A stretch of DNA of 60,778 nucleotides, from IMG/VR virus record IMGVR_UViG_3300005529_000041, positions 1 to 60,778 of that record; one strand, given 5' to 3'. Position 1 is the stretch's first letter; every line of letters begins with the position of its first letter. Under the pieces are notes generated by a model. That model had not been told where the DNA came from. It did no database searches and saw only the letters and a list, made by a program, of their open reading frames with translations. The position numbers were made by a program, and so were the translations under genes. Source of the stretch: a virus (Duplodnaviria; Caudoviricetes). Of the stretch, positions 1-60,778 are shown in pieces.

Positions 1-1
1 A

Positions 2-130
2 ATCAGCGGATGCCACGCGAGCGATGAGGTGCACATGGAAGTGTGCCACGAGGAATGCTTGCTGCTCCGAACCTATCGCGCGGGATACGCTGCGGCAGTC
101 GCAGATTTTCAAAAATCAACGCAATCTTGA
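2..130 (+). CDS. 3' end of a hypothetical protein (truncated by window edge)
   Basis: Open frame ISGCHASDEVHMEVCHEECLLLRTYRAGYAAAVADFQKSTQS* ending TGA 128-130. Confidence 0.3.
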   Translation: MSGCHASDEVHMEVCHEECLLLRTYRAGYAAAVADFQKSTQS

Positions 131-320
131 GGAGCCCGCCGTGACCGGCAGAGACCAGAAACCGGACCGCCCGATAGAGGACTTGCAGGCGGCTGACGAT
201 TTCCGCCGCACGCTGATCCCGCGCGCCGATGAGAACCGGCATGGCGTGAAGATCGGCCAGGACGACCGGACTTCGCCGCACGCTTATGTGATAACAATGG
301 GAATTATATACTTGACCCCC

Positions 321-348
321 TTGACGCGACCGGGGAGTCATGTATATT
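321..348 (+). promoter_or_regulatory. Sigma70-type promoter with a GANTC site in the spacer
   Basis: TTGACG(321-326)-N16-TATATT(343-348), AT-rich upstream; GAGTC at 335-339. Confidence 0.6.
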
Positions 349-423
349 GGGCATTGTCAGGCCGTGATTGGCCCGGCCCCAAAGGATACCGGCTCAGAGA
401 GCGCGGTCGAGATGGAGGACAAA

Positions 424-726
424 ATGACGATGCATCTCACCACCAGCTATATCGGCGATTATCGCGCGGATCGCGCTAAGCTTGCTGCCGAGATGGGCAA
501 TCTCGCCAGCGAATTTGGCCTCGCAGCAATCGGCCGCGAGTATCCGCGGCACATCATCCGCGGCAATGGCTACCGCTATGTGCGCGCCGGTAAATGGTAC
601 GCCGAATTGGCGGACGGTTCGCGCCGCGCGCTCACCGCAAAAGAACGTGCGGCAAAATCTCGGGTCGATATGTCCGCCCTCAGCACCTACGGGTCCGAGC
701 GGTTCGAGGCGCGCGATGTCTCGTGA
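424..726 (+). CDS. Hypothetical protein
   Basis: GGAGG RBS at 414-418 before ATG 424; lies downstream of the promoter. Confidence 0.65.
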   Translation: MTMHLTTSYIGDYRADRAKLAAEMGNLASEFGLAAIGREYPRHIIRGNGYRYVRAGKWYAELADGSRRALTAKERAAKSRVDMSALSTYGSERFEARDVS

Positions 727-1111
727 GCGTGCCCAGATCGACTTGGGTGGCCCCCTCCTGCGCGAGCGGGAGGGGTGCAAACTGACAGAGCGATCCTTGT
801 CCTCGCGCCTCTGCGAGGTCATCGAGCGACTGGGTCGCGTGACCGAGGCGGCGATGCCGAGCCTCACCGACACCGAATGGTCGCTCGTATGCTGGGCCGG
901 CTGGGATGCGCTCAATAGTGAGCGCATTCTATCGCGCGAGCGTCCTCAAGATATCGAGCCGCTGGCATGGCAGGCGATCATCGCCGAAGCGGCAGAGCGA
1001 GAGAGCGAGGTTCCCGGCCTCGCCAAGCGACTGCATGACATGAACCCCGTCGAGCGCGTGGCTGTACTGGAGCGCATCGAGGCATATGGACGCGCGGAGG
1101 CGATGCGATGA
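716..1111 (+). CDS. Hypothetical protein
   Basis: ATG 716 overlaps the upstream gene; helical protein MSRERAQIDLGG... Confidence 0.65.
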   Translation: MSRERAQIDLGGPLLREREGCKLTERSLSSRLCEVIERLGRVTEAAMPSLTDTEWSLVCWAGWDALNSERILSRERPQDIEPLAWQAIIAEAAERESEVPGLAKRLHDMNPVERVAVLERIEAYGRAEAMR

Positions 1112-1401
1112 GCGCTGCGCGCAATCGTTGTTGTTAGCAACGCGTCTTTTCACGGCAAGACGGACGAAGAGAATGAAGCGTTAAACGCAGCCGAGAAGCT
1201 GCTCGGCGACGCAGGGATCGACCCGATGATCCGCGAGGAGAGCGCATGAGTTCACGGACGCGGCTGGGTTGCTGCAACATCTCTATACGAAGCGCTCCTA
1301 TGTTTCGCGAACTGACTGGGCGTGAACTTTGGTTGAACAAACGCGCCTATTCATGACGTAATCGCAGCCAGACTCCATGATATTCCAGCATCGTGAGATG
1401 T

Positions 1402-1456
1402 GAGCACCCCGTTTACACCGAAGATGTCGGGAGTTCGATCCTCTCACCGCCCACCA
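1402..1456 (+). other. attP core: 3' part of tRNA-Val(TAC)
   Basis: GAGCA-CCCCG-TTTACAC-CGAAG-ATGTC-GGGAGTTCGATCCTCTC-ACCGCCC-ACCA: anticodon loop, T-arm, acceptor 3' strand and CCA; no 5' acceptor strand; 58 bp from the integrase stop. Confidence 0.9.
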
Positions 1457-1514
1457 TCTTTTCAATGACTTGCGGCGCGCTTTACGAAGTGCTCCCAGTT
1501 CCAAGAACTAGACG

Positions 1515-2753
1515 CTAGTCAATTTGCGTCTCAGGGTTGATGATCTTGGCGTCCGCAACCGCGTCAGGTGGCGCCGGCAACCCTTGCAGTCTGCGATCTA
1601 TTGCCGCTGCAACCGGCCTGAGCACGTCGACTCCTGGCTTGGCATAGATGCGGCGCGTCACATCCGGGCTGCCATGGGCCGCCAGGCGCGAGATCAAGTC
1701 CATCGGATAGCCTTCCTCCTCCGCCCAGCTGACGGCCGTGTGGCGCAGCGTGTGGGGCGTCACGTCGGTCACAAACCGCTGCTTGCCGGGGCGCGTGGGA
1801 TCTGGCTCGTAGGTTCCCAAGCCAGCGCGTTCCACGGCAGCTGCGAATGCCTTCCTGATGCTCTTGACGGGCTTGCCGTCCCATTCGATGACATGATCCG
1901 TCAGGGCGCCGTTCTTGGCCTCGAGAAGCGCTGCGCGTGCCTCCTCAGTCATGGGCACAAGGGCTCGCCCCTTCCTTGCCCTCTTGCTCAGCGGGTCGAC
2001 CTCCTGGCCCTTCTCAGCCCTGAGATCGATCGTCCAGGCGTAGAAGTCAATCTTCGTCCAAATGAGTTCAAGAATGGCCTCGGTGCGGCCGGCGGTTGTG
2101 AGGGCGATGATCACGTACAACCGCAGATGCGGCGTATTCTGACAGGCTTCCCGCAGGCGCAAGAATTCCTCGACCGTCAGGGGGCGCTTCTTTGGGTCCG
2201 GTTTGCGAGGAATCCAGATGTGTTTCTTGCGGTGGATCAGCTCGCGATCGAAGGCCCAGTTGAGCGCCGATCGAAGCCTAAGCAACTCTGTCCATACGGT
2301 GCCGACGCCGATCTTGAGGACAACCGCCTCTGGATTGCCGTCAGGGCCCTTGCGGGTGATCGTGCGGCCGTTGGCCAGTCTCTCGCGGGCGTAGTCGCGG
2401 CAGACATCATCGGTGATGTCGGCGACCCGCATACCCTCGAAACGCTTCTTGAGGGCTTTCCAGTTGTCATGGAACACGGCGATTAGCTTGCCGTCCTTGG
2501 CGCGGTCGGCGACATACTCTTCCCAGATCATGCCTACTGTCAGCCCGTCGCGGCCCTTCAGCGCTGCGAGGTTGCCAACGAAGCGATCAAGCGCGATTCG
2601 ACCCTCTGTCTCGTTGAAGACACCAAGTCGTCGTCGGTGTGGCCCGTCGCCGTCTTTCCAGACGACGACGGCTTCCGGTTGTCCGATCTTGGGGTTGAAG
2701 AGGGTTCCGAGTCGGTACTTCCCGACCTCATACTTCCGCCATTGTCTTGCCAT
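1515..2753 (-). CDS. int: Tyrosine recombinase (phage integrase)
   Basis: Catalytic motifs TAGR..AIL, HTLRH, H..PDVTRRIY; probable start MARQWRK at 2753; adjacent to attP. Confidence 0.95.
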   Translation of the reverse strand: MARQWRKYEVGKYRLGTLFNPKIGQPEAVVVWKDGDGPHRRRLGVFNETEGRIALDRFVGNLAALKGRDGLTVGMIWEEYVADRAKDGKLIAVFHDNWKALKKRFEGMRVADITDDVCRDYARERLANGRTITRKGPDGNPEAVVLKIGVGTVWTELLRLRSALNWAFDRELIHRKKHIWIPRKPDPKKRPLTVEEFLRLREACQNTPHLRLYVIIALTTAGRTEAILELIWTKIDFYAWTIDLRAEKGQEVDPLSKRARKGRALVPMTEEARAALLEAKNGALTDHVIEWDGKPVKSIRKAFAAAVERAGLGTYEPDPTRPGKQRFVTDVTPHTLRHTAVSWAEEEGYPMDLISRLAAHGSPDVTRRIYAKPGVDVLRPVAAAIDRRLQGLPAPPDAVADAKIINPETQID

Positions 2754-2929
2754 TGCTCGACGACCTCCGCCTTGATGCGCCACAGCTTTCCGCCGATAGT
2801 GAAAGCTGGCAGTCCGCCGGGCTCGCCCGCGACGAACTTGCGGATCAGAGCATAGATGGTTTCCTGGGAGCATTCCCAGTGCTCTGCAAGCCTCTGGACA
2901 GTGTAAGGTCGGCGCTCGAGATCAGCCAT
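2558..2929 (-). CDS. xis: Excisionase (HTH_17/MerR-like)
   Basis: YTVQRLAEHWECSQETIYALIR...LPAFTIGGKLWRI winged HTH directly upstream of int. Confidence 0.8.
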   Translation of the reverse strand: MADLERRPYTVQRLAEHWECSQETIYALIRKFVAGEPGGLPAFTIGGKLWRIKAEVVEQWQDNGGSMRSGSTDSEPSSTPRSDNRKPSSSGKTATGHTDDDLVSSTRQRVESRLIASLATSQR

Positions 2930-2941
2930 CGCATAGCTCCT

Positions 2942-3037
2942 TCATACGCCCGCCCTGACGGCGTAGCCCCAGACCAAACCGAGGCAGAGGCCGGAAGTGA
3001 AAGCCACGGCAAGAGCGGCGAAGATCATGATTCTCAT
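2942..3037 (-). CDS. Small membrane peptide
   Basis: MRIMIFAALAVAFTSGLCLGLVWGYAVRAGV*; ATGA coupling with the upstream gene. Confidence 0.5.
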   Translation of the reverse strand: MRIMIFAALAVAFTSGLCLGLVWGYAVRAGV

Positions 3038-3267
3038 TCGCTCTCTGATCTTCGCAGGTCATCGGCAGTCAACCCCGCAAGCATGAAGGTGCGGACTTTC
3101 TCCTCGACGATAACCACCTTGTCAGCCTCGTGGTAGGGACGGCTTGTATTCCCGACAGTCCTTATCTTGTACGATCCAAACAGGAACTTGTTATCGACTG
3201 CTCTTCGCAAATCCTCGATCTCCTGAACGGTATATGTGCGCCCCCTCCTCTCCACCATCTCGCTCAC
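3034..3267 (-). CDS. Hypothetical protein
   Basis: Coupled ORF (GTGA overlap) in the early-left operon. Confidence 0.6.
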   Translation of the reverse strand: MSEMVERRGRTYTVQEIEDLRRAVDNKFLFGSYKIRTVGNTSRPYHEADKVVIVEEKVRTFMLAGLTADDLRRSESE

Positions 3268-3479
3268 GGCTTTGCCTCCCATCCAGGGACATCCAGATCA
3301 TGCTTTGGGGTGTAGACTTCGCCAGTCGGGCGGGGCCAGTCGTCGATGGTGAGGGGCCTATCGGGCTTGCGCCGCTGGCGGTCGCGCTCGAAGCGCATGC
3401 CCTGCCAGAAGCAGATCGCGCTATTGAGGGCGATGACGAGCGCTAGTAGCCACGCCCATGGCGGCAGAATGATCGTCAT
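3264..3479 (-). CDS. Small membrane protein
   Basis: N-terminal hydrophobic helix; GGAG RBS. Confidence 0.6.
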   Translation of the reverse strand: MTIILPPWAWLLALVIALNSAICFWQGMRFERDRQRRKPDRPLTIDDWPRPTGEVYTPKHDLDVPGWEAKP

Positions 3480-3487
3480 CTCCGCTC

Positions 3488-3715
3488 CTATGACCTCGAC
3501 CCAGCAGGGACGCGAATCTTGATAAGGCGAGCCTTGATCAGCTCTTCGAGCCAGAACGTCTGCTCAATGCGGATTTCTGCCTCTTGGCTTTGCGATCTGC
3601 CGCTAAGAGTTGCGGCAGCGTCTAGCCGCCGTTTTGCTTCTGGCGTCACGCGCAGACTTAACGGCACGCGAGGCCCCGGCTCGCATCCCTTGGCTGGGCG
3701 ACCTCTCTTGCTCAT
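3488..3715 (-). CDS. Arc/TraY-like ribbon-helix-helix DNA-binding protein
   Basis: RGRP + VPLSLRVTPEAKRRLDAAATLSGRSQSQEAEIRI. Confidence 0.8.
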   Translation of the reverse strand: MSKRGRPAKGCEPGPRVPLSLRVTPEAKRRLDAAATLSGRSQSQEAEIRIEQTFWLEELIKARLIKIRVPAGSRS

Positions 3716-4029
3716 CGCCTTCCCCACGATCTCGATCTGCGATAAGCCTTCGGCACTACATGGTTGGCATAGCTGCGCTTGATGTGGGCGCTTTCGCCGT
3801 GATCGTCCCTTGTCTTGAGGGCATGACAGCCCTCGCAGAGGATTTGCAGGTTGTCGTCGTCGTCGGTGCCGCCACGCTCTAACGCGATGATGTGGTCAAC
3901 GTCGTATCTGTCGCCGGGACCGAGCTTGCGCTTGCAGGGGCCCTGGCAGCGCCCGTCAGCCCTGGCGAATATCTTCGCGAAACGCAGGGGCGTGATGGAA
4001 TGGCGGCGGTCGTGGTCGAAGGGGCTCAT
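3712..4029 (-). CDS. HNH endonuclease
   Basis: C..PC...DVDHIIALERGG.DDDDNLQILCEGCH..KT. Confidence 0.92.
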   Translation of the reverse strand: MSPFDHDRRHSITPLRFAKIFARADGRCQGPCKRKLGPGDRYDVDHIIALERGGTDDDDNLQILCEGCHALKTRDDHGESAHIKRSYANHVVPKAYRRSRSWGRR

Positions 4030-4181
4030 GGAAGTTTCTCATTAGGTAGCCTTTGCGGAAGATAAATGCGGACCTCCACATCCCGCGCTTTGACAAGTAC
4101 GTCTAGCTCCTTGCCTTGCGGGAAACCGGGGTGCGGCCGCATGCCAGGAATGGGCGGATTGACTTTGATGGGTCGCGTCAT
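4026..4181 (-). CDS. Hypothetical protein
   Basis: ATGA overlaps at both ends; MTRPIKVNPP... Confidence 0.5.
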   Translation of the reverse strand: MTRPIKVNPPIPGMRPHPGFPQGKELDVLVKARDVEVRIYLPQRLPNEKLP

Positions 4182-4459
4182 GGCCGACCTCCATATGTGA
4201 ATGTCCTCGCCCTTGCTTTTCCCGATCCGAATTCGACGGCTGGCCTTGTCTTCGGAGGCGGAGCATCCGCGTCCACATCGACAAAGCTCTTGTGCAATTT
4301 GGTAGTGCTCTTGTAGCCGTCCCATTTCACGATCCAGCATGAGCCGGTCTTGTTCTCGCCGACCAGAATGCCTTGGCGGCCGTCGCCGCATCTGAAGGTG
4401 GCGGCCTTGCCCTTCTCATTCATGCGGACGCGGGTGCCGGCGAGGGGATGGGAGGTCAT
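4178..4459 (-). CDS. Hypothetical protein (SH3-like)
   Basis: GTRVRM...GILVG...CWIVKWDG; coupled ORF. Confidence 0.55.
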   Translation of the reverse strand: MTSHPLAGTRVRMNEKGKAATFRCGDGRQGILVGENKTGSCWIVKWDGYKSTTKLHKSFVDVDADAPPPKTRPAVEFGSGKARARTFTYGGRP

Positions 4460-4896
4460 CAGAAGTCTCCATCCGCAACCTGCGCGCACGGAACTCCATT
4501 AGCTCGCCAAGTCGCGACAACGCGATCACGATCGTCAAAGGCCATTATGGGTATGAACCCATCTGCCTTAACTGCTGCCAATAGCTCAGCCTTCAGCACA
4601 TCGTCGTTGCGATGATCTCCGGCCCTGCGCATGTAGAGCGAGCCACCAGGAGCGCCGTGACGGTAAAGCCAGTCAACAGTTTCTTCGCGCACTTCGTCGC
4701 TTCGGCCGGAGACATAGACAATCACCGCTCCCGCGTCGGCTAAATGCTGCGCAAGCGTGATAATGTGCGTGATTGGCTTATCGTCAATGCACGCCGCGAA
4801 GAAGGATCGCCAGTCCTTGGGTGTCTTCTGGATATGTGGCAGCCGGTGCGAGCAATCCGCCAGCGTTCCATCGATGTCGAAGATGTAGCAGCGCAT
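4459..4896 (-). CDS. HAD-family phosphatase (T4 PNK 3'-phosphatase-like)
   Basis: FDIDGTLAD, VSGR, K and FDDR motifs. Confidence 0.9.
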   Translation of the reverse strand: MRCYIFDIDGTLADCSHRLPHIQKTPKDWRSFFAACIDDKPITHIITLAQHLADAGAVIVYVSGRSDEVREETVDWLYRHGAPGGSLYMRRAGDHRNDDVLKAELLAAVKADGFIPIMAFDDRDRVVATWRANGVPCAQVADGDF

Positions 4897-4898
4897 GG

Positions 4899-5099
4899 TT
4901 ACTTAATCTCCTCGGCGCGACGTTTGATGGTAGCCGCAAATTCCAATGCGGCAGCCTTATCCATACCGATCCACGCCGTTGGCTTGCCGAACGCGATAAT
5001 GACAGTCTTATCGCGGACGGCGATGCCGATGCGCAGGCCGCCTTCGTCATCATCGCGCAGCTTTCCGCGCGGAAAGTCTCCCGTCCCTCCGAGTTTCAT
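4899..5099 (-). CDS. Hypothetical protein
   Basis: MKLGGTGDFPRGKLRDDDEGGLRIGI...; coupled to the upstream gene. Confidence 0.65.
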   Translation of the reverse strand: MKLGGTGDFPRGKLRDDDEGGLRIGIAVRDKTVIIAFGKPTAWIGMDKAAALEFAATIKRRAEEIK

Positions 5100-5554
5100 G
5101 CCGCCCTCTCTGTAAGCAGCTGCTCGGCGCTGACGCCTAGTGCAGTCTCGATGATGTCTTGGATGGCGTCCCGGATCGGGCCGAACTCCCTTTGCGAGAC
5201 CTGGCTCCAGTTGATGCTCTTTGCTGTGAAGACTTCCACTCCGCCAGCGCTGACGCGAAGAGACGCATAGCCTCTCTTGCGATGACACGCCGCGTGCGTC
5301 GCCTCGATGGCCAGCCGGAATAGAGCCTTGACCGCCTCGCTTGCATCATCAGGATACGCAATGAACTCGACATCGTGGTGTCCCGCCTCTATCAGAAGCC
5401 ATGCTCTTAGGTGTTCTTCGCTGGTCGGCTGGAACGGGTGCCGTTCCGGCCAGTGCATGAAGGCTGCCCGCAGGAGGCCGAACAGTCTCCTATGATCCTG
5501 AAGCGACCGGGGACGCTTCTCGATCTCGCAGCCGCAATGCGGGCAGATGCTCAT
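5096..5554 (-). CDS. DUF1367/NinB-like recombination-associated protein
   Basis: CxxC, RSLQDHRRLFGLL, LRAWLLIEAGH, KSINW motifs. Confidence 0.6.
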   Translation of the reverse strand: MSICPHCGCEIEKRPRSLQDHRRLFGLLRAAFMHWPERHPFQPTSEEHLRAWLLIEAGHHDVEFIAYPDDASEAVKALFRLAIEATHAACHRKRGYASLRVSAGGVEVFTAKSINWSQVSQREFGPIRDAIQDIIETALGVSAEQLLTERAA

Positions 5555-5559
5555 GGCGC

Positions 5560-6108
5560 TCAATCTGGGAGGAACCGCGATCGGATGCCAGTCGTGACGT
5601 GGTTCTTGCGCTTTGGTCCGCTGCTACTCTTCTTGGTGTAGTTGTAGCCCTTGCGTTTGGCGCGGGCGCCGATTGACTGGCTCGGCTGGATAGGCGTTAG
5701 CCGGTATGTGCCGGGCTCAAACTTGCCCCCCCGGTCAAAGGCGACGATCTCGGATCGCAATGCTGGTGTGGTCTGGTAGCGCAGCCACGTCCCGTCCTTC
5801 TGCTTGACGTAGGTCCGACCAGCATGAACGCGCGCTTCGGTGAAGCCCTCGCGGCAGAGTGCGCGTGCCGCTGCGCATGCGCTGGCGCTCTTCAGCGCCC
5901 CCGCTCTCACGTCATCCTTGGTGATCCTGATCTCAATCGGCTTGAGCCCATCGACGACCTTGCCGCCGCCGATCTTCATGCGTCGCGTGATGTTGTCAGA
6001 GACGGCCTTGGATGAGCGGCCGCCCTTCTTGGTGGCTTTCGTCCTGGAAATCTTCTCGTCCAGTTCTTGCAGCTCTGCATAAGACATATGTTCAAGCGCT
6101 TTCTGCAC
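5560..6108 (-). CDS. Hypothetical basic protein
   Basis: Long ORF, GTG start after AGAAAGGA RBS. Confidence 0.7.
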   Translation of the reverse strand: MQKALEHMSYAELQELDEKISRTKATKKGGRSSKAVSDNITRRMKIGGGKVVDGLKPIEIRITKDDVRAGALKSASACAAARALCREGFTEARVHAGRTYVKQKDGTWLRYQTTPALRSEIVAFDRGGKFEPGTYRLTPIQPSQSIGARAKRKGYNYTKKSSSGPKRKNHVTTGIRSRFLPD

Positions 6109-6132
6109 TGGTCTGGTCCTTTCTGTCGTGAG

Positions 6133-6300
6133 TTACTTCACCCGCTCCCGGATCACGAACGGCCGCACCGTCGCCTTCGGTAGGCCGACGAGGATGGCTA
6201 TATCTTCATAGCCGTAGCCGTCCCGCGCCAACTCGCGAATGACGCGAATGCGCTCAAAGGCCGTCAGCTGCTTCGGCTTGCTGTTGGGCTCGGGCATCAT
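6133..6300 (-). CDS. Small HTH protein
   Basis: IRELARDGYGYEDIAILVGLPKATVR; coupled to the upstream gene. Confidence 0.6.
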   Translation of the reverse strand: MMPEPNSKPKQLTAFERIRVIRELARDGYGYEDIAILVGLPKATVRPFVIRERVK

Positions 6301-6755
6301 GGCGTCAGTCCTTTTTCTTCGTAGTATTCAAGCAATCCGTCCTCAATGGACGGCCCATCGTCGGGCTCGCGTGCTCGATCCAGCAGCCTCTTCGGCGGCC
6401 TTGGCGAATTATCCATGACCGTGACGATTGTATTGTCCTGAACTTTCAGCCTCACTCCATCAACGATCACCGCAGATGCGCCAGCCTTTATGGCTTCCCG
6501 CACGTCGTCGCTCAGAAGTCGCTTCTTGATGGACGCAACGTCGATACCCATTGCGCGCTCCAAGAAGCGCAGGATGGCGTGGTCCGATATGCGAGGCTCC
6601 GGCGCTGGGCGAAGACGCTTTTCCAACTCAGCGCGAACGGAGCCGAGACTCGCTCTAGCGTCGGCGAGATTGGTCTCAAGCTGCGCCATCAGAGACTGCA
6701 GGCGCGAGCTTTCGGCCTGGAGTTCTGTTATCGTCGCCGACGACAGGGTGATCAT
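6297..6755 (-). CDS. Hypothetical protein (coiled coil + ISDHAILRFLER domain)
   Basis: Coupled ORF; SDHAxxRxxER motif is reminiscent of RelE/BECR-like folds (weak). Confidence 0.7.
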   Translation of the reverse strand: MITLSSATITELQAESSRLQSLMAQLETNLADARASLGSVRAELEKRLRPAPEPRISDHAILRFLERAMGIDVASIKKRLLSDDVREAIKAGASAVIVDGVRLKVQDNTIVTVMDNSPRPPKRLLDRAREPDDGPSIEDGLLEYYEEKGLTP

Positions 6756-7384
6756 GCGGCCTGCCTCCTGATCTCGTAGCGCTCACTGAGCTGGGCGATC
6801 TTGGCGTCAAGCTCAGTAAGGAAGTCCGCGACGTGCTTCTCCAACTCTGTAATCAGCTTGTCGTCGCGCGGGACGCGCTGGACGAACAGGCTCATGCTCT
6901 CAGGGAGGCGCGGGTCAAAGCTCACGAAGTCGCACCACTTGCGCTCAGTGCAGGCGATCTGCCACTGCATCTGCAGCAGGTATTTGTTGGGGATGGTCTG
7001 CCCCAGCAGAACCTCGATGTGCCCTGACGTGTTCGGGCACTTGAGCTCGACGAGACCATCATCTCCAATCATGCCGTCAGGCGAGGCGCCGCTCATGACA
7101 ATGCGCGGATGCGGGATGAAGCCGACCTCGACAACCTCCGCGTCTTTGTGGAAGGCATAGGCGGCCCTGGCCTGCTCCTCCGTCTCAGTGCCCCAGTTCA
7201 TCGCGGCATTGACGTACTTCTCAGCGGCTACCCCAGTCAGCCTCTCGGCGATCAGCTCGCCCATGTAGGTGGCGCGCGATGCGCCCCAACCCGTTTTGGT
7301 CTTGGCAACCACATCAGCCACGCGCGAAGCCGTGACGCGACCGAGACGCGCAGCGAACCATTCATCTGTGCGCTGGATGCTCAT
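6752..7384 (-). CDS. YqaJ/lambda-type exonuclease
   Basis: QRTDEWFAARLGRVTAS, GASPDG, ELKCP, Y..QMQWQ. Confidence 0.95.
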   Translation of the reverse strand: MSIQRTDEWFAARLGRVTASRVADVVAKTKTGWGASRATYMGELIAERLTGVAAEKYVNAAMNWGTETEEQARAAYAFHKDAEVVEVGFIPHPRIVMSGASPDGMIGDDGLVELKCPNTSGHIEVLLGQTIPNKYLLQMQWQIACTERKWCDFVSFDPRLPESMSLFVQRVPRDDKLITELEKHVADFLTELDAKIAQLSERYEIRRQAA

Positions 7385-8157
7385 GTCCTTGCCTTCTTCT
7401 GTAGGGCGGCGACGGCGCGATCGAATGCGGCGGCTGGCAAGTCCTCCAACTTCGCCACTTTGAAGTAGGCGCAGAACCGGCCGATGTCGGAGTTGGTGTC
7501 GACGATGAGCGAGCGGATCTGGGTGATCTGCTCTTCGCTCACGACAGCAGCGCCAGCCCGCTTGCCGTCATCATCCTCGCCGCGAGACGTGAGGTTGAGT
7601 AGCGCTGCGGCCGTGTAGCGCTTGCCGTAGGCTGTGCTCGAGCCCACAGCCTGGACGGCATTCTTGCTACCGCTGGTGTCGATCGGCAGGTGCATCGTGG
7701 TATCTTCGGAATGCCCGTCGCGATGGCTCAGGATGCCTGTAACGGTGATCTTGTCGGCGTCCCGCCCAGTGCGGAAGCTCAGCGCGAAGCCGTGCTTTGC
7801 GAGGACCGGCTTGATGGCTTCGTTGATGTCTTCCCAGAGCGCGTAGGTCTGAGCCTTGTTGCCCTTGCCGATCTCGATCTTGCCGCGCTCGGCGATCACG
7901 GGAAGTTCTGTCTGCATCTCGGCGAGCGCCGACGTATAGGCAGCCTTGGCGCGCTGTGCCATGACGCGCTCCTGCATTGCCAGCAGGCGTTCCAGCTTGT
8001 CGATGTCGGCCGCCGGATTGAGCGCCACACGCTCGATCACCTGGATCAGAGCGGCGCCCTCTTGCAACGGAGCTGGCGCCTCGGCCTTGAGCTTGGCGAC
8101 GGCCTTGCCCTTCCGAGCATGGACCTCGCCCTCGATCACTTGCGCTGCTTCGCTCAT
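7381..8157 (-). CDS. erf: ERF-family single-strand annealing protein
   Basis: YALWEDI, LSHRDGH, QAVGSSTAYGKRY..AALLNL..RGEDDDG. Confidence 0.92.
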   Translation of the reverse strand: MSEAAQVIEGEVHARKGKAVAKLKAEAPAPLQEGAALIQVIERVALNPAADIDKLERLLAMQERVMAQRAKAAYTSALAEMQTELPVIAERGKIEIGKGNKAQTYALWEDINEAIKPVLAKHGFALSFRTGRDADKITVTGILSHRDGHSEDTTMHLPIDTSGSKNAVQAVGSSTAYGKRYTAAALLNLTSRGEDDDGKRAGAAVVSEEQITQIRSLIVDTNSDIGRFCAYFKVAKLEDLPAAAFDRAVAALQKKART

Positions 8158-8372
8158 CGTCCAACTCCTTCCAACAGCTTGCGCAGAAACTTCGCCGCCT
8201 CATCTGCTCCGCCTCTGTCTGCGATCACCTTGACGTGCTCTCTGATGATGCCCTGACTGCGGAGGATGACGACGGAGTCGCGGAATTTGGTCATGATGGC
8301 ATCATGGGGCGTCTCGCGCTTGCGCGCGGCCCTGATGATGCGGCCCTCGTCAATGGCGATGACGTTGGTCAT
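8154..8372 (-). CDS. Hypothetical protein
   Basis: Coupled ORF MTNVIAIDEG... Confidence 0.6.
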   Translation of the reverse strand: MTNVIAIDEGRIIRAARKRETPHDAIMTKFRDSVVILRSQGIIREHVKVIADRGGADEAAKFLRKLLEGVGR

Positions 8373-8599
8373 GCGGGCCAGCCTTGCAGATACTTGATCC
8401 AGTCGGCCTCCCGCCATACGTCCTCACCGCCAAGGCGCAACCTCACATCGCAGATGTGCGATTGGTTCGCCTCCGCAATGAGCCTGTCTAGGCTCTGTGC
8501 AGCCAGCTCGGTCAAAGATCGGCGCGGAAGGAACCAACCATGCTCGCCTTGGGTTGGTAGTGCGTCCGTCTTCTCAGTTCCGCCGATCAGCTCGCTCAC
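8369..8599 (-). CDS. Hypothetical protein
   Basis: Coupled ORF, GTG start. Confidence 0.6.
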   Translation of the reverse strand: MSELIGGTEKTDALPTQGEHGWFLPRRSLTELAAQSLDRLIAEANQSHICDVRLRLGGEDVWREADWIKYLQGWPA

Positions 8600-8796
8600 G
8601 ACGCCTTCTCCATCTCCAGCCCATGCTTCCTCGCCGCCTCTTCCGTGAGAGGCATCGCCGCATAGTTCGAATTGCTCTCGAATTCCTCCATCATCTCCGC
8701 GTAGGCGATACGCAAAGCGTCCTTTTCATCCTGGGCTTCGACAACCCGCTTGGAGTTGCTGAACCCGCTATCGTAGAAGATGATGAACTTGGGCAT
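8596..8796 (-). CDS. Hypothetical protein
   Basis: GAGGA RBS before MPKFIIFY. Confidence 0.65.
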   Translation of the reverse strand: MPKFIIFYDSGFSNSKRVVEAQDEKDALRIAYAEMMEEFESNSNYAAMPLTEEAARKHGLEMEKAS

Positions 8797-8806
8797 ATGG
8801 ACTTCC

Positions 8807-9052
8807 TCAACTATTGAGAGCCGCAGCAATCTTTACGGCATAGGGGTGCGGCGTTAAATCCGGTGCTCTGGGGCCATATCCTGTCCGGCGACAACCGCCA
8901 CACGGAAGCTTTTCGACATGAATGTAGTCGTAGTTTTTGTGTCGATGATGCGCCACCGTGATCTTATGCCCATCCTCGCTAACTAGGCGATGGGCATAGC
9001 CCGTCTCTTCCAGCCCATGAGATACTGGCACTACTTCTATTTTCCACAGCAT
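8807..9052 (-). CDS. Hypothetical protein
   Basis: ORF track; lower GC than its neighbours. Confidence 0.55.
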   Translation of the reverse strand: MLWKIEVVPVSHGLEETGYAHRLVSEDGHKITVAHHRHKNYDYIHVEKLPCGGCRRTGYGPRAPDLTPHPYAVKIAAALNS

Positions 9053-9166
9053 CTAATGCAGCCTCCCCGTTGCCAGAACGAAGCACAAAGCTCCAAAGAT
9101 CGGCCCGATCATGCACAGCGCCGTGATCTGAGCCACAATCCACCAGAACTGCTGATTGTCGTCCAT
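9053..9166 (-). CDS. Small membrane peptide
   Basis: MDDNQQFWWIVAQITALCMIGPIFGALCFVLATGRLH*. Confidence 0.5.
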   Translation of the reverse strand: MDDNQQFWWIVAQITALCMIGPIFGALCFVLATGRLH

Positions 9167-9192
9167 TGTCTGTGTCCCTAGTGTTTTGAGTT

Positions 9193-9314
9193 GGCGGCCG
9201 GACTCCCCCAAGTGCCCCTCTGAGAAGCCCGGCCGCCCCGTTGTGCGCTAGCGGAGACCAACCCCCGCATCTGGGTCTGCGACGCCACGCACTTCGGCCC
9301 CCCGCTCGGCCGAA
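9193..9314 (-). ncRNA. Candidate structured RNA (three back-to-back hairpins)
   Basis: Stems 9193-9237, 9243-9292 and 9293-9314 fill the intergenic gap. Confidence 0.4.
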
Positions 9315-9315
9315 C

Positions 9316-9992
<677 letters not shown>

Positions 9993-9996
<4 letters not shown>

Positions 9997-10289
9997 CTGC
10001 TCCAAGGGGCTTTCTCCCAGCGCTCGATTGCTTCCGGCGTGCATTCGGCGACACAGGTGATGTCGCGAAGCTCGATATTTGCGGCGGGGCCGATGCGCGC
10101 CCCATCGATTGGGCCGTTGCTGGCGAGGCCGAGGAAACCCTTCTGGTTGGCCGGCCAGTAGATGCAATTCCTGGCGCTTCGCAGCTTGATTGTCGCACCG
10201 TCCGTCTCGGTCGCGTAGCCGAAGAACACGCCGCGATGCTGCGTCGTTACGAGCACCGCCTTCTCTTTCCCGTTGGGTTTACTTGCCAT
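9993..10289 (-). CDS. DUF6948-like protein (possible Sm-like beta fold)
   Basis: VLVTTQHRGVFFG...IKLRSARNCIYW...GLASNGP. Confidence 0.7.
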
Positions 10290-10510
10290 TACGCAATCCT
10301 TTCTTGCTGCCGATGAATTGATGGGACTGACGCCACTACTTTCTGTTTCTTCTTCCCGCCTTCGCGATAAATCCGGTAGCCGGCCTCGCTCAAGAGCCGC
10401 TCAATGATGAGGGCGGCATGGTCGGGGTTGCAGGCTCTGGCCTCGGCTCTTGCATAGGCGCGCGAAAGCTCCAGAATCATGCGGGCGCGGGCTTGTGGAT
10501 TCGGAGCCAT
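10289..10510 (-). CDS. Hypothetical protein
   Basis: TAATG coupling to the downstream gene. Confidence 0.6.
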   Translation of the reverse strand: MAPNPQARARMILELSRAYARAEARACNPDHAALIIERLLSEAGYRIYREGGKKKQKVVASVPSIHRQQERIA

Positions 10511-10511
10511 G

Positions 10512-10607
10512 TCAGAAAATCCCGTTGGGAAAGAGCGAGGAGCCGAAGGCCATGATGCCGATTGCCCAGAGAGCCAGCGCTAGGCCGCATAGAAGGGTGC
10601 GGATCAT
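10512..10607 (-). CDS. Small membrane peptide
   Basis: MIRTLLCGLALALWAIGIMAFGSSLFPNGIF*. Confidence 0.5.
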   Translation of the reverse strand: MIRTLLCGLALALWAIGIMAFGSSLFPNGIF

Positions 10608-10684
10608 TGCGCCGGCCACTCGTCCAGGCCCTCGTCGTCGGTGAAGGTCGAGGCCGAGGATTGAACCCGCACAATGCTATTCAT
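10604..10684 (-). CDS. Small acidic peptide, first gene of the PL operon
   Basis: GGAGG RBS; MNSIVRVQSSASTFTDDEGLDEWPAQ*; ATGA coupling. Confidence 0.45.
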   Translation of the reverse strand: MNSIVRVQSSASTFTDDEGLDEWPAQ

Positions 10685-10708
10685 CCGTCCCTCCGTGCAA
10701 TCCGGTGA

Positions 10709-10802
10709 TCACCGAGGCGGTGAGATCGAGGGAGACGATCGCCGCTGTCGTCGTGGCGGGTTGGGGAGCGTCAGAACGAGCAGACGGCCACCGCCTCGGT
10801 GA
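10709..10802 (-). promoter_or_regulatory. Long stem-loop in the PL leader
   Basis: 14-bp perfect inverted repeat TCACCGAGGCGGTG (10709-10722) / CACCGCCTCGGTGA (10789-10802). Confidence 0.6.
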
Positions 10803-10810
10803 CAGGAGGG

Positions 10811-10862
10811 ATATTGCGCTTATCGCAATTTCAGGTCAAGCACGAACTTGCGACTTTCGCAA
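10811..10862 (-). promoter_or_regulatory. PL promoter with two operators (OL)
   Basis: Minus-strand TTGACC-N17-CAATAT; palindromes TTGCG-N5-CGCAA at 10814-10828 and 10848-10862. Confidence 0.8.
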
Positions 10863-10916
10863 TTATGTTTGCGCAATGCGGGCCCACGTGACAAAATGGC
10901 CACGGGGAAAGCTGGC

Positions 10917-11636
10917 CTAGAAGCTGGTGGGCGTGAAAAACCCGACGACGACGCCGCGGAGCTCGACCTTCTCTTCGGGATCGGTGGAGGGGTATGGAAT
11001 GGCTGCCGTATCAGTCCCCTTGCCATTCAGGGGGCGCAATTCGATCTTGCCGCGGGAGATGTGGACGGTGCGGAGCGTGTCCTCGTAGACGCTTCCCCGC
11101 GTGCGCCGCACATGCACGGTGTCGTTGGCGCGCGGATGCTGACGAATGTCGCCGAAGCGGACGCAGATGACATAGCGGCCGTCAGCCTCGATCTTGCAGG
11201 CGTATTGATGCATCCCTCCAAGGCGTGGATCGTATGAAGGCGGGACGCGTTCTGCTAATGCCACGGATGCCCCCAACTCTCGCCATACGCTCGGCGCTAT
11301 AATTGCCTCGATCTTGACGCGGGGAGGCATTGTCTCCTCTTCCCCCAAGGAACTGCTCGGGGCCCTGCGTCTGTTGTTGCTCTCTGCTCGCGGCCCGAAT
11401 AGCTGAATAACTTCAGCAGGCACTTCAGTCTCAAGGTAGGCTGCGATGGCTCGCACCTCCTCGAGTTGGATGCGGCGCTGGTTCTTCATCATACGCGATA
11501 CCTGTGATGGATTCCTGCCGAGAGCGGCAGCCAGCCCCGCTTGGTTGTACTCCTTCCCTCTCTTCTTCACGCAATCATGAAGCCACTTCATCAGCTCGGG
11601 CGGATTGCCCGCTGACCCCCTCCGCCGCTTTGCCAT
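10917..11636 (-). CDS. CI-like XRE repressor
   Basis: HTH NQAGLAAALGRNPSQVSRM...RRIQLEEV; S24-like beta C-terminus; divergent from cro. Confidence 0.85.
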   Translation of the reverse strand: MAKRRRGSAGNPPELMKWLHDCVKKRGKEYNQAGLAAALGRNPSQVSRMMKNQRRIQLEEVRAIAAYLETEVPAEVIQLFGPRAESNNRRRAPSSSLGEEETMPPRVKIEAIIAPSVWRELGASVALAERVPPSYDPRLGGMHQYACKIEADGRYVICVRFGDIRQHPRANDTVHVRRTRGSVYEDTLRTVHISRGKIELRPLNGKGTDTAAIPYPSTDPEEKVELRGVVVGFFTPTSF

Positions 11637-11706
11637 GGCGCGCTGCCCCCAACCTTGATCACGGGGGTCCTATACGCGACACGGTGAGACATACAATGCC
11701 GCAACC

Positions 11707-11779
11707 GTGGGAAAACCGCAACTAGAGCGTTGCGATTATCCCAAAGTAGCTTGACAGCAACTTGCGGTTTCTGCAACAT
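11707..11779 (+). promoter_or_regulatory. PR promoter with three operators (OR)
   Basis: TTGACA(11751)-N17-CAACAT; operator variants at 11707-11721, 11730-11744 and 11762-11776. Confidence 0.8.
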
Positions 11780-11786
11780 TGCCTGC

Positions 11787-12053
11787 ATGAGCGAGCGGAA
11801 ATACCTCGACCCTGCCTACAGCCTCATCAAGGCAGCCGCAGAGAACGGTTCTCTTGGGAGGGGCATCGACGCGGTGGCGGAAATCGTCGGGCGAAACCGG
11901 ACCAACGTCTACCGTTGGATGATCCCAACGGAGCGCGGCGGAACGGGTGGCCTCATTCCCACTGCCGCGCGGCGCAAGCTCCACGAACACGCTCGCCAGC
12001 ATCGCGGGCCAGCTTGGCTCCAGAGCTTCTTTGGTGAGGCTATAGCGGCGTAA
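11787..12053 (+). CDS. Cro-like HTH protein
   Basis: GIDAVAEIVGRNRTNVYRW..P.ERGGTGGLIP. Confidence 0.85.
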   Translation: MSERKYLDPAYSLIKAAAENGSLGRGIDAVAEIVGRNRTNVYRWMIPTERGGTGGLIPTAARRKLHEHARQHRGPAWLQSFFGEAIAA

Positions 12054-12055
12054 CA

Positions 12056-12105
12056 CCTTGGATTTCCGACGCATTACTATCTTACGTTGCAGATAGTAAC
12101 CAAGG
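12056..12105 (+). terminator. Hairpin after cro (tR1-like)
   Basis: CCTTGG/CCAAGG plus TTACTATCT/AGATAGTAA stems; no clear U-tract. Confidence 0.4.
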
Positions 12106-12220
12106 TTAGCGTCAAAATCCAGTCAAGTTTCGTTCCTGTTGCGTTGCTGTTCCATCACGTCTGCGTGAAGTTGCGTCGCACACCAAGCATCAGCGTTCTG
12201 CGCGTCACCCTCGCAGCATC

Positions 12221-12417
12221 GGCGGGATGCCGAACCGACGTCCATCCCGCCGCTCTATAGCGAGGCTCGGGAAGCGGCTCCCAGCCGGGCCGAGGCTCTG
12301 CAGAGCCAAAGCCCTTGGCGCGCAGAACACTGGTGCTCGTGGTCCGTGTGGGGTGGGCGGCCGGGACGCCCTAACGAACGACCCCACATGGCGCGAGGCG
12401 ACCGGCGCGCGCCAAGG
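12221..12417 (+). ncRNA. Candidate structured RNA upstream of gcrA
   Basis: Stems GGCGGGATG/CATCCCGCC, CCTTGGCGCGC/GCGCGCCAAGG, CCGTGTGGGGT/ACCCCACATGG and others. Confidence 0.45.
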
Positions 12418-12472
12418 CATCAGTTCCAGTTGCGTCCTTGAGTTTTCCAACTCCACTGAGGGAAGCAAGGCC

Positions 12473-13045
12473 GTGAGCTGGACACCAGAGCGCGTCGAGA
12501 CGCTGAAAAAGCTTTGGGCTGACGGCCTCAGCTGCTCTCAGATCGCAATGCGAATGAGTTGCAGAGAGCACCATGTCACGCGCAACGGAGTGATCGGCAA
12601 GGTGCATCGCCTGGGGCTTGCTGGTCGCGTCACCCTGCAGCGCAAGACATACAAAGCCTGTCGTGGCTCTGGCAAGCGGACGCAAAAACCGCCGCGGCCA
12701 TCGCGATTTGTCTTTGGACATGCGCAACTTGCGATGGCCATGGGCAAGGCCATTGCCGCAGAGCGCGAGGCCATCCAAGCCGGCCCCGATCTCGACGTGC
12801 CCGAGCACGAGCGCGTCCATCTCCTGGACCTGGATCGCCACCACTGCCGCTGGCCGTACGGGGACGGCCCTTACACCTTCTGCGGCAAGCACAGGATTCC
12901 CGGCAGTTCCTATTGCGAGTTCCACGCGGCTCGCTCAGCGGCGGCCGTCCAGCCAAGGCGCACCACCGACCTCACCCAGATCGGCAAGCCTCTCAAGATC
13001 AGGACCATGCTGCCGCTCTCCGCCTTCGACAAGGAGCTTGCGTGA
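12473..13045 (+). CDS. gcrA: GcrA-family cell-cycle regulator
   Basis: SWTPERVETLKKLWADGLSCSQIA...TRNGVIGKVHRLGL; LLDL...CRWP.G...FCG...YC..H. Confidence 0.92.
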   Translation: MSWTPERVETLKKLWADGLSCSQIAMRMSCREHHVTRNGVIGKVHRLGLAGRVTLQRKTYKACRGSGKRTQKPPRPSRFVFGHAQLAMAMGKAIAAEREAIQAGPDLDVPEHERVHLLDLDRHHCRWPYGDGPYTFCGKHRIPGSSYCEFHAARSAAAVQPRRTTDLTQIGKPLKIRTMLPLSAFDKELA

Positions 13046-13272
13046 TGTCGCGCTTACCTTCGAAAAAACCGCGCGTCCTTGAACTTCACGATGCTGGCCT
13101 GAGCAATCCGCAAATCGCAGAGCGTCTTGGATGCAGCCAAGCTTACATCCGAGCGACGCTGCAGCGTGCCAAATTTGGCGGCTCCAGGCCCATCGATCTC
13201 GTTCACGGTGGCCGGAAAAAACCCGCGAAGGGCAGGAAGCACCGCTGGCCGGAAAGAATGGAGATCGCGTGA
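13045..13272 (+). CDS. Small HTH protein
   Basis: VLELHDAGLSNPQIAERLGCSQAYIR. Confidence 0.75.
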   Translation: MSRLPSKKPRVLELHDAGLSNPQIAERLGCSQAYIRATLQRAKFGGSRPIDLVHGGRKKPAKGRKHRWPERMEIA

Positions 13273-14282
13273 GCGTCCAGCCCAAAGCCTCGAGGATGGA
13301 GCGCCAGGTCCGCAACCAGGCGCGCGGCCTGTTTTGGGTCAGCGTCCTGTTGCTCATCTCTTGCGCCACCATGACCGGGCTGTTCGGCTGGAGCCAGGGC
13401 CGCACCCTGATCGAGAAGGCCGTCTTCCTGATCGGCCTCGTGGGTGCCGACCTCGGGGGCGCCTATCTCATGTCCACATCCGGCACGTGCTCCGCCAACA
13501 AGGAGCGCGGAGCTGCGGCCGGCGCCGCCGTGTTCGCCATGCTCTGCATGGTCCTGACCTTCACCGGCATCATCGGGTTCCAGAGCGAGAACCGTGAGAG
13601 CCAGGCCCAGGCGAGAGAGCGGGCGGCCAAGGTGGCAGAGAGCTTCGTCGATTGGGCCAAGAACACCACTGGCGAAGCCATGGCGCTCGAGAAGGTCAAG
13701 GAAGCCAAGAGCAAGGAGAAGCCCACCGGGGTCGCGTCGGCCTTCGCACTCGGCGTCGAGAACGTCGGCAAGGCTGTGGAGAAGCAAATCTCCATGCTGC
13801 AATCCGGAGAGCTCGCCGCAGTGGGCGATGGGCAAGCCACAACGATTGCCCGCATCACGGGTTTGCGCGAGGCCGACGCCAGGAGCTGGGCCATCAGCGG
13901 CACGTCGGCAGCGTTGCTTGTCATCCAGTACGCTTGCCTTTGGTATTACGGTTTCCTGCGGCACCGGATCGAGCCTGCCGTCACGTCCCTCAATCACGGT
14001 CCGCGAGCTTCCGAAAACGGCCGACACTTTCCGGACAGTGTCAGGAAAGTCGCCAAGCCCGAGGCCAAGTTGGACATACAGCAGCTGGTGGCCGCAAACA
14101 TCGAACTCTGCAACGAAGAATTGGCGGCAAGGTGGGGGGTTTCGGAGAGCGAAGCCAGCAAGTGGCAGTCCGAATTCGCCCGCGAGGGTCTGATGCGCCG
14201 TGTTCAGCGCGGGCGCCGCAAGGTCGCCGTCGCCCCGCTGCGCCAGATCAACGGCAATGGAGCCCATCTCAGCAGTGCGTAG
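13269..14282 (+). CDS. Multi-pass membrane protein with coiled coil and C-terminal winged HTH
   Basis: About 4 hydrophobic helices; NEELAARWGVSESEASKW at the C-terminus. Confidence 0.75.
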   Translation: MSVQPKASRMERQVRNQARGLFWVSVLLLISCATMTGLFGWSQGRTLIEKAVFLIGLVGADLGGAYLMSTSGTCSANKERGAAAGAAVFAMLCMVLTFTGIIGFQSENRESQAQARERAAKVAESFVDWAKNTTGEAMALEKVKEAKSKEKPTGVASAFALGVENVGKAVEKQISMLQSGELAAVGDGQATTIARITGLREADARSWAISGTSAALLVIQYACLWYYGFLRHRIEPAVTSLNHGPRASENGRHFPDSVRKVAKPEAKLDIQQLVAANIELCNEELAARWGVSESEASKWQSEFAREGLMRRVQRGRRKVAVAPLRQINGNGAHLSSA

Positions 14283-14287
14283 AAACG

Positions 14288-14318
14288 GCAAACCCCGCCT
14301 TGCCAGGACGGGGTTTGC
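14288..14318 (+). terminator. Hairpin, possible terminator
   Basis: GCAAACCCCG/CGGGGTTTGC 10-bp stem right after the stop codon. Confidence 0.5.
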
Positions 14319-14377
14319 GATCTGCCCGAGGTTTGCGTTGGCGGCCGGTGGAACGGCCTAACCAGAAAGGTCAACAC

Positions 14378-15808
14378 ATGCAAAGATACACAATAGAGAG
14401 CGTGCCGTCAACAGCCGATCCACAAGTTGAGCCGGCGCGCGTTCCCTACAACCTCGATGCCGAGCAAGCGGTCCTCGGATGCCTGCTCGTTTGGAATGAT
14501 GCGTTCGAGGACGTTCCGTTCCTGCGCGCCGACCACTTCTACGACCCGCTGCACCAGGCGATTTATTCCAGCATCTATCGGACGGTGAAGGCAGGCCGAC
14601 TTGCTAACCCCGTAACGCTCGCTTCGGAGTTTGAGCACGCAGAGAAGGTCGATAGGACCACCACTGTCCCGCAATACCTTGGTATGCTCGGCATCCACGC
14701 GGTGGCTCGCAAGCATGTCACCGAATACGCGCAAAGCGTGGTGGATCTCGCCACCAGGCGAAGCATGGTCCTCATCGGCGAGGATATGCTGGAGGACGCA
14801 TGCCGGGCCTCCTATGACATCAGCCCACAGGTTCTGATCGAGGAGATCGAAGCGCGGCTTTCCTCGCTGGCGGAAGATGGTCGGCAAGAGCTTGAGCCAA
14901 CAAAGACATTCGCCCAAGCTGCAAACGCCTTCCTCGAGGACGCGCGGGCTACGGCAGACGGCAAGCGCACTGGGCTTTCCACTGGATTTGTCGATCTGGA
15001 CGCCAAGCTCGGCGGCCTGCAAAGCACCGACCTGATCGTCCTCGCCGGCCGCCCATCGATGGGCAAGACCGCGCTGGCGACCAACATCGCCTTCCATGTG
15101 GCTCGTTCGCAGGCTCCCGTGCACTTCTTCTCGCTGGAGATGTCCGACAAGCAGATCGCCGGCCGCATCTTAGGCGAAGAGATCGAGGTTTCAGCGGGGG
15201 TGTTCCGACGCTCATCAACCGGAGCGCGCAGTCACATTCAGAAGCTGGCAGAAGCCGTCAAAGACCTTGCCGACGTACCGCTCTATCTGGATGACGTGGG
15301 CGGCCCGACGATTGCTCAGCTTGTCGCCAGGGCGCGGCGCGTCAAGCGCCGGCACAAGATCGGCCTGATCGTGGTGGATTACCTGCAGCTCATGCAGGCT
15401 TCGCGCCGTCGCGAGAACCGCGTCCAGGATATCACCGAGATCACCACCGGCCTCAAGGCGCTGGCCAAGGAGCTCCACGTTCCCGTCATCGCCCTTTCGC
15501 AGCTCTCGCGCGAGGTCGAGAAGCGCGACAACAAACGCCCACAACTGTCGGATTTGCGTGAGTCCGGCTCGATTGAGCAGGACGCCGACGTTGTGCTCTT
15601 CGTCTATCGCGACGAGTACTATCTTGAGCGCAAAGAGCCTCAGATCGCGGATGCCGGATATGGCGATTGGCTCAGGCAAATGGAAGCTGCCCGCGGCAAA
15701 GCCACGGTCATTGTGGGCAAGCATCGTCATGGTGAACTCGGCTCGATCGATCTTTCCTTCACTGGCGAACTGACTAGGTTTGGCAATCTGGCGAGGGAGG
15801 CACGCTGA
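14378..15808 (+). CDS. dnaB: Replicative DNA helicase
   Basis: PYNLDAEQAVLG, AGRPSMGKT, FSLEMS, VVDYLQL, LSQLSR, DLRESGSIEQDAD; AGAAAGG RBS before ATG 14378. Confidence 0.97.
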   Translation: MQRYTIESVPSTADPQVEPARVPYNLDAEQAVLGCLLVWNDAFEDVPFLRADHFYDPLHQAIYSSIYRTVKAGRLANPVTLASEFEHAEKVDRTTTVPQYLGMLGIHAVARKHVTEYAQSVVDLATRRSMVLIGEDMLEDACRASYDISPQVLIEEIEARLSSLAEDGRQELEPTKTFAQAANAFLEDARATADGKRTGLSTGFVDLDAKLGGLQSTDLIVLAGRPSMGKTALATNIAFHVARSQAPVHFFSLEMSDKQIAGRILGEEIEVSAGVFRRSSTGARSHIQKLAEAVKDLADVPLYLDDVGGPTIAQLVARARRVKRRHKIGLIVVDYLQLMQASRRRENRVQDITEITTGLKALAKELHVPVIALSQLSREVEKRDNKRPQLSDLRESGSIEQDADVVLFVYRDEYYLERKEPQIADAGYGDWLRQMEAARGKATVIVGKHRHGELGSIDLSFTGELTRFGNLAREAR

Positions 15809-16029
15809 TGACCTTCCTTGTACTCGGCTACATCCCCGACAACGCCGATGATGATCGCGACGGAGTACATACGCCGCTGCGCTCCGATGGTCATTATTTC
15901 GACGAGGAATCCGCCGTTGGCGTCGCTGAACTGTGGCGGCGCAAGCGGCTAGACCCTCGCGAACGGATCGTTGTCGTCGAGATCGTGAACGATGATGCAG
16001 ACAGCGATGGAGGCGACAATGGCCTCTAA
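15808..16029 (+). CDS. Hypothetical protein
   Basis: TGATG coupling to dnaB. Confidence 0.6.
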   Translation: MTFLVLGYIPDNADDDRDGVHTPLRSDGHYFDEESAVGVAELWRRKRLDPRERIVVVEIVNDDADSDGGDNGL

Positions 16030-17161
16030 TCGCTGGGTAGCTATCGATCCCGACATTCTGACCCATCCCCTCGTTGGCGCCGGCCAGCCCGTCGCGCCAG
16101 CAGACCCGAGCCGCGGCGCCTATTCCCGGATGGAGGCATGGGTCTGGATCATCTGCAACGCATCTTTCGCGGACCATACCGTCACCAACCGCGGGCGGAA
16201 GATGACGCTGAAGCGGGGCGACCTGCTGGGCGCATGGGCTTTCCTGGCTCATACGTTCAACTGGAGCGCCAAAACGGTACGGGCTTGGGTAGACAGGCTG
16301 ATCGAGGACAACATGCTCCAGCGTCGCGCTATCGAAGGCCAGAAGGCCACGAGCGCAGACGCTGATGACGATACCCAGTTCTACGGCAACCAGGCGACAA
16401 TCCTGGCTGTGGTAAACTACTGGAGGTTTCAATTCGACGGCGATACTACTTGCGCCGACAACAAGGGCAACCAAAAGGGCAACCAGTTGGGCAACCAGTT
16501 GGGCAACCAGTCTGCCGAGCTAAGTGCCTCACAAATCGCAGATAAATACATCTTGCAGCCGCAACAAGGGCAACCAGTTGGGCAACCAGTTGGGCAACCA
16601 AAAGGGCAACACATAACAATAGATACTCTAACTACTGTAGAGTCTAATAACAGAGGTTTGTCCGAAGCGAGTTCGGACGAGAAGGCCAAAAAGCCGAAGC
16701 GGAAGCGGCGGGAAACGCCCTACTCGGAAGCCTTCGAGGTCTTCTGGGCCGGATATCCCGATATCACCAACAACTCGAAGCCTAGAGCATTCGAGCAATG
16801 GGAGCGGCTGGGCGAGCCCGACCAGAACGCCGCCGTTACCAGCCTTCCGGCTTTCAATGCCTACTGTCGGAAGAACCCCGACTATCGATGCGTGCACGCC
16901 GAGCGATATCTGCGCGATCGTCGCTGGGAAAGCCATCTGCAGTCGCAGAGTTCTGTGCCCTGGTGGAAGGACAGCAAGCAGATCGCCCAGCTTACGCGGG
17001 ATCGCTGGCTGACCGGCATATCGAAATACGCCAACGGCGTGTGGGATGTCGGAAAGCTTGGGCCGCCACCAGGTCACCCGGAGTGCATCGTTCCGCCAGA
17101 ACTCGTGGCCGAAATGAGGTTGGCGGAAATCTACAACGAGAAGGGACTGAGGCGGCAATGA
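16019..17161 (+). CDS. Replication initiator (lambda O-like position)
   Basis: N-terminal wHTH (LAHTFNWSAKTVRAWVDRL), internal iterons, FEVFWAGYP...YLRDRRW C-domain; GGAGG RBS. Confidence 0.8.
   Translation: MASNRWVAIDPDILTHPLVGAGQPVAPADPSRGAYSRMEAWVWIICNASFADHTVTNRGRKMTLKRGDLLGAWAFLAHTFNWSAKTVRAWVDRLIEDNMLQRRAIEGQKATSADADDDTQFYGNQATILAVVNYWRFQFDGDTTCADNKGNQKGNQLGNQLGNQSAELSASQIADKYILQPQQGQPVGQPVGQPKGQHITIDTLTTVESNNRGLSEASSDEKAKKPKRKRRETPYSEAFEVFWAGYPDITNNSKPRAFEQWERLGEPDQNAAVTSLPAFNAYCRKNPDYRCVHAERYLRDRRWESHLQSQSSVPWWKDSKQIAQLTRDRWLTGISKYANGVWDVGKLGPPPGHPECIVPPELVAEMRLAEIYNEKGLRRQ
16463..16613 (+). repeat. Origin iterons: 2 x 4 copies of 12-bp WWGGGCAACCAR
   Basis: Copies at 16463, 16475, 16487, 16499 and 16566, 16578, 16590, 16602, followed by an AT-rich tract. 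Confidence 0.85.
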
Positions 17162-17280
17162 TCGAGCTTCAAGAGCGAGAGCTGCTGGCCGATCTCTCCC
17201 GCGCATTGGAGACCGGCAGGAACGTCGAAGACGCAAGGCAAGCGCTGCGCGCCTTCTATTCGCAACTCGGCATGTACTGA
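17158..17280 (+). CDS. Hypothetical protein
   Basis: ATGA coupling; MIELQERELL... Confidence 0.55.
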   Translation: MIELQERELLADLSRALETGRNVEDARQALRAFYSQLGMY

Positions 17281-17289
17281 GAGGCGGGA

Positions 17290-17490
17290 ATGACCATTGA
17301 GCACCATGACAATCGGCCAGCATTTGCAAAGTTTCTCTGGCGCGATACGACGCAAGAGCACTGGGCGTATTCCCTAGCGGTGGACGCGCTTGTCATGGCG
17401 GCGTGGTGGGGCAGCGTCGCTGCGGTCGCCTACGTGACGCGAGCATCGTGGATACACATGCTCGTCGGCGCCGTTTGCAGTCAATCGTGA
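17290..17490 (+). CDS. Small membrane protein
   Basis: GAGG RBS; hydrophobic segment. Confidence 0.55.
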   Translation: MTIEHHDNRPAFAKFLWRDTTQEHWAYSLAVDALVMAAWWGSVAAVAYVTRASWIHMLVGAVCSQS

Positions 17491-17501
17491 GGAGAGCAAG
17501 C

Positions 17502-17717
17502 ATGATCCCCCCATCCAACCTAGCAGAACGCGAAGAGGCGGCGAGGCTGTGGGAGGCCTGGCAGAAGGCTGAGGCGGCCCTGCAAGATGCTTCGCCGATG
17601 CTATCGGATGAAGATTACACCAAGCTGTGCAAGGCCGCCGTTGACGCCTGGGAAGCATTCAACAACCACCCACTCGCCGAAGAGTTGGAGCCAATCCTGC
17701 CGGAGGCAGCCGAATGA
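17502..17717 (+). CDS. Hypothetical protein
   Basis: GAGGAG RBS; helical acidic protein. Confidence 0.65.
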   Translation: MIPPSNLAEREEAARLWEAWQKAEAALQDASPMLSDEDYTKLCKAAVDAWEAFNNHPLAEELEPILPEAAE

Positions 17718-17803
17718 ACGTCCGCATCATCACGTGGGCGTCAATGGTCATTGTCCCGCTGTCGGCAATCGTTGCCGCAGCGCTGATCGCCTTCACGAGT
17801 TAG
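17714..17803 (+). CDS. Small membrane peptide
   Basis: MNVRIITWASMVIVPLSAIVAAALIAFTS*. Confidence 0.5.
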   Translation: MNVRIITWASMVIVPLSAIVAAALIAFTS

Positions 17804-17856
17804 TTGCGTCTCGCAGTGCGTTCCAAGTCCTTAACACAACAGCGGAGACGCAAGCC

Positions 17857-18540
17857 ATGAAAGCGCGAATTGTAGCCTACATGCAGAAGCATCGCCGAGG
17901 GTTCATCATGCTCGCGGCATTGGCTGGGGCGATGGCCATCGTCACGGTGGTCGGCACCAGCAAGTCGCACGCAGGGACGAGCTGGACCGGCTGTGGTGCT
18001 GGCGTGCACGGCGGCCTGATGGAAGGCGCCGTCAACCAGGGCCCGATCGACATCGGCTCGAGCGGCCAGACGGCTGGCGTGAGCGTGTTCTGCGACTATC
18101 AGATGGCGGCGCTCGTTGCCGGCCTGTTCGTGGATGCCGATCGCGTGTGGGGCGATCTGCATACCCTCGGCGCCAACTACGATCTGAGCGTCGGCGGCCG
18201 GCTCGGCATCCTGCCATCGCAGAACGCTCTCATCTACGGCCACAGCGAATGGACCCGCTTCTACACGACGGGGTTCCTCAACCAGGACGTTGACGCTTGG
18301 GGCGTCGGCGGCGGCATCGAGGTCAAGATTAAGGGCACGCCGGCCAGCGTCGATCTGCGCTACACCCACCAGTTCGTGGACAACAAGAACATCGCTCCCG
18401 GCGCTGACATTCGAGGCGACCAGATCCGCCTCGGCGTGAACTTCAAGATCGGCCCCAACCTGCAGCCGCAAATCTTCGACGACAGCCCGGAGCCTGTCCC
18501 GGCCTGCGATCCGAAGCTCGCCAACTGCAAGAAGCGGTAA
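17857..18540 (+). CDS. Outer-membrane beta-barrel protein (Omp25/RopB-like)
   Basis: Signal peptide ending SHA; SWTG.GAGVHGG, GGRLG, WGVGGGIE, RLGVNFK amphipathic strands. Confidence 0.85.
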   Translation: MKARIVAYMQKHRRGFIMLAALAGAMAIVTVVGTSKSHAGTSWTGCGAGVHGGLMEGAVNQGPIDIGSSGQTAGVSVFCDYQMAALVAGLFVDADRVWGDLHTLGANYDLSVGGRLGILPSQNALIYGHSEWTRFYTTGFLNQDVDAWGVGGGIEVKIKGTPASVDLRYTHQFVDNKNIAPGADIRGDQIRLGVNFKIGPNLQPQIFDDSPEPVPACDPKLANCKKR

Positions 18541-18547
18541 CACCCAT

Positions 18548-18666
18548 CCCGGCGTCGGAACCCCTGAACCTTGTCAGAGCTCGCCATCTCCACGGCGTGG
18601 TGTCTTCCTCCCAAAGGGCTCCAAGGCTTAGAGGCACGTCAGAGCGTAGGCTGTTCCGGCGCCGGG
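18548..18666 (+). other. Long intergenic stem-loop
   Basis: CCCGGCGTCGGAAC / GTTCCGGCGCCGGG 14-bp stem (one G-U pair) with inner pairings. Confidence 0.5.
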
Positions 18667-18690
18667 TCAATTTCTGAAGGTTTCGCAGCA

Positions 18691-18930
18691 ATGAGAATGT
18701 CCGACGCCAAGATCGCCCAGCTTGAGAAGCAGCTCGCCGACACCGACAAGCTCGCCGTCTACCAGGACACCAGGATCAAGTACCTGGAGGCGAAGCTAGC
18801 AAGAAAGGTCGGCGGCTACGTTCTGCATCGCGACGACATCACCGAGCTGGCCGCCATCTTTGACGAAACCAAAAGCATGAGGCTGGAAAGGTTCCTGGAT
18901 GAGCTGGAGCCGAGATGGAGGACGGAATGA
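18691..18930 (+). CDS. Hypothetical coiled-coil protein
   Basis: ORF with phage-typical codon usage. Confidence 0.65.
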   Translation: MRMSDAKIAQLEKQLADTDKLAVYQDTRIKYLEAKLARKVGGYVLHRDDITELAAIFDETKSMRLERFLDELEPRWRTE

Positions 18931-19535
18931 GCAACATTCTTCCGACGTTGCGCTATCTGTGGTTGACGATCCGCCACAAGACGTTTGTCTTCCGCGCCGG
19001 CCTTAAGACGCGCGCTCCGTTGTGGCGCTTGATTATCCATGATTGGAGCAAGTTCACGCCCGCCGAGGCGCCGCACTACGGGCGGCAGTTCTTTGGTTCG
19101 AAGGATGATCCTGACGGTTTCGCCCGCGCGTGGCTGCATCACCAGAACGTCAACCCGCACCACTGGGAATACTGGATCAGCCGCACCGGCCATGATCGCG
19201 CCTCGCATCTCAAGGGCGCTCTGCGCATGCCGATGTGGGCCGTGCGCGAGATGGTGGCCGACTGGATGGGAGCCTCGCGTGCTTACGGCGGCGAATGGCC
19301 GCGCGACTGGCAGTCGTGGGAGTGGTTGCAGGACAATCTTCGCAGCAAGGTGCTTCCGCGCGTGCACCCTGAGACGCGACAGGACATCCTCGACGTTCTG
19401 AGTGGCGTGCTTGGCACCTGCCGGTCGTGCCACGGCAACGGATACGCGACCACGGCAGGCGGCTCGTTCATTTACGAGCTGGATTGCCCCGACTGCATCG
19501 GCGAACCAGCATTGAAAAGAGAGGCCGTAGCATGA
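18927..19535 (+). CDS. DUF5662-like HD-related metal-binding protein
   Basis: RHK..V, IHDWSK, AWLHH...NPHHWEYW, EMVADW; C-terminal CxxC..CxxC. Confidence 0.75.
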   Translation: MSNILPTLRYLWLTIRHKTFVFRAGLKTRAPLWRLIIHDWSKFTPAEAPHYGRQFFGSKDDPDGFARAWLHHQNVNPHHWEYWISRTGHDRASHLKGALRMPMWAVREMVADWMGASRAYGGEWPRDWQSWEWLQDNLRSKVLPRVHPETRQDILDVLSGVLGTCRSCHGNGYATTAGGSFIYELDCPDCIGEPALKREAVA

Positions 19536-19729
19536 AGCGCCCCAGCACCATCGAAGTCCTGCGCCGCCAGCTCAACACCGCCCGCCAGCGCATCCAGTAC
19601 CTCGAGGCCCAGCTCGACCATGCCCTAATCAAGCTGGAGGCCATCGAGGAGGAATCCCGCATCAAGGCGCAGACCGAGCACGCGCTTGCGCGTCGTCGCT
19701 CTTATGGAAACGGATACCTTGCGTCATGA
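19532..19729 (+). CDS. Hypothetical coiled-coil protein
   Basis: Coupled ORF. Confidence 0.6.
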   Translation: MKRPSTIEVLRRQLNTARQRIQYLEAQLDHALIKLEAIEEESRIKAQTEHALARRRSYGNGYLAS

Positions 19730-20265
19730 GAACCACCCTGATCACCCTAGCCCTGATCGTCGCCCCATTCAGCGTGGCGATGGGCCAGCCTGAATCCCAA
19801 TACTGGGCCACCCACAGGCGCTGCTATCGCCACGTCGATAGCTGGGGAGCTGTATCGTATCCATGTGTGAGATGGAGATCTCCGGTCAGGTACTACGCGC
19901 CGCCGCGACGGGACTGGGATGAGGAGCGATGGGAGCGCAGAGACCCAGCCCTCGAGCGAGGGGAGCATTGCAAGGGTTCTCCCGTCCGCGTCGTCGGCGA
20001 GCTCCACGTCACCAAGGAGGGCGCCCTCAACGCCGCCGTCCGGCAGTGGCAGGCAACCGTTCGCTATGACGAAGGCGAAAAGTTCATGGATATCGAGAAC
20101 GCACGCGGCTATCGCTGGCGTTGTGATCGAGCGTCCACGAATGAAACCACGCTCGGCAAGATCGGCGAGACGGTTGGCGCCGGCAGCGGCTTTCAGAAAC
20201 GCTGTGTAGTGCTGGCTACTCCATGTCGGATGCCCGTGCTGCGCGGAGACAGGGACGAGCGATGA
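19726..20265 (+). CDS. Secreted Cys-containing hypothetical protein
   Basis: Signal peptide MRTTLITLALIVAPFSVAMG; six Cys. Confidence 0.7.
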   Translation: MRTTLITLALIVAPFSVAMGQPESQYWATHRRCYRHVDSWGAVSYPCVRWRSPVRYYAPPRRDWDEERWERRDPALERGEHCKGSPVRVVGELHVTKEGALNAAVRQWQATVRYDEGEKFMDIENARGYRWRCDRASTNETTLGKIGETVGAGSGFQKRCVVLATPCRMPVLRGDRDER

Positions 20266-21260
20266 GCCGCCGCAAGTCCAAGAAACCGACCGTTTCCTCT
20301 TTCGCCATCCTGAAGGCGGCGCTCCGCTCCTATTGGGAAGGCGATAAAGGCTATGACGCGGCCGACAACTCCCGCAAGTGCTACGATCTCGCCATCGAAA
20401 CGATGCGGGAAAGGCTGGAGTCGTTTCGGCGAGAGGATATCGGCCCACATAGGCTATACCTGGGGGACTGCAGGAAGATTGCCCCGCTGCTTCCGCAGGT
20501 CGATATGATCTTTACCGACCCTCCTTATGGCCATAATAACAACAACGACGGGGATTTGATCCACAATTGGGAGCGCGCCCTAGCGCGGCCTCTCGATTGT
20601 GGATCAAATCCCCGTCCAATCGCCAATGATGGGGCAGAGGAAGCGCAGGCTCTCGCGAATTGGCTCTTTGAGGCGGCGCCCAAGCTGCTAGCCCAGGGAG
20701 GCTGCTGCTGCTGCTGCGGCGGCGGCGGCGGCCCCGATCCGCAGTTTGCACGTTGGTCGCTGGAGATGGACCGCCATCTGGACTTCAAGCAGATGGTCGT
20801 ATGGGACAAGGGCCCGATGGGCATGGGCTGGCATTACCGCCGGTCCTACGAGACTGTGCTTGTGGGCCAGAAGCGCGGCGGCGCATGCAAATGGTACGAC
20901 GAAACGGACAGGATCGAGAATGTCATCCGGCCCGGATACCTCGGCATCCGCAAAGTTATCCCACAGGCGAGGGATCATCCAACTCCCAAGCCGCCCGAGC
21001 TGGCGCGGCACTTCATCCGCTTGCACACGAAGCCCAGAGAGTTAGTGCTTGATCCATTCACGGGAGGCGGTTCAACGGGCGTTGCCGCCGTTCTTGAGGG
21101 GCGCCGTTTCGTCGGCATTGAGATCGATCCGCAATGGTTCGATCTGGCCTGCCGCCGCATCGAAGAAGTCACCAAGCAATCCGATCTCTTCATAGAGCCA
21201 CCAAAGGATGAGCCGTCCCCGCAGCAGCTTGGCCTACTGGAGGTCGCCGAGAATGGCTAG
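20262..21260 (+). CDS. DNA N6-A/N4-C methyltransferase (beta class), orphan
   Basis: LYLGDC, TDPPY, HPTPKP, LDPFTGGGSTG, GIEID; no cognate restriction enzyme. Confidence 0.95.
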   Translation: MSRRKSKKPTVSSFAILKAALRSYWEGDKGYDAADNSRKCYDLAIETMRERLESFRREDIGPHRLYLGDCRKIAPLLPQVDMIFTDPPYGHNNNNDGDLIHNWERALARPLDCGSNPRPIANDGAEEAQALANWLFEAAPKLLAQGGCCCCCGGGGGPDPQFARWSLEMDRHLDFKQMVVWDKGPMGMGWHYRRSYETVLVGQKRGGACKWYDETDRIENVIRPGYLGIRKVIPQARDHPTPKPPELARHFIRLHTKPRELVLDPFTGGGSTGVAAVLEGRRFVGIEIDPQWFDLACRRIEEVTKQSDLFIEPPKDEPSPQQLGLLEVAENG

Positions 21261-21621
21261 ACGCAAGCGCCAGCAAGGACCATCGCCAGAAGAGCTGGAG
21301 GCCAAAGCCGACGCCATCCTGGCGCAGGCCGACCGCGACATGATCAAGGCAATGGCTGAGAACGTCCAAGCTCTCTGCGACGGCTTCGCTCAACTGAAGC
21401 TGCCCAGCAATGACCCGGAATACCTCAAGACCCTGCAGACCAGCGAGGCCCGCAGGAATGCCATCGCCAACCAGATCGCCACCGTCCACGTCGTCCCCGA
21501 TGGCGGTGAGACCTGGATCGGCGTCAGCATCAACAACAGGCGCGACCATGCCGCAGCATTAGAGGTTGCCCGCCAGATGGGCGAGCACTTCGAGGCGAAG
21601 GTGATCACCCATGAGGCTTAG
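21253..21621 (+). CDS. Hypothetical protein
   Basis: GGAGG RBS; overlaps the MTase stop region. Confidence 0.65.
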   Translation: MARRKRQQGPSPEELEAKADAILAQADRDMIKAMAENVQALCDGFAQLKLPSNDPEYLKTLQTSEARRNAIANQIATVHVVPDGGETWIGVSINNRRDHAAALEVARQMGEHFEAKVITHEA

Positions 21622-21757
21622 CGGCATCTACATCAAGGGCTGGAAGATCGACAAGGACGGCAACTTTGTCCCCAATCGGAAGCGCCTCGACGTGTCCACG
21701 CGTCTCAAGCAGAAGAACTCTAAGCGCGTGCGCGTCGTCAAACGCAGGACTGCATGA
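21611..21757 (+). CDS. Small basic protein
   Basis: MRLSGIYIKGWKIDKDGNFVPNRKR...; ATGA coupling to the NusG-like gene. Confidence 0.55.
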   Translation: MRLSGIYIKGWKIDKDGNFVPNRKRLDVSTRLKQKNSKRVRVVKRRTA

Positions 21758-22281
21758 GCCAGATCAAGTGGGTCGTCCTCCGCACCCAGCCCATCCATCG
21801 CTGCGAGTTCAAGGTGCTCCACCGCATCACCCAGGCGGAGTACCCCGCTATGCTGCCGTGCGAAGTCGTCTACAAGAAGGAGCCCGGCAAGCGCCACCAT
21901 GTCCAATCCCGCTATGCCCTGTTCCCCACCTACGTTTTCGCCGGCCTGACGGATATTGGCCGCGATTACGACAGTTTGCGCGACAACATTCCCGAGATCA
22001 AAGGCATACTGTCCAGGAGTCGGGCACAATGGTCGCCCTATGTGCTCAGCGAGCCCGAGGTCGAATTCATCAAGAAGCGGGTGGATGAATCCACTGCAAT
22101 GACGGCCGTCGACTTCCACAAGGCTCTGAAGATCGGCAAAACCGTCGAGGTTTCAGTCGGCGGAACCGTTCAGACCACCAAGATCGATGCCATCACAAAA
22201 AAGGGTATCAGGGCCATGCTGCAAATGTTCGGCGCCATGCATGTCATCGAGGTTCCATTCTCGGCGGTGAAGGCCGCCTAG
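21754..22281 (+). CDS. NusG-family antiterminator (NGN + KOW), probable late-gene regulator
   Basis: WVVLRTQP, LFPTYVF, KIGKTVEV..G, MFG...IEVPFSAV; sits at the lambda Q position. Confidence 0.85.
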   Translation: MSQIKWVVLRTQPIHRCEFKVLHRITQAEYPAMLPCEVVYKKEPGKRHHVQSRYALFPTYVFAGLTDIGRDYDSLRDNIPEIKGILSRSRAQWSPYVLSEPEVEFIKKRVDESTAMTAVDFHKALKIGKTVEVSVGGTVQTTKIDAITKKGIRAMLQMFGAMHVIEVPFSAVKAA

Positions 22282-22486
22282 CCACACCGGAAAAAATCCG
22301 CACATAGCGATAAGATTTTGCTTGCGTACAGTTGCGAACCATGAGACAGACTGCAATGTCAAAGTCGTGGCGGTGGCGTTGGTCGCATCGGCGTGCTGGC
22401 CTCTCCCATTGCCCATAAGCCGGGAGCCAAGGTGCCAGGGCCGCCATTCGAGGCGAAGCCCGAAGAGTGACCTGAGTAATCCCCAA

Positions 22487-22702
22487 ATGGCCAATCCCGC
22501 AGTATCCCAGCCTGACGACGATCCGGACGACGCGATTTCCGGAGCTAGGCTTTTCATGGCCATCCGCCCGAGCATGCTGGCGGACATCGAAGACTTCAGA
22601 TTTGCAAACAGATACAAGTCACAAAGCGCTGCCGTTCGCAAACTGTTGGAGCTTGGACTGCGCACCGCAGCTTGGGAAGCGCAGAAAAAGCCCAAGGCAT
22701 GA
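22487..22702 (+). CDS. Ribbon-helix-helix protein
   Basis: LADIEDFRFANRYKSQSAAVRKLLELGL. Confidence 0.75.
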   Translation: MANPAVSQPDDDPDDAISGARLFMAIRPSMLADIEDFRFANRYKSQSAAVRKLLELGLRTAAWEAQKKPKA

Positions 22703-22767
22703 TTTGCAACGAAAGTCAAGATGGAAACGCAGTCACACGCTCCCCAGTCCCGGTAGAGTTGGGAGCC

Positions 22768-22856
22768 CAATGCCGCCCGCTCGTAAAAGAGCGGACTGAT
22801 GAGCCTAAAGGCGAAACGCGAAAGCGTCTCTTAGGCCCTCCCTAGGGCGGTGGTTG
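22768..22856 (+). ncRNA. Hammerhead ribozyme (type I) with a four-way junction on stem I
   Basis: CTGATGA(22796-22802)-GCC TAAA GGC-GAAA-CGC GAAA GCG-TC^(22828); stem I GGA/TCT; outer helix 22768-22778/22845-22856. Confidence 0.88.
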
Positions 22857-22915
22857 TATGGAGGGGCAGGCCGGGGCGTTGTTTCACGTGCAACATAGGT
22901 AAGCTATCCTGACCC

Positions 22916-23101
22916 ATGCCTGCCCGCGAGATCATAGGCTATACATTGGCGCTAGCCGGCCTAGGATGCGCCGTGACGGCCGCCGCGCTTCAGGGTGGGG
23001 CTGTGGCAGCCTGGGGCGCCGCTGGCGCTGGACTGACTTCCCTGGCGGCTGTGATGGGGTACTCGGCGCGGACGCTGGCTCAACCAACGGTGACGAAATG
23101 A
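22916..23101 (+). CDS. Small two-TM membrane protein
   Basis: Two hydrophobic helices; first ORF after the ribozyme. Confidence 0.6.
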   Translation: MPAREIIGYTLALAGLGCAVTAAALQGGAVAAWGAAGAGLTSLAAVMGYSARTLAQPTVTK

Positions 23102-23391
23102 CGATCGGGTACACCTGTGGGTGCACATCTGAGACTTGCCGCCAGCACGGCTGTCAGGCCATGAAGCAGCAAGGCATCGGCGGGGGCGGTGGCGGAACTG
23201 GCGGAACTCGCGGCTGGATTTGCCCGCAGTGCGGGGCTGGCGTTTCCCCTTTCACTGATCGGTGCCCATGCACGGTGCGACCGCCTATGCACCCAAGCGT
23301 GGGCACGGGGACGATAACCGTTCCATTCGCTCCATCAACCAGCATAATATCTGGCGGGGCGGGCGGTGGCTTGGGCAGCACGCTCACCTGA
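23098..23391 (+). CDS. Cys/Gly-rich Zn-ribbon protein
   Basis: GWICPQCGAGVSPFTDRCPC; ATGA coupling. Confidence 0.65.
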   Translation: MTIGYTCGCTSETCRQHGCQAMKQQGIGGGGGGTGGTRGWICPQCGAGVSPFTDRCPCTVRPPMHPSVGTGTITVPFAPSTSIISGGAGGGLGSTLT

Positions 23392-23511
23392 AGCATGACG
23401 GCCCCGGTGCCCTCATCGGGCTACCGAAGCCGTTACATTGCGCACGACGCACTACCAACGCTAACGCAACTCATCACGAAGTGCAATATCCCGTAACATT
23501 GTGACTCAAGT

Positions 23512-23949
23512 ATGGCTGAGACCGATCTCGATCCTCAAGAAACCGCCTTTGTCGCGGCCTATCTTGAGACCACAAACGCCTCAGAATCCTATCGCCGCTG
23601 CAATCCGAAGGCCAAGAAGTGGAAGCCGCAGGCCGTCCACGTCGAGGCATCGAGAATGCTGGCGCGCCCTAATGTGCGCCTAAGGCTTGCAGCTTTGCAG
23701 GCTAAGGTCGAAGAGAAGGGCTTGTTATCATTGGAAGAACACATGGAGGAGCTTAGGAACCTCCGTGAGCTCGCCAAGACCAACGGCCAGCTGAGCGCCG
23801 CTATCCAAGCCGAAGTGAAACGTGGCGAGCTGCGCCGGTTCTACGTGAAGCAGGTCGAGAGCGGCCAAGCTGGCGAGTTCTCCCGGATGAGCGACGAGGA
23901 GCTTGATGCGTTCCTGAACGATGAAGAATTGCCGGTCGTCACGCACTGA
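23512..23949 (+). CDS. terS: Terminase small subunit
   Basis: QETAFVAAYL...NASESYRR...ASRML..PNV; immediately upstream of terL. Confidence 0.85.
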   Translation: MAETDLDPQETAFVAAYLETTNASESYRRCNPKAKKWKPQAVHVEASRMLARPNVRLRLAALQAKVEEKGLLSLEEHMEELRNLRELAKTNGQLSAAIQAEVKRGELRRFYVKQVESGQAGEFSRMSDEELDAFLNDEELPVVTH

Positions 23950-23952
23950 CGC

Positions 23953-25617
23953 ATGCACATCCGTTCCGCTGGGCGCCTGCTGAAAGAGCGCAAGGCCGCC
24001 GCCAAATGGGAAAAGCTGCTTCGGGAGGAAAGGAAACGCCAAGCGGACCTTGATGGTGGCCTGCTCCACTTCGTCCGCTACTTCTGGCATGTGCTCGAGC
24101 CCAGCAAGGAACTGGTAGAAGGCTGGGTGCTCCATGCGATCTGCGCCCATCTCGAGGCCGTAACGCGGGGCGAGATCAACCGGCTTCTGATCAATGTTCC
24201 GCCGGGCTTCATGAAGAGCATGCTGGTCAATGTTTTCTGGCCAGCATGGGAATGGTCGGCGGCCGGCCTGCCAAGCATCCGCTACGTGACGTTTTCATAT
24301 GCAGCGCATCTCACAGAGAGGGACAACGGCAAGTTTCGCGATCTGCTGCGCTCCAGAGAGTTTCACGAACTCTGGGGCCACGCCGTCACGCTGACGGAGG
24401 ATGGCAAGATCAGGGTGGCCAACGATGCCACAGGCTGGAAATTTGCATCCTCAGTCAAGGGCGTCGGCACGGGTGAGCGCGGCGATCGCGTAATCCTCGA
24501 TGACCCGCACAACGTCAAGGAAGGTGAAAGCGAGGCCGTCAGGTCGGAGACGGTTCGCTGGGTGCGGGAAGGCATGTCCAACCGCCTCAATGACATGGAG
24601 ACCGGCGTTATTGTATGCATTATGCAGCGTGTCCATGAGGAGGACGTTTCCAACGCGCTGATCGCCGATGATCTTGGCTATGTGCACCTGATGGTGCCGA
24701 TGGAGTTCGACCCGGCAAGGCGTTGCGGAACCGCGATCGGCTGGGAAGACCCGCGGGAAGACGACGGCGAGCTGGCTTGGCCTGAGCGTTTTTCCCCATC
24801 GGCGGTTGCCCAACTCAAGCGCACGCTAGGACCATACGCCTATTCCGGCCAGTATCAGCAGTCGCCAGAACCCCGCGGCGGCGGCATCATCAAGCGAGCA
24901 TGGTGGGGTACTTACGAGCTCGCGATCGGCGCCAAGCCAAAGCACAGGCCAGAGTTCGTCGTTGCTTCTCTTGATCCGGCCTTCACAGCCAAGCAGGAGA
25001 ACGACCCGAGCGGCTTCGTGATCCTCGGCATCTATCGGACCGAAAATGGTCAGCCGCGCATTCTGTTGATGCATGCATGGAAGAAGTGGCTGGAGCTTCA
25101 CGGCCAAACCCAGGATCGAGACCCCAAGGAAACCAATGTTGCCTTTCTGAGGCGAACCCAGCCGCATTGGGGTCTCGTCGAGCAAGTGGCGCACGATTGC
25201 ACGCGGTTGCGCGTCGACAGGCTACTGATCGAGGATAAGGCTTCCGGTCATTCAGTGGCCCAGGAGATCAGGCGGCTCTATTCGGATCGCGACTGGGGCG
25301 TGCAGCTCGTCAATCCAGGTTCACTGGACAAGAGGGCCAGAGCTTACGCCATTCAGCATCTCTTTGCTGATGGCCTGATCGAAGCGCCCTACGACGACAA
25401 GTCGGGCCAATTCCGCGAATGGGCGCAGATGGTCATTGACGAGGCAGCGAAGTTCCGCGGCCTGCCAGGAGATGAAGACAACCTTGTCGATGCTCTCACG
25501 CAGGGCCTGAAATACCTGCGGGACAACAACCTGATCGTGCGCCGCGAAGAGCGCGAATACAACGAGCGTGAATCCATGCTGCATCGTACGAAGCGTGAGC
25601 CGCTTTATCCAGTATAG
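23953..25617 (+). CDS. terL: Terminase large subunit
   Basis: LLINVPPGFMKS, ILDDPH, MQRVHEED, GQYQQ.P, SLDPA, IEDKASG, DNLVDALTQ. Confidence 0.95.
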   Translation: MHIRSAGRLLKERKAAAKWEKLLREERKRQADLDGGLLHFVRYFWHVLEPSKELVEGWVLHAICAHLEAVTRGEINRLLINVPPGFMKSMLVNVFWPAWEWSAAGLPSIRYVTFSYAAHLTERDNGKFRDLLRSREFHELWGHAVTLTEDGKIRVANDATGWKFASSVKGVGTGERGDRVILDDPHNVKEGESEAVRSETVRWVREGMSNRLNDMETGVIVCIMQRVHEEDVSNALIADDLGYVHLMVPMEFDPARRCGTAIGWEDPREDDGELAWPERFSPSAVAQLKRTLGPYAYSGQYQQSPEPRGGGIIKRAWWGTYELAIGAKPKHRPEFVVASLDPAFTAKQENDPSGFVILGIYRTENGQPRILLMHAWKKWLELHGQTQDRDPKETNVAFLRRTQPHWGLVEQVAHDCTRLRVDRLLIEDKASGHSVAQEIRRLYSDRDWGVQLVNPGSLDKRARAYAIQHLFADGLIEAPYDDKSGQFREWAQMVIDEAAKFRGLPGDEDNLVDALTQGLKYLRDNNLIVRREEREYNERESMLHRTKREPLYPV

Positions 25618-25626
25618 GGAGCATTC

Positions 25627-25854
25627 ATGGCAGCAGACAGCAAGAACCAGCATTCCTGGCCCACCGGCTCCGATATCGTCGGCTCCGTCCAGCGCGGCCT
25701 CATGGAGCTCGTCTCCTATCTCAGCCAGCCGGTCGGCGACATCAATGTCGATGCCGCCTTGAAGCAGATGGACGACATGGCGTGGCGGCTATCGCATCTG
25801 CGGACGCAGCCGCCGGCCGAGGAAGCCAAGCAGGGTGAAGCGCGGGCGCATTGA
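25627..25854 (+). CDS. Hypothetical protein
   Basis: GGGAG RBS; between terL and portal. Confidence 0.7.
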   Translation: MAADSKNQHSWPTGSDIVGSVQRGLMELVSYLSQPVGDINVDAALKQMDDMAWRLSHLRTQPPAEEAKQGEARAH

Positions 25855-28196
25855 TGGCCTTTACTGACCTCACGCCTTCGCGGCAGCCCAAGCGCCGCAA
25901 GCGCAAGGCCAAGCAATCTCCGCCTGAGGACGGGCAGTCCCAGGATGTGGAGGTTGTGATCAATGGCCTTGGGTCTGAGCCGTCGCTCGACACGGCAACA
26001 GGCGCCATCACGATCCCGCATGACGATGGCAGTGTCACGGTTGATTTCGGTGGCAATCTCGACGAACCGGAAGACGCCGGCCCAACAGCACACGATGCCA
26101 ATCTCGCCGACAAGATCGACGAGATGGAGCAAACCCGCATCTGCGAGATGCTGCTCGAGGCCATCGAGGCGGACAAGAGCGATCGCCAGCAATGGGTGAC
26201 GCAGCGTGCCAGGCTGGTCGAGCTCCTAGGCATGAAGCTCGAGGAACCGAAAGCTGACGTATCCGGCTCGACCATGGGCATGAGCACGTCGGTGGTGCGC
26301 GATCCCATCCTGCTGGAGGCCGTCGAGCGCGGGCGCGCCAATGCGTTCGCCGAACTGTGTCCGGCCTCAGGCCCCGTCAAGGTCACGAACTGGGATGTGG
26401 ATCAGCCGGACTCCAACGATCTCGCTCAGGAGCTTGAAACCGATCTCAACTTCTATCTGGTCAGCAACGCGCCGGGGACAGCTACCGAGTATTATCCCGA
26501 CACCCGCTACATGCTGTGGTGGACGTATCTTGCGTCGGGCACGTTCAAGAAAGTGTACTGGTGTCCGCTGCGGCGCCGGCCGGTCTCCGAGTATGTGGCC
26601 GGAACCGATCTGATCGTCCCGACCAACGCCACCGATCTCAAGAACGCTGGCCGCATCACGCATGAAGTGTCGATGCGCCGCAGCGTGCTCAAGCGCATGC
26701 AGATTGCTGGCGTCTATCGGGACGTGACGCTCACTGACCCGATGCCGCCGACGCCGAATGCCGTCGATCAGAAGGTGTCCAACATCGACGGCCGCAAGGT
26801 CAAGCCACAGCGCCAGGAGGACGAGGATTATACGATTTATGAGTGCTATTGCGAGCTGGACATCCAAGGTCAACAGCATAAGGAGGATGGCAAGGTCACT
26901 GGCCTTCCTCTTCCCTACAAGGTGACCATCGAAGCCGACAGCCGCAAAATCCTCGAAATCCGCCGCAACTGGGACGAGGACGACGAAGACTATACCGCCA
27001 AGATTCCCTTCGTGCTGTTCCCGTTCTCGACGGGGCTCAGCCGCATCTACGGTTCCGGCCTTGGGCACATGGGCGGCAACATCGCCGCTGCTCTGACAGC
27101 CCTGCTGCGCATCTCCATCGATGCTGGCATGGCCGCCAACTATCCCGGCCTGATCAAGGCCAAGGGAACGGGACGCCAGCTCTCCAACGAGATTGCTGTT
27201 CCGCCTGGCGGTGCGATGGAGATCGACACTGGCGGCCTGCCGATCCAGCAGGCCGTCATGGGCATGCCCTACAAGGACGCCTCGCCCGTCGTCGTCGGTT
27301 TGATTGATCAGCTGCGCAATGTAGGGAGAGGATTGCTTGGCAGTGCCGATCTTCCCGTGGGCGAGGGCAACGCTGATGTGCCGGTCGGCACCATCCTCGC
27401 TACCATCGAGCAGGCCTTGAAGGTCATGGCCGGCGCCCACAAGGCGCTGCATGCTGCCCAGAAAGAGGAATTCCGGCTCCTGATGGAGCTGTTCAAGAAC
27501 GATCCCGAGGCTCTATGGCGCGGCAACAAGAAGCCCGCCATGGGTTCCGACAAGGAGATCAGGGTCCAGAAGTTCAAGGCGGCACTTGATCGCTTTGAGA
27601 TCACGCCACAGTCCGATCCCAACGTTCCATCAGCCATGCATCGCAAGCTGCTGGCACTCGGGTTCAAGCAGCTCACCATGGGAAACCCCGCCTACGATCC
27701 CGTCAAGGTCGACGAGTACGTGGCGCGCGAAGCCTATCAGATGGGAGAGCAGCAGTTCCGCTCATTCCTGGCGCCGCCGCAGCAAGCCCCGCCAGATCCA
27801 AAGATCGTGGCGGCACAGGCCAACGCTGCAGCGAAACAGGCTGCTGAGACGACCAAGCTGCAGATCGCGGCCATGCAGCAGAAGAGCAAGGATGCAGATG
27901 CGGAGCTCAAGTCCCGCGATCAAGAAATCCGCGGCCACGTGGAGCTGCTGAAGCTGCAGAATGCTGCGGCTGACCGTGAGAGCCAGGAGAACCTGGCCAT
28001 GGTCAACACGGCCAAGGAAATCATCCAGGCGACCTCCGTGCATCCGGAAACCGAGGGCGCCGTCGACGATCAGCTCAAACAGTGGCTGCCGTACATGCAG
28101 CCCCAGCACACGCAAGAGCCTCCGCAGGAGGACTGGCAAGACCTTGTGCACCCTGTAACGCAGCAACCTTTGCCGCCCGTAGGAGGCATGCAATGA
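25854..28196 (+). CDS. Portal protein (P22-like, long C-terminal coiled coil)
   Basis: About 780 aa after terL; GTFKKVY, YECY.ELD, PVGT.LA.IEQ, Gln-rich tail. Confidence 0.88.
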   Translation: MAFTDLTPSRQPKRRKRKAKQSPPEDGQSQDVEVVINGLGSEPSLDTATGAITIPHDDGSVTVDFGGNLDEPEDAGPTAHDANLADKIDEMEQTRICEMLLEAIEADKSDRQQWVTQRARLVELLGMKLEEPKADVSGSTMGMSTSVVRDPILLEAVERGRANAFAELCPASGPVKVTNWDVDQPDSNDLAQELETDLNFYLVSNAPGTATEYYPDTRYMLWWTYLASGTFKKVYWCPLRRRPVSEYVAGTDLIVPTNATDLKNAGRITHEVSMRRSVLKRMQIAGVYRDVTLTDPMPPTPNAVDQKVSNIDGRKVKPQRQEDEDYTIYECYCELDIQGQQHKEDGKVTGLPLPYKVTIEADSRKILEIRRNWDEDDEDYTAKIPFVLFPFSTGLSRIYGSGLGHMGGNIAAALTALLRISIDAGMAANYPGLIKAKGTGRQLSNEIAVPPGGAMEIDTGGLPIQQAVMGMPYKDASPVVVGLIDQLRNVGRGLLGSADLPVGEGNADVPVGTILATIEQALKVMAGAHKALHAAQKEEFRLLMELFKNDPEALWRGNKKPAMGSDKEIRVQKFKAALDRFEITPQSDPNVPSAMHRKLLALGFKQLTMGNPAYDPVKVDEYVAREAYQMGEQQFRSFLAPPQQAPPDPKIVAAQANAAAKQAAETTKLQIAAMQQKSKDADAELKSRDQEIRGHVELLKLQNAAADRESQENLAMVNTAKEIIQATSVHPETEGAVDDQLKQWLPYMQPQHTQEPPQEDWQDLVHPVTQQPLPPVGGMQ

Positions 28197-29053
28197 AAAT
28201 GTCGTCCATGGCCCGCATGGGCTCGTCCGGCAATACCAAGCTTCTCTCCAAGTACGGCGGCAAGCACAGGGACAAGCCCTACAAGTTCGCCAACGGCGGG
28301 GCGGTGCCCGGCCTGAAGCCGGCGCAACGGAAGGCCTATGCGGATGGTGGTCCCATCGATGGCATGCCGGCCCGCGCCCGCCTCGATCGCAAGGGCGGCA
28401 AGGCCAAGCCGAAGTCCAAGACCACGGTCAACGTGGTTGTCGCCGGCAAGGGCGATGGCGCACCCGCAATGCCGCCGGCTCCGATGGCTGGTCCTCCGAT
28501 GCCGCCCCCTGGGCCCGGCGGTCCGCCTATGCCGATGCGCAAGCATGGCGGCGCGGTGCAGCGGTTTGCCAGAGGTGGCAAGGTGCGCAAGCGTGCTGAT
28601 GGCGGCTGGACTGGCGAAGGCGATACGGGTCAACATCTGCGTGACAAAGCCGATGCCGCCAAAGGGCGCACTACATCGTCTGGTGTGGCTACTGGCGTAA
28701 TGTCTGGTTTACGAGCTGCCTCGAGGATGGCCCCAAGGCCGCTCAGAGCGCTTCTCAATGCGGGCATTGGGGAGGGTGCGCTTTCAACTGCAGTGAACGC
28801 TAAGGAAGCGCGATCTGCGGCTGAAGAGGCAGAAAAGGCCGAAGGCCGCAAGGACGGCGGCAGAATCAACTCCGACGCGGCCGAAGACAAGAAGATGGCG
28901 GCCAGCATGGTGCACAAGCATGAGCGCGACATGCACCATGCCAAGAAGCTGACGAAGTTCGCCAAGGGCGGACGCGTCAAGTTCGATGCTGGCGCTGGTT
29001 CCGGCGAAGGCCGCGAGGAGAAGGCCGAAGCCGTCGAGAGGCGCCGCAAGTGA
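28193..29053 (+). CDS. Basic low-complexity virion-associated protein with seven xxxGG motifs
   Basis: FANGG, YADGG, RKHGG, FARGG, RADGG, RKDGG, FAKGG; GGAGG RBS. Confidence 0.75.
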   Translation: MKMSSMARMGSSGNTKLLSKYGGKHRDKPYKFANGGAVPGLKPAQRKAYADGGPIDGMPARARLDRKGGKAKPKSKTTVNVVVAGKGDGAPAMPPAPMAGPPMPPPGPGGPPMPMRKHGGAVQRFARGGKVRKRADGGWTGEGDTGQHLRDKADAAKGRTTSSGVATGVMSGLRAASRMAPRPLRALLNAGIGEGALSTAVNAKEARSAAEEAEKAEGRKDGGRINSDAAEDKKMAASMVHKHERDMHHAKKLTKFAKGGRVKFDAGAGSGEGREEKAEAVERRRK

Positions 29054-29298
29054 GCCGCAAACTCAAGGCCGAGCTCGGCATCCCGGACATGGACAGCTTG
29101 CGCGAGGAGATCGACGCCCTGAAGGCGAAGATCGAGGCGCCAATGGTCCGCATGGTATGCGGCAACTGCACCCACTACAAGCCGTCCGTGACAAGCCAGA
29201 GCTGGGGGCATTGCACCAAGTCTGGCAAGGCCTTCCACGCCCCCATGCAGCGTTCCGATCTGGATTCCTGCACCTCGCATGAACCTGTCCAGCTATGA
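29050..29298 (+). CDS. Small Cys-rich protein
   Basis: CGNCTHY...GHC...C. Confidence 0.6.
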   Translation: MSRKLKAELGIPDMDSLREEIDALKAKIEAPMVRMVCGNCTHYKPSVTSQSWGHCTKSGKAFHAPMQRSDLDSCTSHEPVQL

Positions 29299-29527
29299 GT
29301 TCAAAGCGCTCGCCGACGTGGCGGCGCTGATCAAGGAACGCCTGCAATCCGAGTATACGAATGCTGGAGATGGCGTCGGCCTCAATCTCGAGGACGCGGC
29401 CGTCGCCGGCATGATGTGGGCAAAGCGTGTCGGCGCCGTCGCCGCCTACAAGGAAGCGTTGGCCATTTGCCAGTCCGTAGAGCGGCAATTGATGGGTGAG
29501 CCGAAGAAAGCCAAGAAGGAGACGTGA
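29279..29527 (+). CDS. Hypothetical protein
   Basis: Helical ORF upstream of the groES-like gene. Confidence 0.65.
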   Translation: MNLSSYEFKALADVAALIKERLQSEYTNAGDGVGLNLEDAAVAGMMWAKRVGAVAAYKEALAICQSVERQLMGEPKKAKKET

Positions 29528-29964
29528 TGTCGGCATTGTTCGAGAGGAAAGTGACCAGCCTCGGCATTGGCGCCCGCATGAAGATGGTGCATGCCGAGGA
29601 CCCCAAGAAGAAATTGCTGGATGAGATCGGCGAGATTCCCGAGGGCCTTGTCAATCTCAACAAGGTGCTCGTTGCCATCTATCGGCGCCCCGAGAAGACG
29701 GTCGGCGGCATCATCCTGACCGACCGTGCCAATGACGAGGATGTCTGGCAGGGCAAAGTCGGGCTCATTGTGGCGATGGGTCCTAAGGCCTTTGTCGACG
29801 ACGACACGACCCAGTTTCATGGCCTCAAGTACGAGATCGGCGACTGGGTATGGTTCCGCGCCTCCGATGGTGAGGCCTGTCAGCTCAATGGCATTCCCTG
29901 CCGCATCTTCCGCGCCGAAGGCTTGATCAACGGCAGGCTTCCCGATCCTGATTGCGTGTGGTGA
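29527..29964 (+). CDS. groES: Phage GroES-like co-chaperonin
   Basis: NKVLV...PEKTVGGIILTD...GLIVAMGP...IGDWV.F. Confidence 0.85.
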   Translation: MSALFERKVTSLGIGARMKMVHAEDPKKKLLDEIGEIPEGLVNLNKVLVAIYRRPEKTVGGIILTDRANDEDVWQGKVGLIVAMGPKAFVDDDTTQFHGLKYEIGDWVWFRASDGEACQLNGIPCRIFRAEGLINGRLPDPDCVW

Positions 29965-29969
29965 GCGCC

Positions 29970-30446
29970 ATGAAAATCACAAGACGGAAGATTTGGACGC
30001 TGCTGGCGTCGGCTGCGGCCTCCATGGGTATTGGAGTACATGAATCGCACGATCCGCATCTGCTCTGGGCGCCTGAATCTCAGTCGCACATGGAAAGCGT
30101 TCGCGAAATGGCACAGAAGTTGGCACGCCCAATTGAGGCGCAAAACCAGAGACCAAATACGATCTTCGAATTAGACGCGTGGGTCGATCACGTAACAGAT
30201 AGTATATTGCTGAAGGCGTACCGGCGCGACAACATGCATATGCCCGTTCGCTCCAGAGGAGAGGAAATTGGGCTTGGAATAGCGATTACTAGAAAGAACA
30301 TCCAAGACAAATCGCGATCTGAATTGGAGACACTAATTGTGGACGCATGGCATCAGCTAACAAAAGCTGTCAATGATCATCCATATAACGACAAGCCTGA
30401 TGCCAAGATTATGAGTCTCGCGCAGCTTAAGGTGGGGAGCGTCTGA
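29970..30446 (+). CDS. Low-GC inserted hypothetical protein
   Basis: Many A/T-ending codons; N-terminal TRRKIW + hydrophobic stretch. Confidence 0.65.
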   Translation: MKITRRKIWTLLASAAASMGIGVHESHDPHLLWAPESQSHMESVREMAQKLARPIEAQNQRPNTIFELDAWVDHVTDSILLKAYRRDNMHMPVRSRGEEIGLGIAITRKNIQDKSRSELETLIVDAWHQLTKAVNDHPYNDKPDAKIMSLAQLKVGSV

Positions 30447-31432
30447 TGGACAGAGATGACGGACTGATGGTCGAGGTTGCGCTCGACGACATCGCCCTTG
30501 GACACGACGCGGACGGACTGCCGAAAACCGTTCCGGCTAAGCGCGAGGCGCTGGTCAAGAAGGATGATGATCGCATTCGCGCCCTTGAGCGTGAGCGAGA
30601 TGCAAAGGCCGCCGAGGCAGACGAGGCACGTCGAGCTGCTGAGAAGGCGGCCAGGCTTGCCGAAGAGCGTGGCGAGGAAATCACCAAGCTCGGCGGTGGC
30701 ATAGTCAACGCCCGCTATCATCATCTCATGGCTGAGATCGACGGCCACAAGGCGAAAGCCGAAGCGGCCGAGCGCGACATGGCGCGAGCAATGGAGGCTG
30801 GCGACGGCAATCTTCTCAGCAAGTCGCAGCGCCTGATGTCACAAGCCGAGGCGCAAATTGCCCTGCTCGAGCGCGAGAAGATCGAAGTTGAAGGTCATCT
30901 TCGCCGCAAGGCCGAGCCCGAGCAACGCGAACAGCAGCCAGCACGCGAAGAGCCAAAGCCGCGCGAATTGAGCACTGAAGAGAAGATCGCTCAATATCCC
31001 AAGGCCTCGCAGGACTGGCTCCGTGACCACATGGAATACGTCACGGACAGGAAGCTTAATGCCAAGCTGCAGGCAGCGGCCTACGAGGCTGAGCACGCCG
31101 AGGGATTGAAGCCGCACAGCGCAGAGTTCCTGGAGTTCCTAGAGCAGAGGCTCGGTCTTGCAGATGGAGGTGACGAAGTGGAAGAGGAAGACCCTCCGAA
31201 GGAGAAGGCGAGACCGAAGGTCGTCGCGGCGGCCCCAGTGTCGCGCAACGGCAGCGATGCTGGCGGATCGTCTCCCAACAAGATGCGCATCAAGCTGCAT
31301 CCTCACTTGGTGAAGGTCGCCAAGGAGATCGGCACGGACCCGGCCGTCTACGCCCAAGGCGTCCTGCGCGCCATCAAAGAGGGCAAGCTGCCCAAGAACT
31401 ACCTCGATGCCGACTATCCTCACGGAGCTTGA
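30446..31432 (+). CDS. Putative capsid scaffolding protein
   Basis: Charged coiled coil in the head module; C-terminal helix-turn-helix KVAKEIGTDPAVYA. Confidence 0.7.
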   Translation: MDRDDGLMVEVALDDIALGHDADGLPKTVPAKREALVKKDDDRIRALERERDAKAAEADEARRAAEKAARLAEERGEEITKLGGGIVNARYHHLMAEIDGHKAKAEAAERDMARAMEAGDGNLLSKSQRLMSQAEAQIALLEREKIEVEGHLRRKAEPEQREQQPAREEPKPRELSTEEKIAQYPKASQDWLRDHMEYVTDRKLNAKLQAAAYEAEHAEGLKPHSAEFLEFLEQRLGLADGGDEVEEEDPPKEKARPKVVAAAPVSRNGSDAGGSSPNKMRIKLHPHLVKVAKEIGTDPAVYAQGVLRAIKEGKLPKNYLDADYPHGA

Positions 31433-31434
31433 CA

Positions 31435-32022
31435 ATGGCCGTCGCCACGAAAGCAAAAGCTAGCCCTTCTCGCGTCGCTGCCCCTCCGCGCACTGTAGAG
31501 CCGGAGCGAGTCGAGCGCCCAACGGCGGTGCCCAAGGATCGCGCCGTTGCCGTTGGCCGCGACGGCAAGCCGATCTGGCGCAAGTCGTTCGACACCGAGG
31601 ATCGCTTCCACATTCCTGCCGGCGTCGTTCCTGACGGCTGGATGTACGAGTGGAAGCGGAAATCCATCTTCGGCCAGCCCGACACGACACACCAAGTCAA
31701 TCTCCAACGCAATGGCTGGACGCCGGTTCCCGCAAGCAGGCATCCAGGCCTGTGGATGCCTGTCGACTACCCGGGCGCCGTTGAGATCGACGGCTTGGCG
31801 CTCATGGAGATCCCCATGGCGCTTTACCGGGAAGCCAAGCGTGACGAGAAGCGTGCGGCCGATGAAGCCGTGCGCGGCTCCCGCAAGAAGATGGGCATGG
31901 GCTATTCCAGCCCTGTCGCCGACCCCAGCAGCCCAGAGGCTCGCCGCGTGTCCGGTGTGAAGATCGAGGCGCCGGTCCCCGTTCTCAACCAGAACAAATA
32001 TGAATACACACTCGATGAGTAG
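31435..32022 (+). CDS. Head-module hypothetical protein
   Basis: PDGWMYEWKR...NGWTPVP...DGLALME motif, located before the capsid genes. Confidence 0.75.
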   Translation: MAVATKAKASPSRVAAPPRTVEPERVERPTAVPKDRAVAVGRDGKPIWRKSFDTEDRFHIPAGVVPDGWMYEWKRKSIFGQPDTTHQVNLQRNGWTPVPASRHPGLWMPVDYPGAVEIDGLALMEIPMALYREAKRDEKRAADEAVRGSRKKMGMGYSSPVADPSSPEARRVSGVKIEAPVPVLNQNKYEYTLDE

Positions 32023-32158
32023 CTGAAGTCTCATTTCGTGAGTTTCGCAGCGCGCCGCTGCGACTTGTTCCTTCCCACTCGCCGGGTGCGAGTCGAGTTG
32101 ATCGGGAAGTTGAGCCGCCGAGCCAATCGGCACCCAGCTTCACATGACAGGATCAGCT
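32021..32158 (+). promoter_or_regulatory. Multibranched RNA leader of the capsid genes
   Basis: AGCTGA/TCAGCT closing helix with four internal hairpins. Confidence 0.5.
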
Positions 32159-32162
32159 CGCC

Positions 32163-32774
32163 ATGGCGAACACCAATGCGCCGTTTGGGCTCCGTTATCT
32201 TGGTCTCAACGGGTCGAGCGCCGCGCCGACCATGGGCCAAGTGACTCTCAAGAACGGCATCCTCTACAGCGACACCACCAAAATCTACAGCGGCGACTTC
32301 GTCAAGATGCAGAGCACTGGGTATCTCACCCAGTGGACGAACGGAACCGCCGTATCGCAGCTCTGGGGCGTGTTCATCGGCTGCCGGTACTACAGCGTCA
32401 GCCAGAACAACATTCTCTATTCGCCCTACTGGGTTGGCGGCGACGCCGCGTCCGGCACGGTGGATGCGCAATTCATTCCCGGCATCCTGTCGCCTCCCGG
32501 CCTCTATGTCATCCAGACCGACGCGACTGGCATTACTCAGGCCGACATCGGCGCCACGGCTGACATCGTGGTCGGCACCGGCTCGACCGTGGGTGGCTGC
32601 TTCTCCGGCTCCTATCTCGACACGGGCGGCCTCAATGGCGCCGCAACGCAGCCGCTGCGCATTGAGGCTCTGTGGGCGGACTACATGGGCGGCCAGATCG
32701 GTCCCGGCACTGCTGCCGGCGCCTACAACTGGGCCGTCGTCTCGCTCAACGTCCAGCAGTCCACTGGCGTCTAA
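32163..32774 (+). CDS. Capsid decoration/minor head protein
   Basis: MANTNAPFGLR...IYSGD.V...GVFIGC.Y; directly upstream of the major capsid gene. Confidence 0.7.
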   Translation: MANTNAPFGLRYLGLNGSSAAPTMGQVTLKNGILYSDTTKIYSGDFVKMQSTGYLTQWTNGTAVSQLWGVFIGCRYYSVSQNNILYSPYWVGGDAASGTVDAQFIPGILSPPGLYVIQTDATGITQADIGATADIVVGTGSTVGGCFSGSYLDTGGLNGAATQPLRIEALWADYMGGQIGPGTAAGAYNWAVVSLNVQQSTGV

Positions 32775-32802
32775 CCACGTAGAGGCATGAGGAACTAACA
32801 CC

Positions 32803-33720
32803 ATGGCGATCAATCTCGCAGCAATCCGGGATGAGCTTCGCCCCGGCCTTTACGAGGTCGACGGCGAGTACCCGAACATCCCCACCGAGTACAAGCGCGT
32901 CTTCAAGCAGAAGGAGTCGACCCTCTCGGTCGAGCGCAAGACTCAGATGGCGTTTCTGAGCTATGCGCAGCTCAAGCAGGAAGGCGGCGCCACCGAGTTC
33001 GACAACAACGCCGGCCAGCGTTACGTCTACAACGCCGCCACCTACGAGGTCGGGCTTGGCTACGCGTGGACGCGCAAGGCCATCCGCGACAATCTCTACA
33101 AGAGCGAGTTCAAGCCCACCAACATGGGGCTTGCCAAGTCGTTCAAGGAGTTCTGGGAGTACCAGTGCTTCAACATCTTCAACAACGGCACGACCTACGA
33201 TGCCACCATCGGCGGTGACGGCAAGGCGTTGTTTGACCCCGCCCATCCCGTCGATCAGTCGACCTGGGCGAATACCTCGTCCACGCCGCAAGACCTCAAC
33301 GAGGCGTCGCTGCTCAATGCGTGCATCAAGATTCGCACGAACTGGGTGGACGAGCGCAACCTGAAGATCAGAGGCCGTCCGCGCAAGGACGGGCTCATGG
33401 TCCCGGTCCAGCTCATCCCGGTGGCGCAGCGCCTCACCAAGTCGGACTTGAGGCCTGGCACGGCCAACAACGACATCAACGCCATCAACACCATGGAAGG
33501 TGGCGTCACCGACTACATGGCCATCGACTACCTCACCAGTGCGTTTGCGTGGTTCGTCCTGACCGAGAACGACGGGCTCATCTTCTTCGAGCGCGATCCG
33601 TTCGAGACGGATATGTGGGTCGACAACGTGACCGATAACCTTCTGGTGAAGGGCTATCAGCGCGCCACCCCGACCTACAACGACCCGCGCGTTGCGTGGG
33701 GCGAGTTCCCGACTGCCTGA
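32803..33720 (+). CDS. Major capsid protein (HK97 fold, Mu gpT-like family)
   Basis: MAINLAAIRDELRPGL, K.EGG, DNLY, GGDGKALF..AHP, YLTS.FAWFVLT; very high GC3. Confidence 0.9.
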   Translation: MAINLAAIRDELRPGLYEVDGEYPNIPTEYKRVFKQKESTLSVERKTQMAFLSYAQLKQEGGATEFDNNAGQRYVYNAATYEVGLGYAWTRKAIRDNLYKSEFKPTNMGLAKSFKEFWEYQCFNIFNNGTTYDATIGGDGKALFDPAHPVDQSTWANTSSTPQDLNEASLLNACIKIRTNWVDERNLKIRGRPRKDGLMVPVQLIPVAQRLTKSDLRPGTANNDINAINTMEGGVTDYMAIDYLTSAFAWFVLTENDGLIFFERDPFETDMWVDNVTDNLLVKGYQRATPTYNDPRVAWGEFPTA

Positions 33721-33735
33721 CGGAGGAATGCCTAG

Positions 33736-34746
33736 ATGGCTTATACCAACTTCCCCAACGGGATTACCAGCTTCGGTATTCCCATGGTTGGCGGCGTCGG
33801 CGGCATTCCCCTGACGGGGAACTGGTGGTTCGTGAATGCGACCACCGGCTCCGATGGCAACGCCAGCGCAGGATCAGGCGGAGCGACCCCAGACGCTCCG
33901 CTGCAGACACTCTCCTATGCCTATTCGTGTGCGGCGGAGGGCAACAACGATGTCGTCGTCCTGATGTCGTCGGAGACGACCTCGGCGCCGACACAGGGCA
34001 CGTTCCGGCTTTCGTCCCAGCTCGTCTGGGCGAAGTCGGCTGTGCACCTGATCGGCGTGACGGCGCCCACGATGATCGGCCAGCGTGCGCGCATTGCGCC
34101 GCCGACCACGGCAACGACCAACATCGCCGACATGTTGAAGGTGACGGCGCAGGGTTGTTTGTTCGCCAACTTCTCGATGTTCCAGGGCACGGGCCAGTCG
34201 TCCACTGCCGAGAAGTTGTGCCAGATCACCGGCCAGCGGAATGCGTTTGTCAACGTCGCATTCCAGGGCATGGGTTCGGCGAACGGAGCAGGGCAGGCCG
34301 GAAGTTACTGCATCTATCTCAACGGCGGGTCGGAGAACACGTTCATCGGCTGCCAAGTCGGTGTCGATACCGAGTCGCGAACTGCGGCCAATGCCAGCGT
34401 TCTGTTCGGCACGAGTGCCACTCGCAACATCTTCCAGGACTGCATCTTCCCGATGTATGCGGGAGCGAGCTCGCCGTTCTTCATCACGGCGGGTGCCACG
34501 TCCATCGATCGCTTTGCGTGGTTCAAGAACTGCCTGTTCGTCAACGCCATCGATTCGGCGGCGACGGCGATCACGGCGGCAGTCTCGAGCAATGCCTCGC
34601 AGGGCGGCGTCATCATCATGGACAACTGCACGGTGATCGGAGCCAACAACTATTCGGCCACCAATCCGGACGTGAATGTGAAGGTGTCCGGCTCGGTTCC
34701 GAATGGGCATACCTCCGGCATCGCGCTGTCGGCAGCGACCGCGTAA
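33736..34746 (+). CDS. Virion protein with predicted beta-helix
   Basis: MAYTNFPNGITSFG N-terminus; repeated xxFxNCxF units. Confidence 0.7.
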   Translation: MAYTNFPNGITSFGIPMVGGVGGIPLTGNWWFVNATTGSDGNASAGSGGATPDAPLQTLSYAYSCAAEGNNDVVVLMSSETTSAPTQGTFRLSSQLVWAKSAVHLIGVTAPTMIGQRARIAPPTTATTNIADMLKVTAQGCLFANFSMFQGTGQSSTAEKLCQITGQRNAFVNVAFQGMGSANGAGQAGSYCIYLNGGSENTFIGCQVGVDTESRTAANASVLFGTSATRNIFQDCIFPMYAGASSPFFITAGATSIDRFAWFKNCLFVNAIDSAATAITAAVSSNASQGGVIIMDNCTVIGANNYSATNPDVNVKVSGSVPNGHTSGIALSAATA

Positions 34747-34750
34747 TCCC

Positions 34751-34954
34751 ATGAAGATGCCGAAGACATCGCGCTCGCGCGACCTTGGCGGGGGGATCAA
34801 AGCCCCCCGCTACGGGGTCAACGACAAGATCGAGAGGATGGCGGGGGGCAAGACTACCGGCATTGTCAAGCAGGATCAGATGCCGAAGTCCAACGCGGAC
34901 CCCGGTGACAAGTTTCCGGAGGTTCCAAAGCCTTACAGGCATACCTTCAAATGA
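34751..34954 (+). CDS. Small basic protein
   Basis: MKMPKTSRSRDLGGGI...RMAGGK. Confidence 0.55.
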   Translation: MKMPKTSRSRDLGGGIKAPRYGVNDKIERMAGGKTTGIVKQDQMPKSNADPGDKFPEVPKPYRHTFK

Positions 34955-35235
34955 TCATGCGCAAGAAGAAAAAGCGGGTCGCGCTGGACGGAGAGCCGGC
35001 GCGGCCTCGCCTTGATCGCCCAGCGCGCGCAAGCGGCGGACCGCTCACCGCTAAGGCTCGCAATGCGATCAGCGACAAGAACTTTGCCCTTCCTGGCAGG
35101 CGCTATCCGATCGAGGACGCATCGCATGCGAGGAATGCGCTGGCGCGTGTTTCGCAGCATGGCTCTTCCGAAGAGAAGGCCAAGGTTCGCGCCAGAGTCC
35201 ACAGCAAATATCCCGGCATCGGCAAGGGGAAATAG
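34951..35235 (+). CDS. Small basic protein (DUF6582-like)
   Basis: FALPGRRYPIEDASHARNALARV. Confidence 0.7.
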   Translation: MIMRKKKKRVALDGEPARPRLDRPARASGGPLTAKARNAISDKNFALPGRRYPIEDASHARNALARVSQHGSSEEKAKVRARVHSKYPGIGKGK

Positions 35236-35238
35236 CCT

Positions 35239-36219
35239 ATGGCCCGCCCCATCACGGTCCAGGTCGGCCCGCTCGCGTCGTCGTCGGCCAACAAGATCGC
35301 CACGTCTCAGAATCTGGCTGCCAGCACTGGCGGATATCTCGTTCTGAACGGTGCGGCCGGAACGGCGACCGCCAACAACATCTGCCAGTCGCAGACGCCA
35401 TCGGGCGCGGGCGCCCTGGCGCTCAATGGCTCCCTGGTCAGCAGCGGCATCGCTTATCTCGGCACACCGAAGCGCGTTTATGTGACGACGGCTGCCGATG
35501 AGACCGCCAAGACGTTTACCATTACCGGCACCAGCTACAATCCTGGTGGGGGCGTTTTCATTGTGGCCGAGACCATCACGGGCGCGAATGCTTCCGTCAC
35601 GTCCACCAACAATGTCTTCTGGACCGTGACCAGCATCACGGCTTCCGGGGCCACGACCGGAGCTATCACGGTCGGATGCTACGGATCAGCCACCCTGGAC
35701 ACGGCGCGGCGCGTGCTGTGGACCTGCGGCGGCAACGATACCGGCATCACGCTCACCCTGATCGGCAACGGCCTTTCAGGCATTCCGCAGACCGAGGTGA
35801 TCACCGGAGTGAGCGGCAGCACGGTCGCCAGCCAGCTCGATTTCCTGACCATCAGCTCAGCGCAGACATCGGGCGCGGTAGCGACGACGGCTATTCTCGG
35901 CACCAATGGCGTGGCGAGTTCGCCATGGGTGCAGTTCGACGAGTACAGCGCCATGGGTCCGACCGCGATCCAGGTGGACGGGTCCGGAACCGTCAACTGG
36001 ACGGTGCAGCAGACGCTCAACGATCCGGACTCCGCGACCAATCCGGTCAATGCGTACTCTGTCGATTGGGTCAACCATCCTGACAGCGCTCTGGTGGGCA
36101 GCGCGGTCACGACTGGCGTGCAGGGCAACTATGCCTATCCGCCGAAGTGGGCGCGGCTGCTGCTCAACAGTGGCACCGGCTCTGCCAAGATGACTGTCAT
36201 CCAGAACTATCAGAAGTAG
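35239..36219 (+). CDS. Virion structural protein
   Basis: Thr/Gly/Ser-rich beta protein in the structural module. Confidence 0.75.
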   Translation: MARPITVQVGPLASSSANKIATSQNLAASTGGYLVLNGAAGTATANNICQSQTPSGAGALALNGSLVSSGIAYLGTPKRVYVTTAADETAKTFTITGTSYNPGGGVFIVAETITGANASVTSTNNVFWTVTSITASGATTGAITVGCYGSATLDTARRVLWTCGGNDTGITLTLIGNGLSGIPQTEVITGVSGSTVASQLDFLTISSAQTSGAVATTAILGTNGVASSPWVQFDEYSAMGPTAIQVDGSGTVNWTVQQTLNDPDSATNPVNAYSVDWVNHPDSALVGSAVTTGVQGNYAYPPKWARLLLNSGTGSAKMTVIQNYQK

Positions 36220-36224
36220 GCGCC

Positions 36225-36404
36225 ATGCCTGGCTTGATCGACTCCACCACTGGGCTCGAATACGGCGCCGGCCTCAACTGGCTTGACGGAGGCCTCGGTG
36301 AGCCGGGCCTCACCAATCCCGTGATCATTCCGGAATCAACCATGATCACCGAAGCCGCCGACGTGATGATCACTGAGGCCGGTGACACGATGATCACGGA
36401 GTAG
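36225..36404 (+). CDS. Small virion protein with MITExxD repeats
   Basis: MITEAADVMITEAGDTMITE. Confidence 0.7.
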   Translation: MPGLIDSTTGLEYGAGLNWLDGGLGEPGLTNPVIIPESTMITEAADVMITEAGDTMITE

Positions 36405-36408
36405 CGCC

Positions 36409-36852
36409 ATGGCCAACGTCAAATGGTCGGCCTTTCCGGCCGGCTCTGCGATCTCCGGCACGGACGTGCCTGTGGGCGTACAGTCGGGTGCAAATGTGCA
36501 ATGGACCTTTAATCAGCTCGCCACTTTCGTGTGGGCTTCGCCTAGCCTCACTGGTACCGTCACGTCTGCGGGCGGTATCGTGTTTTCGACCGCGAGTGCG
36601 GGACCCACTTTCAAACGGGGCGCCAATGGACGAGTTGGAACTTTTACCGCCAATGGCGTGACGCCAGTTACGGTTTCCAACACGTCCATCGACATCACCG
36701 ACGCCATCATCATCTCGCTCAATACGGTCAGCGGCACGGTCGGAGCGCTCCCGACTATCCAGACTATTACCGCCAATACGGGCTTTACGGTGGCGGCAAC
36801 TGCGCTCGATACCTCGGTTTATAACTATGCGATCATTAAGAATGCGGCCTGA
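36409..36852 (+). CDS. Short fibre/spike protein
   Basis: MANVKWSAFP...VQSG anchor-like N-terminus. Confidence 0.7.
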   Translation: MANVKWSAFPAGSAISGTDVPVGVQSGANVQWTFNQLATFVWASPSLTGTVTSAGGIVFSTASAGPTFKRGANGRVGTFTANGVTPVTVSNTSIDITDAIIISLNTVSGTVGALPTIQTITANTGFTVAATALDTSVYNYAIIKNAA

Positions 36853-36875
36853 CGAGACTTCAATGGAGCGCATCC

Positions 36876-37565
36876 ATCTCTAGCTCTGGAACTTACTCCT
36901 ACGGGCCCGCCGCCTCCAACCTAATGCTGACGGCCTTCGGCCGCATCGGCATCAGGCCGGCAGAGATCACGGCTCAGCATCTGAGCGACGCCAACAACGA
37001 GGCCAATCTCGTCCAGGTGAAGCTCGGCAATCGCCAGCCCAATCTCTGGACCGACGAACTCTACACGCAGACGCTCATCGAAGGCACGGCGACCTACACG
37101 CTTCCCGCGAGGCTCATCGCCATCCAGAACGCCTACATCTCCATCACGTCGGGAGGCGTGACGACGGATCGCGTGATCTGGCCGCTGAGCACGTTCGAGT
37201 ATTCGTCGATCCCCAACAAGACGATGGAGGCTCCGCCGACCTCCTACTGGTACAACCGTCAGATCACGCCGCAGATGACGATGTGGCCGGTTCCTGATGG
37301 CAGTGCCACATATGTCTTGAACCTCCGGGTCTGCCGGCAAATCCAGGATGCAAGCCTGCAAAGCGGCACAACGCTCGACCTTCCCTATCGCTGGCTTGAC
37401 GTGTGGGTGGCGGAACTCGCCTACCGGCTCTCGCGCATCTATGCGCCAGATCGCGAGGCCATGCGCAAGGTCGATGCCGAGGACGCATGGGCGAACGCGG
37501 CGACCGAGGATCAAGAGCGCGTGCCGATCTATATCCAAGGCGTGATGCAAAGCTACTGGCAGTAG
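36876..37565 (+). CDS. Head-tail adaptor-like protein, apparent ATC start
   Basis: GGAG RBS 7 nt before in-frame ATC; SSSGTYSY N-terminus; PNK...PT.YWY.R..WPVPD. Confidence 0.75.
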   Translation: MSSSGTYSYGPAASNLMLTAFGRIGIRPAEITAQHLSDANNEANLVQVKLGNRQPNLWTDELYTQTLIEGTATYTLPARLIAIQNAYISITSGGVTTDRVIWPLSTFEYSSIPNKTMEAPPTSYWYNRQITPQMTMWPVPDGSATYVLNLRVCRQIQDASLQSGTTLDLPYRWLDVWVAELAYRLSRIYAPDREAMRKVDAEDAWANAATEDQERVPIYIQGVMQSYWQ

Positions 37566-37568
37566 CCC

Positions 37569-37994
37569 ATGGCCTACCGCTGGCACCCGAAGTATTCTGA
37601 AACCGATCCAGATAGCCCGCGCGCTTGGGGAACCTGTGACCGTTGCGGCTTTATCTGGAACCTGCATCGCCTGCAATGGCAGTACGACTATCGAGGATCG
37701 CAACAGCTGCAGAACCTGCGCATTCTCGTGTGCCCGAAGTGCTACGACACGCCACAGCCTCAACTCTCTCCGGTGATCCTCTCGCCGGACCCGCCGCCGA
37801 TCTTCAACGCCAGGCCTGAGCCCTATGCGCTGGATGAGGACAACATTCTCGTCACGCAAGGCGGCGACACTATAACCACGCAAGACGGCACGCCCTTCAC
37901 CACATCCATTCCGAATCCGGCGACGCCGGCCAACGAAACACACCTGACGACCAACATTCCGTTGTCCGATCCGCCGCCGCCAGAAGAAGAATAA
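37569..37994 (+). CDS. Zn-finger-like virion/assembly protein
   Basis: CDRCGF...LVCPKCYD.PQPQ. Confidence 0.75.
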   Translation: MAYRWHPKYSETDPDSPRAWGTCDRCGFIWNLHRLQWQYDYRGSQQLQNLRILVCPKCYDTPQPQLSPVILSPDPPPIFNARPEPYALDEDNILVTQGGDTITTQDGTPFTTSIPNPATPANETHLTTNIPLSDPPPPEEE

Positions 37995-37997
37995 GGC

Positions 37998-38588
37998 ATG
38001 TCGGCTACCTATTACCTCGATCTCTATAACGGAGATCCAAGAGGTGGCGGATATTCGGTGCTCGAGGCCATCACTGGCTCGGCTACGCGGACGGACATTA
38101 CCAGCCAGTTGAGCCAATTGCCGGGGCAGGCAGTCATCGCCAACCCGGCAACCATCACGGTAACGACGGCGGCATCTAACCAGGCGAGCGTCAACTACGT
38201 CGCTCTGTTCGATAGCGCAACGGGCGGAACGCTGGTGCGCTCGGCGCCGATCGGAGCGGCTGGATACACATACGGGATCGCCAAAGGTAATCCGGTCGTC
38301 TTCAATCCTCTTGCGCTCAGTCTCAGTACACTCAATTCGCTGGCGGCACGCTTGCAGGCGCTGGCGGCAGTCGTCGCCGACCTGACATCGATCCCGGTGG
38401 ATCGGTTGGCCGCCATTCTGGCATCCAATGCGTCTTTGAGTGCCAATCTGCAGCTCGTTCGGCATCTGCAAGCGTCTCTTGCCTCGACGGCCACCCTGAC
38501 TGCGAGCCTCACCACAGTCGGCTTGGCGGGCCAGTGGGACTTCACCAATCCCGCGCAAAGCTCAGAAATCCTGACCTGCGGAATCTGA
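37998..38588 (+). CDS. Tail-associated protein (paralogue of the next gene)
   Basis: YLDLYNGDP...VALFDSATGG. Confidence 0.7.
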   Translation: MSATYYLDLYNGDPRGGGYSVLEAITGSATRTDITSQLSQLPGQAVIANPATITVTTAASNQASVNYVALFDSATGGTLVRSAPIGAAGYTYGIAKGNPVVFNPLALSLSTLNSLAARLQALAAVVADLTSIPVDRLAAILASNASLSANLQLVRHLQASLASTATLTASLTTVGLAGQWDFTNPAQSSEILTCGI

Positions 38589-38592
38589 TCTC

Positions 38593-38988
38593 ATGTCCGT
38601 GATCGTCGTCGGCTACGAGAATGCGATCATCAACTATCTGCGCGGGGCCGGAGCGCCGACCGCGATCAGCGCCATCTATCTCGACCTCTACAACGGCGAT
38701 CCGCAGGGAGCGGGATCGTCCATCCTGTCTACCATCACTGGTTCGGCGACACGCTCAAGCATCACGTCGAGCCTGAGTGCGGCGTCTGGTGGGTCAACCT
38801 CCAACCCTTCGACCATCACGGTGACGGCCTCTGCGGCAGGAAGCGCGACGGCTTCTTATGTCGCCCTATTCGACGCGGCGACTGCTGGCAACCTCGTCAT
38901 GAGTGGCCCCTTGACCACGCCGAAGTCCATCACGGCGGGGGACACCGTGCAGTTTAACGCCGCCGCCCTCTCCATTTCCATCTCGTGA
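38593..38988 (+). CDS. Tail-associated protein
   Basis: YLDLYNGDP...VALFDAATAGN...GDTVQF. Confidence 0.75.
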   Translation: MSVIVVGYENAIINYLRGAGAPTAISAIYLDLYNGDPQGAGSSILSTITGSATRSSITSSLSAASGGSTSNPSTITVTASAAGSATASYVALFDAATAGNLVMSGPLTTPKSITAGDTVQFNAAALSISIS

Positions 38989-38996
38989 TCTAAGCC

Positions 38997-40616
38997 ATGG
39001 CCAACAACATCAACGTCAAGGACGCTGCCGGCACCACGGTCACCGTGCAGAGTACGGACAATGCCGGCGTACAGCTTCCCGCGCATCAGGTGACGGATTC
39101 GACAGGGGCCAATGCTCTGGCTGTGGCGGCCTCTGGTGCAGCGAAGGTCGAAGGCGCGGGCACGGCAGGCTCGGCCTCGGGTGGTGTCGTAACGGTGCAG
39201 GGCGTCGCTTCCATGACGCCAGTGCAAGTGAGCCAAGCTACAGCCTCCAATCTCAATGCCCAGGTGGTCGGCAATGCCGCTTCTGGCGCTTCCGATTCCG
39301 GTAATCCGGTCAAGGCTGGCGGCAAATTCAATTCCACGCCCGTCACGCTGACGGATGGACAGCGCGGCGATCTTCAGCTCGACGCCTCGGGTTATCTCAA
39401 GGTGTCGCTGGCGGCAAGCCCTGCTACTAACACGTCGGTCAACGTCGCCCAGGTGGCGGGAGCGACAGCATCAACAGCAGCATCCGGCACGCTGAAAGTC
39501 GGTATTGTCGGCAACGCGGCTGCCACTCTCGACAGCACGGTAGGTGCTGGCACCGCGCCGACCAACGCCCTCGTCACGGGGGCAATCTACAACTCCACGG
39601 AGATCAGCCCGACTACGGGCCAAGCATTCGCGATCCAGGCTGATGCCAAGGGCCGCCAGCGGCAGGTGATCATGGATGCCGCCGGCAACACGCGCGGCGC
39701 CAACGTCACGGCGGCCAATGAGATGCTGATCGGTGGCTCGGGTTCGGCTGGTACCGCGTCATCTGCGGTCGTGACTGTGCAGGGTATCGCCAGCATGACC
39801 AAGCTGCTGGTCACGCCCGATGCTAACTCAGCGGTCAATGTGGCACAAGTGGGCGGCTCCAACGTCTCCACGGCCACGACTGGCGTGCAGAAAGTCGGCA
39901 TCGTCGGCAACGGCGGCGCCACGGTGGATTCGACCGTGGGTGCTGGAACAGCCCCGACCAATCAAGTCGTTGTCGGTGCGCTCTATAACTCGACGGAAAT
40001 CTCTCCGACCACGGGGCAGGCCTTTGCCCTGCAAGCCGATGCCAAGGGGCGCGTCCGGCAAGTACTCATGGACGCGGCGGGGAATACCCGTGGCGCCAAC
40101 GTCAATGCATCCAACCAGCTCTCGGTCATCGACGGCTCAACCAGCGCCACGGGATCGGCCGTTCCGGCGTCTGCGACCTACATTGCCGGCGATGCCGCAA
40201 CTGCGCTGCCGACTGCGGCGACGGCGGGCAATCTCACGGGCATGATGGTCGATAAGTTTGGCCGTCAGGTCCAGCTCGTCTCCACCGTCCGCGATCTGGT
40301 CGGCACGCAGACGACCACCATCTCCGCTTCCACGGCGGAGACGACCATTGTCACGGCGGCGGCCAGCGTGTTCAACGACCTGATCATGCTGATCGTCTCC
40401 AACACGTCAGCCTCGACCAACACGCGTATTGACTTCCGCGATACGACGGCGGGGTCAGTACTGTTCAGCCTGCAAAGCAACGGCGGCCAACCGCCGGTCG
40501 GATTCTGTCTGCCTACGCCAATCCCTCAGACCAGCGTCAATACCAACTGGACAGCGCAATGCGCCACGTCCACCACCGATATTAGGGTGTACGCAGTGTT
40601 CGCGAAGAATCGCTGA
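38997..40616 (+). CDS. Fibre-like virion protein with internal duplication
   Basis: About 95-aa segment repeated at 39438 and 39834. Confidence 0.75.
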   Translation: MANNINVKDAAGTTVTVQSTDNAGVQLPAHQVTDSTGANALAVAASGAAKVEGAGTAGSASGGVVTVQGVASMTPVQVSQATASNLNAQVVGNAASGASDSGNPVKAGGKFNSTPVTLTDGQRGDLQLDASGYLKVSLAASPATNTSVNVAQVAGATASTAASGTLKVGIVGNAAATLDSTVGAGTAPTNALVTGAIYNSTEISPTTGQAFAIQADAKGRQRQVIMDAAGNTRGANVTAANEMLIGGSGSAGTASSAVVTVQGIASMTKLLVTPDANSAVNVAQVGGSNVSTATTGVQKVGIVGNGGATVDSTVGAGTAPTNQVVVGALYNSTEISPTTGQAFALQADAKGRVRQVLMDAAGNTRGANVNASNQLSVIDGSTSATGSAVPASATYIAGDAATALPTAATAGNLTGMMVDKFGRQVQLVSTVRDLVGTQTTTISASTAETTIVTAAASVFNDLIMLIVSNTSASTNTRIDFRDTTAGSVLFSLQSNGGQPPVGFCLPTPIPQTSVNTNWTAQCATSTTDIRVYAVFAKNR

Positions 40617-41776
40617 TGATCCTGCCGCCCGATACGCCTGACCGCTGGGCACTTTTGAAGCGGGTCCAAAAAGCCAAGCGTCTGTTCTGGCGCTCGCGCT
40701 GGATGGCCATTGGTGGCGGCCTTGTCATCTCAGTTGGGCTGCACGCCTTTGTACTGCCAAATGGTCAGGGCGTCGAGGCGCGGGAACTGCTCTGGTGCCA
40801 AGGCGAACATTGCGACGATAATCCGCTCGTTCTGGCGACCACTGTTTTCCTGACGAGCGGCACCAGCTATTCGATCCCAGCAGATTGGTCTGCAACCAAT
40901 ACCATCGAGTGCCTAGGAGGAGGTGGCGCGGGCGGTGGCGGCACTGCGTCAGGCCCAGGCGGCGGCGGTGGGGCTGGCGCTTATGCCAAGTCGGTTAATC
41001 TTACGGGCCTCTCTGGTTCCGTCACGATTCAAGTTGGCGCAGCTGGCACAGGATCGGCTGGCGCCAACGGCAATGCAGGCACGGACACATGGTTCAACAG
41101 CGCCAGCTTCCCAGCTTCTGGGCAGGCCTGCGGGGCTAAGGCTGGCGCGGGCGGGAAAAGTGGCTCAGACGCCAGTCCCGGCGCGGGCGGCGCGGGCGGA
41201 ACGGCTGCCTCTAGTTATGCAACCGGGACCGGCAACGTCAAGAACTCTGGAGGAACAGGAGGGTCTTGGGCCGCCACTATCTCAAATAAAGCTGGAGGAT
41301 CAGGCGGTGGCGGTGCCCCAGGAGCCGCAGGCGCTGGAGGCGCTGGGGGTGCCGGTCAGGATGCCCTCAACGGCGGTGGTGGAGGCGGTGGGGGCAGCAA
41401 CGGAGGGACGGCGGGATCAGCTGGCTCCGGCGGTACGGGTGGCGGCGGTGGTACGGGCGGATCGTCGGGTGGCGCAGGTGGCGCTGGGGGCAACGGCGGC
41501 GCGCAAAATGATGGCACAGCAGGCAATGCGGGCGCCAACTTTGACGCCAGTCATGGCTCAGGTGGGGGTGGCGGCGGTGGGGGCGGCAGCAACCCAACTT
41601 CAGGCGGCGCGGGCGGAGCTGGAGGAAATTATGCCGCCGCAGGTGGTGGAGGTGGTGGCACCGGCGTTTCTAACACGGCCGGTGGTGCGGGCGCAGCTGG
41701 CCTCATCGTTGTGACGTATACACCTACGGCAACTGCTGTCGGTGGCAGCATGCGTCTGTTCTTGGGGGTCGGGTAA
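40616..41776 (+). CDS. Glycine-rich virion protein
   Basis: GGGG.GGGG runs, GAYAKS, GLIVVTY. Confidence 0.75.
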   Translation: MILPPDTPDRWALLKRVQKAKRLFWRSRWMAIGGGLVISVGLHAFVLPNGQGVEARELLWCQGEHCDDNPLVLATTVFLTSGTSYSIPADWSATNTIECLGGGGAGGGGTASGPGGGGGAGAYAKSVNLTGLSGSVTIQVGAAGTGSAGANGNAGTDTWFNSASFPASGQACGAKAGAGGKSGSDASPGAGGAGGTAASSYATGTGNVKNSGGTGGSWAATISNKAGGSGGGGAPGAAGAGGAGGAGQDALNGGGGGGGGSNGGTAGSAGSGGTGGGGGTGGSSGGAGGAGGNGGAQNDGTAGNAGANFDASHGSGGGGGGGGGSNPTSGGAGGAGGNYAAAGGGGGGTGVSNTAGGAGAAGLIVVTYTPTATAVGGSMRLFLGVG

Positions 41777-41869
41777 CTCAGGCAGCCACCACAAGATGCC
41801 GTCTCCAAAATCCAACAGCATCGACAATCCTCCTTTGCGCTTGGCATTCAGCCTATCACACATCCTCCC

Positions 41870-44071
41870 ATGAGCAACACCAACATCCTCAACCTGCCCG
41901 TCGCGATTGCCCTTAGCGGCGATGAGTGGATCGGCCCTGTTGTGCAGGGCGGGACTGACAAGCGGGCACAGGTGGGACTGCTGGATAGCTTTACCCAAAG
42001 CGGAGGCCTGCAAAGCGTCAATCTTGTCTTCGCAGGGCCATCGTCAGGCTCGGCGGCGGCGCCGACGTTTCGCAGCCTCGTCAATGCCGACATTGCTGGA
42101 GCGGGTGCTGCGCTCACCAAGGCCGATGACACCAACGTTACGCTGACGCTTGGCGGCTCAGCCTCTACGGCCCTCGTCAATGCGGCGTCGCTGACGCTGG
42201 GATGGACGGGACAGTTGGCGATCAGCCGCGGCGGAACTGGACAGGCGACGGCTGCGGCCGGTTTTGATGCCTTGAGCCCCACGACCACACAAGGCGATCT
42301 TATCTATCGCAATGCCACGACCAATACCCGATTAGCCGCAGGAACGTCGGGCTATCTATTGCAGACTAACGGCGCGGGCAGCAACCCATCGTGGGCGGGG
42401 TTCCTACAGTCTGGCACTGGAGCGATCACGCGCACGTGGAACGCAAAAGTCGCCGAGGTCGCCTCCATCACGGACTTTGGCGCAGTGGCTGGCGACAGCA
42501 GCTCGGGCACCAAAACAGCCAACGCCGCCGCCATCGTGGCCGCTTGGACGGCCGCACCAGACATTCTCATCCCTACGGGCACCTTCTACACCGATCCAAT
42601 CACAGTTCCGTCTGGAGCCCGCAGCATCCGAGGCTACAATCCGGACACGTGTATTCTTTCTGGTCAGCCGACTGCAGGAAACTATCTGGTGACCTTCAAC
42701 CATGCCAGCCCGTTTCGAGCCGAGCGGCTCGGCATTTCGGTGGCGGTCGATGGTATTCAGACCGCCAACGGTCTGCGCGTCCAGAACGCGACCAGCGGCG
42801 CCATCCGAGATTGTCATCTTAGCGGTAGCATCGCGCTGCAATTCAACAGTTGCACGGATTTCGAGATTGAGGACAACCTAGTGACGGCGTGGTGGCAGTT
42901 TGGCATCCTTGGCACCGTCTGTACTCATATCACCATTACCGATAACGACGTGCGGCCTTGTTTTGACAATACGGGCGGGAATGCCATTGAGGTGTTAAAT
43001 GGCAATGGCGTCGTCATCACCGATAATGTGATTGACAAGCCTGCGGTTTTCGGTATCAACGCCCAAGCGCAAGGCGCTTCGTTGGTCGGGCTTGTGATCT
43101 GCAACAACCGGATCAAGGGCAACATTCGAGAAGCCATCATTGTCAGCACGTTTGACGCCGACGTAACCAATTTCATCGTCAACGATAATGTCTGTACATT
43201 CGACGAATATGGCGTTAGCCAGGACTACGGCATTGACATCATAGCCGCTTCAGATGGCTCCTTCACCGCCACCAACGGCGTGGTGTCAAACAACTTGGTT
43301 CGCAAGTCGGGCAAGAATGGCATTGAAATTGAGTATGCCAAATACATCACGATCAGCGGCAACACCATTGTTGATCCAGGGTCCTGGGTGGGCGCCTCCA
43401 GCGCCGAGAAGAACGGCATCGTGGCCGCCGGCCAGTACCTCAATATCGTCGGCAACGAGATCATTGATACGCTCGGCAACCTCGTTTATGCCATCAGCGA
43501 GCAAAGCGTTGGGACTAACAACACGTTTTCCGACAACACGGGAACGGTTGGATCGTCAGGCTTCTACAGCATCTCCGGTTCGACCTCGACCGCAGGGCGC
43601 GTCGCGACCAAGTTCATCCAAGGCGATTATCTCATCGCTGGGTCGGCAGTTCAAGTTTCGCACACTGGAGATACCAACAAGACAACTCTCGCCACCGTAA
43701 CGATCCCAGCAAATATCATGGGGTCGAATGGCTTTCTGCGCATATCGGCGATCTGGGGATTTGTCGGCACAGCGGGTGCAAAAACGTGCACCATCGAATT
43801 TGGAGGTACTGCCTATATAAATTCTGCATTCGGCGCGACAGCATTATCGGCACGCAGCGAACCAATTATCGCCAATCGCAACGCGACCAATTCGCAAGTC
43901 GGATTTGCGACTGGGCAAGTAAATTTTAGCTCGACCACAACAGGAGTGACCACCTCGGCCGTTGACACGACCGCCAACGTGAGCCTCATATTCACAGTAC
44001 AACTCGCCAACTCGGGCGACACGGCCTCTCTTGAGGGCTATCTCGTTGAACTTCTCTCCCCGTCATCCTAA
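41870..44071 (+). CDS. Tailspike, right-handed beta-helix (pectate-lyase-like depolymerase)
   Basis: SITDFGAVAGD, IP.GTF, repeated I.I..N.I units. Confidence 0.85.
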   Translation: MSNTNILNLPVAIALSGDEWIGPVVQGGTDKRAQVGLLDSFTQSGGLQSVNLVFAGPSSGSAAAPTFRSLVNADIAGAGAALTKADDTNVTLTLGGSASTALVNAASLTLGWTGQLAISRGGTGQATAAAGFDALSPTTTQGDLIYRNATTNTRLAAGTSGYLLQTNGAGSNPSWAGFLQSGTGAITRTWNAKVAEVASITDFGAVAGDSSSGTKTANAAAIVAAWTAAPDILIPTGTFYTDPITVPSGARSIRGYNPDTCILSGQPTAGNYLVTFNHASPFRAERLGISVAVDGIQTANGLRVQNATSGAIRDCHLSGSIALQFNSCTDFEIEDNLVTAWWQFGILGTVCTHITITDNDVRPCFDNTGGNAIEVLNGNGVVITDNVIDKPAVFGINAQAQGASLVGLVICNNRIKGNIREAIIVSTFDADVTNFIVNDNVCTFDEYGVSQDYGIDIIAASDGSFTATNGVVSNNLVRKSGKNGIEIEYAKYITISGNTIVDPGSWVGASSAEKNGIVAAGQYLNIVGNEIIDTLGNLVYAISEQSVGTNNTFSDNTGTVGSSGFYSISGSTSTAGRVATKFIQGDYLIAGSAVQVSHTGDTNKTTLATVTIPANIMGSNGFLRISAIWGFVGTAGAKTCTIEFGGTAYINSAFGATALSARSEPIIANRNATNSQVGFATGQVNFSSTTTGVTTSAVDTTANVSLIFTVQLANSGDTASLEGYLVELLSPSS

Positions 44072-44085
44072 ATGGACCGCCACCA

Positions 44086-44313
44086 ATGACAGACAAACCT
44101 AATCCCGACCTCCAGCGCGCCAACGATATGCTCACCGCTATTGAGCAGGAGCGCAATTCGCTGGCCAACCGTCTCGTTCACGCTCAAGCTGATCTTGCCG
44201 CCGAGAAGCGCAAGAGCGCCGAGATGGCAGGGCGCGTGGTGGAGCTGGAGGCCAAGCTGGTGGCCAAATTCAGCAATGGTCACGCCGATAAGAGTGTCGA
44301 TGCAACGGCATAA
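44086..44313 (+). CDS. Small coiled-coil protein (possible spike chaperone)
   Basis: Follows the tailspike gene. Confidence 0.6.
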   Translation: MTDKPNPDLQRANDMLTAIEQERNSLANRLVHAQADLAAEKRKSAEMAGRVVELEAKLVAKFSNGHADKSVDATA

Positions 44314-44328
44314 TAGGTCTCACCCATA

Positions 44329-45072
44329 ATGCCGACCTACACCGATTGGGTCACGGCCCTGTCCAGCATTCTGGTGGTCGACTCCACCAGCGCCGCCTTT
44401 CAAGCGATGTTGCCGACCTTCATCAACTATGCCGAGGGCCGGATATATCGCGAGTTGGACATGCTGGTGGCGAACGTGCGCGACAGCTCGTCATCGACCA
44501 CGGCCGGCGTGCGCAACTTCAATCTGCCGACCGGGATCGGGACATTCCTGATCGTGGATGGGATCAACGTCATCACGCCAGCATCGACGGCAGCAGACTC
44601 AGGAACGAGGAGCCGGCTTACCCCTGTCAGCCTGGATTTCCTTGATACGGTATGGCCGAGCTCGACGGGATCGACGGTGCCTCAGTTCTTCGCCTACTAC
44701 AGCCAGAACACCTATCTCAGCGGGGGCTCGGCCCAGAAGCAAGTGATGTTTGGGCCGTGGCCTGATGCCACCTACACGGTTGAGGTCATCGGCAAGATTC
44801 AGCCGGCGCCGCTATCCTCGACCAACACCAACACCTACCTCACCGATAATCTCTTCGATCTCTTCCTGGCGGCCACGGCAGTCGAAGCGACGGCCTGGCA
44901 GCAGAACTTCGGCGCCGCCGGAGCCGACAACCCGCAGATGCCGGCGACCTGGGAAGCGACCTATCAGACGCTGAAGGCTTCTGCGGCCACATGGGAAGCC
45001 AGGAAACGGTTCAGCGGCGCGTCATGGACGGCGAAGGCCGTCGAGCCGACAGCGGTTCCGCAGCGGGGATAA
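44329..45072 (+). CDS. Adaptor/tail tubular protein A-like
   Basis: FINYAEGRIYREL, P.FFA, FGPWPD.TY. Confidence 0.75.
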   Translation: MPTYTDWVTALSSILVVDSTSAAFQAMLPTFINYAEGRIYRELDMLVANVRDSSSSTTAGVRNFNLPTGIGTFLIVDGINVITPASTAADSGTRSRLTPVSLDFLDTVWPSSTGSTVPQFFAYYSQNTYLSGGSAQKQVMFGPWPDATYTVEVIGKIQPAPLSSTNTNTYLTDNLFDLFLAATAVEATAWQQNFGAAGADNPQMPATWEATYQTLKASAATWEARKRFSGASWTAKAVEPTAVPQRG

Positions 45073-45078
45073 GAAGCA

Positions 45079-45870
45079 ATGGCAACTCCGCTTATGGGAT
45101 ACTACGCCCCGGCTGATGGCGCCGATGCCGGAACCTGGGGGTCTAGCTGGAATAGCCAGGGTTCGACCTATCTTGACAACAACTTCGCGGGGCTGACGAC
45201 CAAATCCCTTTCCTCGTCCAATGTGACCTTGACGGCGGCAGAGGCCCGCAACCAGATGCTACGCCTGACAGGCGCCCTGCTTGCCGATATCACCATCGAT
45301 GCTGGCGTCAACCTGTGGAACGGCATTCGCTGCGTGGAGAACCTGACCTCCGGCAGCTTCTCCGTCACGCTATCCTACAATGGGACGTGCGTCATCCCAC
45401 AAGGCCGGCGGTGCCTTGTGTTCTTGGATTCCTCCAACGGACCGAGGATTGTCGCTATCGCGGGATCGTCAACGGCCGATCCCATTCCCTCAGGAAGCAC
45501 GACGCTTTGGTATCAGGCTACGGCTCCGGCTGGCTGGACGGCGGTGGCGCTCAATGACTACGCGATCAAGATCGTTACCAACGGCAGCGGCGGCGTCACG
45601 TCCGGTTCGGTGGCCTACTCTACCTTGTTTGCGCGCACAGCAACCGATGGATATACGCTGCTGGTGGCGGACATTCCCTCGCACACGCACTCCGGCAGCA
45701 TACCCGGCGGCACCAACAGCGGCCAGAACGCGGCCAACTACTCCGGCTCAACCATCCATAGCACCGACCTGTCTTACGTCACCAACGCAACCGGCGGGGG
45801 CGGCCCGCACAGCCATGGCCTGGATATGCGTGTGCAGACGGCAGCCTTCGTTCTGGCATCACGCAACTGA
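45079..45870 (+). CDS. Tail protein with collar-like C-terminus
   Basis: GTWG, IPSG...APAGW, IPSHTH, GGPHSH. Confidence 0.7.
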   Translation: MATPLMGYYAPADGADAGTWGSSWNSQGSTYLDNNFAGLTTKSLSSSNVTLTAAEARNQMLRLTGALLADITIDAGVNLWNGIRCVENLTSGSFSVTLSYNGTCVIPQGRRCLVFLDSSNGPRIVAIAGSSTADPIPSGSTTLWYQATAPAGWTAVALNDYAIKIVTNGSGGVTSGSVAYSTLFARTATDGYTLLVADIPSHTHSGSIPGGTNSGQNAANYSGSTIHSTDLSYVTNATGGGGPHSHGLDMRVQTAAFVLASRN

Positions 45871-45876
45871 CGGCCC

Positions 45877-46227
45877 ATGTTTCCCGACAAGACCACCAAG
45901 TGCCACCGCACGGGCTTCCAGAAGACGTGCTTCGAGTGCGTAACGAAGCACGGCTGCCGGTTGTGGAAGCGCGTCACCCTAGTCGAGCGCAATCCGGAGA
46001 CTGGCGCCCAGATAGCGAAAGATCACTACGACTGCCTCGACAGTCAACAGGAGCTGTTCTGGAAAGACATGCTGCGCCGGCAACTGCAGACCACGGCAAC
46101 GGTCGACGAGCTGCGCAAGGAGGTCCACCAGGCCAACGACGTTGCCATGGTCGGCACGCTTGGTCGCATCAACGAGAAGATGGAAGCGTTGTCCGCCTCA
46201 GAGGCGCCGAAGCTGATCGAGAACTGA
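45877..46227 (+). CDS. Cys-containing protein + coiled coil
   Basis: C..C...C.LW...NPETG...DC. Confidence 0.7.
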   Translation: MFPDKTTKCHRTGFQKTCFECVTKHGCRLWKRVTLVERNPETGAQIAKDHYDCLDSQQELFWKDMLRRQLQTTATVDELRKEVHQANDVAMVGTLGRINEKMEALSASEAPKLIEN

Positions 46228-46231
46228 TGGA

Positions 46232-48298
46232 ATGCCGTTCTCTTCCGTCACGCTGAAGCCGGGAGTTGATGTCGAGTCCACGGCAACGCTGAGCCGAGCC
46301 AGCTATTCGACCTCCAACCTTGGCAGGTTCCGAGCCGGACTGTTCGAGAAGATCGGAGGATGGGTTCAATACTTCGGGCTTGCCATCCCTGGCGTTCCGA
46401 GGGCCTTGCAGGCATGGCAGGACTTGAATGGGCAGGCGCGGCTCGGGATCGGCACGACGACCAAGCTCGACCTGATCACGTCCGGCGTCCTCACCGATAT
46501 CACGCCGCAGATCAAGGTCACGGACTTCGCGCCGAAGTTCACGACCACGGCCAGCTCCGCCACGGTTACAGTTGACGATTCCAACATCGCCAACGTCACG
46601 ACGCTGGACACCATCGAGTTCATGACGCCAGTCTCGGTCGGCGGCATCATTCTTTCCGGCGTCTATCCGATCGCTCTCGTCACGGGGACCACGACCTATC
46701 GCATCACGGCTGCTTCCGCCGCTACTGGCAGCGTTACCAATGGCGGCGCCGTCCCGAGCTTCACAACGACCAACGGCTCGAGCGCCGTCTCCGTCACGCT
46801 CAATGATCACGGCCTGTCGGTCGGGTCGACGATCAATTTCCCGCTGTCGACGACGGTCGGCGGAATCACCATCACTGCGGGAACGTATCCAGTTACGAGC
46901 GTTACGTCGGCCAACGCGTTCGTGATCTCGGCAAGCCAGGCGGCATCGTCCGGCGCCACCGTGTCGATGAACTCCGGCAATGCCGAAATCAGATACTACA
47001 TTGCCATCGGGCCAGCTTCTGTATCCGGTACGGGCTGGGGCGTCAGCGGCTGGGGTGTGGTGCCGTGGGGAGGGACTGGAGCGGCGCCATCGTCGCAAAC
47101 CGGCACGCCGATCACGGCAACCGACTGGACGCTCGACAACTGGGGATCGACGCTTCTGTCCTGTCCGGCCAATGGCGGCATCTATCAGTGGACACCCGGT
47201 TCTGGTTACTCGAATTCGCAACTCCTGTCCGGAGCTCCAGTCTACAATGGCGGCATCTTTGTTGCGACGCCCTACCAGATTCTGATCGCCTGGGGCTCGA
47301 CGACGGAAAAGAACATCGGCATCGCCCAAGACCCGCTGACGTGGCGCGGCTCGGATATCCTTGATTACACCTACTGGACACCGGGCGGCACCAACCCAAG
47401 CACGGGAGACGCCAGCCAAGCCTACCAGAACCGCATTCCGACCGGCTCTGCCATCAAGGCCGGCATGGCAACGCCGAACCAAATTCTTCTGTGGACCGAT
47501 CTCGACCTGTGGTCGCTCAACTATCTGGGACCGCCACTGATCTGGGGTCAGCAGAAGATCGGATCAAACTGCGGTACGGTCGGGCGCCATGCCGTGGCGC
47601 AGATGGCGGGGATCGTCTACTGGTGGGGGCCGAAGAACTTCTACGCCATGGCCGGAGGATCGCCCCAGGTCATCCCGTGCAGCGTGTGGGATATCGTCTT
47701 CCAGAATCTCGACACTGCCAACATTTCCAAATGCTGGGTGGAAACTGTCACGAGTTTCAACGAGGTTTGGTTCTTCTATCCAAGCCAAAGCGGCGGCAGC
47801 GGAGAATGTGACAGCTACGCCAAGGTCAATGTTCTTGATGGGTCGTGGGATTACGGCTCACTGCCGCGATCGATCGGGATCGACCAATCGGTTCTCGGCA
47901 ATCCCATCATGGCGACGCCGGGAGGCGTCATCTACAGCCATGAAACCGGCTACGATGCTGATGGACAGGCACTGCAGCCAGCATTCTCGACAGGGTATTT
48001 CTATCTAGCGGAGGGCGAGGATTTCGTCTTCGTCGACCAGTTTCTGCCTGACTTCAAGTACGATACGGCGAGCGGGACGGCGACGAGCGCCACCGTGCAA
48101 GTCACCTTCAGCGTAATCAACTTCCAGGGCGACACGCCGCGTACCTATGGACCCTACAGCATGAGCGCATCGACGCAGAAGCTGGACGTGCGCTTCAGAG
48201 GGCGGCAGTTCGCCATCAGCATGACGAGCAATGATATCGGCAGCTTCTGGCGCATCGGCAAGCCACGCTTCCGCATCGCCACAAGCGGCAGGCGCTGA
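46232..48298 (+). CDS. Tail tubular B / packaged-DNA stabilisation protein (P22 gp10-like)
   Basis: EKIGGW, WTLDNWG, FNEVWFFYPS, WRIG..R; beta-propeller-like. Confidence 0.8.
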   Translation: MPFSSVTLKPGVDVESTATLSRASYSTSNLGRFRAGLFEKIGGWVQYFGLAIPGVPRALQAWQDLNGQARLGIGTTTKLDLITSGVLTDITPQIKVTDFAPKFTTTASSATVTVDDSNIANVTTLDTIEFMTPVSVGGIILSGVYPIALVTGTTTYRITAASAATGSVTNGGAVPSFTTTNGSSAVSVTLNDHGLSVGSTINFPLSTTVGGITITAGTYPVTSVTSANAFVISASQAASSGATVSMNSGNAEIRYYIAIGPASVSGTGWGVSGWGVVPWGGTGAAPSSQTGTPITATDWTLDNWGSTLLSCPANGGIYQWTPGSGYSNSQLLSGAPVYNGGIFVATPYQILIAWGSTTEKNIGIAQDPLTWRGSDILDYTYWTPGGTNPSTGDASQAYQNRIPTGSAIKAGMATPNQILLWTDLDLWSLNYLGPPLIWGQQKIGSNCGTVGRHAVAQMAGIVYWWGPKNFYAMAGGSPQVIPCSVWDIVFQNLDTANISKCWVETVTSFNEVWFFYPSQSGGSGECDSYAKVNVLDGSWDYGSLPRSIGIDQSVLGNPIMATPGGVIYSHETGYDADGQALQPAFSTGYFYLAEGEDFVFVDQFLPDFKYDTASGTATSATVQVTFSVINFQGDTPRTYGPYSMSASTQKLDVRFRGRQFAISMTSNDIGSFWRIGKPRFRIATSGRR

Positions 48299-48507
48299 TG
48301 GCCGACGATCCGACAACCGCAAGCCAGTCGGCGCCATGGTTCACGCAGCAGCCGAGTAGCTCTGCCGGCCTCTCGACGACGGCCGACGATGCGAACATGA
48401 ACATCCAGCTCAATAAGATCGCCTCCGATCTTGGAACGCAAAGTGGCGATCTGGTGACTGCTATCAACGCCATTACGTCGGCGATCAACGCCAAGCCGAG
48501 TGCGTGA
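48298..48507 (+). CDS. Small virion protein
   Basis: TGATG coupling on both sides. Confidence 0.6.
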   Translation: MADDPTTASQSAPWFTQQPSSSAGLSTTADDANMNIQLNKIASDLGTQSGDLVTAINAITSAINAKPSA

Positions 48508-49328
48508 TGGCGCAGGACGCAACACCGACAACGCCGACGACGGCCGCCGACGTTGCCAACGCCAAGAACAGGAACCTCAGCCTATCGCAGGTCGCTCAAT
48601 CGCTGAGCACGGGGAATACGTCAGTCGTTGCCGCGCTGACTGCGATAGCGACGGCCGTCACGCAAAAGCTTCTGGGAGGTGTGGTCGGTACTTCGGCTAA
48701 CCGGCTGCTGCGCACCAAGACGGTCAGCAGCGGCAGCTCAGCAGGCTCGGTTCAGAATTCGCCCATCACTTGCGATGATTCCGGCAACATGTCCGGTGTC
48801 GGCAACGTCGTTTTCAACAACGGCAGCGGGATCGAGACCGACACCACGGCGGGACATACCGCCCTCGTCAGGGCCTACAATACCAACACGACAGCCTATG
48901 TCACTGGACTCACGGCAACTGCGGGCAACCCGCCGACATTCGATCTCAACTCGACGACGACTATCGGCAGCGTCGGCGTTGCCACCCTCAACACCAACAC
49001 CTGGAACCAGCAGCAAGGCTTCGCAACCGCAACCCTGACGGATGCGGCGACCATCTCCTGGAACCTGCAGACACAGCAGACAGCCAAGGTGACATTGGGC
49101 GGCAACAGAACGCTTGGCGCTCCTACCAATATGGTGGACGGCTTCACCTACATTCTTCGTGTGATCCAGGACGGAACGGGCAGCAGGACGCTGGCCTACA
49201 ATGCCGTGTTCAAATGGCCCGGAGGCGCCACGCCGACGCTGAGCACGGCCGCCAATGCCATCGATATCCTGACCTTCGTCAGCGACGGGACGAATATGTA
49301 TGGCGTGGCGCAGAAGGCTTTTGCCTGA
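48507..49328 (+). CDS. Tail fibre protein
   Basis: LTDAATISWN, QDGTGSRTL, FKWPGG.TPTLST, DIL.F. Confidence 0.8.
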   Translation: MAQDATPTTPTTAADVANAKNRNLSLSQVAQSLSTGNTSVVAALTAIATAVTQKLLGGVVGTSANRLLRTKTVSSGSSAGSVQNSPITCDDSGNMSGVGNVVFNNGSGIETDTTAGHTALVRAYNTNTTAYVTGLTATAGNPPTFDLNSTTTIGSVGVATLNTNTWNQQQGFATATLTDAATISWNLQTQQTAKVTLGGNRTLGAPTNMVDGFTYILRVIQDGTGSRTLAYNAVFKWPGGATPTLSTAANAIDILTFVSDGTNMYGVAQKAFA

Positions 49329-49993
49329 TGCTGACATTTCCCAACACGCTCTACTCGGGCGGAGCGACGCGGACCTTCATCGGCTTCGCCACAGCGCAAG
49401 TGGGATCAGGCCCGGCCTATACATTCTCTGGCGTGACAGCGGCGCAGGCCGGATATCTGGTGCTCACCATCAATGGGGATTTCAATTCGAGCGGGCGCAC
49501 GCTATCCACAGTTACAGTCGGCGGTAATAGTGCAACATTACATGTCAATCAGCATGGCGATCAAACTTTAGGTACATCGATCGCGGCCGTTGCTGGCATT
49601 GCTGTTGGCGCTGGCGCCACGGGCAATATTGTCATCACCTTTTCCAATACCATGACAGGCGCATCATACGCCGCTTACCTACTGACGAGTCTTTCCAGCA
49701 ATACTCCTACGGCGACAGCTGGCAATGCGACAGTAGGGGCTGGAGGCGCGACTAGCATATCAACCTCCATCAACATCCCCGCCAATGGCGTTCTGATCGC
49801 CACAGCATCATGCGTGCAAACTTCTATCAGCTTGTCGGGGGCGACTTCGGATGGAACTCAAGTCGTCAATGGCATCTACCAATTCATTACCGGTTCTGAT
49901 CAGCAAATGAATGCCGAAACCGGGCGCTCCGTGTCGTCGAGCAAAGGTGGCGCGGCGTCATCTTACGCCATTGCTGCTGCGGCTTGGCACTGA
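49328..49993 (+). CDS. Tail fibre tip/receptor-binding partner
   Basis: TGATG coupling; lower GC3; Ser/Thr/Gly-rich beta protein. Confidence 0.7.
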   Translation: MLTFPNTLYSGGATRTFIGFATAQVGSGPAYTFSGVTAAQAGYLVLTINGDFNSSGRTLSTVTVGGNSATLHVNQHGDQTLGTSIAAVAGIAVGAGATGNIVITFSNTMTGASYAAYLLTSLSSNTPTATAGNATVGAGGATSISTSINIPANGVLIATASCVQTSISLSGATSDGTQVVNGIYQFITGSDQQMNAETGRSVSSSKGGAASSYAIAAAAWH

Positions 49994-50008
49994 GAAGGAA
50001 GCATAAGC

Positions 50009-52036
50009 ATGCCTCTCATGAAGGGCAAGAGCCGCGAGGCCGTGTCATCCAACATAAAAACTGAGATGGCCGCTGGGAAGCCGCAGAAGCAAGCCGTGGC
50101 CATCGCCATGGATGTGGCGCGGCGCAATGCGTTTGCCGATGGCGGCGGGGTGAGCGACTACATCCCAGGTGCAGTGAAGGATTGGTGGTCTGGTCAGGGC
50201 GATGAGATGCGCCGACAGATGGCGCTCTCGCTGCCGGAGCGCCTAGGTGAAAACGTGAGCAAGGCTGGCACTTTCGGTGCCGAGATGACCGGAGTTCCCT
50301 CGATTTATCGAGCTGGCAAAGCCGCATCTCAAGGAGACTACGGGAGCGCAGCAATGGAAGTTGCGCCGCTGGCGCTTCCTCCAGTTTTTCGCGCCATTCC
50401 AAAGCCGGTGAAAACGATCGGAGCTGCTGGTCTGATCGGCGCCATACTTGGGCGTGATACGGAGGCGCAGCAGTCTCCGGCGGACGCGCGGAACGCGGAA
50501 ATTGCAAAGCTGCAGGCAGAAATAGCCAAGCATCAGTCGAGCATCGCGCAGACGATCAAGGACATTGGCGCGGCCAAATTCAGAGGTGTCGGCGAAGAGG
50601 CTGGCATGGCCCGGCAGAAGGCATTGGAGGAAGCCACTCGGCCATACAATGATGCCATTTCGCAAGCTCAAAAGCGCATCGCAGAGTTGCGGGCCCAGGG
50701 CGATGAGGCCCAAAACCGTCTCACGCGCGCAGAAGAGATGGCAAATCGTGCGCGGAAAGAAGAATTGGCACGCGGCAAGCCGTTCAATCAAACGCCAGTC
50801 GGCGAACAATGGGAGAAGGCAGGGCCTCTTGCTCCTGCTGCGGTGGGGCTCGGCACGGCGCTTATTGGCAGGTTAGGTCACGGTCCCAAGGTTGGGCTTT
50901 TGAAGCCTTTCCTCGAGGGGACTGCCGCTGGTGCGCTTTCGGCCAATATTCCAACTGGATGGGATGCATTCTTTTCGCCCGTGCGCAATCCAGAACGCAA
51001 GGCATGGGATGCCTACGCCGAAGAGCTGAAGCTTGCCCAGCACCCGCGTGCGCAAGAGTTTCTGGACTATGCAAAAACGAAAGACGAATACAACCCAACG
51101 CGGCGAGAAGCGCAGAAAGAGTTTTTTGATCCTGTGAAGGCCGCTGAGCGAATGGGGTTTGGCGCTGGAGAGGGCGCCACAGGAGCCGGACTTGGATTGG
51201 CTGGAGCTGTTGGTGGCGAACGGCTAGTGCAAGGCCTCAAGTCTCTTTACGGAAACCTACGAGGAGGGCCCAGAGGGCCGTTGCCACAACCCCCATCACC
51301 GGGAGGACCGGGGCCGCTGGGTTCTGCGGGAACAGCAATGGCGGAACCAACGCCGCTATCAGCATCAACAGAAAGCAGATTGCCTTTTCCCAGTCCAGCG
51401 GGCGTTCCCGAACTTCCGGCGCCACGTCAATTGCCCGCTCCCGAAGCTCTGCCCAGTTCACAGGCTGCATCGCCAATCCCCGAAGTGGTGATCCTAAAGA
51501 AAGGCAAGTCCGGCAAAACCCTACACGACAAGGGTAAATTTTCAAGCGAGAAGACCATCCGCGAACGGTACGGCAAGCAGCCACAGAACGAACCCGAAAC
51601 ACCGGAGAAAAGCTTCGGTGGCCGGATCGTCAGCCGCTACGCCGATGGCGGTTCTGTGGGCGGCGGCACTGGTCTTCTCCATAGCGACGTACCTGGCCGC
51701 ACCGATCATCTGCCTCTCAGCGTAAAGTCCGGGGCCTACATCGTTCCGGCCGACATCGTGTCAGCCCTCGGCGAAGGGAACACGCTGGCCGGATCGAAAG
51801 AGCTCGACCGCATGCTCGGCACCGGCCGTCCGCGTGATCCCAAAAGCTTCGCCAGTGGCGGCGACGTGCCGATCCTGGCGGCGGGCGGTGAATATCATGT
51901 CGAGCCCGAGGACGTTGCCCGTCTCGGCGGCGGCGACATGAGACACGGGCATGCCGTTCTGGACGCTCTGGTAAAGCAGGTCAGGTCCGGAGCCATCAAG
52001 CGGCTCAGGTCTCTGCCTGGGCCGGCAAAAGGCTAG
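50009..52036 (+). CDS. Modular internal-virion protein with GG motifs
   Basis: N-terminal MPLMKGKS..NI..EM..GKPQKQAVAIA; FADGG, SFGG, YADGG, FASGG; C-terminal PGRTDH...G.Y.VP.D.V..LG.G module. Confidence 0.75.
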   Translation: MPLMKGKSREAVSSNIKTEMAAGKPQKQAVAIAMDVARRNAFADGGGVSDYIPGAVKDWWSGQGDEMRRQMALSLPERLGENVSKAGTFGAEMTGVPSIYRAGKAASQGDYGSAAMEVAPLALPPVFRAIPKPVKTIGAAGLIGAILGRDTEAQQSPADARNAEIAKLQAEIAKHQSSIAQTIKDIGAAKFRGVGEEAGMARQKALEEATRPYNDAISQAQKRIAELRAQGDEAQNRLTRAEEMANRARKEELARGKPFNQTPVGEQWEKAGPLAPAAVGLGTALIGRLGHGPKVGLLKPFLEGTAAGALSANIPTGWDAFFSPVRNPERKAWDAYAEELKLAQHPRAQEFLDYAKTKDEYNPTRREAQKEFFDPVKAAERMGFGAGEGATGAGLGLAGAVGGERLVQGLKSLYGNLRGGPRGPLPQPPSPGGPGPLGSAGTAMAEPTPLSASTESRLPFPSPAGVPELPAPRQLPAPEALPSSQAASPIPEVVILKKGKSGKTLHDKGKFSSEKTIRERYGKQPQNEPETPEKSFGGRIVSRYADGGSVGGGTGLLHSDVPGRTDHLPLSVKSGAYIVPADIVSALGEGNTLAGSKELDRMLGTGRPRDPKSFASGGDVPILAAGGEYHVEPEDVARLGGGDMRHGHAVLDALVKQVRSGAIKRLRSLPGPAKG

Positions 52037-52042
52037 TCATCC

Positions 52043-52549
52043 TTGGAAACGCGCGTGCGCCTCGCCGTCCCATCGGACGAAGACGAACTGATGGAGATGT
52101 ACCGCTCCCGCCATGCCGAAGTCGGGATGGCGAATGTCGACCTTGATGAAGAGCGCGTCAGGCATGCCTTGCGCCGTGGTCTGTGCCTGCAGAAGGGCAA
52201 TGACGGCACCTACGCTGGGTACCCGCTGCCAGCCTGGATCGGCGCCATTGGCGGTCCAGGCTGCATCGAAGGCGCTGCCTACGTGGCCCTTGAGCTGCCG
52301 TGGGATAGCTCGCACCCGATCCTTGTCGAGCGCTGGAATTACGTGCTTCCAGCCTATCGCAAGTCGTCCAACAGCCAGGAATTGATCGCGTTCTCGAAAG
52401 GCATGGCCGATGCCCTGCAAATTTATCCGCTGATCATGACATCGACGGATAGAGAGGCGGCCAAGTGGCGGATTTACACCCGCAAGATGGGGGCGCCGGT
52501 CGGCGCCACCTTCGTCTATGGAGGCGAGGCGCGTCATGGGCATATTTGA
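52043..52549 (+). CDS. Putative GNAT-like acetyltransferase
   Basis: VRLA...D; YVLPAYRK motif-A-like segment; position before the ejection genes. Confidence 0.5.
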   Translation: METRVRLAVPSDEDELMEMYRSRHAEVGMANVDLDEERVRHALRRGLCLQKGNDGTYAGYPLPAWIGAIGGPGCIEGAAYVALELPWDSSHPILVERWNYVLPAYRKSSNSQELIAFSKGMADALQIYPLIMTSTDREAAKWRIYTRKMGAPVGATFVYGGEARHGHI

Positions 52550-54317
52550 CATGCTGGGCAGCGTGTTCGGGGATCGCAAGGACACCACGACCAGCGGCCA
52601 ACAGAGCGGGCAGAGCACAAACACCGGCTATGCCAACGTCTGGAATCTGCCAGGTGTCCAGAGCTATTTCGGCAACCTGCTCAACCAGTTCGGGCAGACA
52701 CCGCAGTTCAACCAGTATCAGCTCGGGGCCGCCAATAGCCAGGCTGGAGCGGGCGCTAACCTCAATCCTGGCTTTTCGGCGGCGAGCACCATCGCCGGCC
52801 AGGGCATCAACCCGAGTTCGATCAGCGCCTTCATGAGCCCGTACACGCAAAGCGTGGTGGACGCGACCCAGAAGCAGTTCGACACGCAGAATGCCCTCCA
52901 GAACGCCCAGAATAGCGCCTACGCGGCCAAGGCGGGAGCGCTGACGGGTACGGGTGCCCAGAACCTTCGCGCCCAAACGCAGCTCGCCCAGCAGACCGCG
53001 CAGGCCCCTGTGATCGCCGGGCTCTACAATCAGGGCTACAACAATGCGGCCAACCTTGCGGGGCAATCTGCGGGGCTGCAACTGCAGGGTGCAAACACGC
53101 TTGGCGGCCTGACGGGGGCGCTGACGGGAGCCAATACTGCTGGCTTCGGCTTCGGCAATACCCTGTTCCAGACGCCCTACAATCTCGCCTCGCAGGGCGC
53201 GAGCACCATTGCCGGCTTTGGTGGACTGGGCGGCCAGACCCAGCAGGGAGCGTTCTCAGGTCAGCAGACCGGCACGCAGAACACCACTGCTTACAACCCT
53301 GGCGGCATCTTCGGAGGTTTGCTCGGCGGGGCGATCAAAGGGCTGCCGATGCTGTTCGCGGATGGCGGGCAGGTTCCGTCGCGCAGTTCGATGCCAGTGC
53401 ATCCGAAGCTCGAGCGGATGCTGGGCAAGCTGGAGCCCGTCCTTCACACCATGAAGCGCGCCCTGCGCAATGGCGGAGAGGTCAAGGGATACGACGATGG
53501 CGGCTGGGTGACGACGGTTACACCGGAGCCGACACCATCGTTCACGGACAAGCTCAGCAATGCTTTCGATGCCTTCGGCCAGGGCTACCGCCAATTCAAT
53601 CCGTCGCCCCAACAGCAAGGGCAACCGCAGCAGCCGCAGGGAAGTAGCGGCGACCTACTGAGCCAAAGAATGCAGGACTTGGCGCAGGGGCTGCGCAACA
53701 TTCGCGGCTATGACGACGGCGGAACAGTGGACAGCGGCAGCAACCTGCTTGGCTCCGTTCGCGACTACTTCGCCGACCCCAAACGCCAACAGCTCGGGAG
53801 CTATCTTGCCAGCATGCACGGCAGCCCGTTCGCGTCTTCAGAGGCAAATGCTTTGGCGCAACGGCAGGCCGATCTTGAGGCGGCACGGATGCTCGGTTCC
53901 CTGAATGGGCAGCCGACGCTTGAGGCGCGACGCCTTGCTCAGGAAGGCCAGCTTGCCACAGGTGCACTCAATGGCGTTCCGACCATCGCCGCCAAGCAAT
54001 ATGAACTTTCGGCCGCCAAGAACCCTGCACAGATCAAAGCGCTGGAAGCGCAGAGCGCAGAAGAGCAAATCCGCATCAAGGCAATCGAGCAGGCCAATGC
54101 TCTCTACCAGCAGCGCCTCAAGTCCATTGATGATATGGAGTCCCTTGAGCTCACTCCTGGAACGAACCGCGCTTTCTATGAACAGCAACGCGCAAACTTG
54201 GCGGCCTCTCATCAAGCGGAGCTGGACCGCTTGAGTTCTGGGGGCGCGTCGCGTCCAACGGCACCGCCCTCAGGTGTGCGCATGTGGAATCCAAACCTTC
54301 CCAACGGAGGGCTGTGA
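52536..54317 (+). CDS. DNA ejection/pilot protein
   Basis: Gln/Gly/Ala-rich; FMSPYTQSVVDAT; four GG motifs; GGAGG upstream. Confidence 0.7.
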   Translation: MGIFDMLGSVFGDRKDTTTSGQQSGQSTNTGYANVWNLPGVQSYFGNLLNQFGQTPQFNQYQLGAANSQAGAGANLNPGFSAASTIAGQGINPSSISAFMSPYTQSVVDATQKQFDTQNALQNAQNSAYAAKAGALTGTGAQNLRAQTQLAQQTAQAPVIAGLYNQGYNNAANLAGQSAGLQLQGANTLGGLTGALTGANTAGFGFGNTLFQTPYNLASQGASTIAGFGGLGGQTQQGAFSGQQTGTQNTTAYNPGGIFGGLLGGAIKGLPMLFADGGQVPSRSSMPVHPKLERMLGKLEPVLHTMKRALRNGGEVKGYDDGGWVTTVTPEPTPSFTDKLSNAFDAFGQGYRQFNPSPQQQGQPQQPQGSSGDLLSQRMQDLAQGLRNIRGYDDGGTVDSGSNLLGSVRDYFADPKRQQLGSYLASMHGSPFASSEANALAQRQADLEAARMLGSLNGQPTLEARRLAQEGQLATGALNGVPTIAAKQYELSAAKNPAQIKALEAQSAEEQIRIKAIEQANALYQQRLKSIDDMESLELTPGTNRAFYEQQRANLAASHQAELDRLSSGGASRPTAPPSGVRMWNPNLPNGGL

Positions 54318-54320
54318 GTC

Positions 54321-55238
54321 ATGGCCGACGAGCAGGTCATTCAGGATCCGGCTGGGGGCATCCATCGCTTTCCTGCGGAATGGACGCCAGCGCAAATCCA
54401 TGAGGAAATGACGCAGCGTTGGAATGATGCTCACCGCGGCGCTCAGCTTGTGCCCGGTCAATCAACGCAACCTCCCGGCACGCGCCCCGGCGGCTTCCAA
54501 CCACAGACCACGGCGCCGGAGGCCAGCATGGCGCCACTATCTCCGGAGGCCGAGCGCGCCAAGCGCATCATGATGCTGAAGACCATGCAGGGCGACAGAG
54601 CCGGCGTCATGGGAGCCACCAATCTCCTGCATTCGGAGCCGACCTACGTTCACCAGCAGGAGCAGTCGAAGAAATTGGGAGACTTGGCTGCCGAGCAGGC
54701 GGTGCGGCAGAGCGCTGGCAAGGCAATTCTTCCCGGAGTGGATGCGCTCCGATACATGATAGATCAGGCCTCAAAAGAGGATTGGGCTAACGCTGCGGGC
54801 GCCTACAATACAACGAAGATGCCGGCTCGTTCCGAGGTGCCTTTGTCATGGGGTGCTTGGAATGCTCCGGAAATGACGCCCACACAGGCGCGAGCGTCTT
54901 TCGGCTATTCTTGGGATAATCCAGCGAATCAAAGAGCATGGAACCTGCAGAACAATCTTGAGCATTTGATCGGCGCCCTTACGGATCAATATGTGTCTGC
55001 CGCTGGAAAAGGAATTGCCGGATCGGATGCGCGCATGGAGCTGTTCCGCGATCTGATGGGAGCCGTAAAGCGCGCTTCTACGCAACAGGAGGCCAAGGGG
55101 ATTCTCGATACTGCCGAAAATTCCATCCGTGATATGTTCAGGCTCCCAGCGCGCGTGCGCAATGATGAGGACTATAAACATCTTCCATCTGGCCGGGAGT
55201 TCGAAGGGCCTGACGGCAGGCTGCGGAGAAAGCCGTAA
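54321..55238 (+). CDS. Putative ejection protein
   Basis: Helical; ends DYKHLPSGREFEGPDGRLRRKP. Confidence 0.65.
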   Translation: MADEQVIQDPAGGIHRFPAEWTPAQIHEEMTQRWNDAHRGAQLVPGQSTQPPGTRPGGFQPQTTAPEASMAPLSPEAERAKRIMMLKTMQGDRAGVMGATNLLHSEPTYVHQQEQSKKLGDLAAEQAVRQSAGKAILPGVDALRYMIDQASKEDWANAAGAYNTTKMPARSEVPLSWGAWNAPEMTPTQARASFGYSWDNPANQRAWNLQNNLEHLIGALTDQYVSAAGKGIAGSDARMELFRDLMGAVKRASTQQEAKGILDTAENSIRDMFRLPARVRNDEDYKHLPSGREFEGPDGRLRRKP

Positions 55239-57682
55239 TGGCAGGCTGGGAAGACGCACCGATTGTCGAGTCGCCAAGTGGCGCTCCCAAGGCCGCATGG
55301 GAGCGCGCGCCTGTGACGGGCGGTGACAATCAGCCCATTCGGCAAGAGGCGGCGCCGCCTTCATCTCCAGATGCCGCAGGCCCGAGAAGAGCAACTTTGG
55401 AGTCGGCCTCGTCTGCTGGTCCCGGCGCCGCTCTGCAGGGTATGCACGACCTCGAAGCCGCAGCCCTGCAAGGCGTCAACCCGTATGCGACTTCCAAATA
55501 TTTCCCCTCCAGCCCAGAGATGAAGCCGCAGCTATTGGGCCACATAGAGGAATACGACTGGGGGCCAGGATACAGGATGGGAGACGCCAAGGATGGCGCT
55601 ATCCTGCGGGTCAATCCGCAGACGGATTTCATCGCGCGCAATCCTGATACGGGACGGCTCGCCGTCTACAGCCGGACGCCTCAAACGGATGAAAATCGTT
55701 TCGTTTCGGCATCGCGGCTCATCGCACCGAATCTTGCGGTGGGTCCAGTCACCAGTTCGATCCGCGCCATTCCCGAGGCAGCGCAGGTTGCTGCGCAGAC
55801 GTTGCCGCATAGCAGCGCGGCTCCGCCCGCAATCGTGGCGGGTGCGCGCACTCCGGGAATGGCTGGGACCGCCGCTGGCGCTCAGTTGGCCGCACAACGG
55901 GCTGCGGATGCCGCGCGAGACATTGAATCCTTTGAGCGTCTAGGAGTGCGCAAGCCGCCGATCGCCTTCAGTGAGGGCCCTGTTGCGGCGACAGGACAGA
56001 TGGTGTCGCGCATCCCTTATCTCGGCGCTCCAATCCATCGCTCGCTGACCGAAGCAGTAGCCGGAGCTGCCGAAGCAGCACGCAACATTTCAGGAGAGAT
56101 GGCGCCAGCCGCAAGCGCCGAGCGCGCTGGTCAAACGCTCCAGCAGGGATTGGACCGCTTCCGCACAGCGGGCGTGCGCGAACTCGAGCCGGGAGTGCTG
56201 TCGCAACAGGGCATCGAAGCGCGCGCTCCGGTTCAGCCGCGGCCGTTCATGTCTGCTGGAGCCTTGGAGCGGGCACAGCAGGCGGGACCGATTCGTGAAG
56301 AGCTAGGAGGAGGGTTCGCCCAGACCAACCGCAGCGTCCAGGTGCCAGCCGCCAGGCCACTGGATCAGACGCTCATGGCGCGGCGCGGCGCCGAGGACTT
56401 GAGCGACGCCGAACTTGCAAGGCTTATACGAGCCCCCGCCCAGGATACATCATTTGCCGCTCGATCCGAGGCTCTGTATGAAAAAGCGTGGCGCTCTGTT
56501 CCATCGTTTATGCGGATTGACGAAAGCGCCAATCCGACGCGCTTGGCAGCCACCAATACACGGGCGGCTCTCGGCCAAGTAGACAGAGCAATTGCCAACC
56601 AGATTGCAGGCCAAGGAACCATCAGCGGCGACCTTGCCGCACGCATTCGCAACCCGAGTGCGCATTTCAGCTTGGACGATCTGCGCGCCGTTCGCACCGA
56701 AGTTGGGCGAGCGTTGTCAAACTTCAGCCCTTATCAAGCAACCCTTGACCGAGGCCAGCTGCGTTCTCTTTATGCGGCGCTGTCTCGCGACATAGAAATC
56801 GGTCTGCAAGACATTGCCAACCGCGCATACTTGCGCACGCGCGTGAGCAACAACCGTCCGGACTACGTTGCGCCGGAAGTAGCGCTAAGGGCTGACCAGG
56901 CGTTGCGGGACTTTCGCACGGCAGATCGCTACTTCCGCCAAGGCATCGACCGCATGGATCGCTTTGCCAAGGTGGCGGGAATGGACAATCCCCAAGCGGC
57001 GGCAGGCATGCTCATGCGCTCTGCGCTGGACGGCACAAAAGGCAACATGGGGATGCTGCGCTCAGCCATGGCGGCGTTGCGGCCAGAGGAAAGAAGGCAA
57101 TTCTCGGCCTTGATGCTGGACGAGATGGGCAAGCCTACACCTAGCGCGCGCGGCATTGTCGAGCAGGTAGGATTCTCGCCAACGTCATTCATGACGCGCT
57201 GGAACCGGCTTGATCCCGGCGCCAAAGAATTGCTGTTTGGTGGAGAATTCCGGCAGGCAATGGATGATCTTACTCGCGTCGCCAGCCGACTTTCCAACCA
57301 GGAAGCACTTGCCAACACTTCCCGCTCCGGCACGGACATCATCAATTTTCTAATGATGGCTGGCGGGGGCGCCCTGTTCATGAGCAAGCAATTCGGCGCT
57401 CTTGCGGCGCTTGCGGGGCCGACTGCTGCCTTTTCGTTCTTGATGTCACGTCCTGCCTATGTCCGCTGGATCGCTCAGTATGCGCGTCTACGCGCCGCGA
57501 CTTTGCGGGCTCCGGTAAGCGATGCGGCGCCTAGAGCCTTGGTCCTCGTCAACCAGCTCCATCGGATGGCGCTGAAGGACCCGTCGTTGCTTCCAGCCTA
57601 TCGGGCTGTGGCGGCGGAACACGGGATCGGCGAAAGCCGCGAGGAGAAGAAGTCCGTAGAAGGTCAGCCCAGGCTCCACTAG
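55238..57682 (+). CDS. Large putative ejection protein
   Basis: 814-aa Ala/Arg-rich helical protein; begins MAGWEDAP; ANTSRSG near the C-terminus. Confidence 0.7.
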   Translation: MAGWEDAPIVESPSGAPKAAWERAPVTGGDNQPIRQEAAPPSSPDAAGPRRATLESASSAGPGAALQGMHDLEAAALQGVNPYATSKYFPSSPEMKPQLLGHIEEYDWGPGYRMGDAKDGAILRVNPQTDFIARNPDTGRLAVYSRTPQTDENRFVSASRLIAPNLAVGPVTSSIRAIPEAAQVAAQTLPHSSAAPPAIVAGARTPGMAGTAAGAQLAAQRAADAARDIESFERLGVRKPPIAFSEGPVAATGQMVSRIPYLGAPIHRSLTEAVAGAAEAARNISGEMAPAASAERAGQTLQQGLDRFRTAGVRELEPGVLSQQGIEARAPVQPRPFMSAGALERAQQAGPIREELGGGFAQTNRSVQVPAARPLDQTLMARRGAEDLSDAELARLIRAPAQDTSFAARSEALYEKAWRSVPSFMRIDESANPTRLAATNTRAALGQVDRAIANQIAGQGTISGDLAARIRNPSAHFSLDDLRAVRTEVGRALSNFSPYQATLDRGQLRSLYAALSRDIEIGLQDIANRAYLRTRVSNNRPDYVAPEVALRADQALRDFRTADRYFRQGIDRMDRFAKVAGMDNPQAAAGMLMRSALDGTKGNMGMLRSAMAALRPEERRQFSALMLDEMGKPTPSARGIVEQVGFSPTSFMTRWNRLDPGAKELLFGGEFRQAMDDLTRVASRLSNQEALANTSRSGTDIINFLMMAGGGALFMSKQFGALAALAGPTAAFSFLMSRPAYVRWIAQYARLRAATLRAPVSDAAPRALVLVNQLHRMALKDPSLLPAYRAVAAEHGIGESREEKKSVEGQPRLH

Positions 57683-57842
57683 TGCAGCGATGAAAAGAAC
57701 GCAGCGTGTTGTGTTCTTCAGCATGATGTCGCTCGCCTAGTCGTCGAAGAAACTCCTAACCTAGCGCCATCTCCCTTGTGAAGCGAGACATCATTCTCGG
57801 CCTTCTCGGAGGGCTGGCGGTAGCTATCGGCTGGTTCACGCT

Positions 57843-58682
57843 ATGATGGATCGCTTTCCCGCTTGCCTCGCTGAAACCCTCAAGCTCGAGGGCGGCTACA
57901 GCAATATAAAGGAGGACCCTGGTGGCCCGACCATGTGCGGCATCATCCAGGTTGAGTACGATGCCTACCGTGATCGCTGCAAGCTGCCGCGGCAGAGCGT
58001 GCGCAAAATCACTCGCGAGGAATACACGGCGATCTACCGGGCCAACTACTGGGTGCCGATGCGGGCCGACGAGTTGCCGCCTGGCATCGATCTGGCGGCC
58101 TGGGACATGGCTGTGAACTCGGGATGCGGCCAGGCCATCAAATCGCTGCAGCGGGTGCTTGGTGTCGCGATCGATGGGCATCTCGGCTCGCTGACCATGG
58201 ATGCCATCCACAGGGCGGAGCCGACCCAGCTGATCCATGCCTACATGAATGAACGGCGCCGATTTCTCCGCCAGTTGGTAACTTTCTGGCGGTTCGGCCG
58301 AGGCTGGATGGCTCGGTGTGACGAGATCGAGGCGTCTGCTCTTGCGGCCGTGAGCGGCATGCCTGCTCAGTTCCATGCCGCCAGCGTAGAGCCCAGCTAT
58401 CTTCTCCCCGCTGATCCCGACGAGCGGAGTGCTGCGCAAGGCAAGGCCCCCGCCGAAACTCCCGCCCCTCCCGTCACCGCCGAAGCAGGATTGACGCTAG
58501 GGGGCCTCGGAGGGCTCAGCACGGCCGCTCCGCAAGTCATCGAGAAGGCAGCCGCCTCCGGAAAAGTGACCGCCACAAGCCTTCTGCTGGCCGTTCTGAC
58601 GGAACCCCTGTTCTGGGTGGGCATGGTGGCTCTGTGGGGAGCGGTGGCGGCCTACCTCTGGCGCCGGCAGCATCACGCATGA
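57843..58682 (+). CDS. Endolysin, glycoside hydrolase family 108, with C-terminal TM segment
   Basis: EGGYSN..EDPGGPTMCGI, D.AVNSG, DG.LG..T, FGRGW..R. Confidence 0.92.
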   Translation: MMDRFPACLAETLKLEGGYSNIKEDPGGPTMCGIIQVEYDAYRDRCKLPRQSVRKITREEYTAIYRANYWVPMRADELPPGIDLAAWDMAVNSGCGQAIKSLQRVLGVAIDGHLGSLTMDAIHRAEPTQLIHAYMNERRRFLRQLVTFWRFGRGWMARCDEIEASALAAVSGMPAQFHAASVEPSYLLPADPDERSAAQGKAPAETPAPPVTAEAGLTLGGLGGLSTAAPQVIEKAAASGKVTATSLLLAVLTEPLFWVGMVALWGAVAAYLWRRQHHA

Positions 58683-59044
58683 TGTTCCTTCTCTCCCTCA
58701 TCTGGTGGAAGCAGAAGCTGACGGGCGTGACGGCCCAGGCGGTTGGGGTTGTTGTCCTCGTTGCCTTGGTGGTCGGCGGCATCGCCTGGCTCCGCCACGA
58801 TGCCCGCATGGACGAGCGCAATTCCTGGGAACTCCGGATGACCAAGGCCCGCTTGGCTCAGGCTGCCCTCAGAGCCCACAGGGAGAAAACCTCCCTGGCG
58901 ATCGGCTTCAGGGCCGAGAAGGCCCTCGGCGATGAACTCGACGTGCTCGCCAAGCAGAACGAAGAGCTGGAAAGGAAGCTGGCGGAGCGGCCGGTTCGAT
59001 CAGTGTGTTACCCGAAGGAAATCATACAGGGGTTGAATCGGTGA
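58679..59044 (+). CDS. Inner-membrane spanin (Rz-like)
   Basis: N-terminal TM, coiled coil, C-terminal Cys; follows the endolysin. Confidence 0.75.
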   Translation: MMFLLSLIWWKQKLTGVTAQAVGVVVLVALVVGGIAWLRHDARMDERNSWELRMTKARLAQAALRAHREKTSLAIGFRAEKALGDELDVLAKQNEELERKLAERPVRSVCYPKEIIQGLNR

Positions 59045-59346
59045 CGCGCCTGATTTCAACACTCGCGGTCTGCTTCGTTTTTGCCGGCTGCGTCAAAAAC
59101 TCTCAGCCTCCTGTCTATATCACGTCGGAAGCTCCAGAGCTACCCGAACAGTGCTTTCCACAACAAGTGCCGGCCATCCCCGAGCCGAAGCTCAAACCCA
59201 ACCAGGATGCCACCGACATCGATGCAGTAAGAGACCGGGAAGCATGGAAGCGTGCCTACCGCGTCGAGAAGTCCTATCGTTCCACCTGCGCCCAGCGTCT
59301 CAACGTGCTGTTCCCATCGAAAGAGAAGAGCAAGCCGACATCCTGA
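59041..59346 (+). CDS. Outer-membrane lipoprotein spanin (Rz1-like)
   Basis: Lipobox FAGC; Pro-rich. Confidence 0.8.
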   Translation: MTRLISTLAVCFVFAGCVKNSQPPVYITSEAPELPEQCFPQQVPAIPEPKLKPNQDATDIDAVRDREAWKRAYRVEKSYRSTCAQRLNVLFPSKEKSKPTS

Positions 59347-59361
59347 GGCCTAGAATGCGAC

Positions 59362-59688
59362 ATGGAGCTCGACAGAATAATTTTGATGCGCCAGCGTCAT
59401 CTCTTGGAGAGGCTGAAGCATCACCATGGCCGCCTGGAAGAGCATCATGGGCGCATTACCACGCTGGAATCGGCACCCAGCAAATCCAGCCTCTTGAACA
59501 GAACGACCAAGCTGGCGGAGGTCGGTGGTCAGATATATTCCCTTCTGCGGACCCTGTATCAAGCCTGGCCGCTCCTGGTGGCGCTGGCAATGGGAGCTTG
59601 GAAGCTACTATGGCCAGCGGTGCTTTGGCTCTGGCAGGAGTTGCTGCACGGAGTCAGACTGCTCGTCGCCTTGGGCATGCAGCATTGA
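59362..59688 (+). CDS. Coiled-coil + TM protein (holin candidate)
   Basis: HGRITTLE coil followed by a hydrophobic C-terminal half. Confidence 0.55.
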   Translation: MELDRIILMRQRHLLERLKHHHGRLEEHHGRITTLESAPSKSSLLNRTTKLAEVGGQIYSLLRTLYQAWPLLVALAMGAWKLLWPAVLWLWQELLHGVRLLVALGMQH

Positions 59689-59792
59689 GAGCGTGGCGCT
59701 GGTACGCGGAAAGCAAGACGCGGCGATGGATCATCAATGTCGTGTCTCTTGCGGCATGCGCGTTGATGGCGGTGTTTGTTTAGCGGTCCCCG

Positions 59793-60035
59793 TTATCGCG
59801 TTCGCGGGTATCGCCGCTTGAGGTCGGCGATTGCTGCCGTTTCCGTGCGCCCGTGACCACTCTTGGTGTCGTCGTCCGCATACTGCGCGACCCACTCCAG
59901 ATGCCAGCCCGGCTCCGGGCGGCGCAGGTCAATCGTGATGATCTGCATCTCGGGCTTCAACTTTTTGAGAAATCGGTCATCGCATCCCGCATCTTCGCAG
60001 ATGCCGCCACTGTCCGTGATAGTGCCATTGCGCAC
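59793..60035 (-). CDS. Hypothetical protein
   Basis: GHGRTETAAIADL motif; start uncertain. Confidence 0.5.
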   Translation of the reverse strand: MRNGTITDSGGICEDAGCDDRFLKKLKPEMQIITIDLRRPEPGWHLEWVAQYADDDTKSGHGRTETAAIADLKRRYPRTR

Positions 60036-60220
60036 TCGGCGAGGCGCGCGAGCTGGCGTAGGATTTCCACCGCGTCGCCAGGATCGGCGGTGAACCGCTT
60101 TTGCATCGCCTCGGCCGCCGCGTCGAGATCGAATGCCATGTCTTCCGCTCTTGCAGCGAGAGCCGCAATATCGGCCGCGGCCAGAGCTTCATTCTTGCGT
60201 GCCATCTGATCGGGCTCCAT
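59957..60220 (-). CDS. Hypothetical protein
   Basis: Ala-rich helical ORF abutting the upstream stop. Confidence 0.55.
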   Translation of the reverse strand: MEPDQMARKNEALAAADIAALAARAEDMAFDLDAAAEAMQKRFTADPGDAVEILRQLARLAECAMALSRTVAASAKMRDAMTDFSKS

Positions 60221-60430
60221 TTATGCTTCGGGCTCGAAGCCCATGTCTCTGATGTCGCGGCGCAGCTGATCTGCCTGCAGATCGTACACTGCGCGTCGTC
60301 TCGCCTGCTCTTGCTCGTGCTCAATCCGCTCTTTCTGGTGCCGCAGCGTGCGATAGGGTTCTGGCTCCGCCATGCGGCGCAAGTGCTCGTCCTTCATGCG
60401 CTCAAGCTCGAATATACTCATGCGTCGCAT
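60221..60430 (-). CDS. Hypothetical protein
   Basis: GAGGA RBS; charged helix. Confidence 0.6.
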   Translation of the reverse strand: MRRMSIFELERMKDEHLRRMAEPEPYRTLRHQKERIEHEQEQARRRAVYDLQADQLRRDIRDMGFEPEA

Positions 60431-60448
60431 GGCAGTCTTTCCTCGCTC

Positions 60449-60646
60449 TCAATCCGGGATCACGGGCTCGATGCCGAAGTAAGCGATGCCGGCATTGTAC
60501 AGACGATGGCTGTTCTCGCTGCTCTGCATCTGCAGCCACGCGAGCAAAGCCGCCTCCATCTCTACCTCTTGCGCTTTGCGGATGCGCTCGCGCTCTGCTC
60601 GCGTATTTATGCGGGCCAGGACTTGACTTTCGGGCGTGCGCGACAT
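60449..60646 (-). CDS. Hypothetical protein
   Basis: GAGG RBS before MSRTPESQ. Confidence 0.55.
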   Translation of the reverse strand: MSRTPESQVLARINTRAERERIRKAQEVEMEAALLAWLQMQSSENSHRLYNAGIAYFGIEPVIPD

Positions 60647-60659
60647 CGGGCCTCTCGTC

Positions 60660-60778
60660 TCAGACTTCCATCCGGCCTTCGGCGGTCGCCGGATGCGGCA
60701 ACGGTCCCTCGTGCTCGCACACTGCGCCCAGATCGCGCATGTCGAAGTAGCCGCCACATGCTCTGCACTGCATGTAGT
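60660..60778 (-). CDS. 3' end of a small CxxC protein (truncated by window edge)
   Basis: YMQCRACGGYFDMRDLGAVCEHEGPLPHP...*. Confidence 0.5.
   Translation of the reverse strand, partial: YMQCRACGGYFDMRDLGAVCEHEGPLPHPATAEGRMEV

Follow-up and report, generated by a model that had tools for sequence, protein, structure and literature searches.

An RNA element of about 140 nt lies at about 22739-22876 on the plus strand of the window (the whole stretch of viral DNA that was analysed, 60,778 bases long, from a record rated 63% complete in IMG/VR), its limits being set by comparison with homologues. The element consists of a hammerhead, identified as such by sequence and fold, and of a scaffold formed by the helices P0 and P1 and two pseudoknots (PK1 and PK2), with the hammerhead placed on top of P1. 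On comparative sequence evidence, hammerhead and double-pseudoknot scaffold together are a larger, uncatalogued RNA that recurs in unrelated phages. We hold with moderate confidence that this RNA is a structured leader of the packaging and late genes, in which the type I hammerhead would serve to free the late message. The first-pass annotation had described the middle of the element; about 30 nt on its 5′ side (P0) and about 20 nt on its 3′ side, which form both covarying pseudoknots, had been missed. The features are compiled in Table 1.

Table 1. Features of the RNA element and its neighbouring genes in the window, with pairing statistics for the nine aligned homologue rows
Feature	Positions	Strand	Basis or remark	Standard pairs	Pairs changed on both sides
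NusG-like transcription antiterminator gene	21754-22281	+	Pfam PF02357 3.5e-07; phrog_6386 5.6e-11		
RHH-like repressor-type gene	22322-22702	+	phrog_4738 3.4e-07, residues 81-114; no Pfam hit		
P0 hairpin, GCUCCC/GGGAGC	22739-22766 (22739-44/22761-66)	+	sequence, covariation	96.3%	2 of 6
PK1 5′ strand, UCCCGGU, in P0 loop	22748-22754	+	pairs with 22870-22876	98.3%	4 of 7
P1 (outer helix) 5′ strand, GCCGCCC	22772-22778	+	pairs with 22845-22851	100%	5 of 6, plus 1 invariant C-G
Hairpin A, GCUC-GUAAAA-GAGC	22779-22792	+	subgroup-specific branch	100%	4 of 4 (plus 1)
Stem I 5′ strand, GGA	22793-22795	+	pairs with UCU 22829-31		2 of 3
Hammerhead core with stems II and III, type I	22796-22828	+	sequence, shuffles, covariation		
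CUGAUGA catalytic core	22796-22802	+	direct sequence reading		
Stem II, GCC-UAAA-GGC	22803-22812 (22803-05/22810-12)	+	direct sequence reading	100%	1 of 3
GAA (core)	22813-22815	+	direct sequence reading		
Stem III, A-CGC-GAAA-GCG-U	22816-22827 (22816-19/22824-27)	+	direct sequence reading	100%	2 of 4
C17	22828	+	predicted cut 22828/22829		
Stem I 3′ strand, UCU	22829-22831	+	would be the downstream product's 5′-OH end if cleaved		
Hairpin B, UAGG-CCCUC-CCUA	22832-22844	+	UAG/CUA, fourth G-C pair possible	92.6%	1 of 3; weakly supported
PK2 5′ strand, CCCUCC, hairpin-B loop and 3′ shoulder	22836-22841	+	pairs with 22860-65	100%	5 of 7
P1 3′ strand, GGGCGGU	22845-22851	+	covariation		
PK2 3′ strand, GGAGGG	22860-22865	+	covariation, own-tail test		
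PK1 3′ strand, GCCGGGG	22870-22876	+	covariation, own-tail test		
Terminase small subunit (TerS) gene	23512-23949	+	PF03592; phrog_51		
Terminase large subunit (TerL) gene	23953-25617	+	phrog_38 5.1e-75		

The hammerhead core and its branched stem I

The complete core, stems II and III and the GUC triplet reported by the first-pass annotation were reconfirmed base for base on reading the sequence. Stems II and III are closed and stem I is open in the window, which gives a type I topology. A search with the core pattern, its spacers fixed, gave a single match in the window even with one mismatch tolerated, and none in 100 dinucleotide-preserving shuffles of it. The core nucleotides C3, U4, G5, A6, N7, G8 and A9, and G12, A13 and A14, are present in the window and in all nine aligned homologue rows, although most members were found by patterns that fix the core and its invariance is therefore partly by construction. 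The pair at columns 76-85 (G10.1-C11.1) is G-C and that at columns 89-101 (A15.1-U16.1) is A-U in nine of nine rows. H17 is C in eight of the nine and A in L328, N7 is C in L325 and in the further homologue L380, and all of these changes are permitted within the class. Stem II has 2-3 bp closed by a tetraloop in every aligned row (2 bp in L339); its 4-nt loops are variable, with UUCG and UAAA among them, and in the alignment of the wider family they are often GNRA-like. As all known catalytic features are present and the stems covary, a cut after C22828 is to be expected.

Stem I of the window comprises A-U, G-C and G.U pairs and opens into a four-helix junction with zero unpaired nucleotides between the helices. 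This arrangement of a short stem I opening into a branched junction is conserved, with compensatory changes, in the nine homologous rows. The junction had been called perfect, which applies to the window, where there are no linkers, and not to the family, in which the third, outermost pair of stem I is non-canonical in four of nine rows. In the alignment, no tertiary contact of stem I (only 2-3 bp) with stem II was identifiable, and nothing was seen to pair with the 4-nt loop of stem II.

It has to be asked whether such a core is active at all, or has become an inactive relic, or serves purely as a structural three-way junction, in an RNA that acts uncut. Several features would fit an inactive core: the extreme shortness of stem I and its mismatched third pair, the 2-bp stem II of L339, an A.A at 10.1/11.1 in L380, the sub-threshold scores in Rfam, and the existence of one version, L381, that has no hammerhead. 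We nevertheless regard this explanation as very improbable, since no row with a hammerhead has lost a catalytic position, not even L380, whose discovery did not depend on the core; moreover, covariation is seen in stems II and III, and the variation at N7 and H17 (C7 in L325 and L380, A17 in L328) stays within the limits of the class. In addition, active hammerheads with a stem II of 1-2 bp and with mismatched 10.1/11.1 are reported in the available part of PMC3088659.

Comparison with the Rfam models, proposed in the first-pass annotation as a check, returned nothing at the gathering cut-off across the whole window (Hammerhead_1, _3, _II, HH9, HH10 and the rest of the library), and hammerhead matches at gathering were likewise absent from 17 loci of the family. 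In E-value mode the sole hammerhead match in the window was to Hammerhead_3, at 23.2 bits against a cut-off of 48.5, in an alignment that takes hairpin A for stem I and deletes the cleavage triplet; the core alone reached 25.4 bits with the same model, which is also below threshold. The window and the 17 family loci differ from the hammerheads catalogued in Rfam in that all of them fall below the gathering score. Folding energies were -36.2 kcal/mol (z -2.77) for the plus strand and -38.6 kcal/mol (z -3.89) for the minus strand of an 89-mer, and a 155-mer, whose minimum free energy (MFE) fold contains P0, gave a z of -1.78. As these energies are unremarkable and do not choose between the strands, the case rests on comparative evidence.

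Covariation of the scaffold and its two pseudoknots

Homologues of the branched subgroup were drawn from IMG/VR and metagenome contigs. The core pattern with the spacer lengths of the window recovered G001/L025, a 43-kb record rated complete, together with the metagenome loci L254, L263, L264, L279 and L287. A scan anchored on a P0-loop motif added L325 (G003) and L328 (G002, rated complete), and L339 was picked by the covariance model from that scan. L254 and L263 are near-identical, so the nine rows represent eight lineages. The covariance model was built from seven sequences with nested helices only; the nine rows were realigned, and both pseudoknots were then added for counting.

The covariation across relatives that had been proposed as a check is present: standard pairs occupy 97.4% of the cells in the nine rows, against 79.9 +/- 1.3 for shuffled alignments, a value that none of 500 shuffles reached. 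Changes on both sides affect 27 of 45 pairs, against 13.0 after shuffling, and displacing the 3′ partner by 1-3 columns leaves 2-4 such pairs. At least one pair that changed on both sides is found in each helix, PK1 and PK2 included. Support for the nested helices leans on the covariance model that was used for the alignment; the columns of PK1 and PK2 are unpaired in that model, so the support for the pseudoknots is independent of it. The strand can be assigned as plus, because the G.U or U.G pairs at columns 40-129 (nine of nine rows) and 22-146 (eight of nine) can form on the plus strand only.

The pseudoknot columns cannot be aligned reliably at the distance of the wider family, and for this reason the loop or bulge of each of 21 non-redundant rows was compared with its own tail and with the other 20 tails. 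For PK1 the mean dG was -14.5 with the own tail and -8.45 with the other tails, the own tail ranking first in 16 of the 21 rows; for PK2 the corresponding values were -11.45 and -7.96. In both cases 0 of 5000 permutations were as good. In these GC-rich RNAs, shuffling one sequence at a time gives each pseudoknot only weak support individually.

Some of the pairings described in the first-pass annotation had to be redrawn in the light of the alignment. Its outer helix holds for 22772-78/22845-51, where all six varying pairs are kept, and finds no covariation support for the extension 22768-71/22853-56; relative to the homologues the window carries a 3-nt insertion at the 3′ strand of P1, so two registers are possible. 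Hairpin B, mostly conserved in sequence and with little covariation, had been drawn with 4 bp, of which three stand. The fourth (G22835-C22841) forms in five of nine homologue rows, and in nine of nine C22841 belongs to PK2, being paired with the segment downstream. Two alternative pairings offered as a possible switch are not borne out. GCCCU/AGGGC makes five of five pairs in the window only, through the window-specific 3-nt insertion, and one to three of five in the eight other rows; CCUAA/UUAGG is paired in 47.7% of cells, which is below the shuffle mean, with no covariation.

The loop of P0 holds a conserved CAG...GUAGAGUU in addition to the 5′ strand of PK1, and GUAGAGUU makes up the conserved unpaired letters of this loop in the branched subgroup. 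Neither pseudoknot involves stem II, which is itself a closed 3-bp hairpin. PK2 begins 3-7 bp from the core, a distance at which bulges of stem I touch stem II in known type I hammerheads, and it would thus be located where a contact between these stems is to be expected.

Relatives without the branches and without the ribozyme

The covariance model gave 23 full-length matches at 25-163 bits (its E-values are rough), whereas ordinary phage hammerheads were matched only over the core positions 59-97 and at 18-25 bits. Full-length matches (model positions 1-150) in the wider family include L023 (= L028, L262; 80 bits), L020 and L021 (64-67 bits) and L249 (60 bits), as well as L294, L278, L017 (= L019), L005/L018/L029, L022, L137, L148 and L188; L029 contains two tandem copies, the second of which is also matched by the model. 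Relatives and controls were supplied by a pattern with an N9 instead of an N8 spacer, which gave 18 loci, mostly other phage hammerheads. A generic type I pattern gave at least 120 matches, of which L116-L193 were read by script and the others by model search. One unbranched member, with the four scaffold helices readable, resides in a cultured alphaproteobacterium, Marinibaculum pumilum (L243/L385), and it was the only genome matched when the model was run on 151 genomes of the same class with 20 candidates scored per genome. Pattern scans of the GTDB representative genomes yielded no member of the branched subgroup; L031, a candidate from the GTDB scan, was rejected as a chance match inside coding sequence.

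In the wider family stem I has 4-6 bp and is unbranched, and hairpins A and B are missing. Hairpin A is missing, for instance, from L023, L020 and the relatives of the L005 type; L249, which keeps it, is the exception. P0, P1 and PK1 are retained, as is PK2, by way of a bulge on the 3′ side that pairs with the tail. The two hairpins are accordingly dispensable in at least 12 related sequences that keep P0, PK1, P1 and PK2, and by this sequence comparison they are lineage-specific, the conserved periphery being the double pseudoknot. The first-pass annotation had suggested that the junction stands in for the tertiary contact that links stem I to stem II; with the branches dispensable and the four scaffold helices kept, the junction is unlikely to be the main substitute.

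Two outliers, L380 and L381, came from a scan by the P0-loop sequence alone, with no hammerhead letters in the search pattern. L380 is a branched member scoring 133 bits that keeps C3, U4, G5, A6, G8, A9, G12-A14, A15.1-U16.1 and C17, and differs in C7, in A.A at 10.1/11.1 and in U15.2-A16.2. Its core is intact though the core was not used in the search, which eases the worry that the conservation of the core reflects search bias. L381 (63.5 bits, in a record rated 93% complete) has the P0 loop of the subgroup and an intact P0 helix, followed by PK1 (GUUCGG/CCGAAC), P1 (GCCCGC/GCGGGU) and PK2 (CCCUCU/AGAGGG). A 21-nt loop replaces hairpin A, stem I and the entire hammerhead, and no hammerhead descriptor matched anywhere in its 7.4-kb locus. 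The pseudoknot sequences of L381 are unlike those of all other rows and yet they pair, so in this one example the scaffold is apparently maintained without the ribozyme. The sequence suggests a separate role for the scaffold itself, and cleavage would be inessential to whatever the scaffold does.

These outliers bear on the proposal that P0, PK1, PK2 and the junction are a mere folding aid, replacing the loop contact of stem I with stem II and doing nothing beyond speeding cleavage. In such a fold the short loop of stem II could, for example, be offered the PK2 helix. At physiological Mg2+, natural hammerheads depend on tertiary support, which is often given by pseudoknots, according to the part of PMC3088659 available. 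The proposal would also accord with the minimal stem II of all rows (2-3 bp and a tetraloop) and with the frequency of GNRA-like stem II loops. The start of PK2, 3-7 bp from the core, coincides with the site of known stem I/stem II contacts. As a full account of the scaffold it is nonetheless unlikely: L381 keeps all four scaffold helices with compensatory pairs of its own and has no hammerhead, the pseudoknots leave stem II out, unlike those of the pseudoknot hammerheads that have been described, and stem II loops as dissimilar as UUCG and UAAA allow no single loop-receptor rule.

Position in the phage genome, possible roles and significance

The element occupies a 213-nt gap between the RHH-like gene, which stops 37 nt before P0, and the next ORFs. 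The location given by the first-pass annotation is upheld, in that the element lies on the coding strand with the NusG-like and RHH-like genes upstream and packaging genes downstream; TerS and TerL form the first recognisable late or packaging module and a portal gene is also found, all on the plus strand. Among the relatives, TerL is situated about 1 kb downstream of the element in G001, TerS and TerL lie just across the record end in G002, L380 is followed by TerL, an HNH endonuclease and a portal gene, and L381 by TerL and a portal gene. An HNH endonuclease is found downstream in L254 and L325, in the latter with a tRNA in between, and the wider family offers TerL in L018 and an HNH endonuclease in L020. 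Exceptions are L023, with a ParB/methyltransferase gene downstream, and L339, whose element lies among clustered tRNAs with a recombinase-like gene after them. The records of G001 and G002 end in overlaps of 127 and 123 bp, respectively; these are taken to be assembly overlaps, so the nearness of the element to contig ends is uninformative on cos or pac. Scans for promoters and terminators found nothing within 22200-23300, and the G002 locus has one weak promoter-like site.

The RNA element of G001/L025 is 73.6% identical to that of the window over 110 nt, while in G001 tblastn found no match to 10 neighbouring window proteins, nor any to TerL over the whole record. By these sequence comparisons the element recurs in otherwise unrelated phages. 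INPHARED phage records gave no blastn match to 21754-23949, and the NusG-like protein, used as a query in viral contigs, found no relative there. Among 598 stretches carrying TerL relatives, the best 80 contained no hammerhead by descriptor or regular expression and no covariance-model hit at E <= 0.1; the element, being absent from those 80, is dispensable for late expression in related packaging modules.

Under the favoured reading of a late-gene leader, the course of events would be as follows; cleavage, folding order and a protective effect are predicted here from sequence, fold, covariation, genomic position and distribution. Transcription would enter the region from the regulatory genes upstream or start at a promoter close by, and the hammerhead would fold after P1 and both tail pairings have formed. 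A cut after C22828 would leave a 2′,3′-cyclic phosphate on the upstream RNA and a 5′-OH at U22829 as the start of the late mRNA. The two halves may be held together by about 17 bp, of which 7 belong to P1, 3 to stem I and 7 to PK1; in a 3′ piece on its own, PK2 would form a stem-loop close to the new 5′ end, a few nucleotides away. The late message would in this way be uncoupled from the early one and acquire a defined, structured 5′ end. When the 3′ products were folded in isolation, about 10 of 23 had, by our reading, PK2 as a 5′-proximal hairpin in the MFE fold, which suggests, as far as such models go, a structured 5′-OH end for the late mRNA.

The NusG-like neighbour raises the question of whether the scaffold is chiefly a regulatory leader that works with this antiterminator, as a signal for RNA loading or antitermination at the late operon, with the hammerhead as an add-on for trimming or release. 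A NusG-like gene, recognised by phrog_6386 and/or PF02357, is found just upstream in five of the nine loci that have at least 1 kb of upstream sequence (window, G001, L279, L325/G003 and L381). In L381 the element begins 13 nt past the stop codon of that gene and, hammerhead-less, keeps P0, PK1, P1 and PK2 intact with compensatory changes. The window and G001 have NusG-like proteins too distant for tblastn to match to each other, while their RNA is 73.6% identical, and the unpaired P0-loop letters are conserved in the subgroup. Other observations tell against such a leader: the G002 record, rated 100% complete, has no match to phrog_6386, and a NusG-like gene was not found in the examined parts of L254/L264, L287 and L339, nor, with a small home-made HMM, in 20 loci of the wider family. 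The tandem copies of L029 and the tRNA cluster of L339 are easier to reconcile with RNA processing than with a single operon switch, and 22200-23300 contains no terminator-like site. Taken together, a primarily regulatory leader is possible but on the doubtful side.

The scaffold has been seen with a branched hammerhead, with an unbranched one and, in L381, with none. Rather speculatively, P0-PK1-P1-PK2 might be an autonomous, mobile leader RNA at the late switch, with a possible NusG-like partner and with the half cut off by the hammerhead acting as a 5′ cap. Were this so, the ribozyme half, knotted and still paired to the late mRNA, would protect its 5′ end as a cap, and the module would move between otherwise unrelated phages.

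Late-operon antitermination sites beside an antiterminator gene include the lambda Q/qut site, the HK022 put RNA and the leader hairpin of LoaP, the lambda qut/PR′ region being placed after gene Q. By analogy, the element may be likened to these as a structured leader after an antiterminator-type gene and ahead of late or packaging genes; the likeness is one of position, and the element differs in that it includes a ribozyme and has a NusG-like neighbour in five of nine informative loci only. A four-way junction joins the two catalytic domains of the natural hairpin ribozyme. That RNA is likewise a nucleolytic ribozyme, and by analogy the junction could pre-organise the fold at low Mg2+; it is, however, of another class with another active site, whereas the junction described here branches stem I off and is dispensable in relatives.

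Hammerheads are the best-studied small ribozymes, and their role in phages is still largely guesswork. Perreault et al. (2011), in the part of the paper available (PMC3088659), describe hammerheads that flank prophage genes and suggest the processing of long phage transcripts as their task. As far as that part goes, these type I hammerheads (Rfam clan CL00010) share with the element the catalytic core, the three-helix junction and the type I topology, likewise lie between genes on the coding strand of phage operons, and also have a very short stem II. The element differs from them in its stem I of 2-3 bp that branches into a four-helix junction, and in that the ribozyme lies inside a scaffold of about 140 nt with two pseudoknots. 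The same portion of PMC3088659 describes pseudoknot-stabilised hammerheads with Watson-Crick pseudoknots outside the core, as here, that connect stem I's loop to stem II or its tail. In the present element, by contrast, PK1 joins the loop of a separate 5′ hairpin to the 3′ tail, and PK2 joins a loop on the stem I side to the 3′ tail; both are probably needed for the active fold. Titles and abstracts in the literature searched mention neither a natural hammerhead whose stem I is branched nor such a scaffold, and the supplementary alignments of PMC3088659 may list members.

The RNA is a new structural variant of the hammerhead class inside an uncatalogued RNA scaffold. It adds to the class a new periphery made of a stem I of 2-3 bp, a four-helix junction and two pseudoknots that leave stem II untouched, and L381, with the scaffold preserved and the ribozyme absent, supplies a natural control. 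As the Rfam models miss the family at their thresholds, ribozymes of this kind are probably under-counted in viral metagenomes. The fixed address at the boundary between early and late genes, often beside a NusG-like antiterminator, makes a concrete function testable.

Repeated segments around the elements

Short repeats accompany the element in the window and in two other branched members of the family, that is, those in which hairpins A and B are present (see the table below). Both copies of the window repeat lie upstream of the element, the second running across the RHH-like gene's stop codon, and the repeat may represent an operator or a promoter element. The tail motif of L287 comprises the 3′ strand of pseudoknot PK2 and the start of PK1, and its second occurrence, 68 nt downstream, may be an alternative pairing partner or a remnant. 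The L381 scaffold (628-731), which is without a hammerhead, has a 27-nt direct repeat on either side (564-590 and 734-760; 96% identity, copies spaced by 170 nt) that could be the trace of an insertion, deletion or recombination event.

Repeated features in the window and in related loci
Locus	Feature	Positions	Remarks
Window	20-nt direct repeat, GATTTGCAA..CAAG	22599-22618; 22701-22720	75% identity
L325 (G003)	18-nt hairpin-like repeated segment	3660-3677; 3873-3890	one each side of element
L325 (G003)	15-nt repeated segment	3696-3710; 3958-3972	one each side of element
L287	tail motif, GGAGGGGCA(A/G)GCC	1568-1580; 1636-1648	two occurrences
L029	two diverged unbranched family elements	2555-2699; 2727-2877	tandem, minus strand

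Base composition, possible promoters and neighbouring genes

The G+C content of the element is far above that of its contig in two loci: about 53% in the unbranched relative L020 (contig, 37.6%) and 61% in the branched member L254 (contig, 45%). A TTGAC(T/A) hexamer is found about 35-70 nt upstream of the P0 hairpin in the Marinibaculum copy (L385:1430-1460) and in the copy of record G002 (L379:7545-7575), which hints that some copies of the element lie at a transcript start; a promoter consensus scan called neither site.

Among the branched members, L339 carries its element (2715-2863) in a region (1053-3585) where 11 tRNA-type Rfam matches cluster, and in G003 a tRNA (L374, 1910-1982) follows the element at a distance of about 300 nt. 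In L380 an ORF at 1612-2298 matches no more than the beginning of the large-terminase family profile (phrog_2), and an ORF for an HNH endonuclease (2288-2818) comes directly after it; this arrangement suggests that the endonuclease has been inserted in or next to TerL.

Arrays and tandem copies

Among the matches listed from a generic pattern scan, the viral contigs L160, L192, L175 and L146 contain ordinary type I hammerheads in arrays of 4 to 7, and every one of these is positioned shortly 5′ of a ribosome-binding site and start codon. This layout is the one that Perreault et al. 2011 (PMC3088659) described. The tandem elements of L029 are separated by a gap of about 28 nt, and if both copies cleaved, an RNA of about 170 nt would be set free.
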